Assembly (NCBI RefSeq): GCF_963506605.1
Contig: NC_083281.1
Coordinates: 42,966,001 to 43,030,000 of the forward strand
DNA: 64,000 nucleotides
Direction: 5' to 3'
Source: Zootoca vivipara
Lineage: Eukaryota
Every line of letters starts with the position of its first letter. Position 1 is the first letter of the stretch. The translations under genes and the position numbers were made by a program. The notes under the pieces are model-generated. The model was given only the letters and a program-made list of their open reading frames with translations, was not told where the DNA came from and ran no database searches. Shown here one piece after another: positions 1 through 64,000 of the stretch.

Positions 1-1204
1 TGCTTCCATAATCTGATCAAAATAATTTGAGATAACGGAATAATTTTTAAAATAGAGATTTCTGTTATAAAACCAATCTCACCAACAAAGCCCAGCTTTG
101 TCCTATTTTTTCAAATATCAAGCAGGGGAGAATAAAGAAAAAAGAAAGGAAAAGATTGTAGAGGAAGCTTTTGTCAGTAGGGAAAGCAATTTAGAAGGTG
201 CCTCAGATTCTCTCCCATCCCCACTGGTACTTTCTGGGGAACTATCCTAGATGGTTCCCCCCCCTTTTCTTTGGAGGGTGGGTGAATTTCAAAGAAGGAC
301 CAGGCAGTTCCTCCTCCAGTTGAGCCTGAAATTAAAATGGAAACTGGCTTGGCTTGGCTGGAGTCTCTCCTGTACTGACCAAATTGCCCAATGATGCCTG
401 GCCTGTTGCAGCAGGAAGCCAAGAGTGCAGGAATGCGGGGGGGGGGGAGGGGGGAACCAGCATAAGCCAGACACAGACGCAGCTTTAGGCACAGTCCTGG
501 TGCTCAATGTTCTTTTAAGTGCATCTCCGGGAATGTGGTAGCTAATAACAAAGGCAAGAATAACCAAAAGCATGCACAGAGTGCATCCTTCACGTTGAGG
601 AAACATTGCCTGTTATTTGGGGGAGGGGTGGGGGAGAGCAAATCTAGAAAGTTAATTTTTCAATTTCAAACCTTGGGCTGTTTATGGGTTCTACATAACA
701 TCAATTTTTTAAAAATGGAAGAGTTGGGGGGGGGAGACTTTGTGAATATGTTACGGTGAACTGCAGCTTTGGCTGAAGACATAATGTTAGTAGGAACTGG
801 GAAAGGCTCCATGAAATGGGATTTTCCACAGAGCTTTAAAGATGTAGAAACTGATCTCCCCAAGAACAACAGGATATTAAGATGTTACTGGGGGACTTGA
901 CTGGAGGTACAAGTCATTGGCAAGACTCAGCCTAGAATTTAATAATGAATTATTGTCTCTAAGCATGGACAGAGTGCTCTTGCAACCACAGCAATTCCCC
1001 TCCTCCAATTTGGGATAAGAGAGATGATACCGTAGCTAGCCAGGTCTGCTTTGTGAAATTAAGAGTAGTTACCCCATCCATTGGTGAAAGTGAGCCATGC
1101 AGGTTCAGGAGCTACACCTGAGTAGGTTATTCATGCCGCTACAGTAAAGGATGCGAGGAAGATTCAGTGGAGGCCAGAGATGGAGCCAACAGGGCTGTCC
1201 CTAG

Positions 1205-1350
1205 AGGTGGCCTCTCCTTCACTGGAAGTTTTAAAGCAGAGGTTGGATGGCCATCTGCCAGAGATTCTTTAGCTGTGATTCCCGCATTGCAAGGGGTTGG
1301 ACTAGATGACTCTTAGAGTCTCTTCCAAATCTAGAATTCTTTGATTCTAG
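1205..1350 (+). mobile_element. CR1 3' end fragment
   Basis: TCTCCTTCACTGGAAGTTTTAAAGCAGAGGTTGGATGGCCATCTG...CTTCCAA...GATTCTA tail. Confidence 0.75.
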
Positions 1351-4300
1351 GAACAAGCACGGCTTCTTCTAAAGGAACAGTTGCCAGAGTAGAATCGGAC
1401 TGGAATCCCAAGGCTTGTTCACTCACTATTTCCACTGAGAAGCTCCTTCCACAAAGCTCCTTCTATCAGCCCATCCTTCCCAAATGGCACAGGGACAGGA
1501 TCCCCACTCAGGCATCACCCAAAAAGGATGAGATGCAACACCAAAAGAGGGGCAAAGAGGATGCAATTGCACAAAATTTGCATGCACTAATTCATGAAAG
1601 CTTGCAAGTATTTACTGTGCCTTAGATGGAAATACAGTACATCTCACCCTGGCAGGGAAGTTTGTGGGTCGGGCAACCTGTGCCCCTGTGCTTGGTCTGC
1701 TATCCAAGTGCATAGATGTGGATGGGCAACTTCCATCTCTCCTTTCTGAAAAGTTTGCTAACTTCAGAGCAGATTTGAATGGGACCGTTACAAAGGGGCT
1801 CATGCAATTAGCAGCTTCTGGGCAGCCACAGAATCCAGCTATGAGACCAACATTGAGAAAGGGTGCCAGGCTTACCGAGCGCAGGGTCCGTCCAATTTCA
1901 AGGCTGCTGCTCTGCCTCCATTGCAGTCCCTGTCAGAAGAAAGGAGCCTCTGAGGAGGAGGGGAGAAAGGGAGCCCCCCTGCTTGAGCGGGATCTTACAG
2001 AGCAGCAGCAGGCTAGCCTCTGGACCGAGCAGCTAATGGAAACTGCCGCTCACTTCCGTGCAGCTGGAAGCACACAAATGTCAGGACCGGCCTGGCTCCC
2101 TTTGGACAGTGAACCCGCCCCCTCCCCTGGAGCAGGAAGCCTGGGCTGGACACACGGACGGACACACACACACACCCAGGGACACACAGAGGGAGGAGAA
2201 GAGAAGGCCTCCTGTTTCTCTGCGTTCCGGGGAGGAGCAGCCCCCGGGGCAGCAGAGGGCCAGGCAGCAAGGAGGAGAGGCTTGCAAGGGCCAATGGACT
2301 GCAAAATCCTTTGCGAAAGGAGCTGTCCCTGTGCCCGCCCGCCTGCCGTGGTGGTCAAAGGGGCCCAGAGTCCACGGGAGGAAGTCAGGATCAAAAGAGG
2401 TCCACACAAAGGACCCTCTCTCTCCGCACCAGGGAGGCCTCCAAGGTTCGGCTTGGGTTGGCATCAAGACCCGCAGGGTGTGTTTGCACAGCCAGGGCAA
2501 GAGAAACACCCTCATGCTAACAGAGGCAGAAAACGGCTCCTTTGGGCCTCTCGGGTTTGGTCCTGGGCTTCATCAGCAGAGCTCTGTTTTAAAAAGGAGG
2601 GGTGCTGGATGGGGCCCCCAAGGCTGCCTCCTTCTGGATGGGAAACTAGTCAGTAAGCTTAACTATACCGGAGCAGCAATTTCTTAGTCTGAGAGGGTAA
2701 AGTCTCTCTCTGCACACGGCTCAGAGAAACTCTGCTCCTGTTTCTCCAAGCTAAGCGGTTCTCGGATTAAGCTCCCAAAACGGCACCCTGGCAGCATGCC
2801 TCCAATGGGAGGGGTGCTCATTAGATGTGGCATGTTAAGTTTAACTCAGCCCCACAGGAGAGAAAACAAGCACTGCGTCCAAGGCACTGTCCCAGGAGGC
2901 CACGCTGGTTGGCACACCCCGCAAGGGAGGTTTTTTTGGTGCACGTCAAAATAGCCTCTTGTGCCGTTGCCAAGACTTCTCCCCCAAAATGTCAAAACTG
3001 TGCACTGGCCACAAATGCAGCATCCAATTCCAGCAGGTTTTGCAAACCCTGTTATCAAAAAGACAAATGCCAGGTGCCCTGTCTTAGGGAGAAGTTCTGC
3101 ATTCAGACAACCAATCTTTCAATGCAGGAACCCTTCCAAGAATGTGGGTGGCTGCCCACCCCCACCTCCCCAAATATATTAGAAATACTGGTCAGCCTGA
3201 TAAGGAAAAGGATCCGGCCATCTGCTCCAGAAATATATAGTGACTGCTCCCCTCCGCCTTTGGTTCAAATTTGGCACACGTTTTCCTGGCACACCAAAGT
3301 GCTCTCATACCTCTGGGCACTCCAGCCTTTAAGGCCCCCAGCCTTTTAGTCACTAACCTCAATACCCCAGCAGTGGCAACGGGGCAGGGAAGGATCAGAC
3401 CTCCTTTAGCATCCTCTCTCTTTCTCTACTTCACAACACTGAGCTCAAAAGCAGCTGTCCTGCCTCCTTGGCTGCAGCAAGTTTGGTGGCTGGAGTTTTC
3501 CTGGGACTGAGAGCAATGAGTTTAGCCCAAGTGGGGCAGCGGACACAGGGGCAGCCAGATCCTGTTTTTCCCAGAAATATCCGGATGGATGGAGGATGAA
3601 GAGAAAAATCCAAAAAATGTGACACATCAGCAGAGATGAGTCAAGCCAGGCCAGCAATAGAAAACACAGACCCCCTTCGGTTGGGGTGTGTGTGTGTGCT
3701 TCTGGCAACAAGCAGGAGGAGGGATGCCAAGTATTCAGCCACAGGAAATGAGGGGTGCTGAGGCCCCTCTCTTGTTTGTGGTGGCGGCGGAGGGGGGGCA
3801 GTCACTGCCTCAAGTAGTGGAGCTGTCCCCCCAGCCAATTCAGTGGCTTCTCCCAATCTGTACTGATATGTCTGGCTGTATCTGTCCGACAAAGGATTGG
3901 TTGGCTAGTTGTGTGTGAGAGAGGGGGGGGAGGAGGGAAGTCAATGAAGTGGCTAGGCTTGAGTGAGAGTTGACACTTCACTACCACAAAGAGGGGTGAT
4001 GAGGTTGAAGCTGCCAGCCTTGAGGGGACCCTGCCATAGACACATTATGAGTCCAGACTAAGGCCACTAAAAGAATGTGAACTGACCCTAGACTGACCCT
4101 TGCAACCTCTTCCACAATCTTCCCCTCCTCCCCTCAATGCAGCAGCTCAGGTCCTATAAGCTCCCACCATCCAGCTCCCAGCCCCCCCCCATTCCCTGGT
4201 CTCCACACAGCTCAAACATCTGGTTAATGATTAAAGCAAAGTCAAGAGGCTTGAAGTGCAGGGAGAGAGCAGTGGAGGGGGTGACTCAGGGCGCCAACTT

Positions 4301-5369
4301 TTCTGCTGCAAAGTGTAACTGTGCTTTTGTAACAGCAGATTTCAGCAGGTGAAAGGACAAATGGCCTCAGTGCTGTTGGAGGCACAAGAGCAAGCAAGTC
4401 CTGCATCTTCGTAGTCGGCTGGAAGGCTGGAGAGCTGGAGGAGGAAGCAGTTGCAGGTGGAAAGAGAAACAGAGTCCCAAGACAAAGGGTGTGTGCTTGC
4501 AATAAGGCCACCGGCTGACGGTCATCCTGGGGTGCCCTTGGCTTATTCTTCGTCTCTGCAGTATCCTCAATTGGCTCCTTAGGTTGGGGCCGAGTCCCGA
4601 CTGCTTAGGGGAGTCTGCAGCACTCTATATATGCATTATTGCAACTGCTGAAGAGCACCCAACTGGGGCAGCTAAGTCCATTTGGCCCCAGCCAGAGCCA
4701 TGAACAAGAATGTCGCCCAGACTTTTCAGCAGCAATTCCTGGGCCTGCTGGGAATGTGGCAACAGGGCTGGGCATTGCCATCATGCTCCAGTCCTCATTG
4801 CTGAGCCATGTGCTGCCAAGATGGCAGGAGAAAGCTTTCATGGCCCAAACCCAGGAAGAAACACTGAGCTTTGAAGAAGCCTAGCGCCCTGTGGACTTTA
4901 TCTCATCTCTTTGACCCTAGCAAGCTTTAAAAGCAGAGCAAGATGGAAGAAGGGGGCGGATTTGGACCTGGAGCCCCTTCTCAAGGCCTTCATCGGAGGC
5001 AGCTTCAGGTTTACCTTGGGCAAAAATGTCCTCTGATGGGCTTAGCTGACTGCTGGGCAGTGAAATCTATGTACTTTTTAAATTTCACACAGTACCCCAA
5101 AGCAACACTAGGCCAGGGGCATTGTTGGGAAATTTAAAAGCTGGATAGACCCCATTGCCATGCTCAGAGTGCTCCCCCACCCCATCAAAATTATAGGAGG
5201 TCCAGGGCAGGCATCAGCTGTGGACCATGCCATGGTACTGCAATTCTGGAAGCTGCCCAAGGATGCTAGATGCTGACACAGAGTCTAGCATTCATTACTG
5301 GGACACATGGTCAGCAGCCCCACTGTGGAGTCAGCAGTGAGATGGGGTGTAAACAAAGGCTAGCGAAAT

Positions 5370-5915
5370 TCTAGGTTGCATCAGCACGATAGCATCAGAT
5401 TCTAGATCACAAGGAATGATGCTGTTCCATTCTGCTGTGACCAGGCAGCAGAATATGGAGAAGTGTAAACTTCTGGGCACTGGAGCTTAAAAAGGATATT
5501 GACACATTGGAATGTGTCCAGATGTTGGGGTTGGGGTGGGCAAGCAAGCAAACTAACACGGGGAGGGGCAAGAGGACCCCTTTCCTCCTAGGTCTTCAGG
5601 TTGAAGCAGCTGAGTATATTTAGCCTGAACAAGATACAATGATGACTACTTTCAAATATCTGAAGGGCTGTCACAGAGATGGGGCAAATTTGTAGGACAC
5701 CTGAAACAACAGATTCAAATCACATGAAATAGGATTTTGCCTTATTAGAAAGAACTTCTTGAAGGCATGAGTTATTTAGAAGGTAGTGGACTCTCCTTTC
5801 TTAGAGGTTTTAAAGCAGACCTTGGATGGGATGCTGAAGCAATGGGCATCTTTGCGCTGAGCAGGGGTTTCAAGTAGACGAACTTCAAAGTCTCTTCCAA
5901 CTCTCTGGTTCTGTG
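5370..5915 (+). mobile_element. Degenerate CR1 3' fragment
   Basis: Diverged copy of the same RT C-terminal/3'UTR sequence as 7076-7710. Confidence 0.7.
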
Positions 5916-7075
5916 AAATAGCTATGGCGTCATTGAACACATGCAGAGGGACATTGCTGAGTAACTACAGCCAACTGCTACACATCTGAAAACAATGGCT
6001 CCCTAATTTCAAGGGTTAGAAGGGTTGCAGAAGTTAAGTAGGACCGGCACGGGAAGGAGGAAGGTGGCTAGCTTGTTCTCCAGCTGAATTCTAGCAAGTC
6101 TGTGCCCAAGACGCAAATTTGAGCACGCTTGCACTGAGCTATAAGGCCCAGATAGATTCCTCTCCCTACATACAAGCAAACACACGAACACACGAACACA
6201 CGAACACAACAGAATCAGGGTGGCGGGAGATTTCTCCACTACCTTCCTTGTGAAACATGGTGGAGAACCTCAAGCTACCGTAAGTAGCTTCCAAGCCAGA
6301 TGCAGAAGCAATTCCTCTTTCTCCAGTGAGCAAAGAGCTGGGTCGCCTAGATCTCTGGGTGGGAAGACACAGGGGATGGGGTGGGGTGGGGTGGGGTGGG
6401 GTAAGGCTCCTTGCCATGGCATACTCACCGGGCACACGGAGAAGAGGGACGCGGGAGCACCAGGGGTGCCAGGAGGGAAAAATGCATGGAGCCCCCCTGC
6501 CACGGAAGGACCCCCCTGCTCCGTCCTCTTGCTCGGGAATGAAAGAGTCAGAGAGGCAAAGATGGGATCTGTTTTCCATTAACGCTGCTGAGCAACAGGA
6601 AGTGGTTGAGAGGGGGCTGGCGGGTCAGAGCTCCCCCCCTTCCACCCACACAGAGAGAGAGAGAGCAGGGTTGGCTGGATTATTTCGATGGCTAACCTGC
6701 TTCAGGTAGAACAAGCACAGGGAGGCAGGTGCCGTCCCTTAAACAAAAATGGCACTGGAGTACACGAAATGATAATAATGCGTATTGAAACTCCATGTGG
6801 ATGGGAGGGAAGGAGGATTAAATATTCCAGCTGGAATAGTTGGAATATTAATTTATTTAAATACATGCAGATTTGAGGAGCCTGTTGGCTTCACCTTAAG
6901 AAATAAAATAGGATGAGAGGCGGGAGAACAAGAGACACGATCCCTACCGGGACAGAACAGTCCTTCACGGGCACAAACTGCAGCTCCCTTTGGCTACAAG
7001 GATCCAGCTCTTGAAGGTGTAAATCCAGAGACCGCATGGCTTTCACACATCCCCAAATCTCAATGGCAATTCTGA

Positions 7076-7710
7076 GTGGCAATTCTGGGCTGCATCAATA
7101 GGAGTATAGCATCTAGATCAAGGGAGGTAATAGTACCACTGTATTCTGCTCTGGTCAGACCTCACCTGGAGTACTGTGTCCAGTTCTGGGCACCACAGTT
7201 CAAGAAGGATACTGACAAGCTGGAACGTGTCCAGAGGAGGGCAACCAAAATGGTCAAAGGCCTGGAAATGATGCCTTATGAGGAACAGCTTAGGGAGCTG
7301 GGTATGTTTAACTTGGAGAAGAGAAGGTTAAGGGATGATATGATAGCCATGTTCAAATATATAAAAGGATGTCATATAGAAGAGGGTGAAAGGTTGTTTT
7401 CTGCTGCTCCAGAGAAGCGGACATGGAGCAATGGATTCAAACTACAAGAAAGAAGATTCCACCTAAACATTAGTATAGTATATGTGCTGCCGAAGCAAGC
7501 ACCCACCTAAACATTAGGAAGAACTTCCTGACAGTAAGAGCTGTTTGGCAGTGGAATTTGCTACCAAGGAGTGTGGTGGAGTCTCCTTCTTTGGAGGTCT
7601 TTAAGCAGAGGCTTGACAGGCATATGTCAAGAATGCTTTGATGGTGTTTCCTGCTTGGCAGGGGGTTGGACTGGATGGCCCTTGTGGTCTCTTCCAACGC
7701 TATGATTCAT
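7076..7710 (+). mobile_element. CR1 LINE 3' fragment (end of RT ORF2 plus 3'UTR), interrupted by a U6 fragment
   Basis: ORF ...[47 protein letters not shown]...; CR1 tail CTTCCAAC...ATGATTC. Confidence 0.93.
7476..7502 (-). pseudogene. 3'-truncated U6 snRNA retrocopy (nt 1-27) with 15-bp TSD
   Basis: Reverse complement GTGCTTGCTTCGGCAGCACATATACTA; TSD CCACCTAAACATTAG at 7459-7473 and 7503-7517. Confidence 0.9.
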
Positions 7711-9404
7711 GCTCTGGTGTTCATGGGCAGGCCTGCAGAAAGTCCCTGTGTGTCCTGTGGAGTTTAAGGGTGGATCTGTGTCAGGGAATCACTCGAAATG
7801 GGGATTGGGACCCCTTTAGACCAGCTGACTCTCTGTTATCAGGGGTGGAGAACCTCAAACCTGGGTCTGAATGTGGCTGGGAGTCTTTTGCAGGACACAC
7901 CCCTTCTCCCCAAGGCCACAGCCCTCATCTGCCTGGCTCAGCACCCTCCTCAACTGCTTTTGCCTGGCTAGAACATGTCCACGAGGTGTGTGATCATGCC
8001 TCCTGCTTGCTTGGACAGAGAGGCGTGGATATGCAGGCATGCGCCCACTCTGACCTGTGTGGCTAGAATGCAGGAAGTAGCAGTCACCTCTGCTGCTCCA
8101 CCCACTCTTGCCTTTGGCCCCGCCCACCACTGGCAGGTGACTCCCAGAAGACCTGCTATGACTGAACATAGCATGTTGGGCTGAAAATTCTCTCCTTTCA
8201 TCCTTTCCGCTTCTCAGTCATTGGCAGGTCCTGCCCAAGTGTTGCAGAGACCCCCACCCATAAATTCAGCCCCCTCCCCAGCTGCTCTCCCAAAAAATTT
8301 AACCCAAATTACTAGATCTGGCCATTCCCTTCCCTTCTCACCGGTATCCTGCTCCTGCTGCTGCTGCTCTCTCTTTCTGAGGCTGTTTCCTCCACAAGAC
8401 TCTTATGCGTTCAATCACGTGCAACTTCTACTTGGGTTGAGAGAGAAGAATTTGTAGGCATTAGTCCAACCAGGGTTTAGAGGGTGTTCTTTAGTCCACT
8501 TCTATTACTTCAAAGGGCAGCTGTGCCAGCAGCACAGCCCATTTCTGTCCACCCAGTCCCACAGGGAAATGGGGCTGGAACTTAACCCTGCCTCCTTGCC
8601 TAGATGCTGCCTTGTCCCCCAAATCCAGGGGGCAGGAGAGTGGGGCTGGGCTTATTGAGCTGTGAGAGAAAAGCATGCACTCGGGAGGGGACGATGGACA
8701 CTGGCACTGGGAAGCAATGGCAAGTGGCTGTGTCCTCAAGGGCTACCCCCAACCTCTGGAGAGCTCTTCCCAGCCACCCCTTGTGGGCTGGCTCCATCTC
8801 AATCACCTCCACTCCTGTACAAAGGGATTTCCAATTATGCTCAAATAGGTCCCCAATTCCTGAGTTTGGCACAAAGTTGCACAAGCAGTTTGCCAACCCC
8901 AAAACAAGTTTGGTGCCAATCTGTTGGGTACACACCCCTCCATCTCTCATTGTTTTGGGGTGGGGTGCAGAGACCCTCAGGGAAGCTGCTCAAAGAAGAT
9001 GGGAACCCCCCCAATAGAAAAGCTCCTTTCTCCTTCCAGGTCTTGAACTTGGGAGTTGGGGGAGAAGCGCTGGCTACTCCAACCTGTCAGGGTCAGCAGA
9101 GACTTTCCCACCCTCAATCTTCTTTGCAGGAAGGGAAGGCTGCTGCTGCAGTTGCAAAGGGTGGAGCTTCCAGGAGGGAGTGAGGCCCAGTCAGGGCTGC
9201 ATCCAGAGCCCAACCCTCAGGCGCCCTCTTGTGCCAAAAAGAGGGCCAGGCATTAACTCAGCAGTGGAAGAGTCCAGCTGGCGGCCCTGGCCCTTGCTTG
9301 CCCTCATATCCCTTTCAGGGGCGCAAGTGAAGGTGCCACATGGGGAGCCCCAGTCCTTCCACTGACTTCTGCTCAGGCCCTTGTTGCAGCACCTAACAGC
9401 TGCG

Positions 9405-9830
9405 TAAGAACGCAAGAAGAGCCTTCTGGATCAGGCCAGTGGCCCATCTAGTCCAGCATCCTTCTTCTTCTCAGTGGCCAACCAGATGGCTGCAAGCAGG
9501 ACCCAAGCACAAGAGCCCTCTCCGCTCCTGTGCTTTCCAGCAGCTGGTATTCAGAAGTATGGCTGCCTCAGACGGTGGAGACAGGGCATAGCCGTCTTGG
9601 CTAGTAGCCATCAATAGCCTTCTCCTCTTTTAAAGTCACCCAGGTCAGTGGTCACCCCTTCCTCCTGTGGGAGAGAGTTCCACAGTTTAACTATGTGCTG
9701 CATAAAGATTCTTTTACCTGTCCTGAATCCTCCAGCTTTTGGCTTCGAATGTGTTATGGTAGAGGGACATAAACTTTCCCCTATCCACTTTCTCCGTGCC
9801 ACACATTTTATAATCTTTTATCGTACCACC
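9405..9830 (-). mobile_element. CR1-type LINE 3' fragment (second subfamily)
   Basis: TAAGAA...GGATCAGGCCAGTGGCCCATCTAGTCCAGC; residual 'IVKLWNSLPQE' in the minus-strand ORF; related copy at ~43950-44200 (+). Confidence 0.65.
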
Positions 9831-10416
9831 TCTTAACTAACTTCTTGCCACGCCAGCTGTGACCGGGGTGGTGGTGGCGGCTGGGCTTGCGCAATTGAAC
9901 TAGCCCTGGCAGCAGGCCTCCAAAAACTCACCAGTTGCGGGTCACACCTCAGCAGTGCCCCTTTGCACCAGCACCAGGGAGTGGGCGTGGGGAAGCTATA
10001 CCAGGTGGTGGAGTTGTGCCTGAGACCCTGAAGCAGGCGACACCAAGTGAGAGGAACAAATTAATAGTCAGACTGATTCTACATGGCAGCTGCGTGCGAA
10101 AAGAGGGGGCATCCAGCCTAGCGTAGGGGTGTCTGCAGCATTCTGTTGGTTTTAGACTGGGGTCCATTTCAAATCCACCCACCTCCCTGAGCCAGAGCAC
10201 TCCCTGAACTAGTCATCCTTTTGGGCTAGCCTACCTCACAGGGCTGGTGCAGGAGATGTCCCACCTTACGAGCTTGCTGCAATGTGGGCCAGCCGCAGTG
10301 TTACCGAGGCAGAGGTGGGTTAACGGTGCCTTGTTGGACTGGAAACTCTAGCTCACTTTCCCTTCACCCCTGCTGTGGAGGTCCTGGACTTTCTTTGCCA
10401 GGCCATTGTTCACCAT

Positions 10417-10775
10417 AAGGTAAAGGTAAAGGGACCCCTGACCATTAGGTCCAGTCGTGACAGACTCTGGAGTTGCGGTGCTCATCTCGTGTTATTGGCC
10501 AAGGGAGCCGGTGTACAGCTTCCAGGTCATGTGGCCAGCATGACAAAGCTGCTTCTGGCGAACCAGACTGGCACACGGAAACGCTGTTTACCTTCCCGCT
10601 GTGTAGCGGTACCTATTCATCTACTTGCACTTTGACGTGCTTTTGAACTGCTAGGTTGGCAGGAGCTAGGACCGAGCGACGGGAGCTCACCCCATCGCAG
10701 GGATTCGAACCGCCGACCTTCTGATCGGCAAGCCCAAGGGCTCTGTGGTTTAACCCACAGCGCCACCCGCATCCC
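10417..10775 (-). mobile_element. Sauria SINE, near full length
   Basis: tRNA-like head GGGATGCGGGTGGCGCTGTGGGTTAAACC...GGTTCGAATCCC and (ACCTTT)n tail. Confidence 0.88.
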
Positions 10776-11532
10776 GTAGGGCTTCCTAAATGTTTGTGTT
10801 TATATGGTTGGCATGGGAAATACAAAGCTGTTCCTGCAGCCCTCCTCCCACTCTGTAGAGTCAGAAGCAGGGGGTGGGGCAGGGGAGAGACCTCAGAGGG
10901 TCTCCCCCTCCCCCAGCTGAGTACCACCTTGTGCCCTCTTGGGTTTCCCTTCCTCAATGGTGGAGTGGTGCCTCAGAGGAATCTTGAGTGTGTTAGATAA
11001 GACAGACCAGTGGAATTCTCTCCCAGGTGGGGCTCAACACATTCCGAAGTAGAAGAGTTTTAACTACCACAAGCACCCATACCACCAGGGCAGAAAGGAC
11101 ATACTGTACCTGACTGCCAGTGATAACATAGATGTAGAACATTGGCGTTTGAAAAATGAGTTGCACAAACAACTCAAGGGATGCTCCTCAGGCAACGGGG
11201 AGAAGCCCTTCGCTCTGACTCCCTGCAAGGCTTGCTTATTTGAGACACATTATATTCTGTCTCCTTGGGCAACTCAGATTTTGCACCCAAACTGCAGGCC
11301 TTGCATAAGTTACACAAAGTAATCCCATGTGCTTAACCTCCCCATGTGCAATTCGTTCTAACCTGTGGTCTCATGTGCAGCCTTCCATCCCTCCGGCTTC
11401 CAAGATTTCTGCAGATATTGCCTACCTCATTCCAAGCACATCTTCAGACGCATGAGAACTAGCAGTTTCTGTAAAAATGTTTAAAAGCTAGCAAAATAAT
11501 TCCCTTGAAACAGAATTCTGTTTTCACGTGCT

Positions 11533-11585
<53 letters not shown>
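11533..11585. repeat. Compound (TC)n(AC)n microsatellite
   Basis: Read directly from the sequence. Confidence 0.95.
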
Positions 11586-11586
<1 letters not shown>

Positions 11587-11653
11587 CTTGGCTCCAGACA
11601 AAAGTCGCCAGCACCTTCCAACACAATACAGATTTAGTTCTACATTATGAAAT

Positions 11654-11659
11654 TTTATT
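11654..11659 (-). terminator. STK40: Probable STK40 polyadenylation signal AATAAA (3'UTR ~11635-14623)
   Basis: AATAAA on the minus strand ending an AU-rich stretch, followed downstream by GT-rich (GT)n sequence. Confidence 0.6.
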
Positions 11660-14623
11660 GCTGACATGCAGGAATAGTTGGATGTAATACAAAAATAGGT
11701 CTCTATACAAATTATCTTTGCAATTTTTTTTACAATAGGATCTTTTGTCTCTGGTGTCTCACCCGGCTTGGAATCCACAAAAACACAACCCAGACAGCTC
11801 ACCCCAATTTCCACACACCCCAATTTCCACACACCCTCACTCCCCATTTCCTTTCAGTTTGCTTTTCATCACCATGCCCAGAGTTGGGCGGAGCACACAG
11901 CTTGACAGCCTGTCGAGTATTGCTATGTTTTTTTGAGGATGGAGAGAGTCCCAATGCAAAACACACAGCCAGCTCTGCTGGGGAAGATGGTCAGTACTGG
12001 TGAAGGGGAGGAGAGAGAGAGAGAGGAAGCAGAGGGAGCAGAGGCTTCCCTGCCTGAATTCTGAGAAGGGAAGGAAGAGCTGGCCCTGCCCAGGGGGTTT
12101 TCTATTGCTACTGACACAGGAAATATTCCAGGCAGAGGAGAAGTCCACAGAAACCTCCTGCTTGGGAAGTGGACTAGAAAGTATCGCGAAAGCTGGCCCA
12201 CACCTTGCCTGTCATCCTACACTTTCTGCTGGCTGTGCCCCACCTTCCAATACTGCTAAGAAAACACGTCAGCTGGGACTAGAGCCCCATAGAAAGCTGT
12301 AGGTGGGACTGAGAGGAACTGCTAAGGGGAAATCAGTGGGTCTGTCTTCAGCAGAATAGTTCATTTTGGAGGTGTGCAGGCCCCGCTCAAGCAGGACACC
12401 TCGCATGTGCTTCCAGATGACAAGATGGGCAACTCAGTTTTTGGAGTGGGGAAAATATCTTACCCCCAGACTGAGGGATTCCTCCATCTTGTGGGCTATG
12501 ATGGTGTTGCAAGCAACAGTCCCAAAAGCTACCAGGGAGGCTGGGCCCTGGAACACCAGATCCAGGGGGCTACAGAAACTGGCTCACCTGGAGAGGTTTG
12601 GCCCACAGAAGGGGCTGTGAAATGGGAGCCCAAATTTACTGCCCCCATCTGGGCCAAGCAAGGGATGCCATTAAGCTTGTTAGCGTTCACCGATCCAGTT
12701 TTGGCTTGATCCACAGAGCTAATGCCTTATAGACAGGTTTATGCTGTGTATCTTGGCCAGAGTGCATGGGGGGCTGGTGACCTTTGAGGGGTTGCTTACC
12801 ATCCACCCCTAGCGAGAGAGCAAAATAAACTGTTCCTGGGTTTTCCTAACTCCATCCCTGTTTCCCAACTTAGCAACGATGAGAAAGCAAGAGAACAACC
12901 AAAGGAGAGTCTGCCCCACGGAGGGGAGGGGAGGGGATTGTAGATCAGGCACAGAGGTTCTGCAAGGAAGTTTACACTTGGTTGGTTTTCTTCTTCTTTC
13001 TTTTTTTAAACAAGATTTGCAGAATTCTTTTGCAGTTCTCGTCAGTAGAAAAGAATTCCTTGTGCTGAAGTCCGATTTCAGGATCTACAACCTTCGCTAG
13101 TCCTCCTCTTTGCACCATGTAAGCCCATTCACACTAAGGGAGGCCGTTGTCCTCGGCTGGTGAGGACTTTGTTCATTCATCTCAGGGCCATCCAACAGCC
13201 CCACTCCAGCCAGACTGCAGAGGTCTTGAGCCAACTTCCCTCAGGTCAGTGTTGCTTCCTGGATACTGCAACCCTGCTTCTGCTGGCACCCAATGGTTCA
13301 ACAGGGTGGGTGGAGAGGGGACACGTTTTGAGACAATTTTCGAAAGGGTGATGAAGGCTGACCGGAAATGGGAAGGGAGTGGAAATGGGGCAGCACAGCC
13401 TAGGGGAGGGTTGCTTGAGAAGAGCTTATCTGGCAAGAGAGGCATCCAGTTCCAACAAACGAGGCTCAGAAATGATCCAGCCCAGTCCCACCAAGACCTG
13501 CTGTTTGCACAGCATCAGGGGAACACTCCTGCCCACCCACCCCGCAAATAATAATAATAATAAATGCCATGGTGGGGGAATTGCCTGTGACAAGATGGCA
13601 ATGGCAAGACAAAGCAAAGAGCACATAAAGGAGTGGAGACCAGCAGGCATTTCTGAACCTGAGACAGCCGGGGGTGGGGGTGGGGGACAAAACAAAAACG
13701 AAGCAAGCGAACCCTTTTCACATTTTTCACAGATTTATCCCTTCAGCCGTACCAGTGTGGGTGAGGAGGAGGCAGGGAGAAATGTCAACAGAATTAATGC
13801 AACGTTACTGCACCTTTCAAAAGCTACCATTTAAAAAGGAAGGAAAACAGAACAAAACAAAAACCCTCCCGGGATATCCCCAAATAATTAAAGTGATTGG
13901 GAAAGGGAGGATTGGGCCCTCAGAAAAGCTACATTTTTTTTTTAAACAGCCCCTGGTTTGGAACTCTTTCCCCAGGTCAGAATCTGCAGAGCGAGGCTTT
14001 CTCACGTGGAGAGAAGCTCGTAGTGGAGGCAACCCATTTGCTAAGCCTGTGGTCACGCAGAGGGCCCGAAACCAACGTTTACACAAAATATATTCAAACC
14101 AGGTGTTAAATTAAAAATAGAACAAAGGGTATGGGGGAGGGGGTTTAAGAAATAGTTACTTTCATGAAACCCACCAGGGGGGAGGGAAGAAAGGAGAGGG
14201 AAATGATTAAGCTTATTCAAACCAGACAGAGCAAAGAACGGCCCACGTGGTCTCCGCAGCAGTCCAACGTCTGCGTCAGAAAAGAAGCCTGCGGGGGCAA
14301 ACTTTGCCAAAAAAAACCGCTCCTCATTTCAGTCCAGAGAACAGTGTGGTTAAAAAGAGGCAGAGAGGTAGATTTCAGAGTCATGATTAAAAGCAGATTA
14401 GCTGTCTAGGTGTGGAGTTAAAATCCGCCAGCCGTTTCCCCAGACAGTTGGGGTCTTTCCCTTGCTGCCCCCTCCAGGGTTGGGGGGCAAAGCCCAGCAG
14501 GTGAGGCCCATTGAGCACTCAGCACACAGGGGAAGACTGCTACATTGTGAGGGATCCTGGGACCTGGCTGTCGCTGTCGCACGCCCCGTCAGGGGCAAGA
14601 GACCCATGGTGGGGTGGGAGGAG

Positions 14624-14842
14624 CTACTTCCGAAGGTAGCGCTGTGCAAGGATGGCCGCGTCCAAGGGGTTCATTGGCTGGGCGTCGTGGCCCAGGCGCC
14701 GCACCGGAGGGATGTTCCCAAACTGCCGCTTTTGGAGGAAGCTCTTAGCCTCGTGGAGCGTGTTCTTCTCCTCGGCCAGCAGCAGCTGCTGCCTCATGTA
14801 GTTCTCAAACTCGTACTGCGAACACTCTTCCGTCACCTTCGC
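14624..14842 (-). CDS. STK40: STK40 last coding exon
   Basis: AKVTEECSQYEFENYMRQQLLLAEEK...AILAQRYLRK*; TAG at 14624-14626; exons sum to 1302 nt = 433 aa with all phases consistent. Confidence 0.97.
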   Translation of the reverse strand, partial: AKVTEECSQYEFENYMRQQLLLAEEKNTLHEAKSFLQKRQFGNIPPVRRLGHDAQPMNPLDAAILAQRYLRK

Positions 14843-15640
14843 CTGCGAGGAAGAGGAGCCCTGTTAGAGACCACCAGGAAGGTGGGGGCCAGACCTGCTT
14901 GCAACAGCATCCCCCCATCATTTGTACACAAGCTCACTGCTCCACTGCACACACCAAGAAGCCTGCCAGGCTCATTTTCTGCATTCACAAGTTGCTCCCC
15001 ACCCCCTTCCATGTTCAAGTGCCTGGGAATCCCAGATTCGTTCAGAGCAGTGGGCATATGACTTGAGAGCAAGCTCTGAGAGGCGGCAAAGGTCTCTGCT
15101 GCAAGGAGCCGCCAGATTCGCAGCACTCGAACACAATCTGGGGGCTCCTAATATTTGGCAGGAATGTCCTCAAACATTCCAACTGCCAAAGGGAAAGCAG
15201 GAGGGGCCTGGAGGAAAGGCAGGTGGAGTCAGCTAAGAAGGGGAGGGGCCACCTGCAGGTGGAGAGAGAGAAAAAGAGGAGGCCAAGAGACCAGCTGAAT
15301 TTCATGGACAGGCTGAGGAGGTTGACTTCAGATCCCCAGTAGCATTTAATAATACTTAAGAATCTGCATTAAAATTGCAATTGGGTTTAAAAATGTGTCG
15401 CAATCTCGGAGAGCTTTCTCAGCAAGACATTTCCCCAGCCATCATTTCTCAACAGCTCTGTGGCTCTGGGAGCAAGCCTCCTGGGAATGGGGCTTCAGAA
15501 TGGAGCAGAGCTCCTTTGACCCCCCCCCCCAAATACAGCTTGTAGAAAATATGCAAATCAAGCAAGACACACCATCCAATCAGGCCCCAGAGCCCGTCTC
15601 CCTCAAGGGCAAGTGATCTCGCTCAGCAGGCAGGTCTTAC

Positions 15641-15725
15641 CTCGTGTGCGCTTTCTGGATTGGCCACCTGGTCATCTATGTCAGGCACCACTTGCAAGGG
15701 CCCGCTCAGCAGGGACATGGACTGC
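15641..15725 (-). CDS. STK40: STK40 coding exon 9 (COP1-binding VP motif QVVPD)
   Basis: QSMSLLSGPLQVVPDIDDQVANPESAHE; 85 nt; AG/GT. Confidence 0.95.
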
Positions 15726-16626
15726 CTGCAGGAGAGACAGGCTGGTGGGTCAGGAGGCGGCACATTTGTGCCAACCTCAGAGGTGGCCTAAGCCCCCAGT
15801 TGGAAGACGGCAACCCTCACACACTGCACCCAGGAGCCTTGCCCACCCACCTCACCATTTCTCAGCATGCACAAGCCAGCAGCACCTGACTGTGAAGCAG
15901 CAGCACAGGACTGGGGGGGGGCAACAACCTCTAGACCATAATGGTTATTATGGGTGCTTCTTTATTAGTGGACCAAAGGGGGAAGTGCTGTAGGCGCTCG
16001 TCCAGCACATGCTTCAAGCAGTTGTTCCATCCCCTGGATCGTTTTGGCTGTCCTTTGCCAGCTCTACAATATCCCGTTAAAGACCTGGTGGCCACAACTG
16101 TAAGAGGTCTTCCACAGTGCCCACTGTCAAGAAAGGCAAGCCTTTTCCTGGGCTGGGCATTGAAGGACACAAATTGGGTGCTTCCTCCTCCTCCATTTAG
16201 TTGAGAAGTAAGTAAAGGTGGCTTCTGTAACAGGGTATAAAACTTAGCTCAAGAAGATGCTCTTTTAGCAAAGGGCGCAAGGTGAGGAGGAGGGTGAAAT
16301 TATGCCACATGCAGCATTAATACTCAAGAGACATGGTCCAGGGTGTTCCTTCCGAAGAAGTTGAGACAACATTTCCTGTGTCTTTTGGCCAATGTTCAAA
16401 GCATTTACAAAAGACTCCTCCACCCAGCCTTCCCAACAAAGCTCACTACTTCACCGCAGGCCAGCTTTGGGCTGGAGGGGTGAGCAGATGGGCTGACGTT
16501 GCCCCCAGATTTGGTTGGCGCCTGCGAGAACAGATGCTGGGTGAGATGGGCCTTTGGCCTGATCCATCTGCAGGGCTCTTTGAAGGATTTTATCCCCTTC
16601 CCCCTCCCCTTCCCCCCCACACTCAC

Positions 16627-16746
16627 CAGGAAGCAATGATGGAACTGAGGGAGTCGAGCACCTCGGAGGCTGTCAGACGCTGCTGAGGGTCCAAGACGAG
16701 CAGCTTTCGGATCAAGCACACAGTGTTTTCCGACACCCGCCCATCT
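16627..16746 (-). CDS. STK40: STK40 coding exon 8
   Basis: DGRVSENTVCLIRKLLVLDPQQRLTASEVLDSLSSIIAS(W); 120 nt; AG/GT. Confidence 0.96.
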
Positions 16747-16847
16747 CTGCCAAGAAAAAGCGAGAGTGAGGGGCAGTGGAGCTACGCAAACCAGGGGCAC
16801 CAAGGCCCAGAACCCTGTGGCCAGGCCTGCTCCCGACCCATACTTAC

Positions 16848-16992
16848 TCGGGGATGGTGTATTCAGCAGCCTTGATCTTGCGGAAGAGCTCCTGGGGGAT
16901 GCTGTCGTAGAAGGGGAACTGCCCGTACAGCATGGTGAAGAGGACCACGCCCAGGGCCCACATGTCGCTGGGCTTCCCACGATACGGCCGGC
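16848..16992 (-). CDS. STK40: STK40 coding exon 7
   Basis: RPYRGKPSDMWALGVVLFTMLYGQFPFYDSIPQELFRKIKAAEYTIP(E); 145 nt; AG/GT. Confidence 0.97.
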
Positions 16993-17256
16993 CTGCAAAC
17001 AGAGAGAGACGGCCCCGGAGTGTTAGCAGGGCCCATCCAGGAGAAGGAGGAGGAAGAGGAGGAGGAAGACAAAGGAGAGGCACTAAGCAACCAGCTTGTG
17101 GGCTGGTCTCACGTTCCCTTCATACACCCCGTCTTGGGCCCAACATCGGAGGGGCTCAGTGCCGAGTCACATGCCTGTGATGTCACTCATGCAAAGCCGG
17201 GAGGAGCCCCCTTTGGGAGAAAGGTCTGGGGGCTGCCGCGGGATGTTACTGCCTAC

Positions 17257-17372
17257 CACTGAGGACGTCAGGGCTGATGTAGGCGGGGCTCCCACGCTGG
17301 TCCTTCAGGAGGTCATCTTCACTCACCAAGTGCTTCCCCAGGCAGAAGTTTGTGATGGTGATTCGGTGGGTC
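17257..17372 (-). CDS. STK40: STK40 coding exon 6 (DFG replaced by NFC, pseudokinase signature)
   Basis: THRITITNFCLGKHLVSEDDLLKDQRGSPAYISPDVLS(G); 116 nt; AG/GT. Confidence 0.96.
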
Positions 17373-18964
17373 CTGAAGGGGAGAAAAAGTTAGTGGCCGG
17401 GTAACGGCGGGGTGGGAGTGAGGGGTGTTGGAGTGGTATGAATGCCTGGGGTGTCAACGAAGACACTGAAGGCCGCTCTGAGGAATAATGCCAACAGTGG
17501 ATGGACCACATGGGATTTGGGGGAGTTTGGTACGACATACACATCAGAATTATTGAGAGCCACTGTGGTGCAGCAGATTAGCTGGGAAGACACAAATTCA
17601 AACCCTCCCTTCAGCTGCAAAGCTCTCTGGGTGACCTAAGACCAGTCAGTAACTTTCTCAGTCTAGCCTACCACACGCAAGGGCATGTGGGTGTATGGAT
17701 TCAAGACCATGTATATTGGCCTGAGCAACTTGGAGAAGCACTGTATAAATATGCCACTGCCTATCTACCTAAATTTGTGAACTCAGGTTCAGCTTTAACT
17801 TTGATGTTCAGAGTGTGAAGAATCATCCTCAAAGCCCTGATTCAGCCTTCACCAACTTGATGCCCTCCAGACGCTTTGGACTAAAACACCCTTCAGTCCT
17901 CCACAAATGCAGAGAGCACTAAGATGGCAAACGTTGCATTAACCCCTAGGAGTTGGGGGTCTGGCACTCCCCTGAAAGGTTGTGCCAGATTTATTGACCT
18001 TCACTCAAGAAATACGAGTGGACTTTTGACAAGTTGGGAGTGGGAGGGAGGGACGACGGAGCAACAGGCCTGAATGCACAAGAATCAGCAGGCCTGGATG
18101 TTCTTTGGCTAAATTAACTGAGACTTTTTTTAAAAGAAAGAAAGAAGTCAGCATTCCAAACAGCCAGCTCCTGATGACTCTCCTGTGAGCGAGGGTGGAG
18201 GACGGCCTCAGCTCATAAACATCCGCCATGTCCTCCTGGCAGATGACGATGTTTTCTTGGCAATGAAGCCATCAGGAGATCAGCATCCAAGGTGCTTCAG
18301 CTGTGAAATGTATGAATGGCTGTTTTCAGGCAGCCAAAAACTGACCTCATCCCACAGGGGATCAGGAAGGAGCAATAAATGGCACCACTTGCCTCACTGT
18401 GATCCTGGATGAGCGAGGGCCACCCGAAGGGGCATTTCTGCACTACCAGGCTGTTGCTCAACAGATATTTGCCTGCTTCACATATCTTGCTCCACAAGGC
18501 TATTTGATGCGCTTTTAAGGCAGCGGGGGCAACAGAAACAAGAACATGCCCGCAAGAACATTGCCTTGTGGACACCTTGAATGCAAAAATACTGCTGGAT
18601 CCCTGGGATAAGGCCGACTCAGGAAGAGTTCATTCTTGGTAAAAGAGCCAAAGTCAATGAAAGGCACTTTGAGCCACGAATATCACTTCAGAAAATCAAC
18701 TGCAGGGCTGGAACTCAGAGAACCTTCCAGGGGCGAACCAGATCCTTTTTCAGGGTCGTTCATCCCCAACTCCCTAGAACACCTTTCCCCATCCTGGTAC
18801 CCTCCAAAACTTTAGGACTTTAATTCCCATCAGCCCCACTCAATGACCAACATTAAAGGGTTATGAGAGATGCAGTCCCAAACACCTGAAAGGCACTAGG
18901 TGCGTTTCATTTTTAGGAGTGTAAGAGCGGCCCTAGTGGGTGATATCAAAAGGTTCATCTAACC

Positions 18965-19284
18965 CAGGGGTCAGCAAACGTTTTCAGCAGGAGGCTGGTC
19001 CACTGTCCCTCAGACTTGTGGGGAGCCGGACTATATTTTGGGGAAAAAATAGGAATGAATTCCTATGCCCCACAAATAACCCAGAGATGCATTTTAAATA
19101 AAAGGACACATTCTACTCATGTAAAAACACCAGGCAGGCCCCACAAATAACCCAGAGGTGTATTTTAAATAAAAGGACACATTCTACTCATGTAAAAACA
19201 TGCTGGTTCCCGGACTGTCCGCGGGCCGGATTTAGAAGGCGATTGGGCCGCATCCGGCCCCCGGGCCTTAGTTTGGGGACCCTG
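18965..19284. mobile_element. hAT-type non-autonomous DNA transposon (MITE) with 8-bp TSD
   Basis: TIRs CAGGGGTCAGCAAAC / GTTTGGGGACCCTG; TSD ATCTAACC at 18957-18964 and 19285-19292; internal ~70-bp tandem duplication. Confidence 0.85.
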
Positions 19285-19888
19285 ATCTAACCCAATATCC
19301 TTTTTTCCAAATGCAGCAGCTTAAGTATCTCCAAGAAGTTCACAAGCCAGGCATGAAGCCACATGTATGCCTTGTATGTTTCAGAACAGATATAACTTGT
19401 GCTTGTGGGTGGCAGGGGCTTGAACAGGCAAAGTCTTGCCAGAAACATGAGTCACATTATGTGGAGCCTGTGAGTGTGTGCAAGCAATGAATACAAAAGC
19501 TACTGATGTGAGATAACATCTTATTTAAAGGGGTGCATGGAGCTGTCAGCGGCATTCCTCACTGTGAACCCCGAGTTGTCTGGGAGCAAAGGAAGGGAGA
19601 GGGCAGTGGCAGCTATTGGAAGTTACACTCTTTCTCCTGTGACCTCGCTAAACTCCTAAGGAAGGCTGAAGTGCTTCCTCCGGGGAAAAACAAGCAAACA
19701 AGACACTGCCTTCTAAGGTTGCTGTTTGATTTGTGTGTGGATGCACAGACTGAAAAGCGGGAGCTTTCTTGGCAGGTATTTCCCAGCACATACAGGAGCT
19801 CAACTTTCTTTGGTGTGCGACCTCAATCCGCACAAATCCCACCAGCTGCAAATAATGTTCCAGAATGAAAATTGCAAAGGGGGCTCAC

Positions 19889-19941
19889 CTTTTGTTCAGT
19901 ACCATGTTCCCCAACTTCAAGTCTCTGTGCACAATGTTCTT
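19889..19941 (-). CDS. STK40: STK40 coding exon 5 (catalytic-loop HRDLKLGN)
   Basis: KNIVHRDLKLGNMVLNK(R); 53 nt; tctag acceptor, gtgag donor. Confidence 0.96.
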
Positions 19942-19972
19942 CTAGAAAGACAAGAGGGAATTTATACTATTA

Positions 19973-20186
19973 CAGTGGTACCTCGGGTTACAAACACCTC
20001 GGGTTACAAATACTTCAGGTTACAGACGTTGCTAACCCGGAAGTAGTACCTCAGGTTAAGAACTTTGCCCCAGGATGAGAACAGAAATCGTGCGGTGGCA
20101 GCAGGAGGCCCCATTAGCTAAAGTGATATCTCAGGTTAAGAACTGATCTCCGGAACAAATTAAGTTCGTAACCAGAGGTACCACTG
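19973..20186. mobile_element. Tc1/mariner (Tigger-like) MITE
   Basis: TIRs CAGTGGTACCTC / GAGGTACCACTG; TA on the left flank. Confidence 0.8.
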
Positions 20187-20513
20187 AAGAACAAAGTAGA
20201 TTATCTGGTAAGATAAGAAACTTAAAAGCATAGTTCAATCCCCACCAACCCTAAAGTTGTGCTTGCAGAAAATGGAGTGGATCAAGATATCACTTGTTCA
20301 TTTCACCTGGCCATTTATGACCTGAAGACTTTTGCACCGACTAAGCTGGATATAAGAAGATGCTTTGCACAGAACTCTTTCTAGCTCAGCATCGGCAGAC
20401 CCCACGCCCCCCATCAAAGTACCAGGCCTCCCGCACAGCCACGTGGCTGCCAAAACCCCACAAGGGCCCCACATCTTCCTCACAGCTCCCTGAGACAAGC
20501 AGAGACACCCTAC

Positions 20514-20741
20514 CTTGTGCAAGGCTTCCACTACCCGCACAACGTCGTAGAAAATCACGACGGTCTCCCGTTCGCTGAGGCGCTTCTCCTTGATGACATA
20601 GTGCTGCAGGTTGATGAGGTCGGCTGTCTTGTCGCTGAAGTCATGGGCGCAGAGGCAGTCCAGCACCAGACAGATGCGCTTCTTCATCTTACGCACCATC
20701 CGGTTGGATTCCAGGTCTTCCACATGCTCACAGGCTCGGTC
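20514..20741 (-). CDS. STK40: STK40 coding exon 4
   Basis: DRACEHVEDLESNRMVRKMKKRICLVLDCLCAHDFSDKTADLINLQHYVIKEKRLSERETVVIFYDVVRVVEALHK; 228 nt; AG/GT. Confidence 0.97.
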
Positions 20742-21891
20742 CTGCGGAACCCAAACAAGGATGCAGGCAGGTGTCATTTTAATCTGGGAGAGATGGTGCC
20801 AAACTGGCCTTTCCCTCCATCAGTGGCTGACCCCCATACTTGCTGCTTGTGTGGCTCCCAAAAGCCAAGACCCCTATCTAGGCCACCACTCCTTGGCACA
20901 AGAGGTCACAGGCAACCCCAAACGCTACACCTGCATGATCAAAGACATGGAATAAAGAGCCCGGTTTTGGGGTTGGAGGAAACTAAGGTATACTCAAAGT
21001 TGACCCCCTGAAATTAATGGGCCTAAGCCAGTCATGCCCATTAACTTCAATGGGCATATTCCAAGTATGACAAATACTGAATGCAACCCTTCTATTTCAA
21101 AAGTCTCTTTTCCAAAAAGGTCTCTTTCCACCAGCACAACAGCAGCATGTATGGCAGGTCTGGGCCCATTCACCTTCTCCAGTCATGTGCTGAATTTACA
21201 TGGATGGATGTGTGTGTTTGGTGGTGGGGGGTGCTGAGAAAAGGCCTCATTGCTGGAATGTGCTGGAATTCTTCCCACTAATGTGCCAGAGACTCAAAAG
21301 GTTGAACTGCTGAATGCTCCACTGAAGAGCTTCCTAAACACTTCAGTTTGGGTCACCTGCAGTCTGTACTATGAACTGCGATTTCTTACCGTCACCATAA
21401 AGTCCAAGGATGGGTTACAACAATGTAAACATATTAAAACCGGGTAAAACAAGTTACAGTCAGAAGAACTTGAAGGCTGTAGCAAAGCCTGAAGAGAGTG
21501 ATATTTTATTGTTGCAGCATGATTGTAAAACATGGAGTCACTGTGGCCCCAGCAGCCTCGGCAAGCAGCTTTAAAATATATTTGATTTGATTAGATATTT
21601 CTTACTCCACTTTTCAGATAACAGATACTGAGCTCAAAGCGGCTCATAATAATCATAATAGCATTTGGGGGTGGATCATGTTGCAAACACTATAATATCA
21701 ATAGTGAAGCAAATATGGGGGCAATCATGATCACAAGAAAAAACATGGCTGAGTGGTTGGATAGGTGTGCAGTGTCTTTTGAAGAACACAGACCCCACAT
21801 CTCTCCAAAGGGCAAAAGCTGATAGAACATGCCACCGGTTGGGCTGGGCAGGGATACAGAACTCCAGTGTGTCCATGATGGCTGTGCTTAC

Positions 21892-22035
21892 CTGGAAAAG
21901 GCCGTGGTGGTGGACCACCCCGTCCTGGTTGTGCAGGAGGGAGAGAAGCGAGTACTCTGTGTGGAGCAGCATCTTTCCCTGGCGCTCCTCCTGGGTTTCC
22001 GTGCCTTTGTCATTCCTGTCCTCCAAGGTGAGGAT
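21892..22035 (-). CDS. STK40: STK40 coding exon 3
   Basis: ILTLEDRNDKGTETQEERQGKMLLHTEYSLLSLLHNQDGVVHHHGLFQ; 144 nt; AG/GT. Confidence 0.96.
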
Positions 22036-22339
22036 CTTTGGGGAAAGCAGGCAAAGAAAAGAAAACACATACATATTGCATTCCTTTCTCGAAAGTCAAC
22101 AAGCTCCAGCATCAAACTGTGCTTGGAATATTTACAGCTGGACCAAGGAAACCCTGGTGCTCGACCTTTGGGGACTTAAGCAGAGCTGCAGCACCCTGGC
22201 AGCACTCTGTGCTGTGGTGTCAGCGGTTTAAAGGCTGACCATCACAGAAGGAACAAGGCCACAGACTGCAGCAGCTGCTGATGCTTCGGCAACCTGGCCA
22301 GCTCTTCTCCAGAAAAAAAGGATTCCACCTGCTGTTTAC

Positions 22340-22425
22340 CTTGAGCTGGTAAAAGTCATCTGTCCCATCCTTCCTTGCCAAACACTGGACGATGCTCGGC
22401 ACTGGGGAGTTGCCCAAGCGAGGCC
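22340..22425 (-). CDS. STK40: STK40 coding exon 2
   Basis: (G)PRLGNSPVPSIVQCLARKDGTDDFYQLK; AG/GT boundaries; 86 nt. Confidence 0.96.
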
Positions 22426-24644
22426 CTGAGAAGGCAAAAGCAGAACAATGAACTTTGCTTCTTCTGACTCATCGCCTACACTGCTCACTGCTGGCAGTTC
22501 AGCTGCCGACCCTGATCATCAGGAAGTTCCCTTTCCCTGCCCGGGATGGATTACATGTCTTTCCGTAAGTCACAAAGAGCTTCAGAGCATGGAGGCCCAA
22601 ATGCTTTGCAGCCCCAAGTGAGAGTTGATGAAGAGAAACAGAAAACAGTGGCCACATAAATGATGTTTGTGTGACTGCTGTTTAGGAAGTATGGGATACA
22701 GGGGTTTTTTTAATTAAAAAAAAAGTCCAGGATTATCTTTACTGTCTCCCTTTGTGTTAGTGAAGTGAGTGGAACAGATAAGCTTGAAAAATTAGGAAGC
22801 CACTAATTTGGCTCCAATATTTACATCTCAACAGTTGCATTTCTAAAAATAGTTAGTAAGACTTTGAAGTATTGTCATACTAATCCAGTAGTTCAAATAA
22901 TCTGGTGTCAAAAAATTACGGTAAGAAGTAAAAAATGTACAGTATATTATTAAAATTTGCATGGAAGCTATAATAGTTTTTTAAGAAGCTTAGGGAGAAA
23001 TGAATGGCTCAGATATATTATATCAGATATGGCACTTTATATTTGCAAGAGATCTACCTTAAACCATCTGTTGGAAAAGGAGAGAATCATTAAACTATGC
23101 AAGTGGTATCTGACCCCAGACAGGCAGTTTGGAATATTTAAAAACCCATAGATCACGGCTGGTGTTGTACTCAAAATATGGCTAATTTCTACCACAGATG
23201 GTGGGCTTGCTTGCAAATTAAATCCTTTTCCAAAACAAGCTAACTACACATTATGCCTAACATGAGGTTACACAATGCCACTAGATCCTCTCTTGAGGTC
23301 AGTAGGCTATTTGAATGACACAGTAAAGAAAGAAAATTAGGGGCTAGTGTGAAAACTATTGTCAGCTGCAAAAATGGTGATTACAGCAGAGTGGAGAGTC
23401 AATCATTTTTGCCACATCAGCAAAAATGTGATTGCTAGAGATTTGGACTATTGTAGAAATTGCCAAGATTACTGAGAACATTCAGTTAAGAGATGGCGGG
23501 CTGTGGGTGGGGACAAAGTTTTCATCACCACTGAACATTATTTCTAAACTTTATGAGGAATAAATATGGATTAGATATTATCTGCTATAATCCATTCAAA
23601 CTAATTTAAGCGATTATGGTTAATGACTGCATTTATAATCCTGGACCATACTTCATCTTATTATATTATCATTGTAGTGGGCTTAAGTGTATTTGGTGCT
23701 ATTGATTGGTATTTTAGTATGTACCAACCTGGAATTAATCTGAATAAGGAAATATAAAGACAGAATGGTATCAGGTAACTTAGAACTGAATTACTATTCT
23801 TCTTGATTGCACATCTAGATAGAGAGAAAGCATACCTGCATTTTAATAGCATTTTAGGTCTTTTAAAGGAGATACAAGAAAGGGCACCCCCTCCAGAATT
23901 GAATCATGGCAGAAACATCACACATGCCAGAAGAGCCTGGCTGTTTTTTACTTTTGGCACAAGCCCTCCTGCTGCTCAGTGGTTGCCAACATGACTTAGT
24001 CCAAACCACCACAGGACCTTGGGAGGCTGCACTTGGGCTATCACAAGGAAACAAGGTGGCCAGGATTGGGCACCGGACACAGCAAGCCATGAAAAGGAGA
24101 AAGGGACAGATCTGTGGAGCAGTGCTTGAATGACCTCCCGACAGCCGAGTCTCTGTTGCTTACCAGGAGGGAGGTGGGAGGGGCAAGGAGGTCAGCAGGA
24201 GCAGAGACAATACAGCACCCCTGCCAGTGTGTTTGCACAGCACTGACCACCACCTCGCCCCTCCTACTTTCCCAGTAAGCAGCAGTGACTTAGCTGTAAG
24301 GTGAGCGACACTGTGTGCTACTGAGGAGCACCAATGTGGTACCAGGGACAGAGCTCTCCTTCAGAACCTTACCTATTCCCCCCTTTCCCAATTTTAGAAA
24401 AATAAAACAAGCTCCTAAACCACCTGGCTGTGAAAATAGGCTTGAATATGGAGGGATCTCAGATGCCAGAGGGGTGGGCAGAATATGACCTAGTTGCCAG
24501 AGAATTAATTGTGCCCAATGCAAGCTCTATGCACATTTGATTAACTTGCATTCTGCACGCCAGCTGCAGAGTAAGCGCAGGGTAGGTTGCAGCCTGCCTT
24601 CGCCAGGTGCAATGCAGCAGATCACAGGCTCTGTTCCTGCTTAC

Positions 24645-24750
24645 CGAGAATGAAAGGTCCTGCCCGCTTGGTGTTGCTGCTGGAAATTCCTGGGCAGAAA
24701 GCCTTGGTGGACGTTTCCCCGCCCCCTCTGTCAGACACTCGCTGGTTCAT
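24645..24750 (-). CDS. STK40: STK40 coding exon 1 (gene exon 2; exon starts 24758 with 8 nt UTR)
   Basis: MNQRVSDRGGGETSTKAFCPGISSSNTKRAGPFIL-G resembles the STK40 N-terminus; ccccag acceptor, gtaag donor; 106 nt. Confidence 0.93.
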
Positions 24751-25576
24751 TCTGAGTTCTGGGGAAAGAGAGCAGACACTCATTGTGAGGCCCTGATGGA
24801 GCCCCCTGACCTTCAAGCCTTTCCCTCTGTAATGCTCCCACATCTCCTAGGCGACCTTGAGTGTGTGTGTAGTATTGCATGATCTCCAAACTCAGGACCC
24901 GCAGAACACAGCTGACTTCCCGTAGTAGCATAAGGTTGGCATGTCTCTCTAATTTTGTGTTATGTGCCTCCCTGCCAACAGCTATTTCTGAATGGCACCT
25001 ATAGTACTCACTCAAAATTCAAAATGTGTGCACTGGTCCTAAAACGGTGACCCCTGCTCTAGGAGCAAAGGTGATTCCTCGAGCAGTGTTAGAAACTCAG
25101 ATATATAAGCTAGGTGCCAAATGGCTCTTTAAACCAAGGTTACAGTCACCAAAATGGAATGTCTAGTTGCCATTTTGGGGTAAAATGTCTCTAAAGTCTT
25201 AATTTTCAAACAATGGACTGACTGAGATTGATTCTCATTTAAACATCTGGCTAGTTCAGATGACAACCTTGAGCTAGGTTAAGAATTTTGAGTACTTAAA
25301 GAAGAAAAGCCACTTGATCCAGAGACCGTCCATGTAAATATTGGTCTATTCCAACCTTTTTCTTAATAGTGACTGCTCCTGATCAAGCTGCACAGAAAAA
25401 CATTTTGGTTCCAGAAATTCATTCTAATTGTGCCTATAAAAAAGTGATAGAATTCTACAGAATGGGGGGTATTAGTGTGTGAAAACAGTCCAGATACACT
25501 GATCCCCAGATGATGGAGATGTCAGGCACCATCCTAGCATCTAGGCAGCTTCACTTGGTCGCAAGTGCTCCATAAA

Positions 25577-25650
25577 AAGGTAAAGGGACCCCTGACAATT
25601 AAGTCCAGTCGCTAATAACTCTGGGGTTGCAACACTCATCTTGCTTTAAA
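25577..25650 (-). mobile_element. 5'-truncated Sauria SINE tail
   Basis: AAGGTAAAGGGACCCCTGAC..TTAAGTCCAGTCG, similar to the 10417 copy. Confidence 0.7.
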
Positions 25651-28499
25651 GGTGCAAAGTGCGACTGGTGCCTGGCTAATTCTAAACACTGCCCTCGAGT
25701 CAATAAATGCAACACTCTCCTACTTTATTTCATCCCTGCCAGGGACAGCCCCTGGGAAAAGATGGCTGTGCTACCCTCTTTATTCCCTTGTGCTTTTGCC
25801 ATGCACTCACAGCCACCAGATAATGCCAACTCTGGGCAAAGGTTGCAGATGAAACATACAGGCAAACCAAAGGCTAAGAGAAATTAAATGTGCCCAGGAC
25901 CAGACATCAGATTTCCCCCATTTGGCCTCAAGTGATCCACAGACAAAACAAGCTCAGCTGCAGCAGCAGCTGCCACAGCCTTGTTATATAGGACTGTCGC
26001 TTTGTCAATCACAGCCAAAATCCAAGCACATTTGCACTTTTCATACAAGAACAGAAAAGCACCAATCATGTGAGCACCGCCTCTTAGGTTGAGTCAAATA
26101 GGATGAGATGTAAAAAGGCCCACGTGCTCCCGTTATGAACCAGCAGTGGCCACAAACTGAAACAGTGGGAGTGAGGCTGCCCACGTTGCAGCTTCTGGAG
26201 CCAAGAGCCCAAGGAATGGCGGCTGAATTGAAAGCACATTCACCATCCTTAAGAGGCATCACCCTACACACGTCCAGGAAAATAGGGCTGAGGGTGGTCT
26301 TTGGAAACACAAGAGGGATTTCAAAATGAGGACTGTGAACCTGCTCGGTCCCCGGCGCACAGGACCACCACCCAAGGCTGAAGCAACTGAGCATAATGTG
26401 ACATGATGGGGAAATACGAGAGAGGTTCCCACGCTGCTGAAGTTGACAGGCACGCAGAGGAGATGAGTCACTTCTCCCTGGAGACTCCTGGCGGGCACCA
26501 TTTGTCATCAAACTTGAAATGTCAGCTGTTGCTGCAGCCTTGCCAGGACAGAGAGCCGCCCAGGTGGCAAGGGGCCAAGGGGATCTCCCAGCAGTGGTTT
26601 ATGTTCTATGAAAAGAGGAACAAAGGGAGCCCATGGGGGAATCTGGCCGGGATCCCCCTCGGGCTTCTCACCCTGTGAAAGTTCACTGATAAAACAAATA
26701 CACAGAAGCTATGGTGAAACTGTGGGCCCAGCCAACCCACCAAGAGCTGCTGTCACCTGCCTTCAGCTGATACTTGGTGGCAGAGATTATGGGAGAAGAA
26801 GATCTGTTTGTTCATGTGGAGAATAGGCAGAGGGGCACTGCCTTATTATGGTCAAAGGGGAGAATGCGTGATACCAAAAGAGCCACCGAAAATCTCACAA
26901 CACATTCCCATTCGCCTCTCTGAGTTTACTTGGTACACAAGAACATGTCTCCCTGGCCAGCTTTGCCTGCCCATCTCTTCCAGTCTGAGAATCATAAACT
27001 CAACAGCAAAGACTCCATAGAGCACCAGCCAATGCAGGAGAGCTCGGAGCAGCAACGTATGTCAGATCACCCAAACACAGGACAGAATTCAGCAACCTGG
27101 AAAAGCTAAACTATTTTTTTTTAAAATACGAAGCTATTTTTTCCACTCACAACAATCCACGAGGAAATCTATGTCCGGTAAAGGCATTCAAAGTTTTTTT
27201 TTTTTTTTTGGAGGGGTGGGTGGGTTTAGAGCTAAGCAGTCACTGCTACTGCCTGAGGTTTGAGCTGCAACCATCGGCAGAGACAGAGGAAAATATGTAA
27301 CTGGCAGAATTTATCCAGGTTGCAGGACACAGCTTTTCTAGGTGCCAAAATGCAGGTATTGTGATGCCAAAAGCACAAGCACGTGGCTGGGAAAGGCAGC
27401 AAATGCTGCAGCCTGATTCAAAGCCAGCTGTTCTCTGCACTTTAGCCTCCAGCTTTGGATCTGGCTGCCTCCAAAGAGCAAAAGTAAACATCTGCTTCAT
27501 TCCACTTTGCGTGGCCTGCAAGGAGCAGCCAGCCAAGCACAGCGCCTTCTGCAACTGAACCATAGCCCACCCTCTGGCTGCCTCCTCTTGGCTTCCAAAA
27601 TCTGCAACACAACTGGCCTGCAAGTTCTGCACAAGGAAACCCCGTTTCAGAGATGCTGAAGATGCCACAAAGCCCAGCTATTCAGGGTGATGGCAAAGCC
27701 ACACAAGGAGAACTGTGTTTTTAGCCCTCAAAGCTATCAGGGTGTCCGTACAGTAGTTGCTATTAGGGAGAAGAGAGGCAGCATCGCAGATAAAGCACTG
27801 CAGGGACAGAGTGAGGAGTTTAACTCCCATCCTCCTTAATTATTGGCTGAGGCTGATGTGGGCAGGAATACAACAACAACTGGAGGTCCACAGGTTCCCC
27901 ATCCCTAAACAATTCCTGGAGAAAAAAATGTGCCTAGGAATGAGGAGACACGCGTGCAGTCCCACCCAATAAATATTGATGCATCCTTAGAAGGAAATAT
28001 TTCCTAATAAAGAGAGGAGCATGGCAAGAGTGGTTCTTGATGGCAATGCCATCTGCTGCAGGGGAAGTAAGCAAACGGATATGGGATACAGAAGACGACC
28101 TGGTGCGGATGTAAATCTAAACCAAAGTTTTGCATTACGAGCAGGCATTGCAGCCAGCCCCTCCCCTCCCCTGCCTTTGGTACAGAGAAGCAGCAGGGAG
28201 TTTGGCTTGCATTTTACATTAAGCATAGCTTTCTGTGCTGCCTGAACCCCAACAAACTGTGGTTAGCCTTAACAACCGTCAATGGGGAAAAGGCAGCTTA
28301 AAGCCACAGTTTATGAAACTAGCTTGTTTCAACTAACTATGGAATTCAGAGGATTAAAATGGAAGTGGAAATTTCCAATATCCTTCTGGCAGCTGTAGTG
28401 GAGATGCGGTGCATGCTGGCGAGCGCCCTGAGATGCTAGGGATTGTGCATGGGACCGTCAACATACAGAAGATGCACAAAGTTGAGGCAGGCTTAAAAA

Positions 28500-28526
28500 T
28501 AAGTAAGTAAGTAAGTAAGTAAGTAT
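28500..28526. repeat. (TAAG)n microsatellite
   Basis: Read directly from the sequence. Confidence 0.9.
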
Positions 28527-29509
28527 TTTTAAAAAGCTCTCTTGGATAGGCAGTGAGCCAATGTGAATCTGTCATGGACCAGGAAACTCTTGTCTAATGG
28601 CCTTCACCATCCAGATGACCAAAGGTGCAGAAGTTATTTAAAAGACTTAAGCAGGCTTCACCAAGCCCACTCAGGGAGCATAAAAGAGGTTGGGGCTAAT
28701 GAGAAGTTGTAGTCCAAAACATTTGGAGGGCACCAGGTGGGTGAAAGTTGGTCTTAGGTGACATCATCTGGCTTTTTGGTGCCAGCAGTATGTTTTTAGG
28801 CCAATTTCAGTATTTTGACTTTCTAGGCACCAGAATCAAATACGGTACCTATCATCAGGTGTCTGGATTTTTCCAGCCCTGAACAAAGGCTGATGCAGCT
28901 GGAAAACAGAAGAACTGGGGACTTTGGAAAACTAGAGATTAGAGCCCCACTCAGGCCATTGTTTAAGCATGGTTACCACATGACAAACACAGTAGCTGTG
29001 CCCCTGGCTTGTTTTCATCACCTTCCACAAATTGAAGAGAAGCTGTCTGTAGCAGGAAACCTCATCTCTGCACATTTTGGAACACTAGTGGAAAGCATTG
29101 AAAATTGGGGTGGGGTGGGAAGAGCTAGCACGCTCCCCACAAGCTTCTCACGTGCCAAGTTACATGCTTAAATAGCAGCTGAACAGGGCTCAAGATGCGC
29201 CATCAACTACCTCTGCCATCATGACAACTCATCATCCTACAGGCCCCATACCCATCGATTCATAAAACCAGCCCAGTAGGAACAAGCAGAGGGGAGGGAA
29301 GGGGTAAGAGGAAAGGCAGGGCCCAACACGAACGAGGTTGGCCTTACTCAAGTGCCGCCTGTGCCATACATCGCACAACTACCTCTCCGGCGCTTAGGAA
29401 GTTATGTCTCTTCTCTGGTGTTCCAGAAATGGTGGGGACAGACTGGCAGGACCAGAAGATCTGCTCTGGATTAAAAGTTCTATCCAAGGTGGTCTCGCGG
29501 AATGATAGA

Positions 29510-29805
29510 ATTGTAGCGTTGGGAGAAACTAAGGGTCATCTAAGTCCAGCCCCCTGCAATGCAGGAATCACAGTTAAAGAATCCCTGGCAGATGGCCACA
29601 CAACCTCTACTTTAAAAACTCCACCAACTTCTGTGGGAGTCTGTTCCACAGCTCTTACCATCAGAAAGTTCTTCCTGCTGTTTAGTCGGAATCTCCTTTC
29701 TTGTAATTTGTATCTGTTGATGCGGGTCATAACCTCTGGAGCAACAGTTTGCTCCATCTTCCATGTGGCAGCCCTTCAGATATTTGAAGATGGCTATCTC
29801 CATGT
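29510..29805 (-). mobile_element. CR1 3' fragment
   Basis: Minus-strand ORFs YKLQERRFRLNSRKNFLMVRAV and IFKYLKGCHMEDG. Confidence 0.8.
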
Positions 29806-32800
29806 ATGATAGGAAATCTCTGGTGAGACCTTCTCTTTACCAGCTGGGCAGGTGGAGTAGCTTGCAGATTTTGGAGTATTCATATTCACAAGATAGGACC
29901 TGGAAGATTTCAGGGCTGTGATGAAACTCTCTGGTTGTCACCAGTCAGGACAGACCAGTGAAGGCCTGGTTTGCTTACCACTATGCACAGACATCTTATG
30001 AAGGATGAGTATCAAGAGGTGGAAATGACAGGGAAGAAGATTTCAGCTAAACATCATGAGGAACGCCCCAGCGGTAATATTACCTTGGGCAGAGATGGGC
30101 TCCTCTGTTGGAGTTGTTTAAGGCAAGCAGAGACTGCCAGTTGTCTGCCTGGGAAGCTGTATCTGCTGTAAAGGGGATTGGGCTAAGTGACCCCCTAGTC
30201 CCCTTCTAATCCTATGCAAGAGAACCCTGAGTGGCATGTAAGAATATATCCTCTCCACTCACATGCAAACATACAGGTATATCTTGTTCAGTTCTCTACA
30301 TCTCATCAGTCTAACCTGCGCCTACAGTTGGGAGATACTCTGGTACCTAAAAGTATCACAACATTCCAATGCCTCTGCACTGCAATGATACTTTCCTAGC
30401 CCTGATAATCACTGCATGCTGCCACAGAGCACCCGAAACACAGAACAGGATTACGTATCTGCAACTGCGTATACGTTTCTTAGCAAAGTCCTGCTCACTG
30501 TTTGGTAGCTCTCACCGCCAATGGAACTCCAGCTTGATGCCCCATTATGCCACTGAAAATACACCCCCAAAGTGTTCTTTGGTGACTAATAAAAAATGGG
30601 ATTAGCAAACAGGTCTCCCTTTCAGCCTTTTGTCACAACGACACTATCAACCATAACTCAGCTGCAGGAACGTGCAGTTTTTGCATGTTGCGTTGCCACA
30701 TAACTGCTGACCCCAAAGGTGATAAAGATATTTAAACAGGAGGTTTGATCCCTGATGACACAAATATTAATTACCTTACTGGTGAACCCATGCAAGGAAA
30801 ATGCCAACCTCTGGTTGCCCCTGTCTGACCAATCCAATATGTACTTTGATCAGATCCCATTCACTGATAGGCTAAAGGCTGTGATAAGAAGGTTCGTCAG
30901 AGGGCAAAGACTTTTCCCTCAGTCAAAATCTCAAAGGAACTCACCTGGGTAAAAAGCAAAAAGTTGTATGCATGCTGACATACTCATTACACAGAGACAC
31001 AAAAAACTCTGTGCAAAGTAAAGTTCTTCCTCAGTAGTGATGCTGGGTAGGAAATTTTCCACTGTTAATTTTTTCGATGGAAAATGTTCCACTTTTAGAA
31101 ATGCATTGCTTCATAAGATTGGTAATATAAGGAACAGACACAACTCAGATTGGGCAACTGGGACAGATACAATACCACCTAAAACCAATGTTTTAATTTT
31201 ATGATATTTAGGTGACTATACTTAGGAAGCACATATATTTATGCACAGAGCTCTTCAGACATTCTAAAATGAGTACTATACCGAATGTTAACAGTCCTCA
31301 GAGCCTTCATTTCCCCTTCATGCTGCAATCCTAAACACACTTTATAAAAAGTAAATTCCACTGTGTTCCACTGTGGGACTCACAGTGGGACTCGCTTCTG
31401 CAAAAAAGCAGACCTAGGACAGTGCTGTTAAAATCCAATGATTTGTGGGAAGCATATGCTACTGAGCTGTCAGGTCTTAATGTATTTCTGCGTACAGTAT
31501 GTCAATAAAAATATTTTCCAAGTAAAGTTTTGATTCCCCCCCCCCAACTATGACACTTAAGCCATGCTAACAGCACTTTATTGGTCTCCCCCAACCCAAA
31601 ATTTCTGCTCACCGACTTGGGCTACTGGGGTGGGGGGAGAAGGAAACTTACAGCTCAAAAAAGGAACATGATAGGTGAATAAACAAGACAAACAAACAAA
31701 ACTTCAAGACTGTAATTCTAACCCCACTTACCTGGGAGTAAGCCCCAGCAGACATTGTTAGAATTGCAGTATTAGGCAAACAAACATGCTAAATCAGATT
31801 TCCATAGATTTAGAGCAGCTGGGAGGGGGAGAAATAAATGTATTTTTTCCAGAAAATTTGCAGAATGTCTCCCCAAAATAATATTTACGCATGCCCCAGT
31901 TGTTGTTCAAAGGCAAAAACTCTGTTTTCCTTGGGACATCAGCAACCCAGTGGGCCGTTTGCTGGTCAAACTTATTTTAGCGCCGTTCACTAGCCGAAGG
32001 TATGCCAGCTATGTGGGTTTGGCAAGTTTAGCTCAGAGCAAGCCACAAAGCTTGCCCACATTTGGTCATACGGATAAGGAGATTGGGGCGAGTGGAGGAA
32101 GGCCATGGCACTCGAGAATAGTAAGCCAGCCTGGTCATGATACCTAACAGCTGCACTCTTCCAAAACCTTCAGCCCCTGAGCCAGAAGCCAGTTTTAAAT
32201 GGGCACTTCAACCAATAAGAGTTTGAAAGGGAGGGAAGGCCTTCTTTTCAGAAGTCCCTTGTTGTTTTATTTATAACTTGCCTTTCGATTGAATTCGTCT
32301 CAAGATGACTTACAAAAGATTCCAACAGCAAGCACAACCCCCCAAACAGCCCTTGGCCTCTTGGTTGAAGGATGGGGCCAGGAAACGTTTCCTTTCCGCT
32401 CTGTAGCCTCATGTGGAACTTTAGAGGAGAAACTCACTGAAAAACCAATCCTCAGAGAAAAACGTGGTCTCTGTGGGCCAGATGACAGGCAGAAAGCAAT
32501 GTGGAAGACCCAGGCATATGGAGCAAACAGACCTTTCCAAGCACGAGTGAGGGGACACAACTGCTTGTCCATGACAAAGGACCCCAGGCCCGGAAAAAAG
32601 GGGGTCTGAAGTTATGTGAAGTTAAATTGTTCCGGGCCCAACTTGTGCACCTAGATTTCCTTAGCTTTGCTACTTGGGGATTCCTGAAGAACAGATACAT
32701 CAAGGGTTCCCAAAATGTGGTCTGTGGACCACCAGTGATCTCTGAGCCCTGTCAGGTGGTCTGAGGTGCGCCTGTGGATTTGTGGCTGAAAACAGGATAG

Positions 32801-34846
32801 TGGCAATCCATCACATTCAATATTCTTATTTGTTTTTAATCGTATTTGCATTGCTTATTTCTTACGCTGTGTTTTACTATCTTAAAATTTGAATTCAAAT
32901 TGCAATACAATAAAACCCAAATATGAGAAGTAAAAGAAGCAATGCAAAAAAACCAAAAACCCAGTGTCTAGCACAGCATATTACAATTACTACAATAGGC
33001 AGAAACATCACGTGGTCCGCCAAGACCTGCATCACTTTTCAAGTGGTCTGTGGGGTGGGGGTGGGGAACCACAGGAGGCATTGATTAATCTGGTTGCTGC
33101 CTCTCCTAGAGCAAATTAATTGCAGCCCAAACAGAACCACTGACCTGTGCACACCCGTCCTGGGTCAGGCACCTGTTTCAAGAAGGACAGGTTTCTGTGC
33201 TATCAGTCACCAAAGTTTCTCATTGAGGAGCTATAATTATTGTTATTATTAAGAAAATGTATTTGTCCCTTTTTCTTGCTACTAGAAACTCAAAGTGATT
33301 TACAAAAACAAAACAAAACAAAAATCACATGCATACAATTAAAACAAAGGAGAAAATATATTAACACACACAACTTTAAGAGGCCATAGATCATTAACAG
33401 AGGAATGTTTTTGGGTGGCACCTAAAGATATGAAACCATGGTGCCAGGTGAGCCTCCCTGGGGAGAGCATTCCACAAGCGGAGCCAACACAGAAAAGGCC
33501 TGGACCCCCTGTGGAGCTAATGCACTGAAATAGAAGTACACCAGCTATGCTTGTCATGTCCGTGGGGGAGAACCACAGCTCAATGCCAGAGTCCATGCTT
33601 TGCATGCAAGTCCCAGGTTCAATCTTTAGTTAGCACCTTCGATTAGAAGGCTACCGTAGGAAGGAAAGAAACCACAGAGCTGCATGCCAGATGGAACAAC
33701 CAACATGGTGCCCTCCAGATATTGTGGGACTATAACCCCCATCATACTGGACTACTGGCTGTGCTAGCTGGGGCCGATACGAGCTTGAGCCCAACACCAT
33801 CTGGAGGTCTCCACATTCCTTGTCATCAGACTAGACAGTAGTAGGCTTGATGAGCCAGCATAAAGCAGCTTCATCTATCTAAACAGATCAGAAGACCAAC
33901 AGCCATTGGCAAAAACACTGCATTTATTTGAAAAATGATACCCATGACAAATGTGAACCAGCCTTGGAAAAATATCTTGCTATATGGATTTAGAGATCAA
34001 AATCAAATATATGTGCATGTGTGCAAACGCACACTTTGACTCTGTTACTTTGGGCTCTGATTGATTGTATTTTACAGAGAAGGGTTGCCTGGTGCCATCA
34101 CTACAAATCTTCCTGTGACAGGCAAAAGCATTCCTTTTTATCCAGGCCTTTGGCTTCTAATTATCTATGGCTTTTTGCACGGGTGGGGCTAATGTAGAGA
34201 TTTTTCTTTGCTGGTTTTAACCTGTGTTTTTGTTTTTTTGCTTAAAATGTTCTAAGTCATTTTGAGTTGCTGTGGCAAAAAAAAAGCAACTAACAAATTT
34301 AATAAACAATAATGCTTCTACAGCTTTTTACTTTTGGGATGTAGCGCTGCAATCAGGGCTAGAATCATGTTAAAAAGGAAGACCAGAACGCTCAGAATGC
34401 CACATAGACCCCACAAAAGCACATCAGGTTAAGTGCTATGCAGCCTGCCCGTGAACTAACACATAACCAGAAGCAAACCACAGGATGTATTTACATGGCC
34501 TGCCTTTCATTTTCTCATTCTCATTCATGCACATGAAGACACAGGAAGCCAAGTTTTTCATCTCTGACAGCTAAGATTTTAGCTCTATACCTGACTAACT
34601 CCTCCGTAACGACCTCAAGCACACGATATCAGATGTATTCATTATGCCCATAAATCAGCTCCTCTCACTGCCTGCCCCCCAGCTTCCCATCAGAATTACA
34701 GAGCATATCCAAGTGTCATAGAAGCTATCAGAAATCAGAGAGTTTTTTTAAAAAAAAAGTTGTCAAGATTTATAAGCTACACAGATTCTGTGTATGGTGA
34801 CCGGAATGCCAATGATTTCTACAGATCACCACCATGGGTATCATTA

Positions 34847-35142
34847 CAGTGGTACCTCGACTTCCGAATGACTCGACAACCGAATTTTTCGACTTGCGAA
34901 TGGGGCAAATGGCCGCATGCTTACGAATTTCTCAACATCCAAACGGAAACTGCAGCGGTTTTAGATAGGTTTTTTTTTACTTACGAATTTTTAGATGGGG
35001 TTGCTTCGACTTACGAATTGTTCTGTTTCCAATGCATTCCTATGGGAAATTGCGTTTCCAATGGCGCTTTTCGACTTACGAATTTTTCAAACTACGAAGG
35101 TGCCTTCGGAACGGATTAAATTCGTAAGTCAAGGCACCACTG
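34847..35142. mobile_element. Tc1/mariner (Tigger-like) MITE
   Basis: TA-CAGTGGTACCTCGACTT ... AAGTCAAGGCACCACTG-TA; internal (ACTTACGAA) repeats. Confidence 0.85.
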
Positions 35143-37945
35143 TACCTGACTTTCCTACAATGCTATGGCTGGGTCTGCAAGCCAGCAGACACAACCGTGC
35201 TACTACCTGCAAAGAGGACTGTAAAATGAAGCCTAGTCTCTCAACCTTTCTCTCCATCTGAAGTGGTGGATTGCACCTTACTATAAAACCACACCTTAAG
35301 TTGCAGCATTATCAACGTGACAAGAAAAAGGAAGAACTGAGCAGAGAAGCAGCTCAGAGAAGCTTCAGGTTGAAAAGGGAAGAGTGTGTGGTCCTCACAA
35401 TGAGAGCAAGCTCTGAACTCTGGGCCTGTTCTATAAGGCAAGCTTGTCCAAAATCACACAATGGAATCGGAGGCAAAGTATGCCTACAGAGGAGAAAGGC
35501 TTACTCTATTTGTGCTCAATATGTATATTTGCAATTAAAAACAAATGTTACAAGGAGAGAAAGAGAGAGATCAGAAGACCTAAGAAGACATAGTTCTCCA
35601 CATGCTGAAGACCTGTGAAAAAGCTACACAGTGACCCTCTGGGGCTGGAAAGCTTTTTCAAGTCCTAGGTCAAAGATATCTCAAGTTCTTGGACATGAGC
35701 ATCAAATTGCCATATATTCCCCCAAAAAATCTTATTCGAGTAGCTGCTAGTAGAATTCCTATAGCTTTCTCTCATTAAGGGAACTTGCTTACATAGACTT
35801 CTGGAGACAGAGACAGAGCAGAGGTGAGGGTTACACCCCTGCTCCAGCTACTGATGACACCAGAGTCAGAGGACTGGGAAAACTTTGTCCCACCTCAACA
35901 TTTTAGCCAGCGGCAGACCTGTGAACTTCCCCCACAGCTGTCAAGTGGAGCCACAGCAGAAAGCAAGGAGCTGTTAAGGTGCCAAAGCGCTGCACCATCT
36001 TTTTCTGCATCATGGAACACAAGTGCCATTATTCTCATTTGAGAGGAGCAAGTATAGTGGAAGCCCCCCCCCAATATCTCATCTCCTACAATGGCCACTG
36101 CCAATCTTTTTTTCCTTCATACTCAGCTCCCACATAAGCCACATTGAGATAGTAGCTGTAGCTAATCATGTTTAGATAATGATGGTGAAGTGCTTCAAAA
36201 ACTCTATAGCACTGTAGCCATGCTCACTAATAAGCAGAGATAATGGTTTGCAATGGCAGAGGTGGGCATAGCCAGGTTCCCGCCAGATCCAACGATAGTC
36301 GTCCCTGAACGCTGACCACATTGAGTGGGGCTGATGGGAGCTGTAATCCAATAGCATCCAGAGGGTACCACAAAGACTATCCTGATCTGTGGTACCACGC
36401 TTTCTCAGGGGGCAAAAAGCAAATTCTCCTGATAGAACTTTTATACACAAAACAAGTTGCCTGTTTTGCAGGGTGAAGGCTGCCTGAGCCCTCATATTTC
36501 TCTTCACTCTGCAAAGGAGCCCACCTGTCATTCCCGAACAAGGATTATTTTCATCCCTACTTCAACCCCCTGAAAAAGTGCTCTTTTGACTGCATGTGGG
36601 CTGCCAGCCACTCCTGGGCCAAGAGTCCTTCCTTCCTGCCCAGCACTCAGCACCACCACAGGAAAGCCCTCATGGGTTGCAGCCTTTCCTTGATCTATCA
36701 TCCCCATCCAGAGAAACCAGCAAAGCCAAGCACAGATCTCTAGAGCAGGAAGGGATGGCAGTGTGGGAAATTATGGCATGCTGCAGCAGCCCTACAAGGG
36801 GCCAGGTAGAGAAGCTGAAGCAGCGCACATGCCGGAAACAAAGCAAGGGAGTGGAGGGAGTCTCAGCTGGGGGCAGGCAGGGAAAGAGAGAAAAGAGGGC
36901 TTGAACGCCCCCCCCATTTTTCTGATTGCAACAGCATTAAATGGACATGAGACCAAAGCAGCCAGCAGGGTGTGTATGAAGAGAGATGCAAGAGAACAAG
37001 ATGAAAGGATCAAAGTAGAGGGGCAACATCAGTGAGCAGGGGGCCGGTTTCTGAAAGGGAGGAGTAGGCCAGACTGCAGACGAGGGCAAACCTGAGGGTG
37101 AGGGAGAGAAGCAGCCATGGCCAAAGCAATTCTGTCCTCGCCCTGCAAGGAACAGAGGGAGAGTCTTCAAGCGTTTCTTCTTGTGGCGGCGGCGGCGGCG
37201 GCGGGGGGGGGGGACCTCCATGCCGGTGATGAGCGATTGATTTCCGCCACGGAGGTGTTCAGGGGGTTGTCTCCGCAAACCCGTATCCCAGTGAGAGGCC
37301 GGAGATGGGGAAGGAGGGGCGTGGTGGCTTACCGACCAAAAAGCTTGCAAAGGGGCACGTTGGTCCCCCCTCCCCGATTCCCCGTCCCTCTCTCCGCCGC
37401 CCTAAACACCGTATGCCAGGTCTACTAACCCCCTCGGCTCCGCGCCGCCTGCAGTCCTACGTGCCCTAAGCAGCCTTCCTGGGAAGGCCACCCCGTGGAG
37501 CTCAGTGAAGCTTACTCCCAAGAAAGCCTGTGCGCCAACTGCAACGGGAGTCCAAGGAGTACGTAGAGGGCTGGGCTGCTGTGGCTGGCCCTTGAACGAG
37601 AGGCGAAGCTCCCGCCGCGGGAGGACGGGGAGGGCTCATCTACAGGACGCCGATTTGTCAGCCAGACCCTCTGCCAGGAGACTCCATTCCATTCCCTACT
37701 GGGCTGCCGCGGCTGAGCCATTCATAAGAGCGAAAGCTGCTGCCGTAGGGGAGGAGGAGGAGAGGCTGCGGGAAGGGCTCCTGCTCAGGACACCAGCTGG
37801 TCAGCCAGCCAGCCATGCCCTCTGCCAGCAGACTCCACTCCAACCTTACCTACCCTTCTTCACCCCCGCCCCGGGAAAGAGAGGGTTTCGCGCGCACCGC
37901 GGTGGGGGTAGGTGGGCAGGCAGGGGGCGGCCTGCCCCTTCTTAC

Positions 37946-38170
37946 CCATCGCCGCCGCCTCCGGGCCCGGCCCCGCCGGCCACCGTCCACTTCTCGCCTG
38001 TCCCAGTCAACTCGGGCTCTTCGACTCCGCCACCTGACAACGGACGTGACGCGACGCTGCCGTCATCGCCAACGCCGGTCACGCCCCCGCAGACAGCCGC
38101 CGCCGCCGCCATCTTCTTCCCCGGAGCCTCTGCCTGTGTCAAAGATGGCGCCGGCAGAAGCAAGGCCGGG
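37946..38170 (-). other. STK40: STK40 exon 1 (mostly 5'UTR) in CpG island; TSS approximate
   Basis: CpG/GC-rich island; strong donor ATGG|gtaag at 37946/37945; splices cleanly to the exon 2 acceptor at 24758. Confidence 0.75.
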
Positions 38171-38199
38171 CGGAAGAGAGGAAGGGGGGAAGTAGGCGG

Positions 38200-38340
38200 G
38201 GAGTGCCGGTACAGGATTGGTGAGCTCGAGAGGCCCGCACCCCTCCCTTCGGTGCGAAATCAGCCCCGCCCCTCACCTACTCGAGGGCGAATGAAAGGCC
38301 GGCGCAAGGTATGATTGGCAGGCTCCGGCTGACGTCACTT
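38200..38340 (-). promoter_or_regulatory. STK40 proximal promoter: two CCAAT boxes (38216-38220, 38314-38318), GC box (~38264-38271), full CRE TGACGTCA (38330-38337); YY1-like AAGATGGCG motifs on both strands at ~38104-38150
   Basis: Motifs read directly at the edge of the CpG island. Confidence 0.65.
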
Positions 38341-38379
38341 TAAATGCCAGATGGACTATATCAATCATTCTGTATTACA

Positions 38380-38604
38380 ATAAAAAAATTCCTTCAGTAG
38401 CACCTTAAAGACCAACTAAGTTTATATTTTGGTATGAGCTTTCGTGTGCATGCACACTTCTTCAGATACACAGTGTGATTAATAGTGTGCATGCACACGA
38501 AAGCTCATACCAAAATATAAACTTAGTTGGTCTTTAAGGTGCTACTGAAGGAATTTTTTTATTTTGCTTCGACTCAGACCAACACGGCTACCCACCTGTA
38601 ACTA
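38380..38604. mobile_element. Penelope-like element remnant with inverted arms and 13-bp TSD
   Basis: TSD ATTCTGTATTACA at 38367-38379 and 38605-38617; perfect 80-bp inverted repeat 38379-38458 / 38484-38563; sequence resembles reptile Penelope termini and contains a hammerhead core. Confidence 0.8.
38432..38469 (-). ncRNA. Minimal type I hammerhead ribozyme motif
   Basis: GUAU-CUGAAGA-A-GUGUG-CAUG-CACAC-GAAA-GCUC-AUAC: stem I GUAU/AUAC, CUGANGA box, stem II, GAAA box, very short stem III, UC cleavage site. Confidence 0.8.
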
Positions 38605-39614
38605 ATTCTGTATTACAGTATTTCTCTCTCGGAGCAACGTGTTTAAATATAATTAATTATTCCGTTTATTAAAAAAGCAAAACACATGAGAAACCTGGCC
38701 CGGCCTTTCCACCAGCTCTGCTCCTAGAAGGAAAAGGGGCTTTATTATTTATTTATTTTTATAACTCTTATCTTCCCACCTTTTCCTCTCAGACGCTCAA
38801 GGCGGCGCACATGTTTTATGGTCGAGTAGGGATTTGAACCCTGGTCTCCATGATCCTAGTCTGGTACAACACCCTGGTAGATCAGGGTTCAAATCCCCAC
38901 TTAGCCATGAAGCTCATTGTGTGACCTTCAGCAAATCACTACCTCTCAGCCTCACCTACCTTAGGGGGTTGTTGTGGGGATTAAATGACGAGAACCATGT
39001 CCTTTACACCACCTTCAGCTCCTTGGAGAAAAAAAGGTGGGCAACAAATGCAGTAAAAAAATATTGATGGGGCCTTTGCTTGCTCCTTATTTGGCAGCCT
39101 CAAATTGCCATATCTCTTAACTAGTTTTTTAATAAATGGTGACAAGCAAGTAACCCAGAGCAACCCTCAGCCACTTTTGTAACTGCTCCTGGTGAGTCAT
39201 GCTTGGGTGGTGGGGGCAGGAGGAGGAAGGACAAACAGCAGCTCTCTCTCAGTTGAGCACTTGCATCATGCAAGCATGACTCACTCTATGGGAGCCTCAA
39301 CTGCCACTTGTGCAAACAACAGACTCCAGGGAGGTAACAAAAGAGTGTTAGTCTTCCACAATACTGCCGGCATTAGGGGAAGTGGGGCTGCAGTCACCAA
39401 ACCTGACTTGAGCACGCTGCCAGATTTGGAGACTCTTTCTGCAAACAGCTCTGTGTTCTGGGTGTGCAACTCCCTCCTGCGATCATTGGAAGGGGTACTC
39501 AGCACCGTTTAGAAATAAAGCCAGGCGCTTCCCACGCTTTGTCTAGTGCTAACTGAAGTGGATAGAAATTACTTTTTCTAGAAGTTGTTGCAGCAGCCAA
39601 GAATCCTGAATTAT

Positions 39615-39835
39615 GAGCCAGTGGTGGTGTGCTGGTTAGCGTTGGACTAGGACATGAGAAACCAGGGTTCGAATCCCCACTCGGCCATGAAGCTCACTGG
39701 GTGACCTTGGGCCAGTCACTTACTCTCAACCTAACCTACCTCACAGGGTTGTTGTGGGGATTAAATGAGGAAAGGGAGAACCATGTAAGCACCTTGAGCT
39801 CCATAGTGGAAAAGGTGCAATATAAATGCAAAATA
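39615..39835 (+). mobile_element. tRNA-derived MIR-like squamate SINE (related copies at ~17560-17750, ~38870-39060, ~41967-42175)
   Basis: A/B-box-like GGTTCGAATCCC and core GGGTGACCTTGGGCCAGTCACT...CCTACCTCACAGGGTTGTTGTG. Confidence 0.75.
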
Positions 39836-41239
39836 AAAACAAATGCCATATATGTGCAGTCTGACTAGAGACTCTCAAAATACATGTAGCTGCAAGCAGA
39901 AAGTCGGGAGACGGTTCAGTATGTCCAATCTAGCATAGCAAATATGGAGCACAGAGAATTCCGTGGCCCTCATTGGCTCCTTAATGTGATGTGGCCAATA
40001 TGCCACTTTTTTACCAGACACACACACCAACATGTGCCGGGCAGCCTCTGCACAGCCTTTGATTCACTTTGTAAACTTGCACCTGCTCCATCAGGTGAAG
40101 GGGCCGTGTTCATTCCCTGTAATACAGATGAGTCACGTGCATGCAATGGGGTGAAAGGGTAGCTGTGGGGCCCACATTGCTGCACCATTCAGCACACTTT
40201 AAGATTGATCCACACACGAACATTAACTCTTTTGGGCTGTAAGATTTGGGGAAGTAAAGCAAAGCTGGTGCAGACAGGCAGGCTGTCTGCTGTGTCCTCA
40301 GGGGCCCTGGAAAGCTCTGAATCATCAGCCCAAAGGCATTGAAATCCAGCTCCTCTCCTGTGCCAGTTACCCCTCAACATGTGCTAGGCAAGTCAGCAGA
40401 CTTGGCAGGAAGAGCAGCTTTCAATGCCTGCTGGAGGAAGGAGGGGATGCTGCTCTGTCATCTGCCTAGAGTAGCTGAACTAAATGGTGTGAAATAACTG
40501 TGTTGGCCTGTTGCCAATACAGTGCCTCTTTTGTGGGGAAGATGGTGAAGCTGCAGAACTGCAAGTGTTCCTGGATGACACTGGTTATCAGGATACACTT
40601 CAGTCTGGGTTTAGGCCTGGTTTCGGGAATGAATTGGCCTTGGTCACCTTCATGGATGACCTGTAATGGGAGAAATATGGTGATGCATGGCCCTGTTACA
40701 ACTGCTTGATATCTCAGCAGCTTTAGATAGCATTGGCCATGGTAACCTACTGGATCACCTGAGTGGGATGGGTGATGGAGACACTGTATTAGTGGTTCCA
40801 CTCATACTTGATCGGTTGTGTCCAGACAATAACACTGGGTGGGGGACTGCTCTTTGACATTGTTCTGGCATTGATATACAAAGCCTTGAGCAACTTGGGC
40901 CTAAAATACCTGAAGCCTGAACTGTTATATTCCAGCTTGACCACTGAAATCCAGAGGGGTGATGTTAGTTGTCCCCCCATGTTACAGACAGACATTTAGA
41001 AATCAGACATTTAGCACCACTGGTCCCATAGCCTCTGATGTACCTGCTTACTCTGCGCCTTGTAACCCGAGTTCTGTACCAAACTGACTTATGCATTAAA
41101 ACCTTTGGAAGGAATGGTGTTGAGAGTTCTAGTTCCTCATCCAGTCGAGAGCCAGGACAATCCCCAGGCATTGCTTATCCATGGTCAAACTATTCTCTCA
41201 TAACAAAAGAGCCAGTTAGCAGCAACCTGCCTCATAGTA

Positions 41240-41406
41240 CAGTCATACCTCGGTTTAAGTACGCTTCGCTTTGAGTACTTTCAGTTTAAGTACTCCGCAG
41301 ACCCGTCTGGAACGGATTAATCCACTTTCCATTACTTTCAATGGGAAAGTTCGCTTCAGGTTAAGTACGCTGGAACCAATTGTGTATTTAAACCGAGGTA
41401 CTACTG
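41240..41406. mobile_element. Tc1/mariner (Tigger-like) MITE
   Basis: TA-CAGTCATACCTCGGTTTAA ... TTAAACCGAGGTACTACTG-TA. Confidence 0.8.
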
Positions 41407-42372
41407 TACCTGCTGCCCACTTTGGAGTGGGGCTGCCAGTTCAACTAGGTAATGCCCATGGGTGAAACGCAAGGGGGAACTGAGCAACAGTTATGGGATG
41501 TTAGTAAGGCTGCAGCTGCCCTCTTTCATTATTTTCAGAAGAGAAGGCATTAGACTACACATGTGCTTCTGGCACAAAGAGACGATGCCCAGCAGCTGTA
41601 TTATGAACTGAATGCACTCTGTCAGATGCAACTTCAGATCAAACAAGAGGATGAGTGGCAGAAGGGCTCAATGACAGGGGTTTATACTTTGCAATTCTTG
41701 GGCATCTCCTACTGGAAAGATGTGATGCAGCAGAACTAAGAAAGCTTTCTCTGCCCAAGGCTTTGGAAAACGACCACCATTAGTCAGCACTGGGCTAAAT
41801 CAGACTCCTACAACTCCCATTAGTCCCACCCAGCAGGAGCAATAGGCAGGGATGATGTGAACTGTAGTCCAGCCTCTGGAGGGCACCAGAGTGGAAAAGG
41901 CTAGGCAAGATAGACCAAGTTCCTGATATTATTAGTACATGTTCATATTGCATTATTGAGGTTCTAGAGCCAGCGTGGTGTAGCGATTAACGCTGGACTA
42001 GGACCTGGGGGACCAGGGTTCAAATCCTCACTCAGCCATGACATTGGGCCAGTCACTTCTTCAGCCTAACCTACCTCACAGGGCTGTTGTGGGGATGAAA
42101 TGGGGGAAGAGAACTGTATATGCCACCTTGAGCTCCTTGGCAGAAAGGTGAGATATAAATGTAAATAAATAAATGTCAAGCTCTGCACAAGGACTGAGTG
42201 CTCTCTCATTTGTAATTTAACCTCGGCTCAGCTGCTACTGGTAGTTTTCTCAGCCTGCAAGTCCTGGTTAAAGAGGGATGATCTGAGGATATTGAACGTA
42301 CAAAAAGCTGCTGGTTGGTCTGGTGAGAAACAGTTTGTAAAAGGAAAGTGGATCTTAAAATTTTGTAAAGAG

Positions 42373-42378
42373 TTTATT
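42373..42378 (-). terminator. LSM10: Probable LSM10 polyA signal AATAAA
   Basis: AATAAA on the minus strand about 320 nt after the stop. Confidence 0.6.
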
Positions 42379-42697
42379 TGGGGTGGGAAACAAAGGCTGA
42401 AGAGGGTGAAGAGAGTATTAGTCCACAGAAAGCAAGAATCCTATTTGTTGCTAAGGTCAGTTATATTCTAACTTATTATTACAAAGGGACCTAATGCCCA
42501 CTTCCCCTTTCTATAGAAAAGTTTGGTGAACTCTTGAACTCAGGAAGTGGAGCCAAGGAAGGCATCTAGTAAAATCAGGGAGGGTTGTCTACAGGTCACT
42601 TCTAATCTCAGTCCAGAAAAATGTGCTTCTTCATCAGGAGTACAAGCAATGTCAGGCTGAGTTTGGGGCACATGGCAAATCCAGGGGACTAGCCCAC

Positions 42698-43069
42698 TCA
42701 TTTGTAGCTCTGCTTAAGGAACTCCTTCCTGCCCCTGTCTCGGCCACCAAAAGTGCGAACTCTGTGAATGAGCTGCAGCTGTTTCTCAATGGTGGTTGTG
42801 ATGTCCATGTCATCAGGGATGTGGACATAGCGGACGTTCCTTCCCGTCACAAACAGATCATCCAGCCAGGTGGAATGGCCACACCGATCAGTGAACGTCG
42901 CCTCGGACAGGCGGATGTTCATGAAGGCGTCAACGTTGGTGATGCGGCCGACAGCCTTGCTCTCATCCCGCAGCTCCACAGTGGTGACGTGTCCATGGAG
43001 GCCCTGCAGCAGGATGACAAGGCTGTTCTCCGAGATGGTGCGCTCCTTCACGGAGTGGCTGATCTCCAT
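42698..43069 (-). CDS. LSM10: U7 snRNP-specific Sm-like protein LSm10, single coding exon, 123 aa
   Basis: [37 protein letters not shown]...[10 protein letters not shown]...[15 protein letters not shown] (Sm1/Sm2 motifs); acceptor ttccag at 43090; Kozak GCCATGG. Confidence 0.97.
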
Positions 43070-43679
43070 GGCGTGGCACCACCTGATGGCTGGAACAGAA
43101 ACAGGAGGAAGAAGAGAGTTCAGTGAGTTAGCCCCATTCATCGCTTTCTCTTGTGCTATATAGAGCACAGGTCTGTGCTTGCACTGTGCTAAGCATGGAA
43201 TTTGGCTCATGACTTTTAGAATCACAGTTCTTGTTCGTTTTGCTTGGAGAGTGCACAGGTGAAACCTCAAAACCCAAACTGAGGCTCTGCAGGATCTCTA
43301 AAGGCAAGCTTCAGTACAGAACTGTGTGTGTTGGTTGGCCTCTCCTTAGCAGCCAGGCAGTAAGAATCAAAAGCCCATGATCTATCATCTGTCCCAAAGA
43401 ATCTGCACATGCCCAGAGGCCAACTGCTCAGCAACCAAACATTCTCACTTGGAAGGAGCAGCAGTAAAATAGTGAGAAAGCTGAATTGTTTCTCTTTCCC
43501 ATAATGTATTTATGTATATGTGCTCCAGTGTAAGTTGCTGCAAGACCTGTTTGGTGACAAGCAACTACCGGTAGTAAGTTTAGTACAAATGAAAATAAAT
43601 AAATGGTAGACCTGGTGTCGGTGCCACTGAGAGAGGAATACAGTACAGTACTGTTACACTGGGTCCAGACTCTTGAGCT

Positions 43680-43703
43680 TTCTCTCTCTCTCTCTCTCTC
43701 TCT
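43680..43703. repeat. (TC)n microsatellite
   Basis: Read directly from the sequence. Confidence 0.9.
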
Positions 43704-44423
43704 GTTTTTTAAATTGAATTTGATTGATTAAATTGAATTAGCACTTGTAGAAGGAAAGCGAGGAAGTAAAATATGTGGGCATTTGAAGCAATCACTATTT
43801 TAAGCTATTGCTTTGTGATATGAGCCTGCCTTTCTGTTTTTAGCCAATGAGTACAGTCACAGCCGTGACCCATAAGTGCTTTGGGCAAATACATACACAG
43901 AGAAGAACCCTCAAACCTGGAAGCCTTTAAAAAAAAGGTTTGGGCAAATCCACGGATAAGGTTGTCAATGCTTCCTAGCCATGATGGAGGCCAGGCTCTG
44001 CCTCCACAGTGTGAGGCAGAAGTGTTTCTTAACGCCAGCTGCTGGAAACAGCAGGAGGGTGTGTGTGTGCTGCTATTGCCCTCAGTTCCTGCTCTGGGGT
44101 TTTCCCATTGGGGGCATCTGTTTGGCCACTGTGAGATGAGGACACTGGGCTAGATTGGCCGGCCCCCTATGTCTCAATCTAGCTGCAGCAAGGCTGTTCT
44201 TTAGTAAAACAACTTCTGATGTTCTTCTGTAAAACAACTTCCAAGTGGCCCAAAGGGTCCCTCCCACCAAGCAGGTGGCCTGTTAGTGGGGAAGAGGGCC
44301 TGATCCACTCATGGGGCCGCCTGCTGGGCCGCAGGAAATCCTGTGGGAGCAGAAATCAAGCAGGCAGGAGGAGAAGTAGACCCAGCGGCTCATGCTAGGG
44401 GTCCCCAGCATGAGCCCCCCTGG

Positions 44424-44567
44424 CATGGGTGTAGCCAAGGAGGGCAGGTAGGCGCAGCTGCCCCCTTCAATAAAAATAAATAAAAATATAATTGCGGGGG
44501 GGGGCAGAACCTCAGTTAGCTAACAAAAGGCCTGATCCCCATAACAAAAAATCTGGCTACGCCCATG
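44424..44567. mobile_element. Short hAT-like MITE in LSM10 intron 1
   Basis: TIR CATGGGTGTAGCCA / TGGCTACGCCCATG; near-identical 8-bp flanks CCCCCTGG / CCCCCTAG. Confidence 0.65.
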
Positions 44568-44724
44568 CCCCCTAGGCCTGCTCCTGGCTGCCTAATTCTC
44601 GCTCTCCGGCCTTTCGATTCGCAGGGAAAGCCAGGGAAGGGGAAAGGGCAGCTCGTGGCGGTTCCTGACCCGAATGGGGTCCCGTGCAGAAGAGGTGCGC
44701 GCAGCGGAGGCTCCGCTCGCCTAC

Positions 44725-44800
44725 CTTGCTTGGATCTCCCGCCTCCTCGCCTAGCGCAAAACCAGAAGCACGCGTGCGTAATCTACAGGCGGTTTAATCA
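44725..44800 (-). other. LSM10: LSM10 non-coding exon 1 (5' end approximate)
   Basis: Small CpG island; donor AAG|gtaggc at 44725/44724; nearby ETS-like CCGGAAG and CCAAT motifs at ~44837-44864. Confidence 0.65.
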
Positions 44801-45413
44801 GAGACTTCGCTCCTCATTCGCCGGTTCTAAACCCAACCGGAAGAAAGTGAAACAGCCCCATTGGCCAGAATGGAAAGAAAGGCGGGGTTCGAGGTGCGGG
44901 AGGAGAAAGCTGGCTTGTGATTGCTTCGTTGCTTCCGCCCGTATCTGATGCGCTCGGAGATTCGCTTTCCGCCCTGAAAGTGACGCGAAGAAGCCACCTA
45001 AAAGCTGGAGAATTTATAAAGTTTCGGCGGTGTTGATGGGCTCCTCTGCTCCAGCTCAAAGCCGCCTTAACTCTCAACTAAGCATGCTCAGAATTGCCGG
45101 TATCCGGGTGTGATTTTACGAATCATTCACAGTAACATCAGGCTGCAATCAAGTATTTTGGAGAAACCCTTGTTGTGCAGGGTGATGCTTCCTGCCCAGT
45201 AAAGATGGAAGATTTAGTTAAGTACTGTACACGACGAACTGTGTGTTAAACTGTATTTTTCAAATATAAAATGTTTTAAATGAACGCATATAGTTTTTAT
45301 ACACTATTCTTTAATGGTGGTAATGGATTTATAATTAGCTGATAATAAAAGTAGAACTACTGTATCTTCTCCAATGAGCAGCTTTTGTTCTGTACAAATA
45401 GGCTAGATCTAGT

Positions 45414-45762
45414 CGGGTGGTGCTGTGGGTTAAACCACAGAGCCTAGGGCTTGCCCACGGTTCGAATCCCCGTGATAGGGTGTGCTCCCGTTGCTCAGTC
45501 CCTGCTCCTGCCAACCTAGCAGTTTGAAAGCAGGCATTGCAAGTAGATAAATAGGTACCACTCCGATGGGAAGGTAAACGGCGTTTCTGTGTGCTGCTCT
45601 GGTTCGCCAGAAAGCGGCTTAGTCATGCTGGCCGCATGGCCCAGAAGCTGTACGCCGGCTCCCTCGGCCAGTAAAGCGAGATGAGCACTGCAACCTGAGA
45701 GTTGTAACCCCAGAGTCATCCGCGACTGGACCTAACGGTCAGGGGTCCCTTTACCTTTACCT
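45414..45762 (+). mobile_element. Sauria SINE, near full length
   Basis: Same family as 10417-10775 in the opposite orientation; ends GGGGTCCCTTTACCTTTACC. Confidence 0.88.
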
Positions 45763-45810
45763 AGTCTCTAGAATCTATTTGGGAGTCCTATGTAAACTCA
45801 CTTAATATGA

Positions 45811-46689
45811 ATGCTTCAGCTCTACAGAGACTCATCAACCATTTTACCAAACCTGCAGGCAGTTCCATCAGCCTGATGACAAACATCCTGGGTCAGGACG
45901 TCGCCAGCACTCCATGCATTTGCACTGGTGACTACATGCTTGAGATGGTAGACTTTTTTGTCTACCTGGATTTCACCATAACCAGCAGTCTCCATCAATG
46001 CTGAGCTGGACAAGCGTATTGGCAATGCAGCTATGACAATGTGATGCTAACATCCCATACAAAGATAAAGGTCTACCATACGTGTGTTGAGCACACTAGT
46101 GAGTGATGGACAACTTAGAATTGTCAGGAGCGACTCACCGCCTTCCATGTGCGCTGTGTCAGGAAGCTTTTGGGTATCACATGGTAAGACAGAGTTTCAA
46201 ACAAAGCGGTGCTGTCCCAAGTCCATATTCCCAGCATGTTTGCACTCATATCTCAGCGACATCTATGTTGGCTTGGTCACGCACAGAATGGAAGATAGCA
46301 GGATCATCAGGGACATGCTCTATGGGAAAATGGCTTCAGGCACCAGGCCTGTTGGGTCAACCAACTCTGTGTTACAAAGATGCCTGCAAACGTGACATCA
46401 AGGCTGGCAGCATTAACCCCACTGTGTGGGAATACCTTGCAGAACACTGGAGTGCCTGGAGATAGGCAGTCAGGTTGTGTATCCATAGCAGTGACCAGAG
46501 GAGGAAAGACCATTTGGAAGATTGTAGAGAGAAGAAACGCCATGGTGTATCTGACCCAGCTGCAACAAAATGACTCTCTTGTATTAGTCTCAACAGCCAC
46601 GGCAGGTGCTGCAACCATCGAATAGATTAGCTTCACCCCCAAAGGCACACTCCTTCACTGTCTCCTGAGACAGATGGATGCCAACAATA
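45811..46689 (+). mobile_element. Degenerate RTE-clade LINE 3' fragment
   Basis: Frameshifted RT C-terminal remnants (…RMEDSRIIRDMLYG…, YKDACKRD); ends GAGACAGATGGATGCCAACAA. Confidence 0.65.
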
Positions 46690-47156
46690 CTTAAACCATG
46701 CTGTCCCACAATCAGAATTGTCAAGGTTTTTGCCAATAGGGCTGCTGAGTTGTTAACAGCTGCAAAAGCAGCAGAAATTCATCAGTGGGAGAGGCATCTA
46801 GGGCAGCCTTCACAAACCTGGTGCCCTTCAGATGCTGTTGGACTACAACTTCCACCAGCCCCAGCTGTAATCCAGCAATACCTGGTGGGCACCAGGCTGA
46901 TCTAGGGAAATATGGTAAATAGTGGCAACCCTAGTTAGAGTGTTGTTTCCTCTGTCAATGTATGTCTATGGGGATTTGAGTAATTTTCAGAGTTTGCAAT
47001 CCTTTGCACACTTACTGGGAGGAAACCCTACTGAACAGAGGGTGATTTGCTTATGAGTAAACTTCTGGACATGTGGGTTATTACAGGACAGGTGGGGTGG
47101 AGAGAGCCCTAAAAGGTAAGTGATAAAAAAGGCAAAACGACATCTTGTTTCTGGTC

Positions 47157-47162
47157 TTTATT
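47157..47162 (-). terminator. OSCP1: Probable OSCP1 polyA signal AATAAA
   Basis: AATAAA about 415 nt after the stop, with U/GU-rich sequence downstream. Confidence 0.65.
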
Positions 47163-47576
47163 GCTGCAGCTAAAAAGACCTTGGTTGCAACACCATTGAA
47201 AACTTGGTCCCCATAAACAAAATGAAGGAACTGGTCTTTCTGCTTGTCTTATAACACACTCACAAACTTAACTAGTGGTATAACACAGTTTGGACCTTGG
47301 ATTAGGAAGCCTATAGAGGGAATCTGTGTATGCACACAGGACATAAATGCCCACTTTCTTTCCAGATGCTCCAGCTTCTAACCCTGGAAGGCACAATCTA
47401 GGTCCTTATTAGCACAGGAATGAAGCTGCTATTTGACCATCACCCATTTCACCAAAGCCAGAGACAGAATTGGTCAAACACATCTAAGCAACATCCAGCC
47501 TTACTGACCCAACAAAAATGGATGGCCTTGGTAACTGCTCTGTTCTACAGCAGGTTGATGCCAGGTGCTCTCCTCC

Positions 47577-47726
47577 TCAAGATGGGAGAGACTTGCATTC
47601 ATGCTCAGCATCCAGCTCATCCATCATTGCCAACAAGTCAGCACCCTTGCTGATCCTCTCCTTTGGTTCTTCTGCGACATCGAACTCTCCCATGATGCGA
47701 GCCAGCTCCTCATTCCGTTGAGGGTC
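47577..47726 (-). CDS. OSCP1: OSCP1 last coding exon
   Basis: DPQRNEELARIMGEFDVAEEPKERISKGADLLAMMDELDAEHECKSLPS*; total CDS 1173 nt (390 aa), or 1203 nt (400 aa) with the microexon. Confidence 0.94.
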   Translation of the reverse strand, partial: DPQRNEELARIMGEFDVAEEPKERISKGADLLAMMDELDAEHECKSLPS

Positions 47727-48650
47727 CTATTTAAAAGAGTCAATTTACTGCAAGAAGCTACTTACGGGAGAACATAAATCATAAATTTGACAATTCAATA
47801 CTTTATTTTCAGTGACCAGCTATAAAAAAATCAATTTAACCTCAGTTGCCGGAAGCAACAAAACACTCTAGTTTTGATTTTAAGAGCATCAAAATGTTCC
47901 TCTGGAAATCAAAAGGAGCTTTGACTGCTGTGAGGGCAGCAAAAAGCATTCTTGGTTCTCAAACACCAAGTTCCAGGTATGCGACACACACCTCATATGA
48001 AACTCACTACCACAAGATGTGGCAATGGCTACTGGTCAAGCTGGCTTCAGTAGGGTACTAGACTGTTTTTATGATTACCAATAATAAATATTAAAAGCAA
48101 AAAGAAGGAAACTAGACAAATTCATCAAAAAGCACAAGTTATCACTGGCTCTATAGAACTTCTGTTTTCAAAGGCAGCACATGATCCAACATGCAGTATC
48201 ACTGGAATGCTTTCGTTCTGCCAATTTCTGACCAGACACTGTTCGAAACAGTATGCTAGGATAGAGAGGCTCATGTTCAGATTCAGCAAGGTTTTTCTTG
48301 ATTATGTTCACGGAACGTGGTGGGTTCTCTCTCCCACACTCCCCATGTGTGGGGCATTCAGAATGAACCATTATCTTCTTTTCATCTTTTATGCAGGCTG
48401 ATGAACAGAACACAACAGAGGCAGAGCAGAGATTCTGCCGTGCAGTCAAGAGTTCTGTGAAACTTAAATGGTTGCATGCCCAACTAAAATTACCCCCCCC
48501 CAAAAGTTCCTCACCTATTTTGTTATTTTCTGGAAGTAACATAGCAATAAACATCGATAAAAATATCCTTCGCCAAATGTACCTTCATTTAGTTCGAAAA
48601 CTATTCAGCTTACCCTCAAAATGAGAGGCTAGGGGGCAATGACTGCATAC

Positions 48651-48714
48651 CTTGTCTGCTTGTATGTTGATAACTTGATACAATAATTCCTCTGGGCGGG
48701 TCAGTGCAGCATGT
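48651..48714 (-). CDS. OSCP1: OSCP1 exon 9
   Basis: HAALTRPEELLYQVINIQADK; 64 nt. Confidence 0.94.
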
Positions 48715-49155
48715 CTTGAGGAAAAGAATAAAGAACTGTCACAGAATTGTAGAGTTGGAAGGTGAGATGAGAGTCATCTAGTCCAACCCCCTGTGGTGAA
48801 GGAATCTCAACTAAACCAGCCATGATTAAATGCTATTCATTTGCAGATAGAATGCTACAAATGAAATCTGTTTGGTAAGCTGTAATGCCTCTAGCAGCTT
48901 TTCACATACCTCACTTGTTTGAATTTTTAAGGAATAGCAATTCCCTGACAAATGCTCCCTGTTGCTGCATCTGATGAGCCTTTTCTGCAAAACTTGTACT
49001 AATTAAAGAAGGTTCTGCAGCAAAGGTTCCCAAAAGGAAGGGGGGGTATGCAAGGGCTTCAGTACGCGCCTCTCACCCACAGATTGATTTAACTAGATGG
49101 CTGAACGGCCAAATCTCACCCACACCACCAATAAAGCAAGTGAGACTGATCATAC

Positions 49156-49295
49156 TCTTCCTCCTCATCTGTGGTGAAGAGATTCAGCCGGAAACCAGCC
49201 TCGTTGCCAAGGGGCTTCTTGATGTCCAGGCTTCCCATGAGTCTGGCCAAGAAGTTCAGCTCTTCTTTAGCCAGAGGGTTTGGAGCAGTGGTCTC
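49156..49295 (-). CDS. OSCP1: OSCP1 exon 8
   Basis: ETTAPNPLAKEELNFLARLMGSLDIKKPLGNEAGFRLNLFTTDEEE(E); 140 nt. Confidence 0.96.
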
Positions 49296-50246
49296 CTACA
49301 TGGAACAAGAGTGGGTCTGTTACATGGAGAGGCAACCAATGGCACTATTGGAAGAGCGTTGTTTACAAGGGTTGTGGCCTCCTAGCACTATAAACGTGGC
49401 AACAAAGCGGTCTGCTAGTGCTCTGGCATCTTGGTTGAAAGCAGCTTTGCAACTGACGTCTTTGAAATTGGGACATAAAAGAGCATATATGGTTGTAGCC
49501 GAGTATGTTCTGGCATGGAAATTAATGTGCCTGAGATAGGCATGATTGTTGATTTCAACAATCCTTCTTTGAGTATGATTAGCATTGGATACAACTCATG
49601 CACACATCATAAAATAACTTATAGAATAATCTAAAAAGTCAGCTCATTGCCCCACAGGTTATCAGTTATCTCCACAGAATTAATGGCAGCATGCAATTTA
49701 CAGAATATGAATTACTGGGATATATTTTGGTGTGAAATTCATAATTAAATAGGCATCTAAAGATCTCTCTCTTGCTCTGGAAATCACCGGGAGGAGATGT
49801 TTATTTGTGGCCTTGGCGCAAAGTACTCTCTGCCCCCAATAATCTCTCAGCCCTCAAACACCTACTCTGGCTTATAGAAGTTGCATTCAGCAACAGACAC
49901 AACCTTATCAAAAGAGAAGGCCAGAAAAAGAAACTCCAAGTTGAAAAGATATGATAAATGAGGCTCTGTCTGAACAAAATGGCATCTAGAGAGAAGGACT
50001 GATTATATTAGTAAAGGATACAGGATCCTAATCTGAAACAGAAAACATTTAGGTAGTAAAGCGGTTTCCTGCACTTTCTACTTAAGAGCAGCCCTCTTCA
50101 ACTGCTCTCCTCCAGATATTTTGGTCTATAAATCTCACAACCCCTAATCACTGGCTGTTTGGAGCTGTTGGGAACTATAATCCAAGAACATCTGGAGGCA
50201 CCAAGTTGGGAAAGGTTGATTAAGAGGGTAGACTAAAGATACTGAC

Positions 50247-50316
50247 CTTTACATGAGATGCCAAATTTTTGGCTGCCCCCGACATGTCTGTCTCTACAGG
50301 CCGGCTGATGCTGTAT
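50247..50316 (-). CDS. OSCP1: OSCP1 exon 7
   Basis: YSISRPVETDMSGAAKNLASHVK; 70 nt; AG/GT. Confidence 0.93.
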
Positions 50317-50407
50317 CTAGAGGCAATTGGTAAAGGCTTATAGTAGACACAAAGGAAAACTGCAGAAAGCCCCCAACTGAAATGTGGCTTTGCATTCCAT
50401 GGCTTAC

Positions 50408-50536
50408 ATGTTTGTTCCCAATTTGATTACTCTGTCTCCATAGAGGTCGAATGAGCCTTCTCGATATGGAAGGTGGTAATTTCCACCACTGACGAACTCA
50501 GTCCTCTTAATCTCATCCCCTTTACTGTTGAAAAGT
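50408..50536 (-). CDS. OSCP1: OSCP1 exon 6
   Basis: LFNSKGDEIKRTEFVSGGNYHLPYREGSFDLYGDRVIKLGTN(I); 129 nt. Confidence 0.95.
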
Positions 50537-50827
50537 CTGAAAATTGCAAAATTGAAGCACTGTGGTGACTTCTAGTGCTTTTGTGAACAAGGAAGAATAA
50601 CCCTCTATCTCATAGAACAGCTGGGATAGTTAATAAAGGGGAATTTGCTGGCTTAAGGTACCCTCTTTCCTCTACTCCCAACAGGTTTGTCTCAGTCAGA
50701 TGACCCATGCAGCCTGGAACTAGGGATTCTCCTTAAGATTGGAATAGATGGTTAACTAGGTGCAGCTGATCTATCTAGTGGCTACATGGAAAAAGCAGGG
50801 TGCAAGGTAGAGAGGTCTAAGATTCAC

Positions 50828-50931
50828 CTGATGAGCCCTGGAACCTCTGTTCCCCAGGGAACTGGACCAGAGGTTGGCAGTACAAAATGGCCATTTGAGT
50901 TCTGTACTTTATCTTTGAGTAGGATGGAAAC
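50828..50931 (-). CDS. OSCP1: OSCP1 exon 5
   Basis: VSILLKDKVQNSNGHFVLPTSGPVPWGTEVPGLI(R); 104 nt. Confidence 0.95.
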
Positions 50932-51097
50932 CTGTGGAAGAAGCACAAAGCTTTGTCTGTAAAACAGTCTTGTTTAGAAAGAATTTCTGCCTAACACCTC
51001 CTTATTCCAGTATCACATCATGCAACTTCACCCAGGGACCCTTGCTCTACTATCACAACCTCCTAGACTGATGTGTAAAAATGAAAAAGCCACCCAC

Positions 51098-51178
51098 CCT
51101 GATGTGTATGTCCTGGAAGAAGATGAGCAATGTCTGCCGGATGAGCTGAAGTTCGCCAGCAGAGAGAGAGCCGTATGT
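51098..51178 (-). CDS. OSCP1: OSCP1 exon 4
   Basis: TYGSLSAGELQLIRQTLLIFFQDIHIR; 81 nt. Confidence 0.95.
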
Positions 51179-51754
51179 CTGCGGAAGAAAACCAGAATAA
51201 ATCCTTGCTGCTGCTTTAGCATTATTCAAGTGTATGATTCACATGGATGTTTAAGTGCTTCATGCATCCTCATAACTGTGGGCAGAAGATTATTTCCATT
51301 TTGGTGACAGGCAACTGAGAAAGAGCAACTTTCCCTGAGGACACCCCAGTGGTTATTTAGTTGCTGCTGGGATTTTAAACCAGGTCTCCCAGATTCCAGT
51401 AAAACTTCTTAAATAGAAATCTAACCCCCAGTAAAACATACTTGTTTTATGAAATCACGAATCCATTTCAAAACTTTTGTTACTTTTTAAATGTTTTATA
51501 ATATCAGTACTGCAACACTGATATAACCCTGGAAACTAGACACACTGTACTTGCATTGTATTTTACTGTTGTCTTATTTCTGCTTTCACTGGTGAAATTT
51601 CCAGACTTACAGTGCAGCAGCTTGAAGGGGGAGCACACTACACAGTAGAAAACCAATATGAGGGCATGCTCCAATATGTTTTGCCTTCGTATCATTTTTT
51701 CCTGTAGTTGTACATACATTTGAATGGAATCTAAAAGGTATGGTGTGCTCTTAC

Positions 51755-51922
51755 ATCAATGAGTTTCCTAAAGGTTGCATCAACCTGAGCCAGAGTTTTG
51801 GGTGCTTCGTAAATGAAATCTTTGATAGCATCCAGGTGGTTGAAAGTGATGAGTAAAATGTCTTTGGGCCGAGGGCAGAGTAGAACTTGGTACTTGAATG
51901 CCATGGTCATTAGATCGTAGAG
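51755..51922 (-). CDS. OSCP1: OSCP1 exon 3
   Basis: LYDLMTMAFKYQVLLCPRPKDILLITFNHLDAIKDFIYEAPKTLAQVDATFRKLID; 168 nt. Confidence 0.96.
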
Positions 51923-52291
51923 CTACAAAGTAAGGAAACTGGAATTAGTTAAATCACAGAGCCCAGGCTGAGCCTTATTAGATATTAATCAGCTGTCTTC
52001 TTGTGCAGTTGGCTGGATTTTATTCTGCAAGCCACTCTACTATGAGCCTGAACTTGGTTAGACCTGTCTTGATCTTGCTCTAGTTGTCACTGCTGTTTCA
52101 TCGCCTTCAGATCCCTTGTCTATCTAAGCTGTCATTCTCCCCTGATTCAGCTATCACTTTCCTTTATCCCTCAATCTTTCCTGAATGTTAGTGTGAGAAT
52201 CCTAGTTTCATTTGATGACAGCACTTGTTGATAAGAGAATTACCTGAATTCTCCATAAGACATTGGGGGAAACAGAAAGTTTCATCCTCAC

Positions 52292-52446
52292 CTTATCCAT
52301 ACTGGGTGCATTCAGTCTCATGATTGAGGCATGAACCAGACGCTCAAAAACTGTCCTCAGGGCCTTCCTGGAATAGAGCTCCTGTGGCTTAAACAGCTCG
52401 TCCATAAACTTTTTATTGAATATACCCCCTATGATGTCATTCATAA
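52292..52446 (-). CDS. OSCP1: OSCP1 exon 2
   Basis: (V)MNDIIGGIFNKKFMDELFKPQELYSRKALRTVFERLVHASIMRLNAPSMDK; 155 nt; AG/GT. Confidence 0.96.
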
Positions 52447-55400
52447 CTGAAAAGACAAAAGATTCAAATATATCACAAATGGATCGGCTTTGCTTTTGTT
52501 TCACAGGAAGACACACACAGTTATAGCCGAGGAGGGACTTGCAAAGGCCACTCTCCAACTGAAACACACCATGCCCCACAAATGTCTTCTGTGCAAGGCT
52601 GTGATCCTCTCCAAATCCCCTTCAGTTCAAGGAAACTTGCACAGAAGCCGTTCCCAGCCTTTGTTACCAGTGAATTCACCAGTGCTAGTAGAGATACAGG
52701 ATCTGGAAATGTTTTCTTTTCTTAGTAGTGAGACACGGTTGCCCTCATTGAAACTGTTTCCAATTTCAATAAATTCCAAGAGTAGAGCAGCAGATTATGG
52801 TAATATGAAACAATTTGTCTCCTTTTGCATTTGCAAACTGCATCCGTTCTTTTTCTTCTGCAAACATTTTATAGAGGCTCCTGAATCCATGGTAAGTAAA
52901 TTGAGGTAGAAGAGAATCACAACACCCTGTCCCCCATTGTTTAGTCATTTGCAGTTAGTTGGGCTGATAACCGCAACCAAATACTGAGAAGTACATAAAA
53001 GAATTGAAACAATATTCAGATGTAGTGGTCAGGGTTACTATTGCCAGAGGTACTACACCAGTAATACTCAAGCACTAGATGTTATTTCTTTTACACTCAA
53101 TACTCAGTAGTGTGCAAGCAGAGTTGGCTACAAAGAATCTCTCATGTACAGTACCATAATAGGTAGCCCTACTACTAAGAAACTGTTATTTGGCCCTGTA
53201 AATAGTCTTTAACAATGGAGAGAATCGCTGTAAAAACCAGTCTTAGAAGTGACTGTGTACCTGTGTACAGAGAAAAGGTTAAAATATTTCATCAAAATGT
53301 CATAATTCTCCATTTATCAACACCAGATCTTAGGTGCCTGGGATCTTCCTAGTCAAGCTGAAATTAAATACAGTTTCCTGTATGGGTCCTAGCTGCTACA
53401 GAAACCATATTCATGTGGATACCAATAAAGTCTGAGATTAAAAGGTTTCGATCCTGATCTGTTTCCCAGTACTGTCCCCTCCTCACACTCCCTGGTGGAA
53501 GTGGACAACGGCAAACTCTTCTTCTGGTTCTCTATGCCTTCGCTGGAAGTTTTTAAACAGAGGTTGGATGGGCCATCTGCCTTGGTGTCCTTTCCAACTC
53601 TAAAATACTGAGAGTCTATGCCCAGTCACAAAGTCTTTTCTAGCTCCCATTTTCATTCTCCCTTGTGCTAAGTAGCAGCAATTGTTCAATCTAGTATCCA
53701 GCAGGTGTTGCTAAGCACAGAGAGACTGGGATGGATAAGCAGAGCTTTTAGTGATGCAATTCTCTCTTGACCCGCTCCGACGCAATCCTTAATGAAGCTG
53801 TAGTAAACTCTCCCTAAGTGTATGCTTCTAAAGAGGTTTGACAGAGTTCTGCTTCTGTGCTTCTCTGTCAGCCCCAGCCAGGAAAATTCTCTAGTAGTTT
53901 GGAATTGGATAGAAACATGATCACACCAAATAGTGACCTCTGACATTTTGTACTGTATTCGTGTAACTGAATGAGATAGTACATTGCATCACTGTCCCAA
54001 AATATAGGGGTGGTAGAAGATTAGGATGCCTACCAGCCAATTTTCCTCTCAATCCTCAGGGTGGCACAGAGTGTTTAGTGCCAACTGAGTGACTAAACTT
54101 TGGGTTAGAAATGAAAGTGGAAAAATCCTGTATTGTTCTACGATCCACACCAAAATCCTGTGGTGGAATTGCTTTTTTATTTTCTTTTTCACTCCTAAAC
54201 AGCTTGGTTTATTAAGCCACCAACAATTACGATTACCTAGTACAGTCGCTATACACAGCATTTAGGGTAGCCATTAGCCAAAGGTGGTTAACAATTCCTC
54301 CATATCAAATCCACTGGTCTGGCCTCCTGTGACACACAGGCAAATGCAGGTGGGCTAAAATTCAGCCACAAAACAGCATTTTAAAAAACCACAGACTCCC
54401 TCATTCCCTCTTTTCCTTATTTACCTGCAGACTGCTATGTATCTGAGCAATAGAAACAGAGACTTTGTAGCATTTGGGGGTTATGTTTGGTTACACAGTT
54501 TACTTGGGGGGGGGGGGGAAACACACCTGGTTTTTTCAGCTCACCCATTCCAGATATAAAGCATGATGCAGAAAAGCATGATGCAATCTAAAGATATGCA
54601 ATAATGACATACTAAAGCAGCGGCAAATTTTGGGATTTAATGAGGAAAGTTGTGGATTAAAAGATGAAGTTCAAGACAGAGAACTGGTGACTAATTCTGC
54701 AGTACGGCAGGAAGAGAGCAAGAACCACTGGATACACTCTGCTCATAGTATGCTTGTACAGCTGCTCCTTTGCCAACAGAGATGTTCAGCAATCAGTTGA
54801 CCTAAGATGACTTTTCCAATAAGTTTATTTCCAAGGCAGTCGTGAATTATTTTTATGTTTCAGGATCATTACTGCCTGTTTTTAAAATGCAGAAAGCCCT
54901 AGTCAAGCATTCACTTGTTCGTCAATTACACCCGCTACAGAAGTGTTGAAGCCGCTGGGAACACTATGCAGCTGTGTGTATGTACAACATGCCACTAAAA
55001 ATGCTGTCAGTCAAAATATTAGTCATTAATCAGTCAAGTTTTTACAGGAGTTCACCACCATTAGAGGTTCCGCTTAGAGGTTTCATTTACAATCGGTATA
55101 TAAATTTTGTTAGAGAAATAAAATAAAATCACTGCAATCAATACACAGAAGGACTGTAGGCAGTTCATAGGTTTTAAAAGCACATCCTAATACATAGGTG
55201 CACTTTGACAGTCTATTGCATTTATGGTTTGTTCTTCGTTCCTGTGCAGCTATAGGCAAAATCTTTCAACTCTGTATGTCGCCATTTTCAGTTAGACAGA
55301 AGGCAGATGAGGGTTGTGGCGGTTGATGGGTAAAAAAAAAGACTTGGTCAATTGAATAATCCAATATTGTCAAATAATGGTCAAGTATTTTCAAAGCATT

Positions 55401-56321
55401 AATATTAAAGCAAGATGACAATCATCAACCGATTTGATACTCATACTAATGACAATAAAATTAGAAAACCTTTACTTTAAAAAGGGGAATAAATGATTTA
55501 TATTTAATACATATTTATTTTGGCTTCTTCTCCAGAAACGGAGGGCAGTCTGCCCATCCCTCAGTGTGTTCTCACAATAGACCTGTGTGTGACTTAACCA
55601 CAATTGCCTGATGTCTTTCTTGGCTGAGTGAGGATCTGAATCTGGGTCTTCCTAGTCCTAGTTTGACACTTTACTCATCAATGACTGCTCCTGCTCCTGT
55701 TTGGAACTGCCTGTTAAAGAAGGTAGCCTGTGGAAAGTGTTTTGATGTGGAGTTTGTCACTAGCAAGCAACCCCCTGTGCCTGCCCCTGCTAACAAATGA
55801 TAACCTAATCAAATAAATAATAATAATGACAAATTGCCATATTCACAATGGTATTCTTGAAATATTTGACAATATGTGACCAGAGTCAAATAACAGGCAA
55901 TCTATCTTGCAAGCCAGGTTCAATCCCCCATCTCCATGTAGGGCTGGGAGAGACCCCTGCCTGAAATTCTGGAGAGCCGCTGCGAATCAGTGAGGACAAT
56001 ACTGAGCTAGATGCACCAATAGTCTGACTCCGTACAAGGCATCTTCCCAGGTTCCTAACAGTTGCCCAGCATGCCAACACTACTATAAGTTACTTAAACT
56101 AAAGTCATAAGAATTGACCAATGAGGGTTCAATGAATTTCTTCCAGGATTTGCTATAAATGTGGTACATAATGTTGTCAGTCACCCAAGCTCCATAAATA
56201 TAATGCTGCTGGTCTGAAGGGATCTTCCAATAGCATCCCAAAAGATACTGTGCATGCATAGTTTGGAATCTCAGTGGAAAAAAAAACCTCTTTGTGCAGG
56301 GGGCTAAAAATGTTACAGTAC

Positions 56322-56351
56322 CTCGTCTCCTGTCCACATCAGTCCATTCAT
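56322..56351 (-). CDS. OSCP1: OSCP1 30-nt cassette microexon
   Basis: DEWTDVDRRR, phase 1/1; gtgtag acceptor, GAG|gtactg donor; resembles the DEWTEVDRKR insert I recall from the longer human isoform. Confidence 0.88.
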
Positions 56352-58459
56352 CTACACGAAGCATAAAACAGAAAAAATGACGGGTCAAGTACTAAGAACA
56401 ACAAACTGACAAGCAGGATGAAAAAGGGGAAATAAGTAAAAAAAGAATCCAACAGTATTTAGTAGCCTGCTGTATTAGAGCTGCAAAGCAAATGAGAGGA
56501 GAGCTTTCAACTAATATTTTAAAGTGGCAAAAAAAAAAAAGCCACAATGTGAGGGTTGGGGTGATATATAGGCATTATTAAAATGGACCTATGGCACTTC
56601 TGTAATCTCACTCCACACATTGTGGGGGAAAGAGGCTTATTTTCCCAGCATAAAATTTGGTGAAAAGGCAAAGTATTGCAACAGCTGCACAGTCTTGATG
56701 TGGAGCATTCACTTCAAACAAATGAGATACAACAGAATTAATTGCACTAACTGCTCAAAATGACTGTGCTGACTGCCGAGCATCCTCAGATCCACATAGA
56801 TGAGTTACTGTGCTAGAGCAACTCCAATACTTCTGAGCAAATGTAATCTGTACAAAGCCATTGCCCCATACTTAAGTCTGCAGGGTAGAAAAAATATGAT
56901 ACATGCATGCTGGATAAACAAGAACATAACAAGATTTGTTTCCCACCTTTACTCTTCAGTTCAGCCACTTGTCCAGTAAGCTGTATGGCGAACTGAACTC
57001 ATGCTATTTACCAGCCCAAGATTTAAACACATGCATATCAGTAGCTTGGAATTTTAAGTGTTTCTGCAGTAGAATTAGTATATTATAGGATTTGATGCTG
57101 GTGCCTAGAGAACGGAAATCTTTTTCTAGTCCTGTTCACCCGCATCTGTATGTCAACCATGACTTACATTATTACTTTTTCTTTTACATTTCTTTTCAAT
57201 GGTCTGTTTCTAGTACAGTATGCCCTCAACGTACATGAGGGTTATGTTCCAGGGATCACATCTAAAATCAAAATCATGTATAGTCAAAATATATTGGGTA
57301 CAATGGCAGGTGGGAATGCCAAACACCTTTTTCCTGGATGCCTGTCCCCTTTATTTTTAACCCCCCCCCCCCCGTGTGTAAAGCTGAATGCACATAAGTT
57401 AAATTTGTGTAAGTTGCGGGCACCTTGTACATCAGGAGCAACATTCACCTTTCAATGCTAGCCCTATATGCTCATGCCCAAGAAGCAGCAAAGCTATTCT
57501 TCAAATACCTAGGAATCAGATCAGACAAACCTTCCCCCCAACCTTGAAATGGCAGGGGGATTGTCCATGAAATATGCTGTTCTTCCAAAATGCTCTGAGG
57601 GACTCCAAAGTGTAGCATGACTGCAGCTCCAAGTGGAAGGGAAGGGTCTTGACATGTTCACTAATGGGTAGTGGCATACTATGGCAAAGGAAATTGTGGA
57701 ATCCTGCATAGGACTTATTTCTAGAGAATTCCATTAGAATGCTAAACATTTCCAGCATTCAGCTCACCATGTGGAAATATTCTGCCCTCTCAATGTTCCC
57801 AGGTACTACTAATGTGGCAATGTCTTCAGAAATGTTGATCCTAACAGGGCTACTAGTCACTTTAAGACATAGAACTTAAAACTGTCTGCACAGGTTGGCA
57901 TTCAGATATGGTGGCAGGACTTTATAAAGGTTGTTTCACATTCAACATCATTTTATTATTGTATAAAATTGCTTGGTCAGAATATTTAAGTCACCCAGGA
58001 GGTTGTAATCTGTGACTGGGGGAAGTACATTCCTCTGAAAAGCTGCTCTAGGTAGGCCACCTTGGCTGGAACTAAAGGCATGTAAGAGCCATTAAATAAA
58101 TGATGTACTGTAAGAGTTCAAAATTAAAGCTACAAGGAAATTGTCTGATATGGGGATTCCGGAGAGTGTGGAATTAACAGTTGCCAAGCTCTGGAAATTG
58201 AGAAAGTTAGTTTGTGCAAGGAAGCAATTTCTTGAATGGCTCATGGATTGTGTAGAGAATTATCTCTGGTTACAGAGCCCCAACACTCATACTTGGGGGT
58301 TTTTAAGGCAAGACCTTCTCCCAGCTCTTGGAACAAGACTGGAGAGATGTCTTCTACAGTGACTAGGAAATAAGGGACTCTCTACACATTCACAATAAAA
58401 GCTTGGCTTTGCACTGGGAGATGGTTGGAGAACAGCCACCTTTCAACTCCCTCTAACTC

Positions 58460-58585
58460 ATGGCTGGGGAACCTGTGGCCCTCCAGATGTCGCAGGACTA
58501 CAACTCCCATCCTCCCAGACCAATTGTCATGTTGGCTGGGGCTCATGGGGATTGCAGTCTGACAACAACTGGAGGGTCACCCCTG
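58460..58585. mobile_element. Short dispersed squamate repeat/MITE with CCAGATGT..GGACTACAACTCCCA core (other copies near 17850, 28700, 33710, 36300, 41810, 46820, 50120, 58860, 62780)
   Basis: Recurrent ~100-130 bp imperfectly palindromic unit seen many times in the window. Confidence 0.6.
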
Positions 58586-59177
58586 CTCTAACTGTACTTA
58601 TGATCAGCTGTACTTGATTTGCCTACCTCAACAGGCATTGGGAAATGTACAGCCCTCCTCAAAAGGTCCAGAGGGTGGCAACACGAGAACTGGCCTTCTC
58701 TGCAGTGGCTCCCTGTCTGTGGAATGCTCTCCCCAGGGAAGTGCGCCTGGCGCCTTCATTAAACACCTTTAGGCACCAGGCAATAACGTTCCTTTTTAAA
58801 CAGGCCTTTGGTTGAGCTGATTGACATCCTTTGCCCTTTTAAAATGTGGCCTTCCCTAATTTGGTGGCCTCCAGATGTTTGGGGCTACAGCTCTCATTGG
58901 GCCCAGCACCATTCGGTCGTAGTCCAAAACATCTGGAGGAGACTCATGTTCGGGAAGGCAGCAGATGCGCGTTGCCCAAAAATGGTCCTCACAGCTTCGG
59001 GCAGGGTCGGGCCCTCGTCGTGCCACTCGCCCCTCCCAACCCGAATTATGAAGAACTCAATCACACCAGCACCGCCACCCTGTTAAATGACACCCTCGCC
59101 CCGCGTTGCAGCCGGAGAGGAAAGGGGTGTGCGGGTGTGTGTGAGAGAGAGCGGTATAGGTGGGGCCCCTCCCAGAC

Positions 59178-59289
59178 CTTGGCGCGCCTTGTCTCCCGGG
59201 ATGCTTTGCGCGCGCAGCCGCTGGTCCACGATGTAGAGCATCTCCCCGCCCAGGTTGAGGACGAGCAACGGCAGCGTCCTCAGCGACAT
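59178..59289 (-). CDS. OSCP1: OSCP1 exon 1
   Basis: MSLRTLPLLVLNLGGEMLYIVDQRLRAQSIPGDKARQ; 112 nt; in CpG island; AAG|gtctgg donor. Confidence 0.95.
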
Positions 59290-59383
59290 GGCCGCAGGAC
59301 CCGCACTCGGCCGGGCTTCCGTCCAGGAGACAAGCTGTGGCTGCGACTCTGGTTGCGGCTGCTGCTACGACGGCAGCGGCCCC

Positions 59384-59397
59384 GTTGCCTGGACAAC
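59384..59397. promoter_or_regulatory. RFX X-box-like motif in the OSCP1 promoter, next to a CCAAT box (59405-59409)
   Basis: GTTGCCTGGACAAC imperfect palindrome about 95 bp upstream of the ATG. Confidence 0.6.
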
Positions 59398-60626
59398 GCC
59401 ACCGCCAATCGGAAGGCTGCTTGCTGGCAGGTCTAGTCTCCTTTTAAAGGCGGAGCTTAGGTCTCCGCCCACGACTTCCCTAGATGGGCTTACGGCCCGC
59501 CCTCTCATCCTCTTTCCCGCCCTCTCTTCCTCTGGTGTATAATCAAGACGGAGTCGGGTGTTAATATGAAGAGCTTTTTATTGGCGCATGCGGAGCTCAG
59601 GATGCAGTGTCCAGCTCTTGCCCCGCAGGTCTGAAACACACAAGGAAACCGGTGAAGATTTAGTAATAATAATAATAATTTATTATTTATACCCCGCCCA
59701 TTTAGAAGCTTCAGGCGAATTGGCGAAAATGATCGGGAAAATCAGAGATCAAGAGGACAATAAATGTAATAAAGAATGGGGAATTTTTTTGCAATGAAGC
59801 GAGATTTATGATAAAAATTGAGTTTTAAGTAATATGGAGAATATGATACGATGCAGTTTGAAAAGAATATATGTGGAAACCATGGAGGGGTGGAGGGAAG
59901 TTCGGGGATTATGATTTGTGTATGATGTCAAATGCTAAAAGTGAAAACGAACAAAAAAACTTAATTAAATAAAAAAATAAAAGCGGCATGTGAGGGAAAG
60001 GGCGGGGCTAAGCATTACCGCTCTCAGTTCTAGTTGCAGCCCTAAGGCACCTGGGAAGGAGATAGTTGTTGCCATTCGCAACCCGATCCCCACACGCATT
60101 TTTCAGGCAGTTTCATACGCTAAACACATTTAGTGACACAAACACACAACTGACAAGGTGCAAAAGTCAGGCCTGGCTCCGCCTTCTTGCCTCAATCAGT
60201 GAAGTTCCCTTCCAAATGCATAGCCACCTGCATCCCTTCCCTTCTTCTTTTACTCAAAGACCCCATCTCTAATGCCCACCAGCGAAATTGATCTGGCAGG
60301 TGAAGACATGAACACGGCCCCTGAAGCAGATTCTCGATGCCCAGGCAGTCTCATGGAGCTTAGGCTACAAATGTGAAAATATGAAAGAGAGTTTCCTGCA
60401 GCCAATCAGAAGCCGCACTTTGGTTTCTGAACATTTTGGAAGTCAAACGGACTTCCGGAACGGATTCCGTTTGACTTCCAAGGTATGACTGTATTCCCTT
60501 TAGGCATCTGACTGAAAGCTGTGCTTAGAGAGTCAGATTCTGACAGAATTTCTGTCTTGGAGGGGGTGGGGGAAATGCCAATGCTCCTTTTCCATCAAAA
60601 CCCACCTTTGCACCTCCATTTTCTTA

Positions 60627-60722
60627 TTAAGTCAGAGAGCGGGCGTGTACTTCACGGCCCATGCGGCACAACTCACACAGGCCACAAAGACACATTGACA
60701 TGGCATCCCTTAAAACATTGCC
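60627..60722 (-). CDS. PLAC8/cornifelin-family gene, last coding exon
   Basis: GNVLRDAMSMCLCGLCELCRMGREVHARSLT*; matches the family C-terminal G...D...C..C.LC.M.RE pattern; in frame with the 63292 donor; tandem TAA TAA. Confidence 0.88.
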   Translation of the reverse strand, partial: GNVLRDAMSMCLCGLCELCRMGREVHARSLT

Positions 60723-62364
60723 CTGTATGATTCAAACAAAGAAAAGAGATTTAATGAGACATAGCACCTCAAATCTGGAATACATTTTTACTCCACATAC
60801 ACTCCTTCAAGCCTTGCACACAGGCAGGTCTTTAGAAACTTACAATAAGCCAGTGGACAGGATCAGCTTAATGTGGGCATGCGGAGCATGTAGGTGTCAT
60901 ATTCTGGCTAAGATGCTGAGCTATGAACAGGCAGTCCCTTGGAATCTCATCTATCAGAATCAGAATCAGATATGATAATACTTTACAGCCTCACATGACT
61001 GTTGTAAGGATCACACAAAAATGTACATGAAGCCCTTTGGATGCTCCGAAGCATTACAATACTAAATATTAATAATATGAAAATCAGATCATGCACAGGA
61101 GAAAGATATACCCAATACATTTGTTTAAAAATGGTATCCTCCCTTCTTCCAAGAAGTTCACATTGACATTTCGCTGCACAACCATCCTATGAGGTAGGCT
61201 AGGATGAAAAATAGCATTTTTTCCATACTTATAAAGCTTCATAGCCAAGCAGGGATTTGAAAGAGGGCAACATGCTATAGTACTTGAGTGTGTTCACAGT
61301 GACCATTAACTGCTGGACAAGCCACCATTTCTATAGGGTTTGCACTTAACTAGACTAGTGGAAGTTTGGGGTTCTAGCACCACTTTACTCCTGTTTCCCC
61401 TGAAAGAGGCAGTTCATATGGTTCAGGAGTAACATGGGCTGTCTGGTGAAAAGAGTTACCTAGTGTGTTGTGGACTCCTATGGGAGGATAAGTGAGATAG
61501 CAGATAAAGAAATGTCTTCCTCTGCCTTCAGTCAAAACAGAGACAGGGATCACTATTTTCAATAAGCCCTGCTGAAGTGCCTATATGGGGAAAAAAAATC
61601 AAAGATGACATACTTCGCAGTTTATACTACAGCTTTTGAAAAAGGGTCCAAACATCTATAATTAAATGTCAGGCGAGCAACCAACCTGCTCACACTATAC
61701 AGTGGAAGAATGAATTGTTCAGCAAAAGAGAGAGGTGAGAATGCTTTGTAGGTGGCAGGGAGAAGTCCAACCCAATGAAAAATCAATATTGTCCTCCTTG
61801 CCAATTTCCACCACCACTGAGATATGAAGCTATTTAACCAAGACCTGTTCTTCTGTTCTGCTTGTTGCACTCACCCCAGCACTTCTAACTTCCTCTGCAA
61901 CATGACAAAGGCTTTTGTAATGCTACCCTTTGGATGGAATGAAAGGCAACCTGGGCTGTTGAGAAAAAGCTGGAAATAGTTATCTGTGGTGTTGCAAAAG
62001 CAACAGAAATAATGTCTGCTCTGTTTTGTAATGAAACAAGCCAGTTCCAGGCCTCGGAACAAACTGTTCCCTGCTGTTTGTGTTCAAATTGCTAGAGAAG
62101 ATATGGTGCAATTTATCACCTAGAATTTATAATAATGGAAGGGACCATGAGGGTCATCTAGTCCAACCCCAAGCAATGCAGGAATCTCAGCTAAAGCATC
62201 CATGACAGATGGTCATCCAACCTTTGCTTAAAAACATCTGTTGAAGCAGCCTAGAATAGCATCAGCATTAGCTTTTTTTCCTCATTGACACCTTGCCCTA
62301 TAATATTATTCATTCCTCTCCTGGCCAGCTCTGATAAAGGTAGAGGATTTGGGGAGATGAGAAG

Positions 62365-62556
62365 CGGTGAAACTCAGTGGTAGAGCATCTGCTTTGCATG
62401 CAAAAAGTTCCTGGTTCAATCCCCAGCAGCTCCAGGTAGGGTTGGGAATGTCTTCAGCCTGAAGCCCTGTACAGCAGCTGTCAGTCAGTGTAGACAGTAC
62501 TGAGCTAGATGGACGCAATGGTCAGACTCAGTATAAGGCAGCGTCTTATGTTCCTA
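62365..62556 (+). mobile_element. tRNA-derived squamate SINE (truncated relative at ~55915-56058)
   Basis: CTCAGTGGTAGAGCATCTGCTTTGCATGC...GGTTCAATCCCC...TATGTTCCTA. Confidence 0.75.
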
Positions 62557-63291
62557 AGAGACAGAGAGTTTGCAAAACAGAGGAGTAACCCCTCATTTAC
62601 ATGATGCCTCTCTGCTGCTATCTGCCCTTGACAGAGGCTATTAAGGGGTGGCCCCTCCCTGAGTCCCAGGTCCTTCCTCTTTGTCCTTTCCCCCCTCTCT
62701 TATTTAAATATTTCATTTTTAAAGAAAGCATTGTTTACCACAAGGGTGGGAACACGTTGCCCTCCATAGGTTGTTGCACAACAACTCTCATCATCGCTAA
62801 CCACTAGCCATGCTGACTGGGTCTGATGGGAATTGGAGTCCAACAACATCTATAGGGCCACAGCTGTTCCACCCCTGGCTTAAAGGGTAGTTGGGCACAC
62901 TACTAAGTGCAGCGTGGTTTAAACCCAGCCACCCACCATCTCAGTTTGCCCAAATTTGTGCCCTGAGTCTCTTAAGAACCTGGCAATGGCCTTGCACCAA
63001 GCCGTTTCAGGTAGCTGAGAGAGGGAAGGTGACAGCAAAGGCCGGCAAGCAACTAATTGTCCCAAGCATCACTCTGTCGCGTAGAGGGCTGCATTTAATC
63101 TCAGGAACTCATCAATCCCCTGCTGTAGAAGACTACGAACAAGTTGTGTAGAAATAAATCATTTCTTGGATGATGCACATTTCATCTGTTTCTTTCACTC
63201 TCTGGACCCCTGCTGATCAATGAGTAAGAGCACATCTACTAGGGGGAACAGACTGTACAACACCACAACATGTGATGGAGGAAAGTGTTAC

Positions 63292-63428
63292 CGGAATGCC
63301 ATAGGAGAGCCGCATGTGAGTCCGCAGGGCTGTCATGCCGCCAGGCACCAGTCCGAGGCAACAGTGCTCCCCGTATTTGCGTGACACATAACAGGCCAGG
63401 ATTGCCGGGCAGAGAAGTCCAACACAAC
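63292..63428 (-). CDS. PLAC8/cornifelin-family gene, penultimate coding exon (5' exons beyond window end)
   Basis: CVGLLCPAILACYVSRKYGEHCCLGLVPGGMTALRTHMRLSYGIP; Cys-rich PLAC8-domain core; 137 nt, phase 1/0; gggcag acceptor, CCG|gtaaca donor. Confidence 0.88.
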
Positions 63429-64000
63429 CTGCCCAAATGAAACACACAGGGGAGGAGGCAAACACAAATGAAAGGGAATCCGTAACCCTAACCCTGCCCT
63501 TCTTAAAATATAATTCCTGCTAATGGTACCTTTTGCACAGATCGTCCCCTGTATGGTTCCACACAAACACTCAGACCAGTTAACAAACATAGACTTTAAT
63601 AGTCTTTAAAATTAAGGACAGAATAACTGTCTATGAAAGCCAAGTGAAGGAAGAAAACAGCAAGCTATTGATTTTAAAAGAATATCACACATTTTTAAGC
63701 TGTTAGATTTGGGTACAGGAAGAGAACATCCCACACTCCTGCAAACCAAAACAGCCACATAAATAAAGGGCCACTCTAGGACCTACACTGAGTTGCCCTG
63801 GATCCAAAGACCCATGGAACTAGTTCTGAGCACTAAGGGGGCACTGGTCTTGCATTTCTTGTGAACCCCTTCCCTTCATGCCATAAGGCAAAGGCTTCCA
63901 AAGGCATTCGTCATGTATAGTAGGGATTCTGCCCCTCAAAGAAAATGGTAAAAGTTTCCTTGGGCACAGCTTAAGGAACTGGGCATCTCAACATTTGCAA

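Follow-up and report, generated by a model that had tools for sequence, protein, structure and literature searches.

The window analysed here, a stretch of 64,000 nucleotides from the Zootoca vivipara genome, contains a 225-bp insert made of two head-to-head pieces of the 5' end of a retroelement, one with the tail of the element and one without it. It is a real, young and ordinary insertion of the known Penelope class. The family, the parent ORF, the arm coordinates, the TSD, the copy numbers and the rule of one tailed and one tail-less arm are all shown. Taken as a whole, it is considered highly probable that this is a young two-armed insertion of a Neptune-type Penelope-like element (PLE), likely formed by nicking and priming on both strands, and that its hammerhead is likely an inactive passenger without a role in STK40 or LSM10. 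The family is of more importance than the locus, as thousands of near-identical stubs record where Penelope reverse transcription starts and stops in vivo.

The insert and its parent element

A preliminary description of this DNA had claimed a 13-bp TSD around a 225-bp insert with a perfect 80-bp inverted repeat and a 25-nt spacer, and each of these was recovered in place (Table 1). The repeat is the strongest of 19 in the window (at least 20 nt, arms within 400 bases). Positions in the element are numbered from the A (+1) that lies about 30 bases past a TATA-like run, which places the hammerhead at +4 to +41 and the start codon at +141; the final ~41 bp of the tailed arm form the PLE tail, whose end directly precedes that codon. 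The insertion had also been described as recent, and the few mismatches to an intact full-length copy, L113 (none in 93 nt of one arm, one in 121 nt of the other), indeed mark it as young. A MITE, with terminal inverted repeats at both ends and a fixed short TSD, was considered and rejected, since the 41-bp tail lies outside the repeat, the ends are ragged, the TSD is variable and the parent is a retroelement. Four other inverted-repeat elements of the window, at 38815-38911, 19973-20186, 34845-35144 and 41237-41409, are tRNA-like repeat and short-terminal-inverted-repeat elements unrelated to the Penelope family.

Table 1. Positions in the window of the insert, its parts and the neighbouring host features
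Feature	Position	Strand	Description
CRE palindrome	38330..38337		only one in the window; edge of the GC-rich putative STK40 promoter
Left TSD	38367..38379	+	13 bp; last base also fits the arm end
Insert	38380-38604		225 bp, between the TSD copies
Tail-less arm	38379..38471	-	PLE unit +2 to +94; identical to intact copy L113
Inverted repeat arms	38379-38458 / 38484-38563		80 nt, 100% complementary, 25 nt spacing
Minimal type I hammerhead	38432..38469	-	unit +4..+41; architecture after PMC4209133
Junction filler	38472..38483		12 nt; first half is a local copy of element sequence
Tailed arm	38484..38604	+	unit +15 to +135; 1 mismatch to L113; without CUGANGA
Right TSD	38605..38617	+	13 bp
Open frame with LSM10	42701..43297	-	

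The Penelope origin claimed for the insert was borne out by a parent with an intact RT and GIY-YIG ORF in the same genome. It was reached by walking upstream from related copies, which led to a GIY-YIG C-terminus and then to three full-length pLTR-ORF-pLTR copies (L111, L113 and L124) that are ~99% alike; L113 and L124 have uninterrupted 901-aa ORFs, and all three are candidates for active sources. The parent unit is 3,002 bp long and its 901-aa ORF matches RVT_1 (PF00078, 6e-12) and GIY-YIG (PF01541, 4.6e-05). The features of an EN+ PLE were found throughout: a single ORF with RT plus GIY-YIG endonuclease at its C-terminus, pLTRs in tandem arrangement in the three full-length copies with the hammerhead inside the pLTR, and a 30-40 bp tail at one end together with an inverted 5' copy and a TSD. 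The ORF also has a linker motif, C-x4-C-xx-C, at residue 761, which fits the CX2-5CxxC form between RT and EN described in PMC8557442 as common to Neptune and Nematis; on this linker, which Nematis also has, the parent is classed as a putative Neptune-type element. A PDB sequence search with the PLE ORF gave 0 matches.

When the insert was compared with its own genome (1.44 Gb) there were 1,548 candidates, of which 40 were scored, near-full-length matches with 93-100% identity. Exact matches numbered 4,610 for a 27-mer of the tail and 20,711 for a 26-mer of the arm, and the reversed controls gave 0. A retrozyme-like head-to-tail array of this family was also observed on contig 1 (G000:C1:2777821-2779687), where four hammerhead cores lie in tandem with a 598-bp period.

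The hammerhead and the host genes

The minus-strand hammerhead proposed at 38469-38432 was confirmed letter by letter, and its minimal type I architecture is complete, with the core boxes, stems I and II and the palindromic 15.2-16.2 all present. It is made up of a 4-bp stem I, CUGAAGA, an extra A, a palindromic stem II, GAAA and a palindromic AGCU that replaces stem III, and the predicted cut lies between 38436 and 38435 of the minus strand. The opposite arm, which starts at unit +15, lacks the CUGANGA box just as had been claimed. The suggested check against Rfam failed to support the motif: in 2 kb that gave 45 matches at E<=10 there was no hammerhead family among the matches, which is unsurprising as stem III is absent. 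The miRNA matches from the same search were below gathering scores and were discarded as generic hairpin matches. Exact matches to the 34-nt hammerhead core number 13,793 genome-wide, compared with 0 for the reversed control, and thus the motif is not a product of chance.

Predictions of folding depended on the context. For the isolated motif, formation of the stems is predicted (p 0.64-0.98), as it is within the element's own 5' end. In the minus-strand read-through RNA the predicted pairing probability of stems I and II is about 0, and the hammerhead fold is predicted to be less stable than the hairpin by 43 kcal/mol. In such an RNA the complementary arm is made first, as it lies upstream of the hammerhead. 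Any transcript through the site is predicted to form an 80-bp duplex that buries the ribozyme, and this duplex would be a substrate for ADAR.

STK40 and LSM10 were named by matches to PDB chains 5l2q (1.2e-40) and 6v4x (1.8e-55) respectively. Both genes are on the minus strand, like the hammerhead, so that the sense orientation claimed for the ribozyme strand holds. The claimed distances, ~30 bp to the CRE and ~4 kb to the LSM10 polyA signal, also stand: the CRE is separated from the TSD by 29 bp and from the insert by 42 bp, and the nearest minus-strand AATAAA past LSM10 is at about 42373, ~3.8 kb from the insert. A regulatory role was a further proposal, in which the insertion would modulate STK40 or LSM10 read-through by ribozyme cleavage or by a hairpin or cruciform at the promoter edge. 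This is most improbable, even with an insert 29-42 bp from the CRE and sense to both genes, and with a DNA hairpin predicted at -93.9 kcal/mol. The suggested cleavage of LSM10 read-through RNA is not supported, because the order of the arms, the near-zero stem probability and the predicted penalty in the read-through fold make it unlikely in the modelled RNA. Minimal hammerheads were reported as inactive in monomeric form and weak as dimers in the activity data of PMC4209133, and the text of PMC11167929 on the ribozyme describes a hammerhead that is inactive without the element's protein. The position of the insert is also easily accounted for: with one identical core per ~104 kb of the 1.44 Gb genome a promoter-adjacent copy is expected and needs no special explanation, and if there are ~20,000 promoters, of the order of 100 cores would lie within 500 bp of one by chance. 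The palindrome may have a structural effect on STK40, and the locus itself is probably neutral.

Arm layout, copies with A-to-G marks and the origin of the inverted arm

Layout across the family was surveyed in 100 exact tail matches, the first of the 4,610 and all from contig 1, of which 97 were kept. L204, whose region was truncated, was left out, as were L259, which has the same structure as L258, and L246, which is the same insertion as L245. The sample is biased to exact-tail copies and to one contig. L258 and L259 lie 5.3 kb apart at about 19.71 Mb of contig 1 and are probably a local duplication. An inverted outer arm was present in 65 of the 97 insertions, ending at +85 to +105 in 57 of the 65 and carrying the tail in one, and the tailed ends of the 97 were centred on +134 to +136. 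TSD-like duplications were mostly 12-15 bp, with none found in 15/97. The 5' ends of 23 of the 97 tailed arms fell at +1 to +6, equivalent to 3.8 per nt as opposed to 0.6 in the bins on either side, and so did those of 17 among 61 adjacent inverted arms. Of 46 clean pairs, 29 had an inverted arm that outreached the tailed arm on the 5' side by >5 nt, with the tail found only on the latter, and it follows that neither arm is a plain copy of the other. The insert in the window is one of those in which the inverted arm (+2) reaches further 5' than the tailed arm (+15); its layout is the usual one of the family, in which 57 of the 97 sampled have an inverted arm with no tail, and has already been published for Penelope elements. 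Many junctions in the family hold short local copies of element sequence. Some 5'-truncated copies (L077, L081 and L046) have unrelated sequence at the junction, possibly from captured or secondary insertions. A spliced template was suggested by the likeness of +2/+3 to a 3' splice site and was rejected, as no upstream exon was shared among the junctions.

The family data favour priming from both cut ends. The element protein would nick both strands 13 bases apart and each end would prime reverse transcription, one cDNA beginning at a tail-less internal site (~+94) and the other at the end of the tail (~+135). Both cDNAs would run toward the 5' end of the RNA, whose putative start is at +1 to +3, ~30 bases past the TATA-like run, and copying would often stop near that point; the two cDNA ends, once trimmed, would be linked head to head across a short filler. 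Studies of an anole PLE protein lend support to such a scheme, as it nicks and extends both strands in vitro, has two internal RT start sites that bound the tail and is predicted to dimerise, and insertion does not need hammerhead cleavage, according to the relevant sections of PMC11167929. Twin priming is also supported by arm-private sequence and by L229 and L169, where arms of different subfamilies share a TSD; both loci show the same pairing, which could also come from a single source whose two pLTRs differ. Among 55 pairs, private variants were confined to one arm in 57 instances and shared in 2. Both arms of an insertion had the same base at the polymorphic position +49 in 46 of the 47 pairs compared, which counts against a simple picture of two random RNAs, and the age structure of the subfamilies would also give such agreement. 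A search of the open-access literature found no report of twin priming in PLEs.

RNA was examined on a full-length copy with ~6% of each of three runs from one study with the same species label, in which reads from fragmented libraries pool thousands of copies. Depth was high over +1 to +135 and near zero at the 5' end of the ORF, and 63-90% of aligned reads continued into unlike sequence, so that the signal represents host read-through of stubs. No pile-up of read starts or ends was seen at +1 or at the hammerhead cut, a comparison made insensitive by the pooled copies and fragmented libraries; together with the nearly uncovered 5' end of the ORF, this counts against the putative RNA start at +1. 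In a search of sequencing runs no RNA run was listed, and the best matches shared 0.95 of the words, a figure that bears neither way on polymorphism. A-to-G changes at +56 (UAG) and +67 (UAA) were present in 9-39% of the reads in one mate direction, against 1-3% in the opposite one. These may reflect ADAR-type editing, with alleles of the sampled individuals another candidate source; PMC5625713 reports heavy editing of lizard Penelope RNA.

The same changes occur at low frequency in genomic DNA, where +56G was found in 76 arms against 20,711 arm matches. The +56G/+67G double was present in 10 arms of 6 insertions, compared with 1 arm for a G-to-A double control. The two rare changes occur together in L261, L263, L264, L273 and L268, and with +48G in a long copy. 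The first four carry the same A-to-G set on both arms, in two subfamily backgrounds, and L273 has +68G on both arms as well. This suggests one edited RNA copied twice, a source locus with fixed marks or conversion between arms, and L261 and L263 may share one pre-marked source locus. A different pattern is found in L267/L270 (contig 1, G000:C1, about 7045377-7045562), with 17 A-to-G changes on one genomic strand, 8 and 9 on the two arms as counted from a gapped alignment, plus five subfamily markers and a 12-bp TSD. With the search pattern applied genome-wide, no antisense-arm double other than L267 turned up. Its appearance is that of a hairpin RNA hyper-edited by ADAR and then written back into DNA, an assembly artefact being also possible. 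No report of ADAR-edited retroelement copies in genomes was found in the open-access literature. That both nicks were primed on one and the same RNA molecule, with ADAR edits written into germ-line DNA as a barcode, is put forward tentatively and falls somewhat short of the balance of probability. If it is true, thousands of loci in a vertebrate would give an in vivo map of the two RT start sites and of the 5' end of the RNA.

The sharing of marks between arms bears directly on the other ways in which an inverted arm might arise. Both the +49 agreement and the rare A-to-G pairs shared in four insertions count against twin priming, in that they fit arm copying or conversion as well as they fit one RNA used twice. 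An origin of the inverted arm by self-priming or fold-back, for which PMC3846280 is the source of an antisense template model, or homogenisation of the arms after insertion, would draw on this sharing and on centres that are a single 14-bp palindrome (L224, L228, L253, L267 and L273). It is nonetheless unlikely, given that each arm has sequence absent from the other in the 29 of 46 pairs, that L229 and L169 have arms of unlike subfamilies and that private variants are mostly arm-specific, the last of which argues against routine conversion. A very unlikely reading makes the 225-bp palindrome a non-autonomous mobile unit in its own right, with hairpin RNA of an existing palindrome recopied whole by the PLE protein. 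The 40 near-full-length matches would be expected of such a unit, and L267, with its one-strand changes over both arms inside a TSD, requires a hairpin RNA as intermediate that was copied in a single pass, which means that not every palindrome comes from twin priming. However, centres and ends vary from copy to copy with arms from tens of bases to kilobases, the filler in the window did not recur in the 29 other closest copies that were aligned, carried-over flanking sequence was not noticed, and L267 stands alone genome-wide by the pattern used.

As a record of where reverse transcription starts and stops, the stubs make the unsettled origin of inverted ends and tails testable from genomes. 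They also supply host transcripts with many perfect 80-bp duplexes, and a few copies suggest that RNA edits can become inherited DNA, thereby revealing whether one or two template RNAs were used per insertion.

Comparison with known systems

A head-to-head inverted end repeat like the one described here is known from Adineta Pen2a (PMC3846280), from the PLEs in Fig. 2 of PMC8557442 and from Penelope of D. virilis (PMC2377424), and the same three sources describe a 30-40 bp tail on one arm, a TSD and a TATA-like run in the pLTR. PMC3846280 in particular gives an inverted pLTR, a one-sided tail, a TSD and TATA/Inr elements, and proposes self-priming. The arms studied here differ in being only ~95-120 bp long, without an ORF and with a pile-up of ends at +1 to +6. 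In the portions of those papers concerned with the inversion it is explained by self-priming or endonuclease resolution rather than by twin priming. Poseidon_Ac (PAc) of Anolis carolinensis (PMC11167929) also has an RT with a C-terminal GIY-YIG domain, a hammerhead at the pLTR-ORF junction and two internal start sites that bound the tail. The family in Zootoca, in contrast, has a zinc-finger linker of the Neptune/Nematis type, and the end of its tail lies immediately ahead of the start codon; the sites given for PAc are 111-118 nt into the ORF.

The minimal hammerheads of metazoan PLEs described in PMC4209133 share with the present motif a short stem I, a long stem II, an extra base after position 9, G10.1-C11.1 and the palindromic 15.2-16.2, and pairs on opposite strands were also reported there. 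The putative ribozyme here, recognised from its sequence, differs in that its stem II forms a perfect palindrome of 14 nt. Animal non-LTR retrozymes (bioRxiv 10.64898/2026.07.22.740005) are likewise non-coding, derived from PLEs and equipped with a type I hammerhead. They are described there as head-to-tail tandem repeats with a hammerhead per unit, whereas the insert is a single head-to-head pair, and a non-LTR retrozyme was rejected on the basis of its one complete core and head-to-head arms. Finally, hyper-editing of Penelope RNA by ADAR was reported from lizard brain (PMC5625713), and the RNA of this family has a similar strand-skewed A-to-G signal at UAG and UAA; the published edits are in RNA, and in the present genome marks of this kind are found in the DNA of a few copies.
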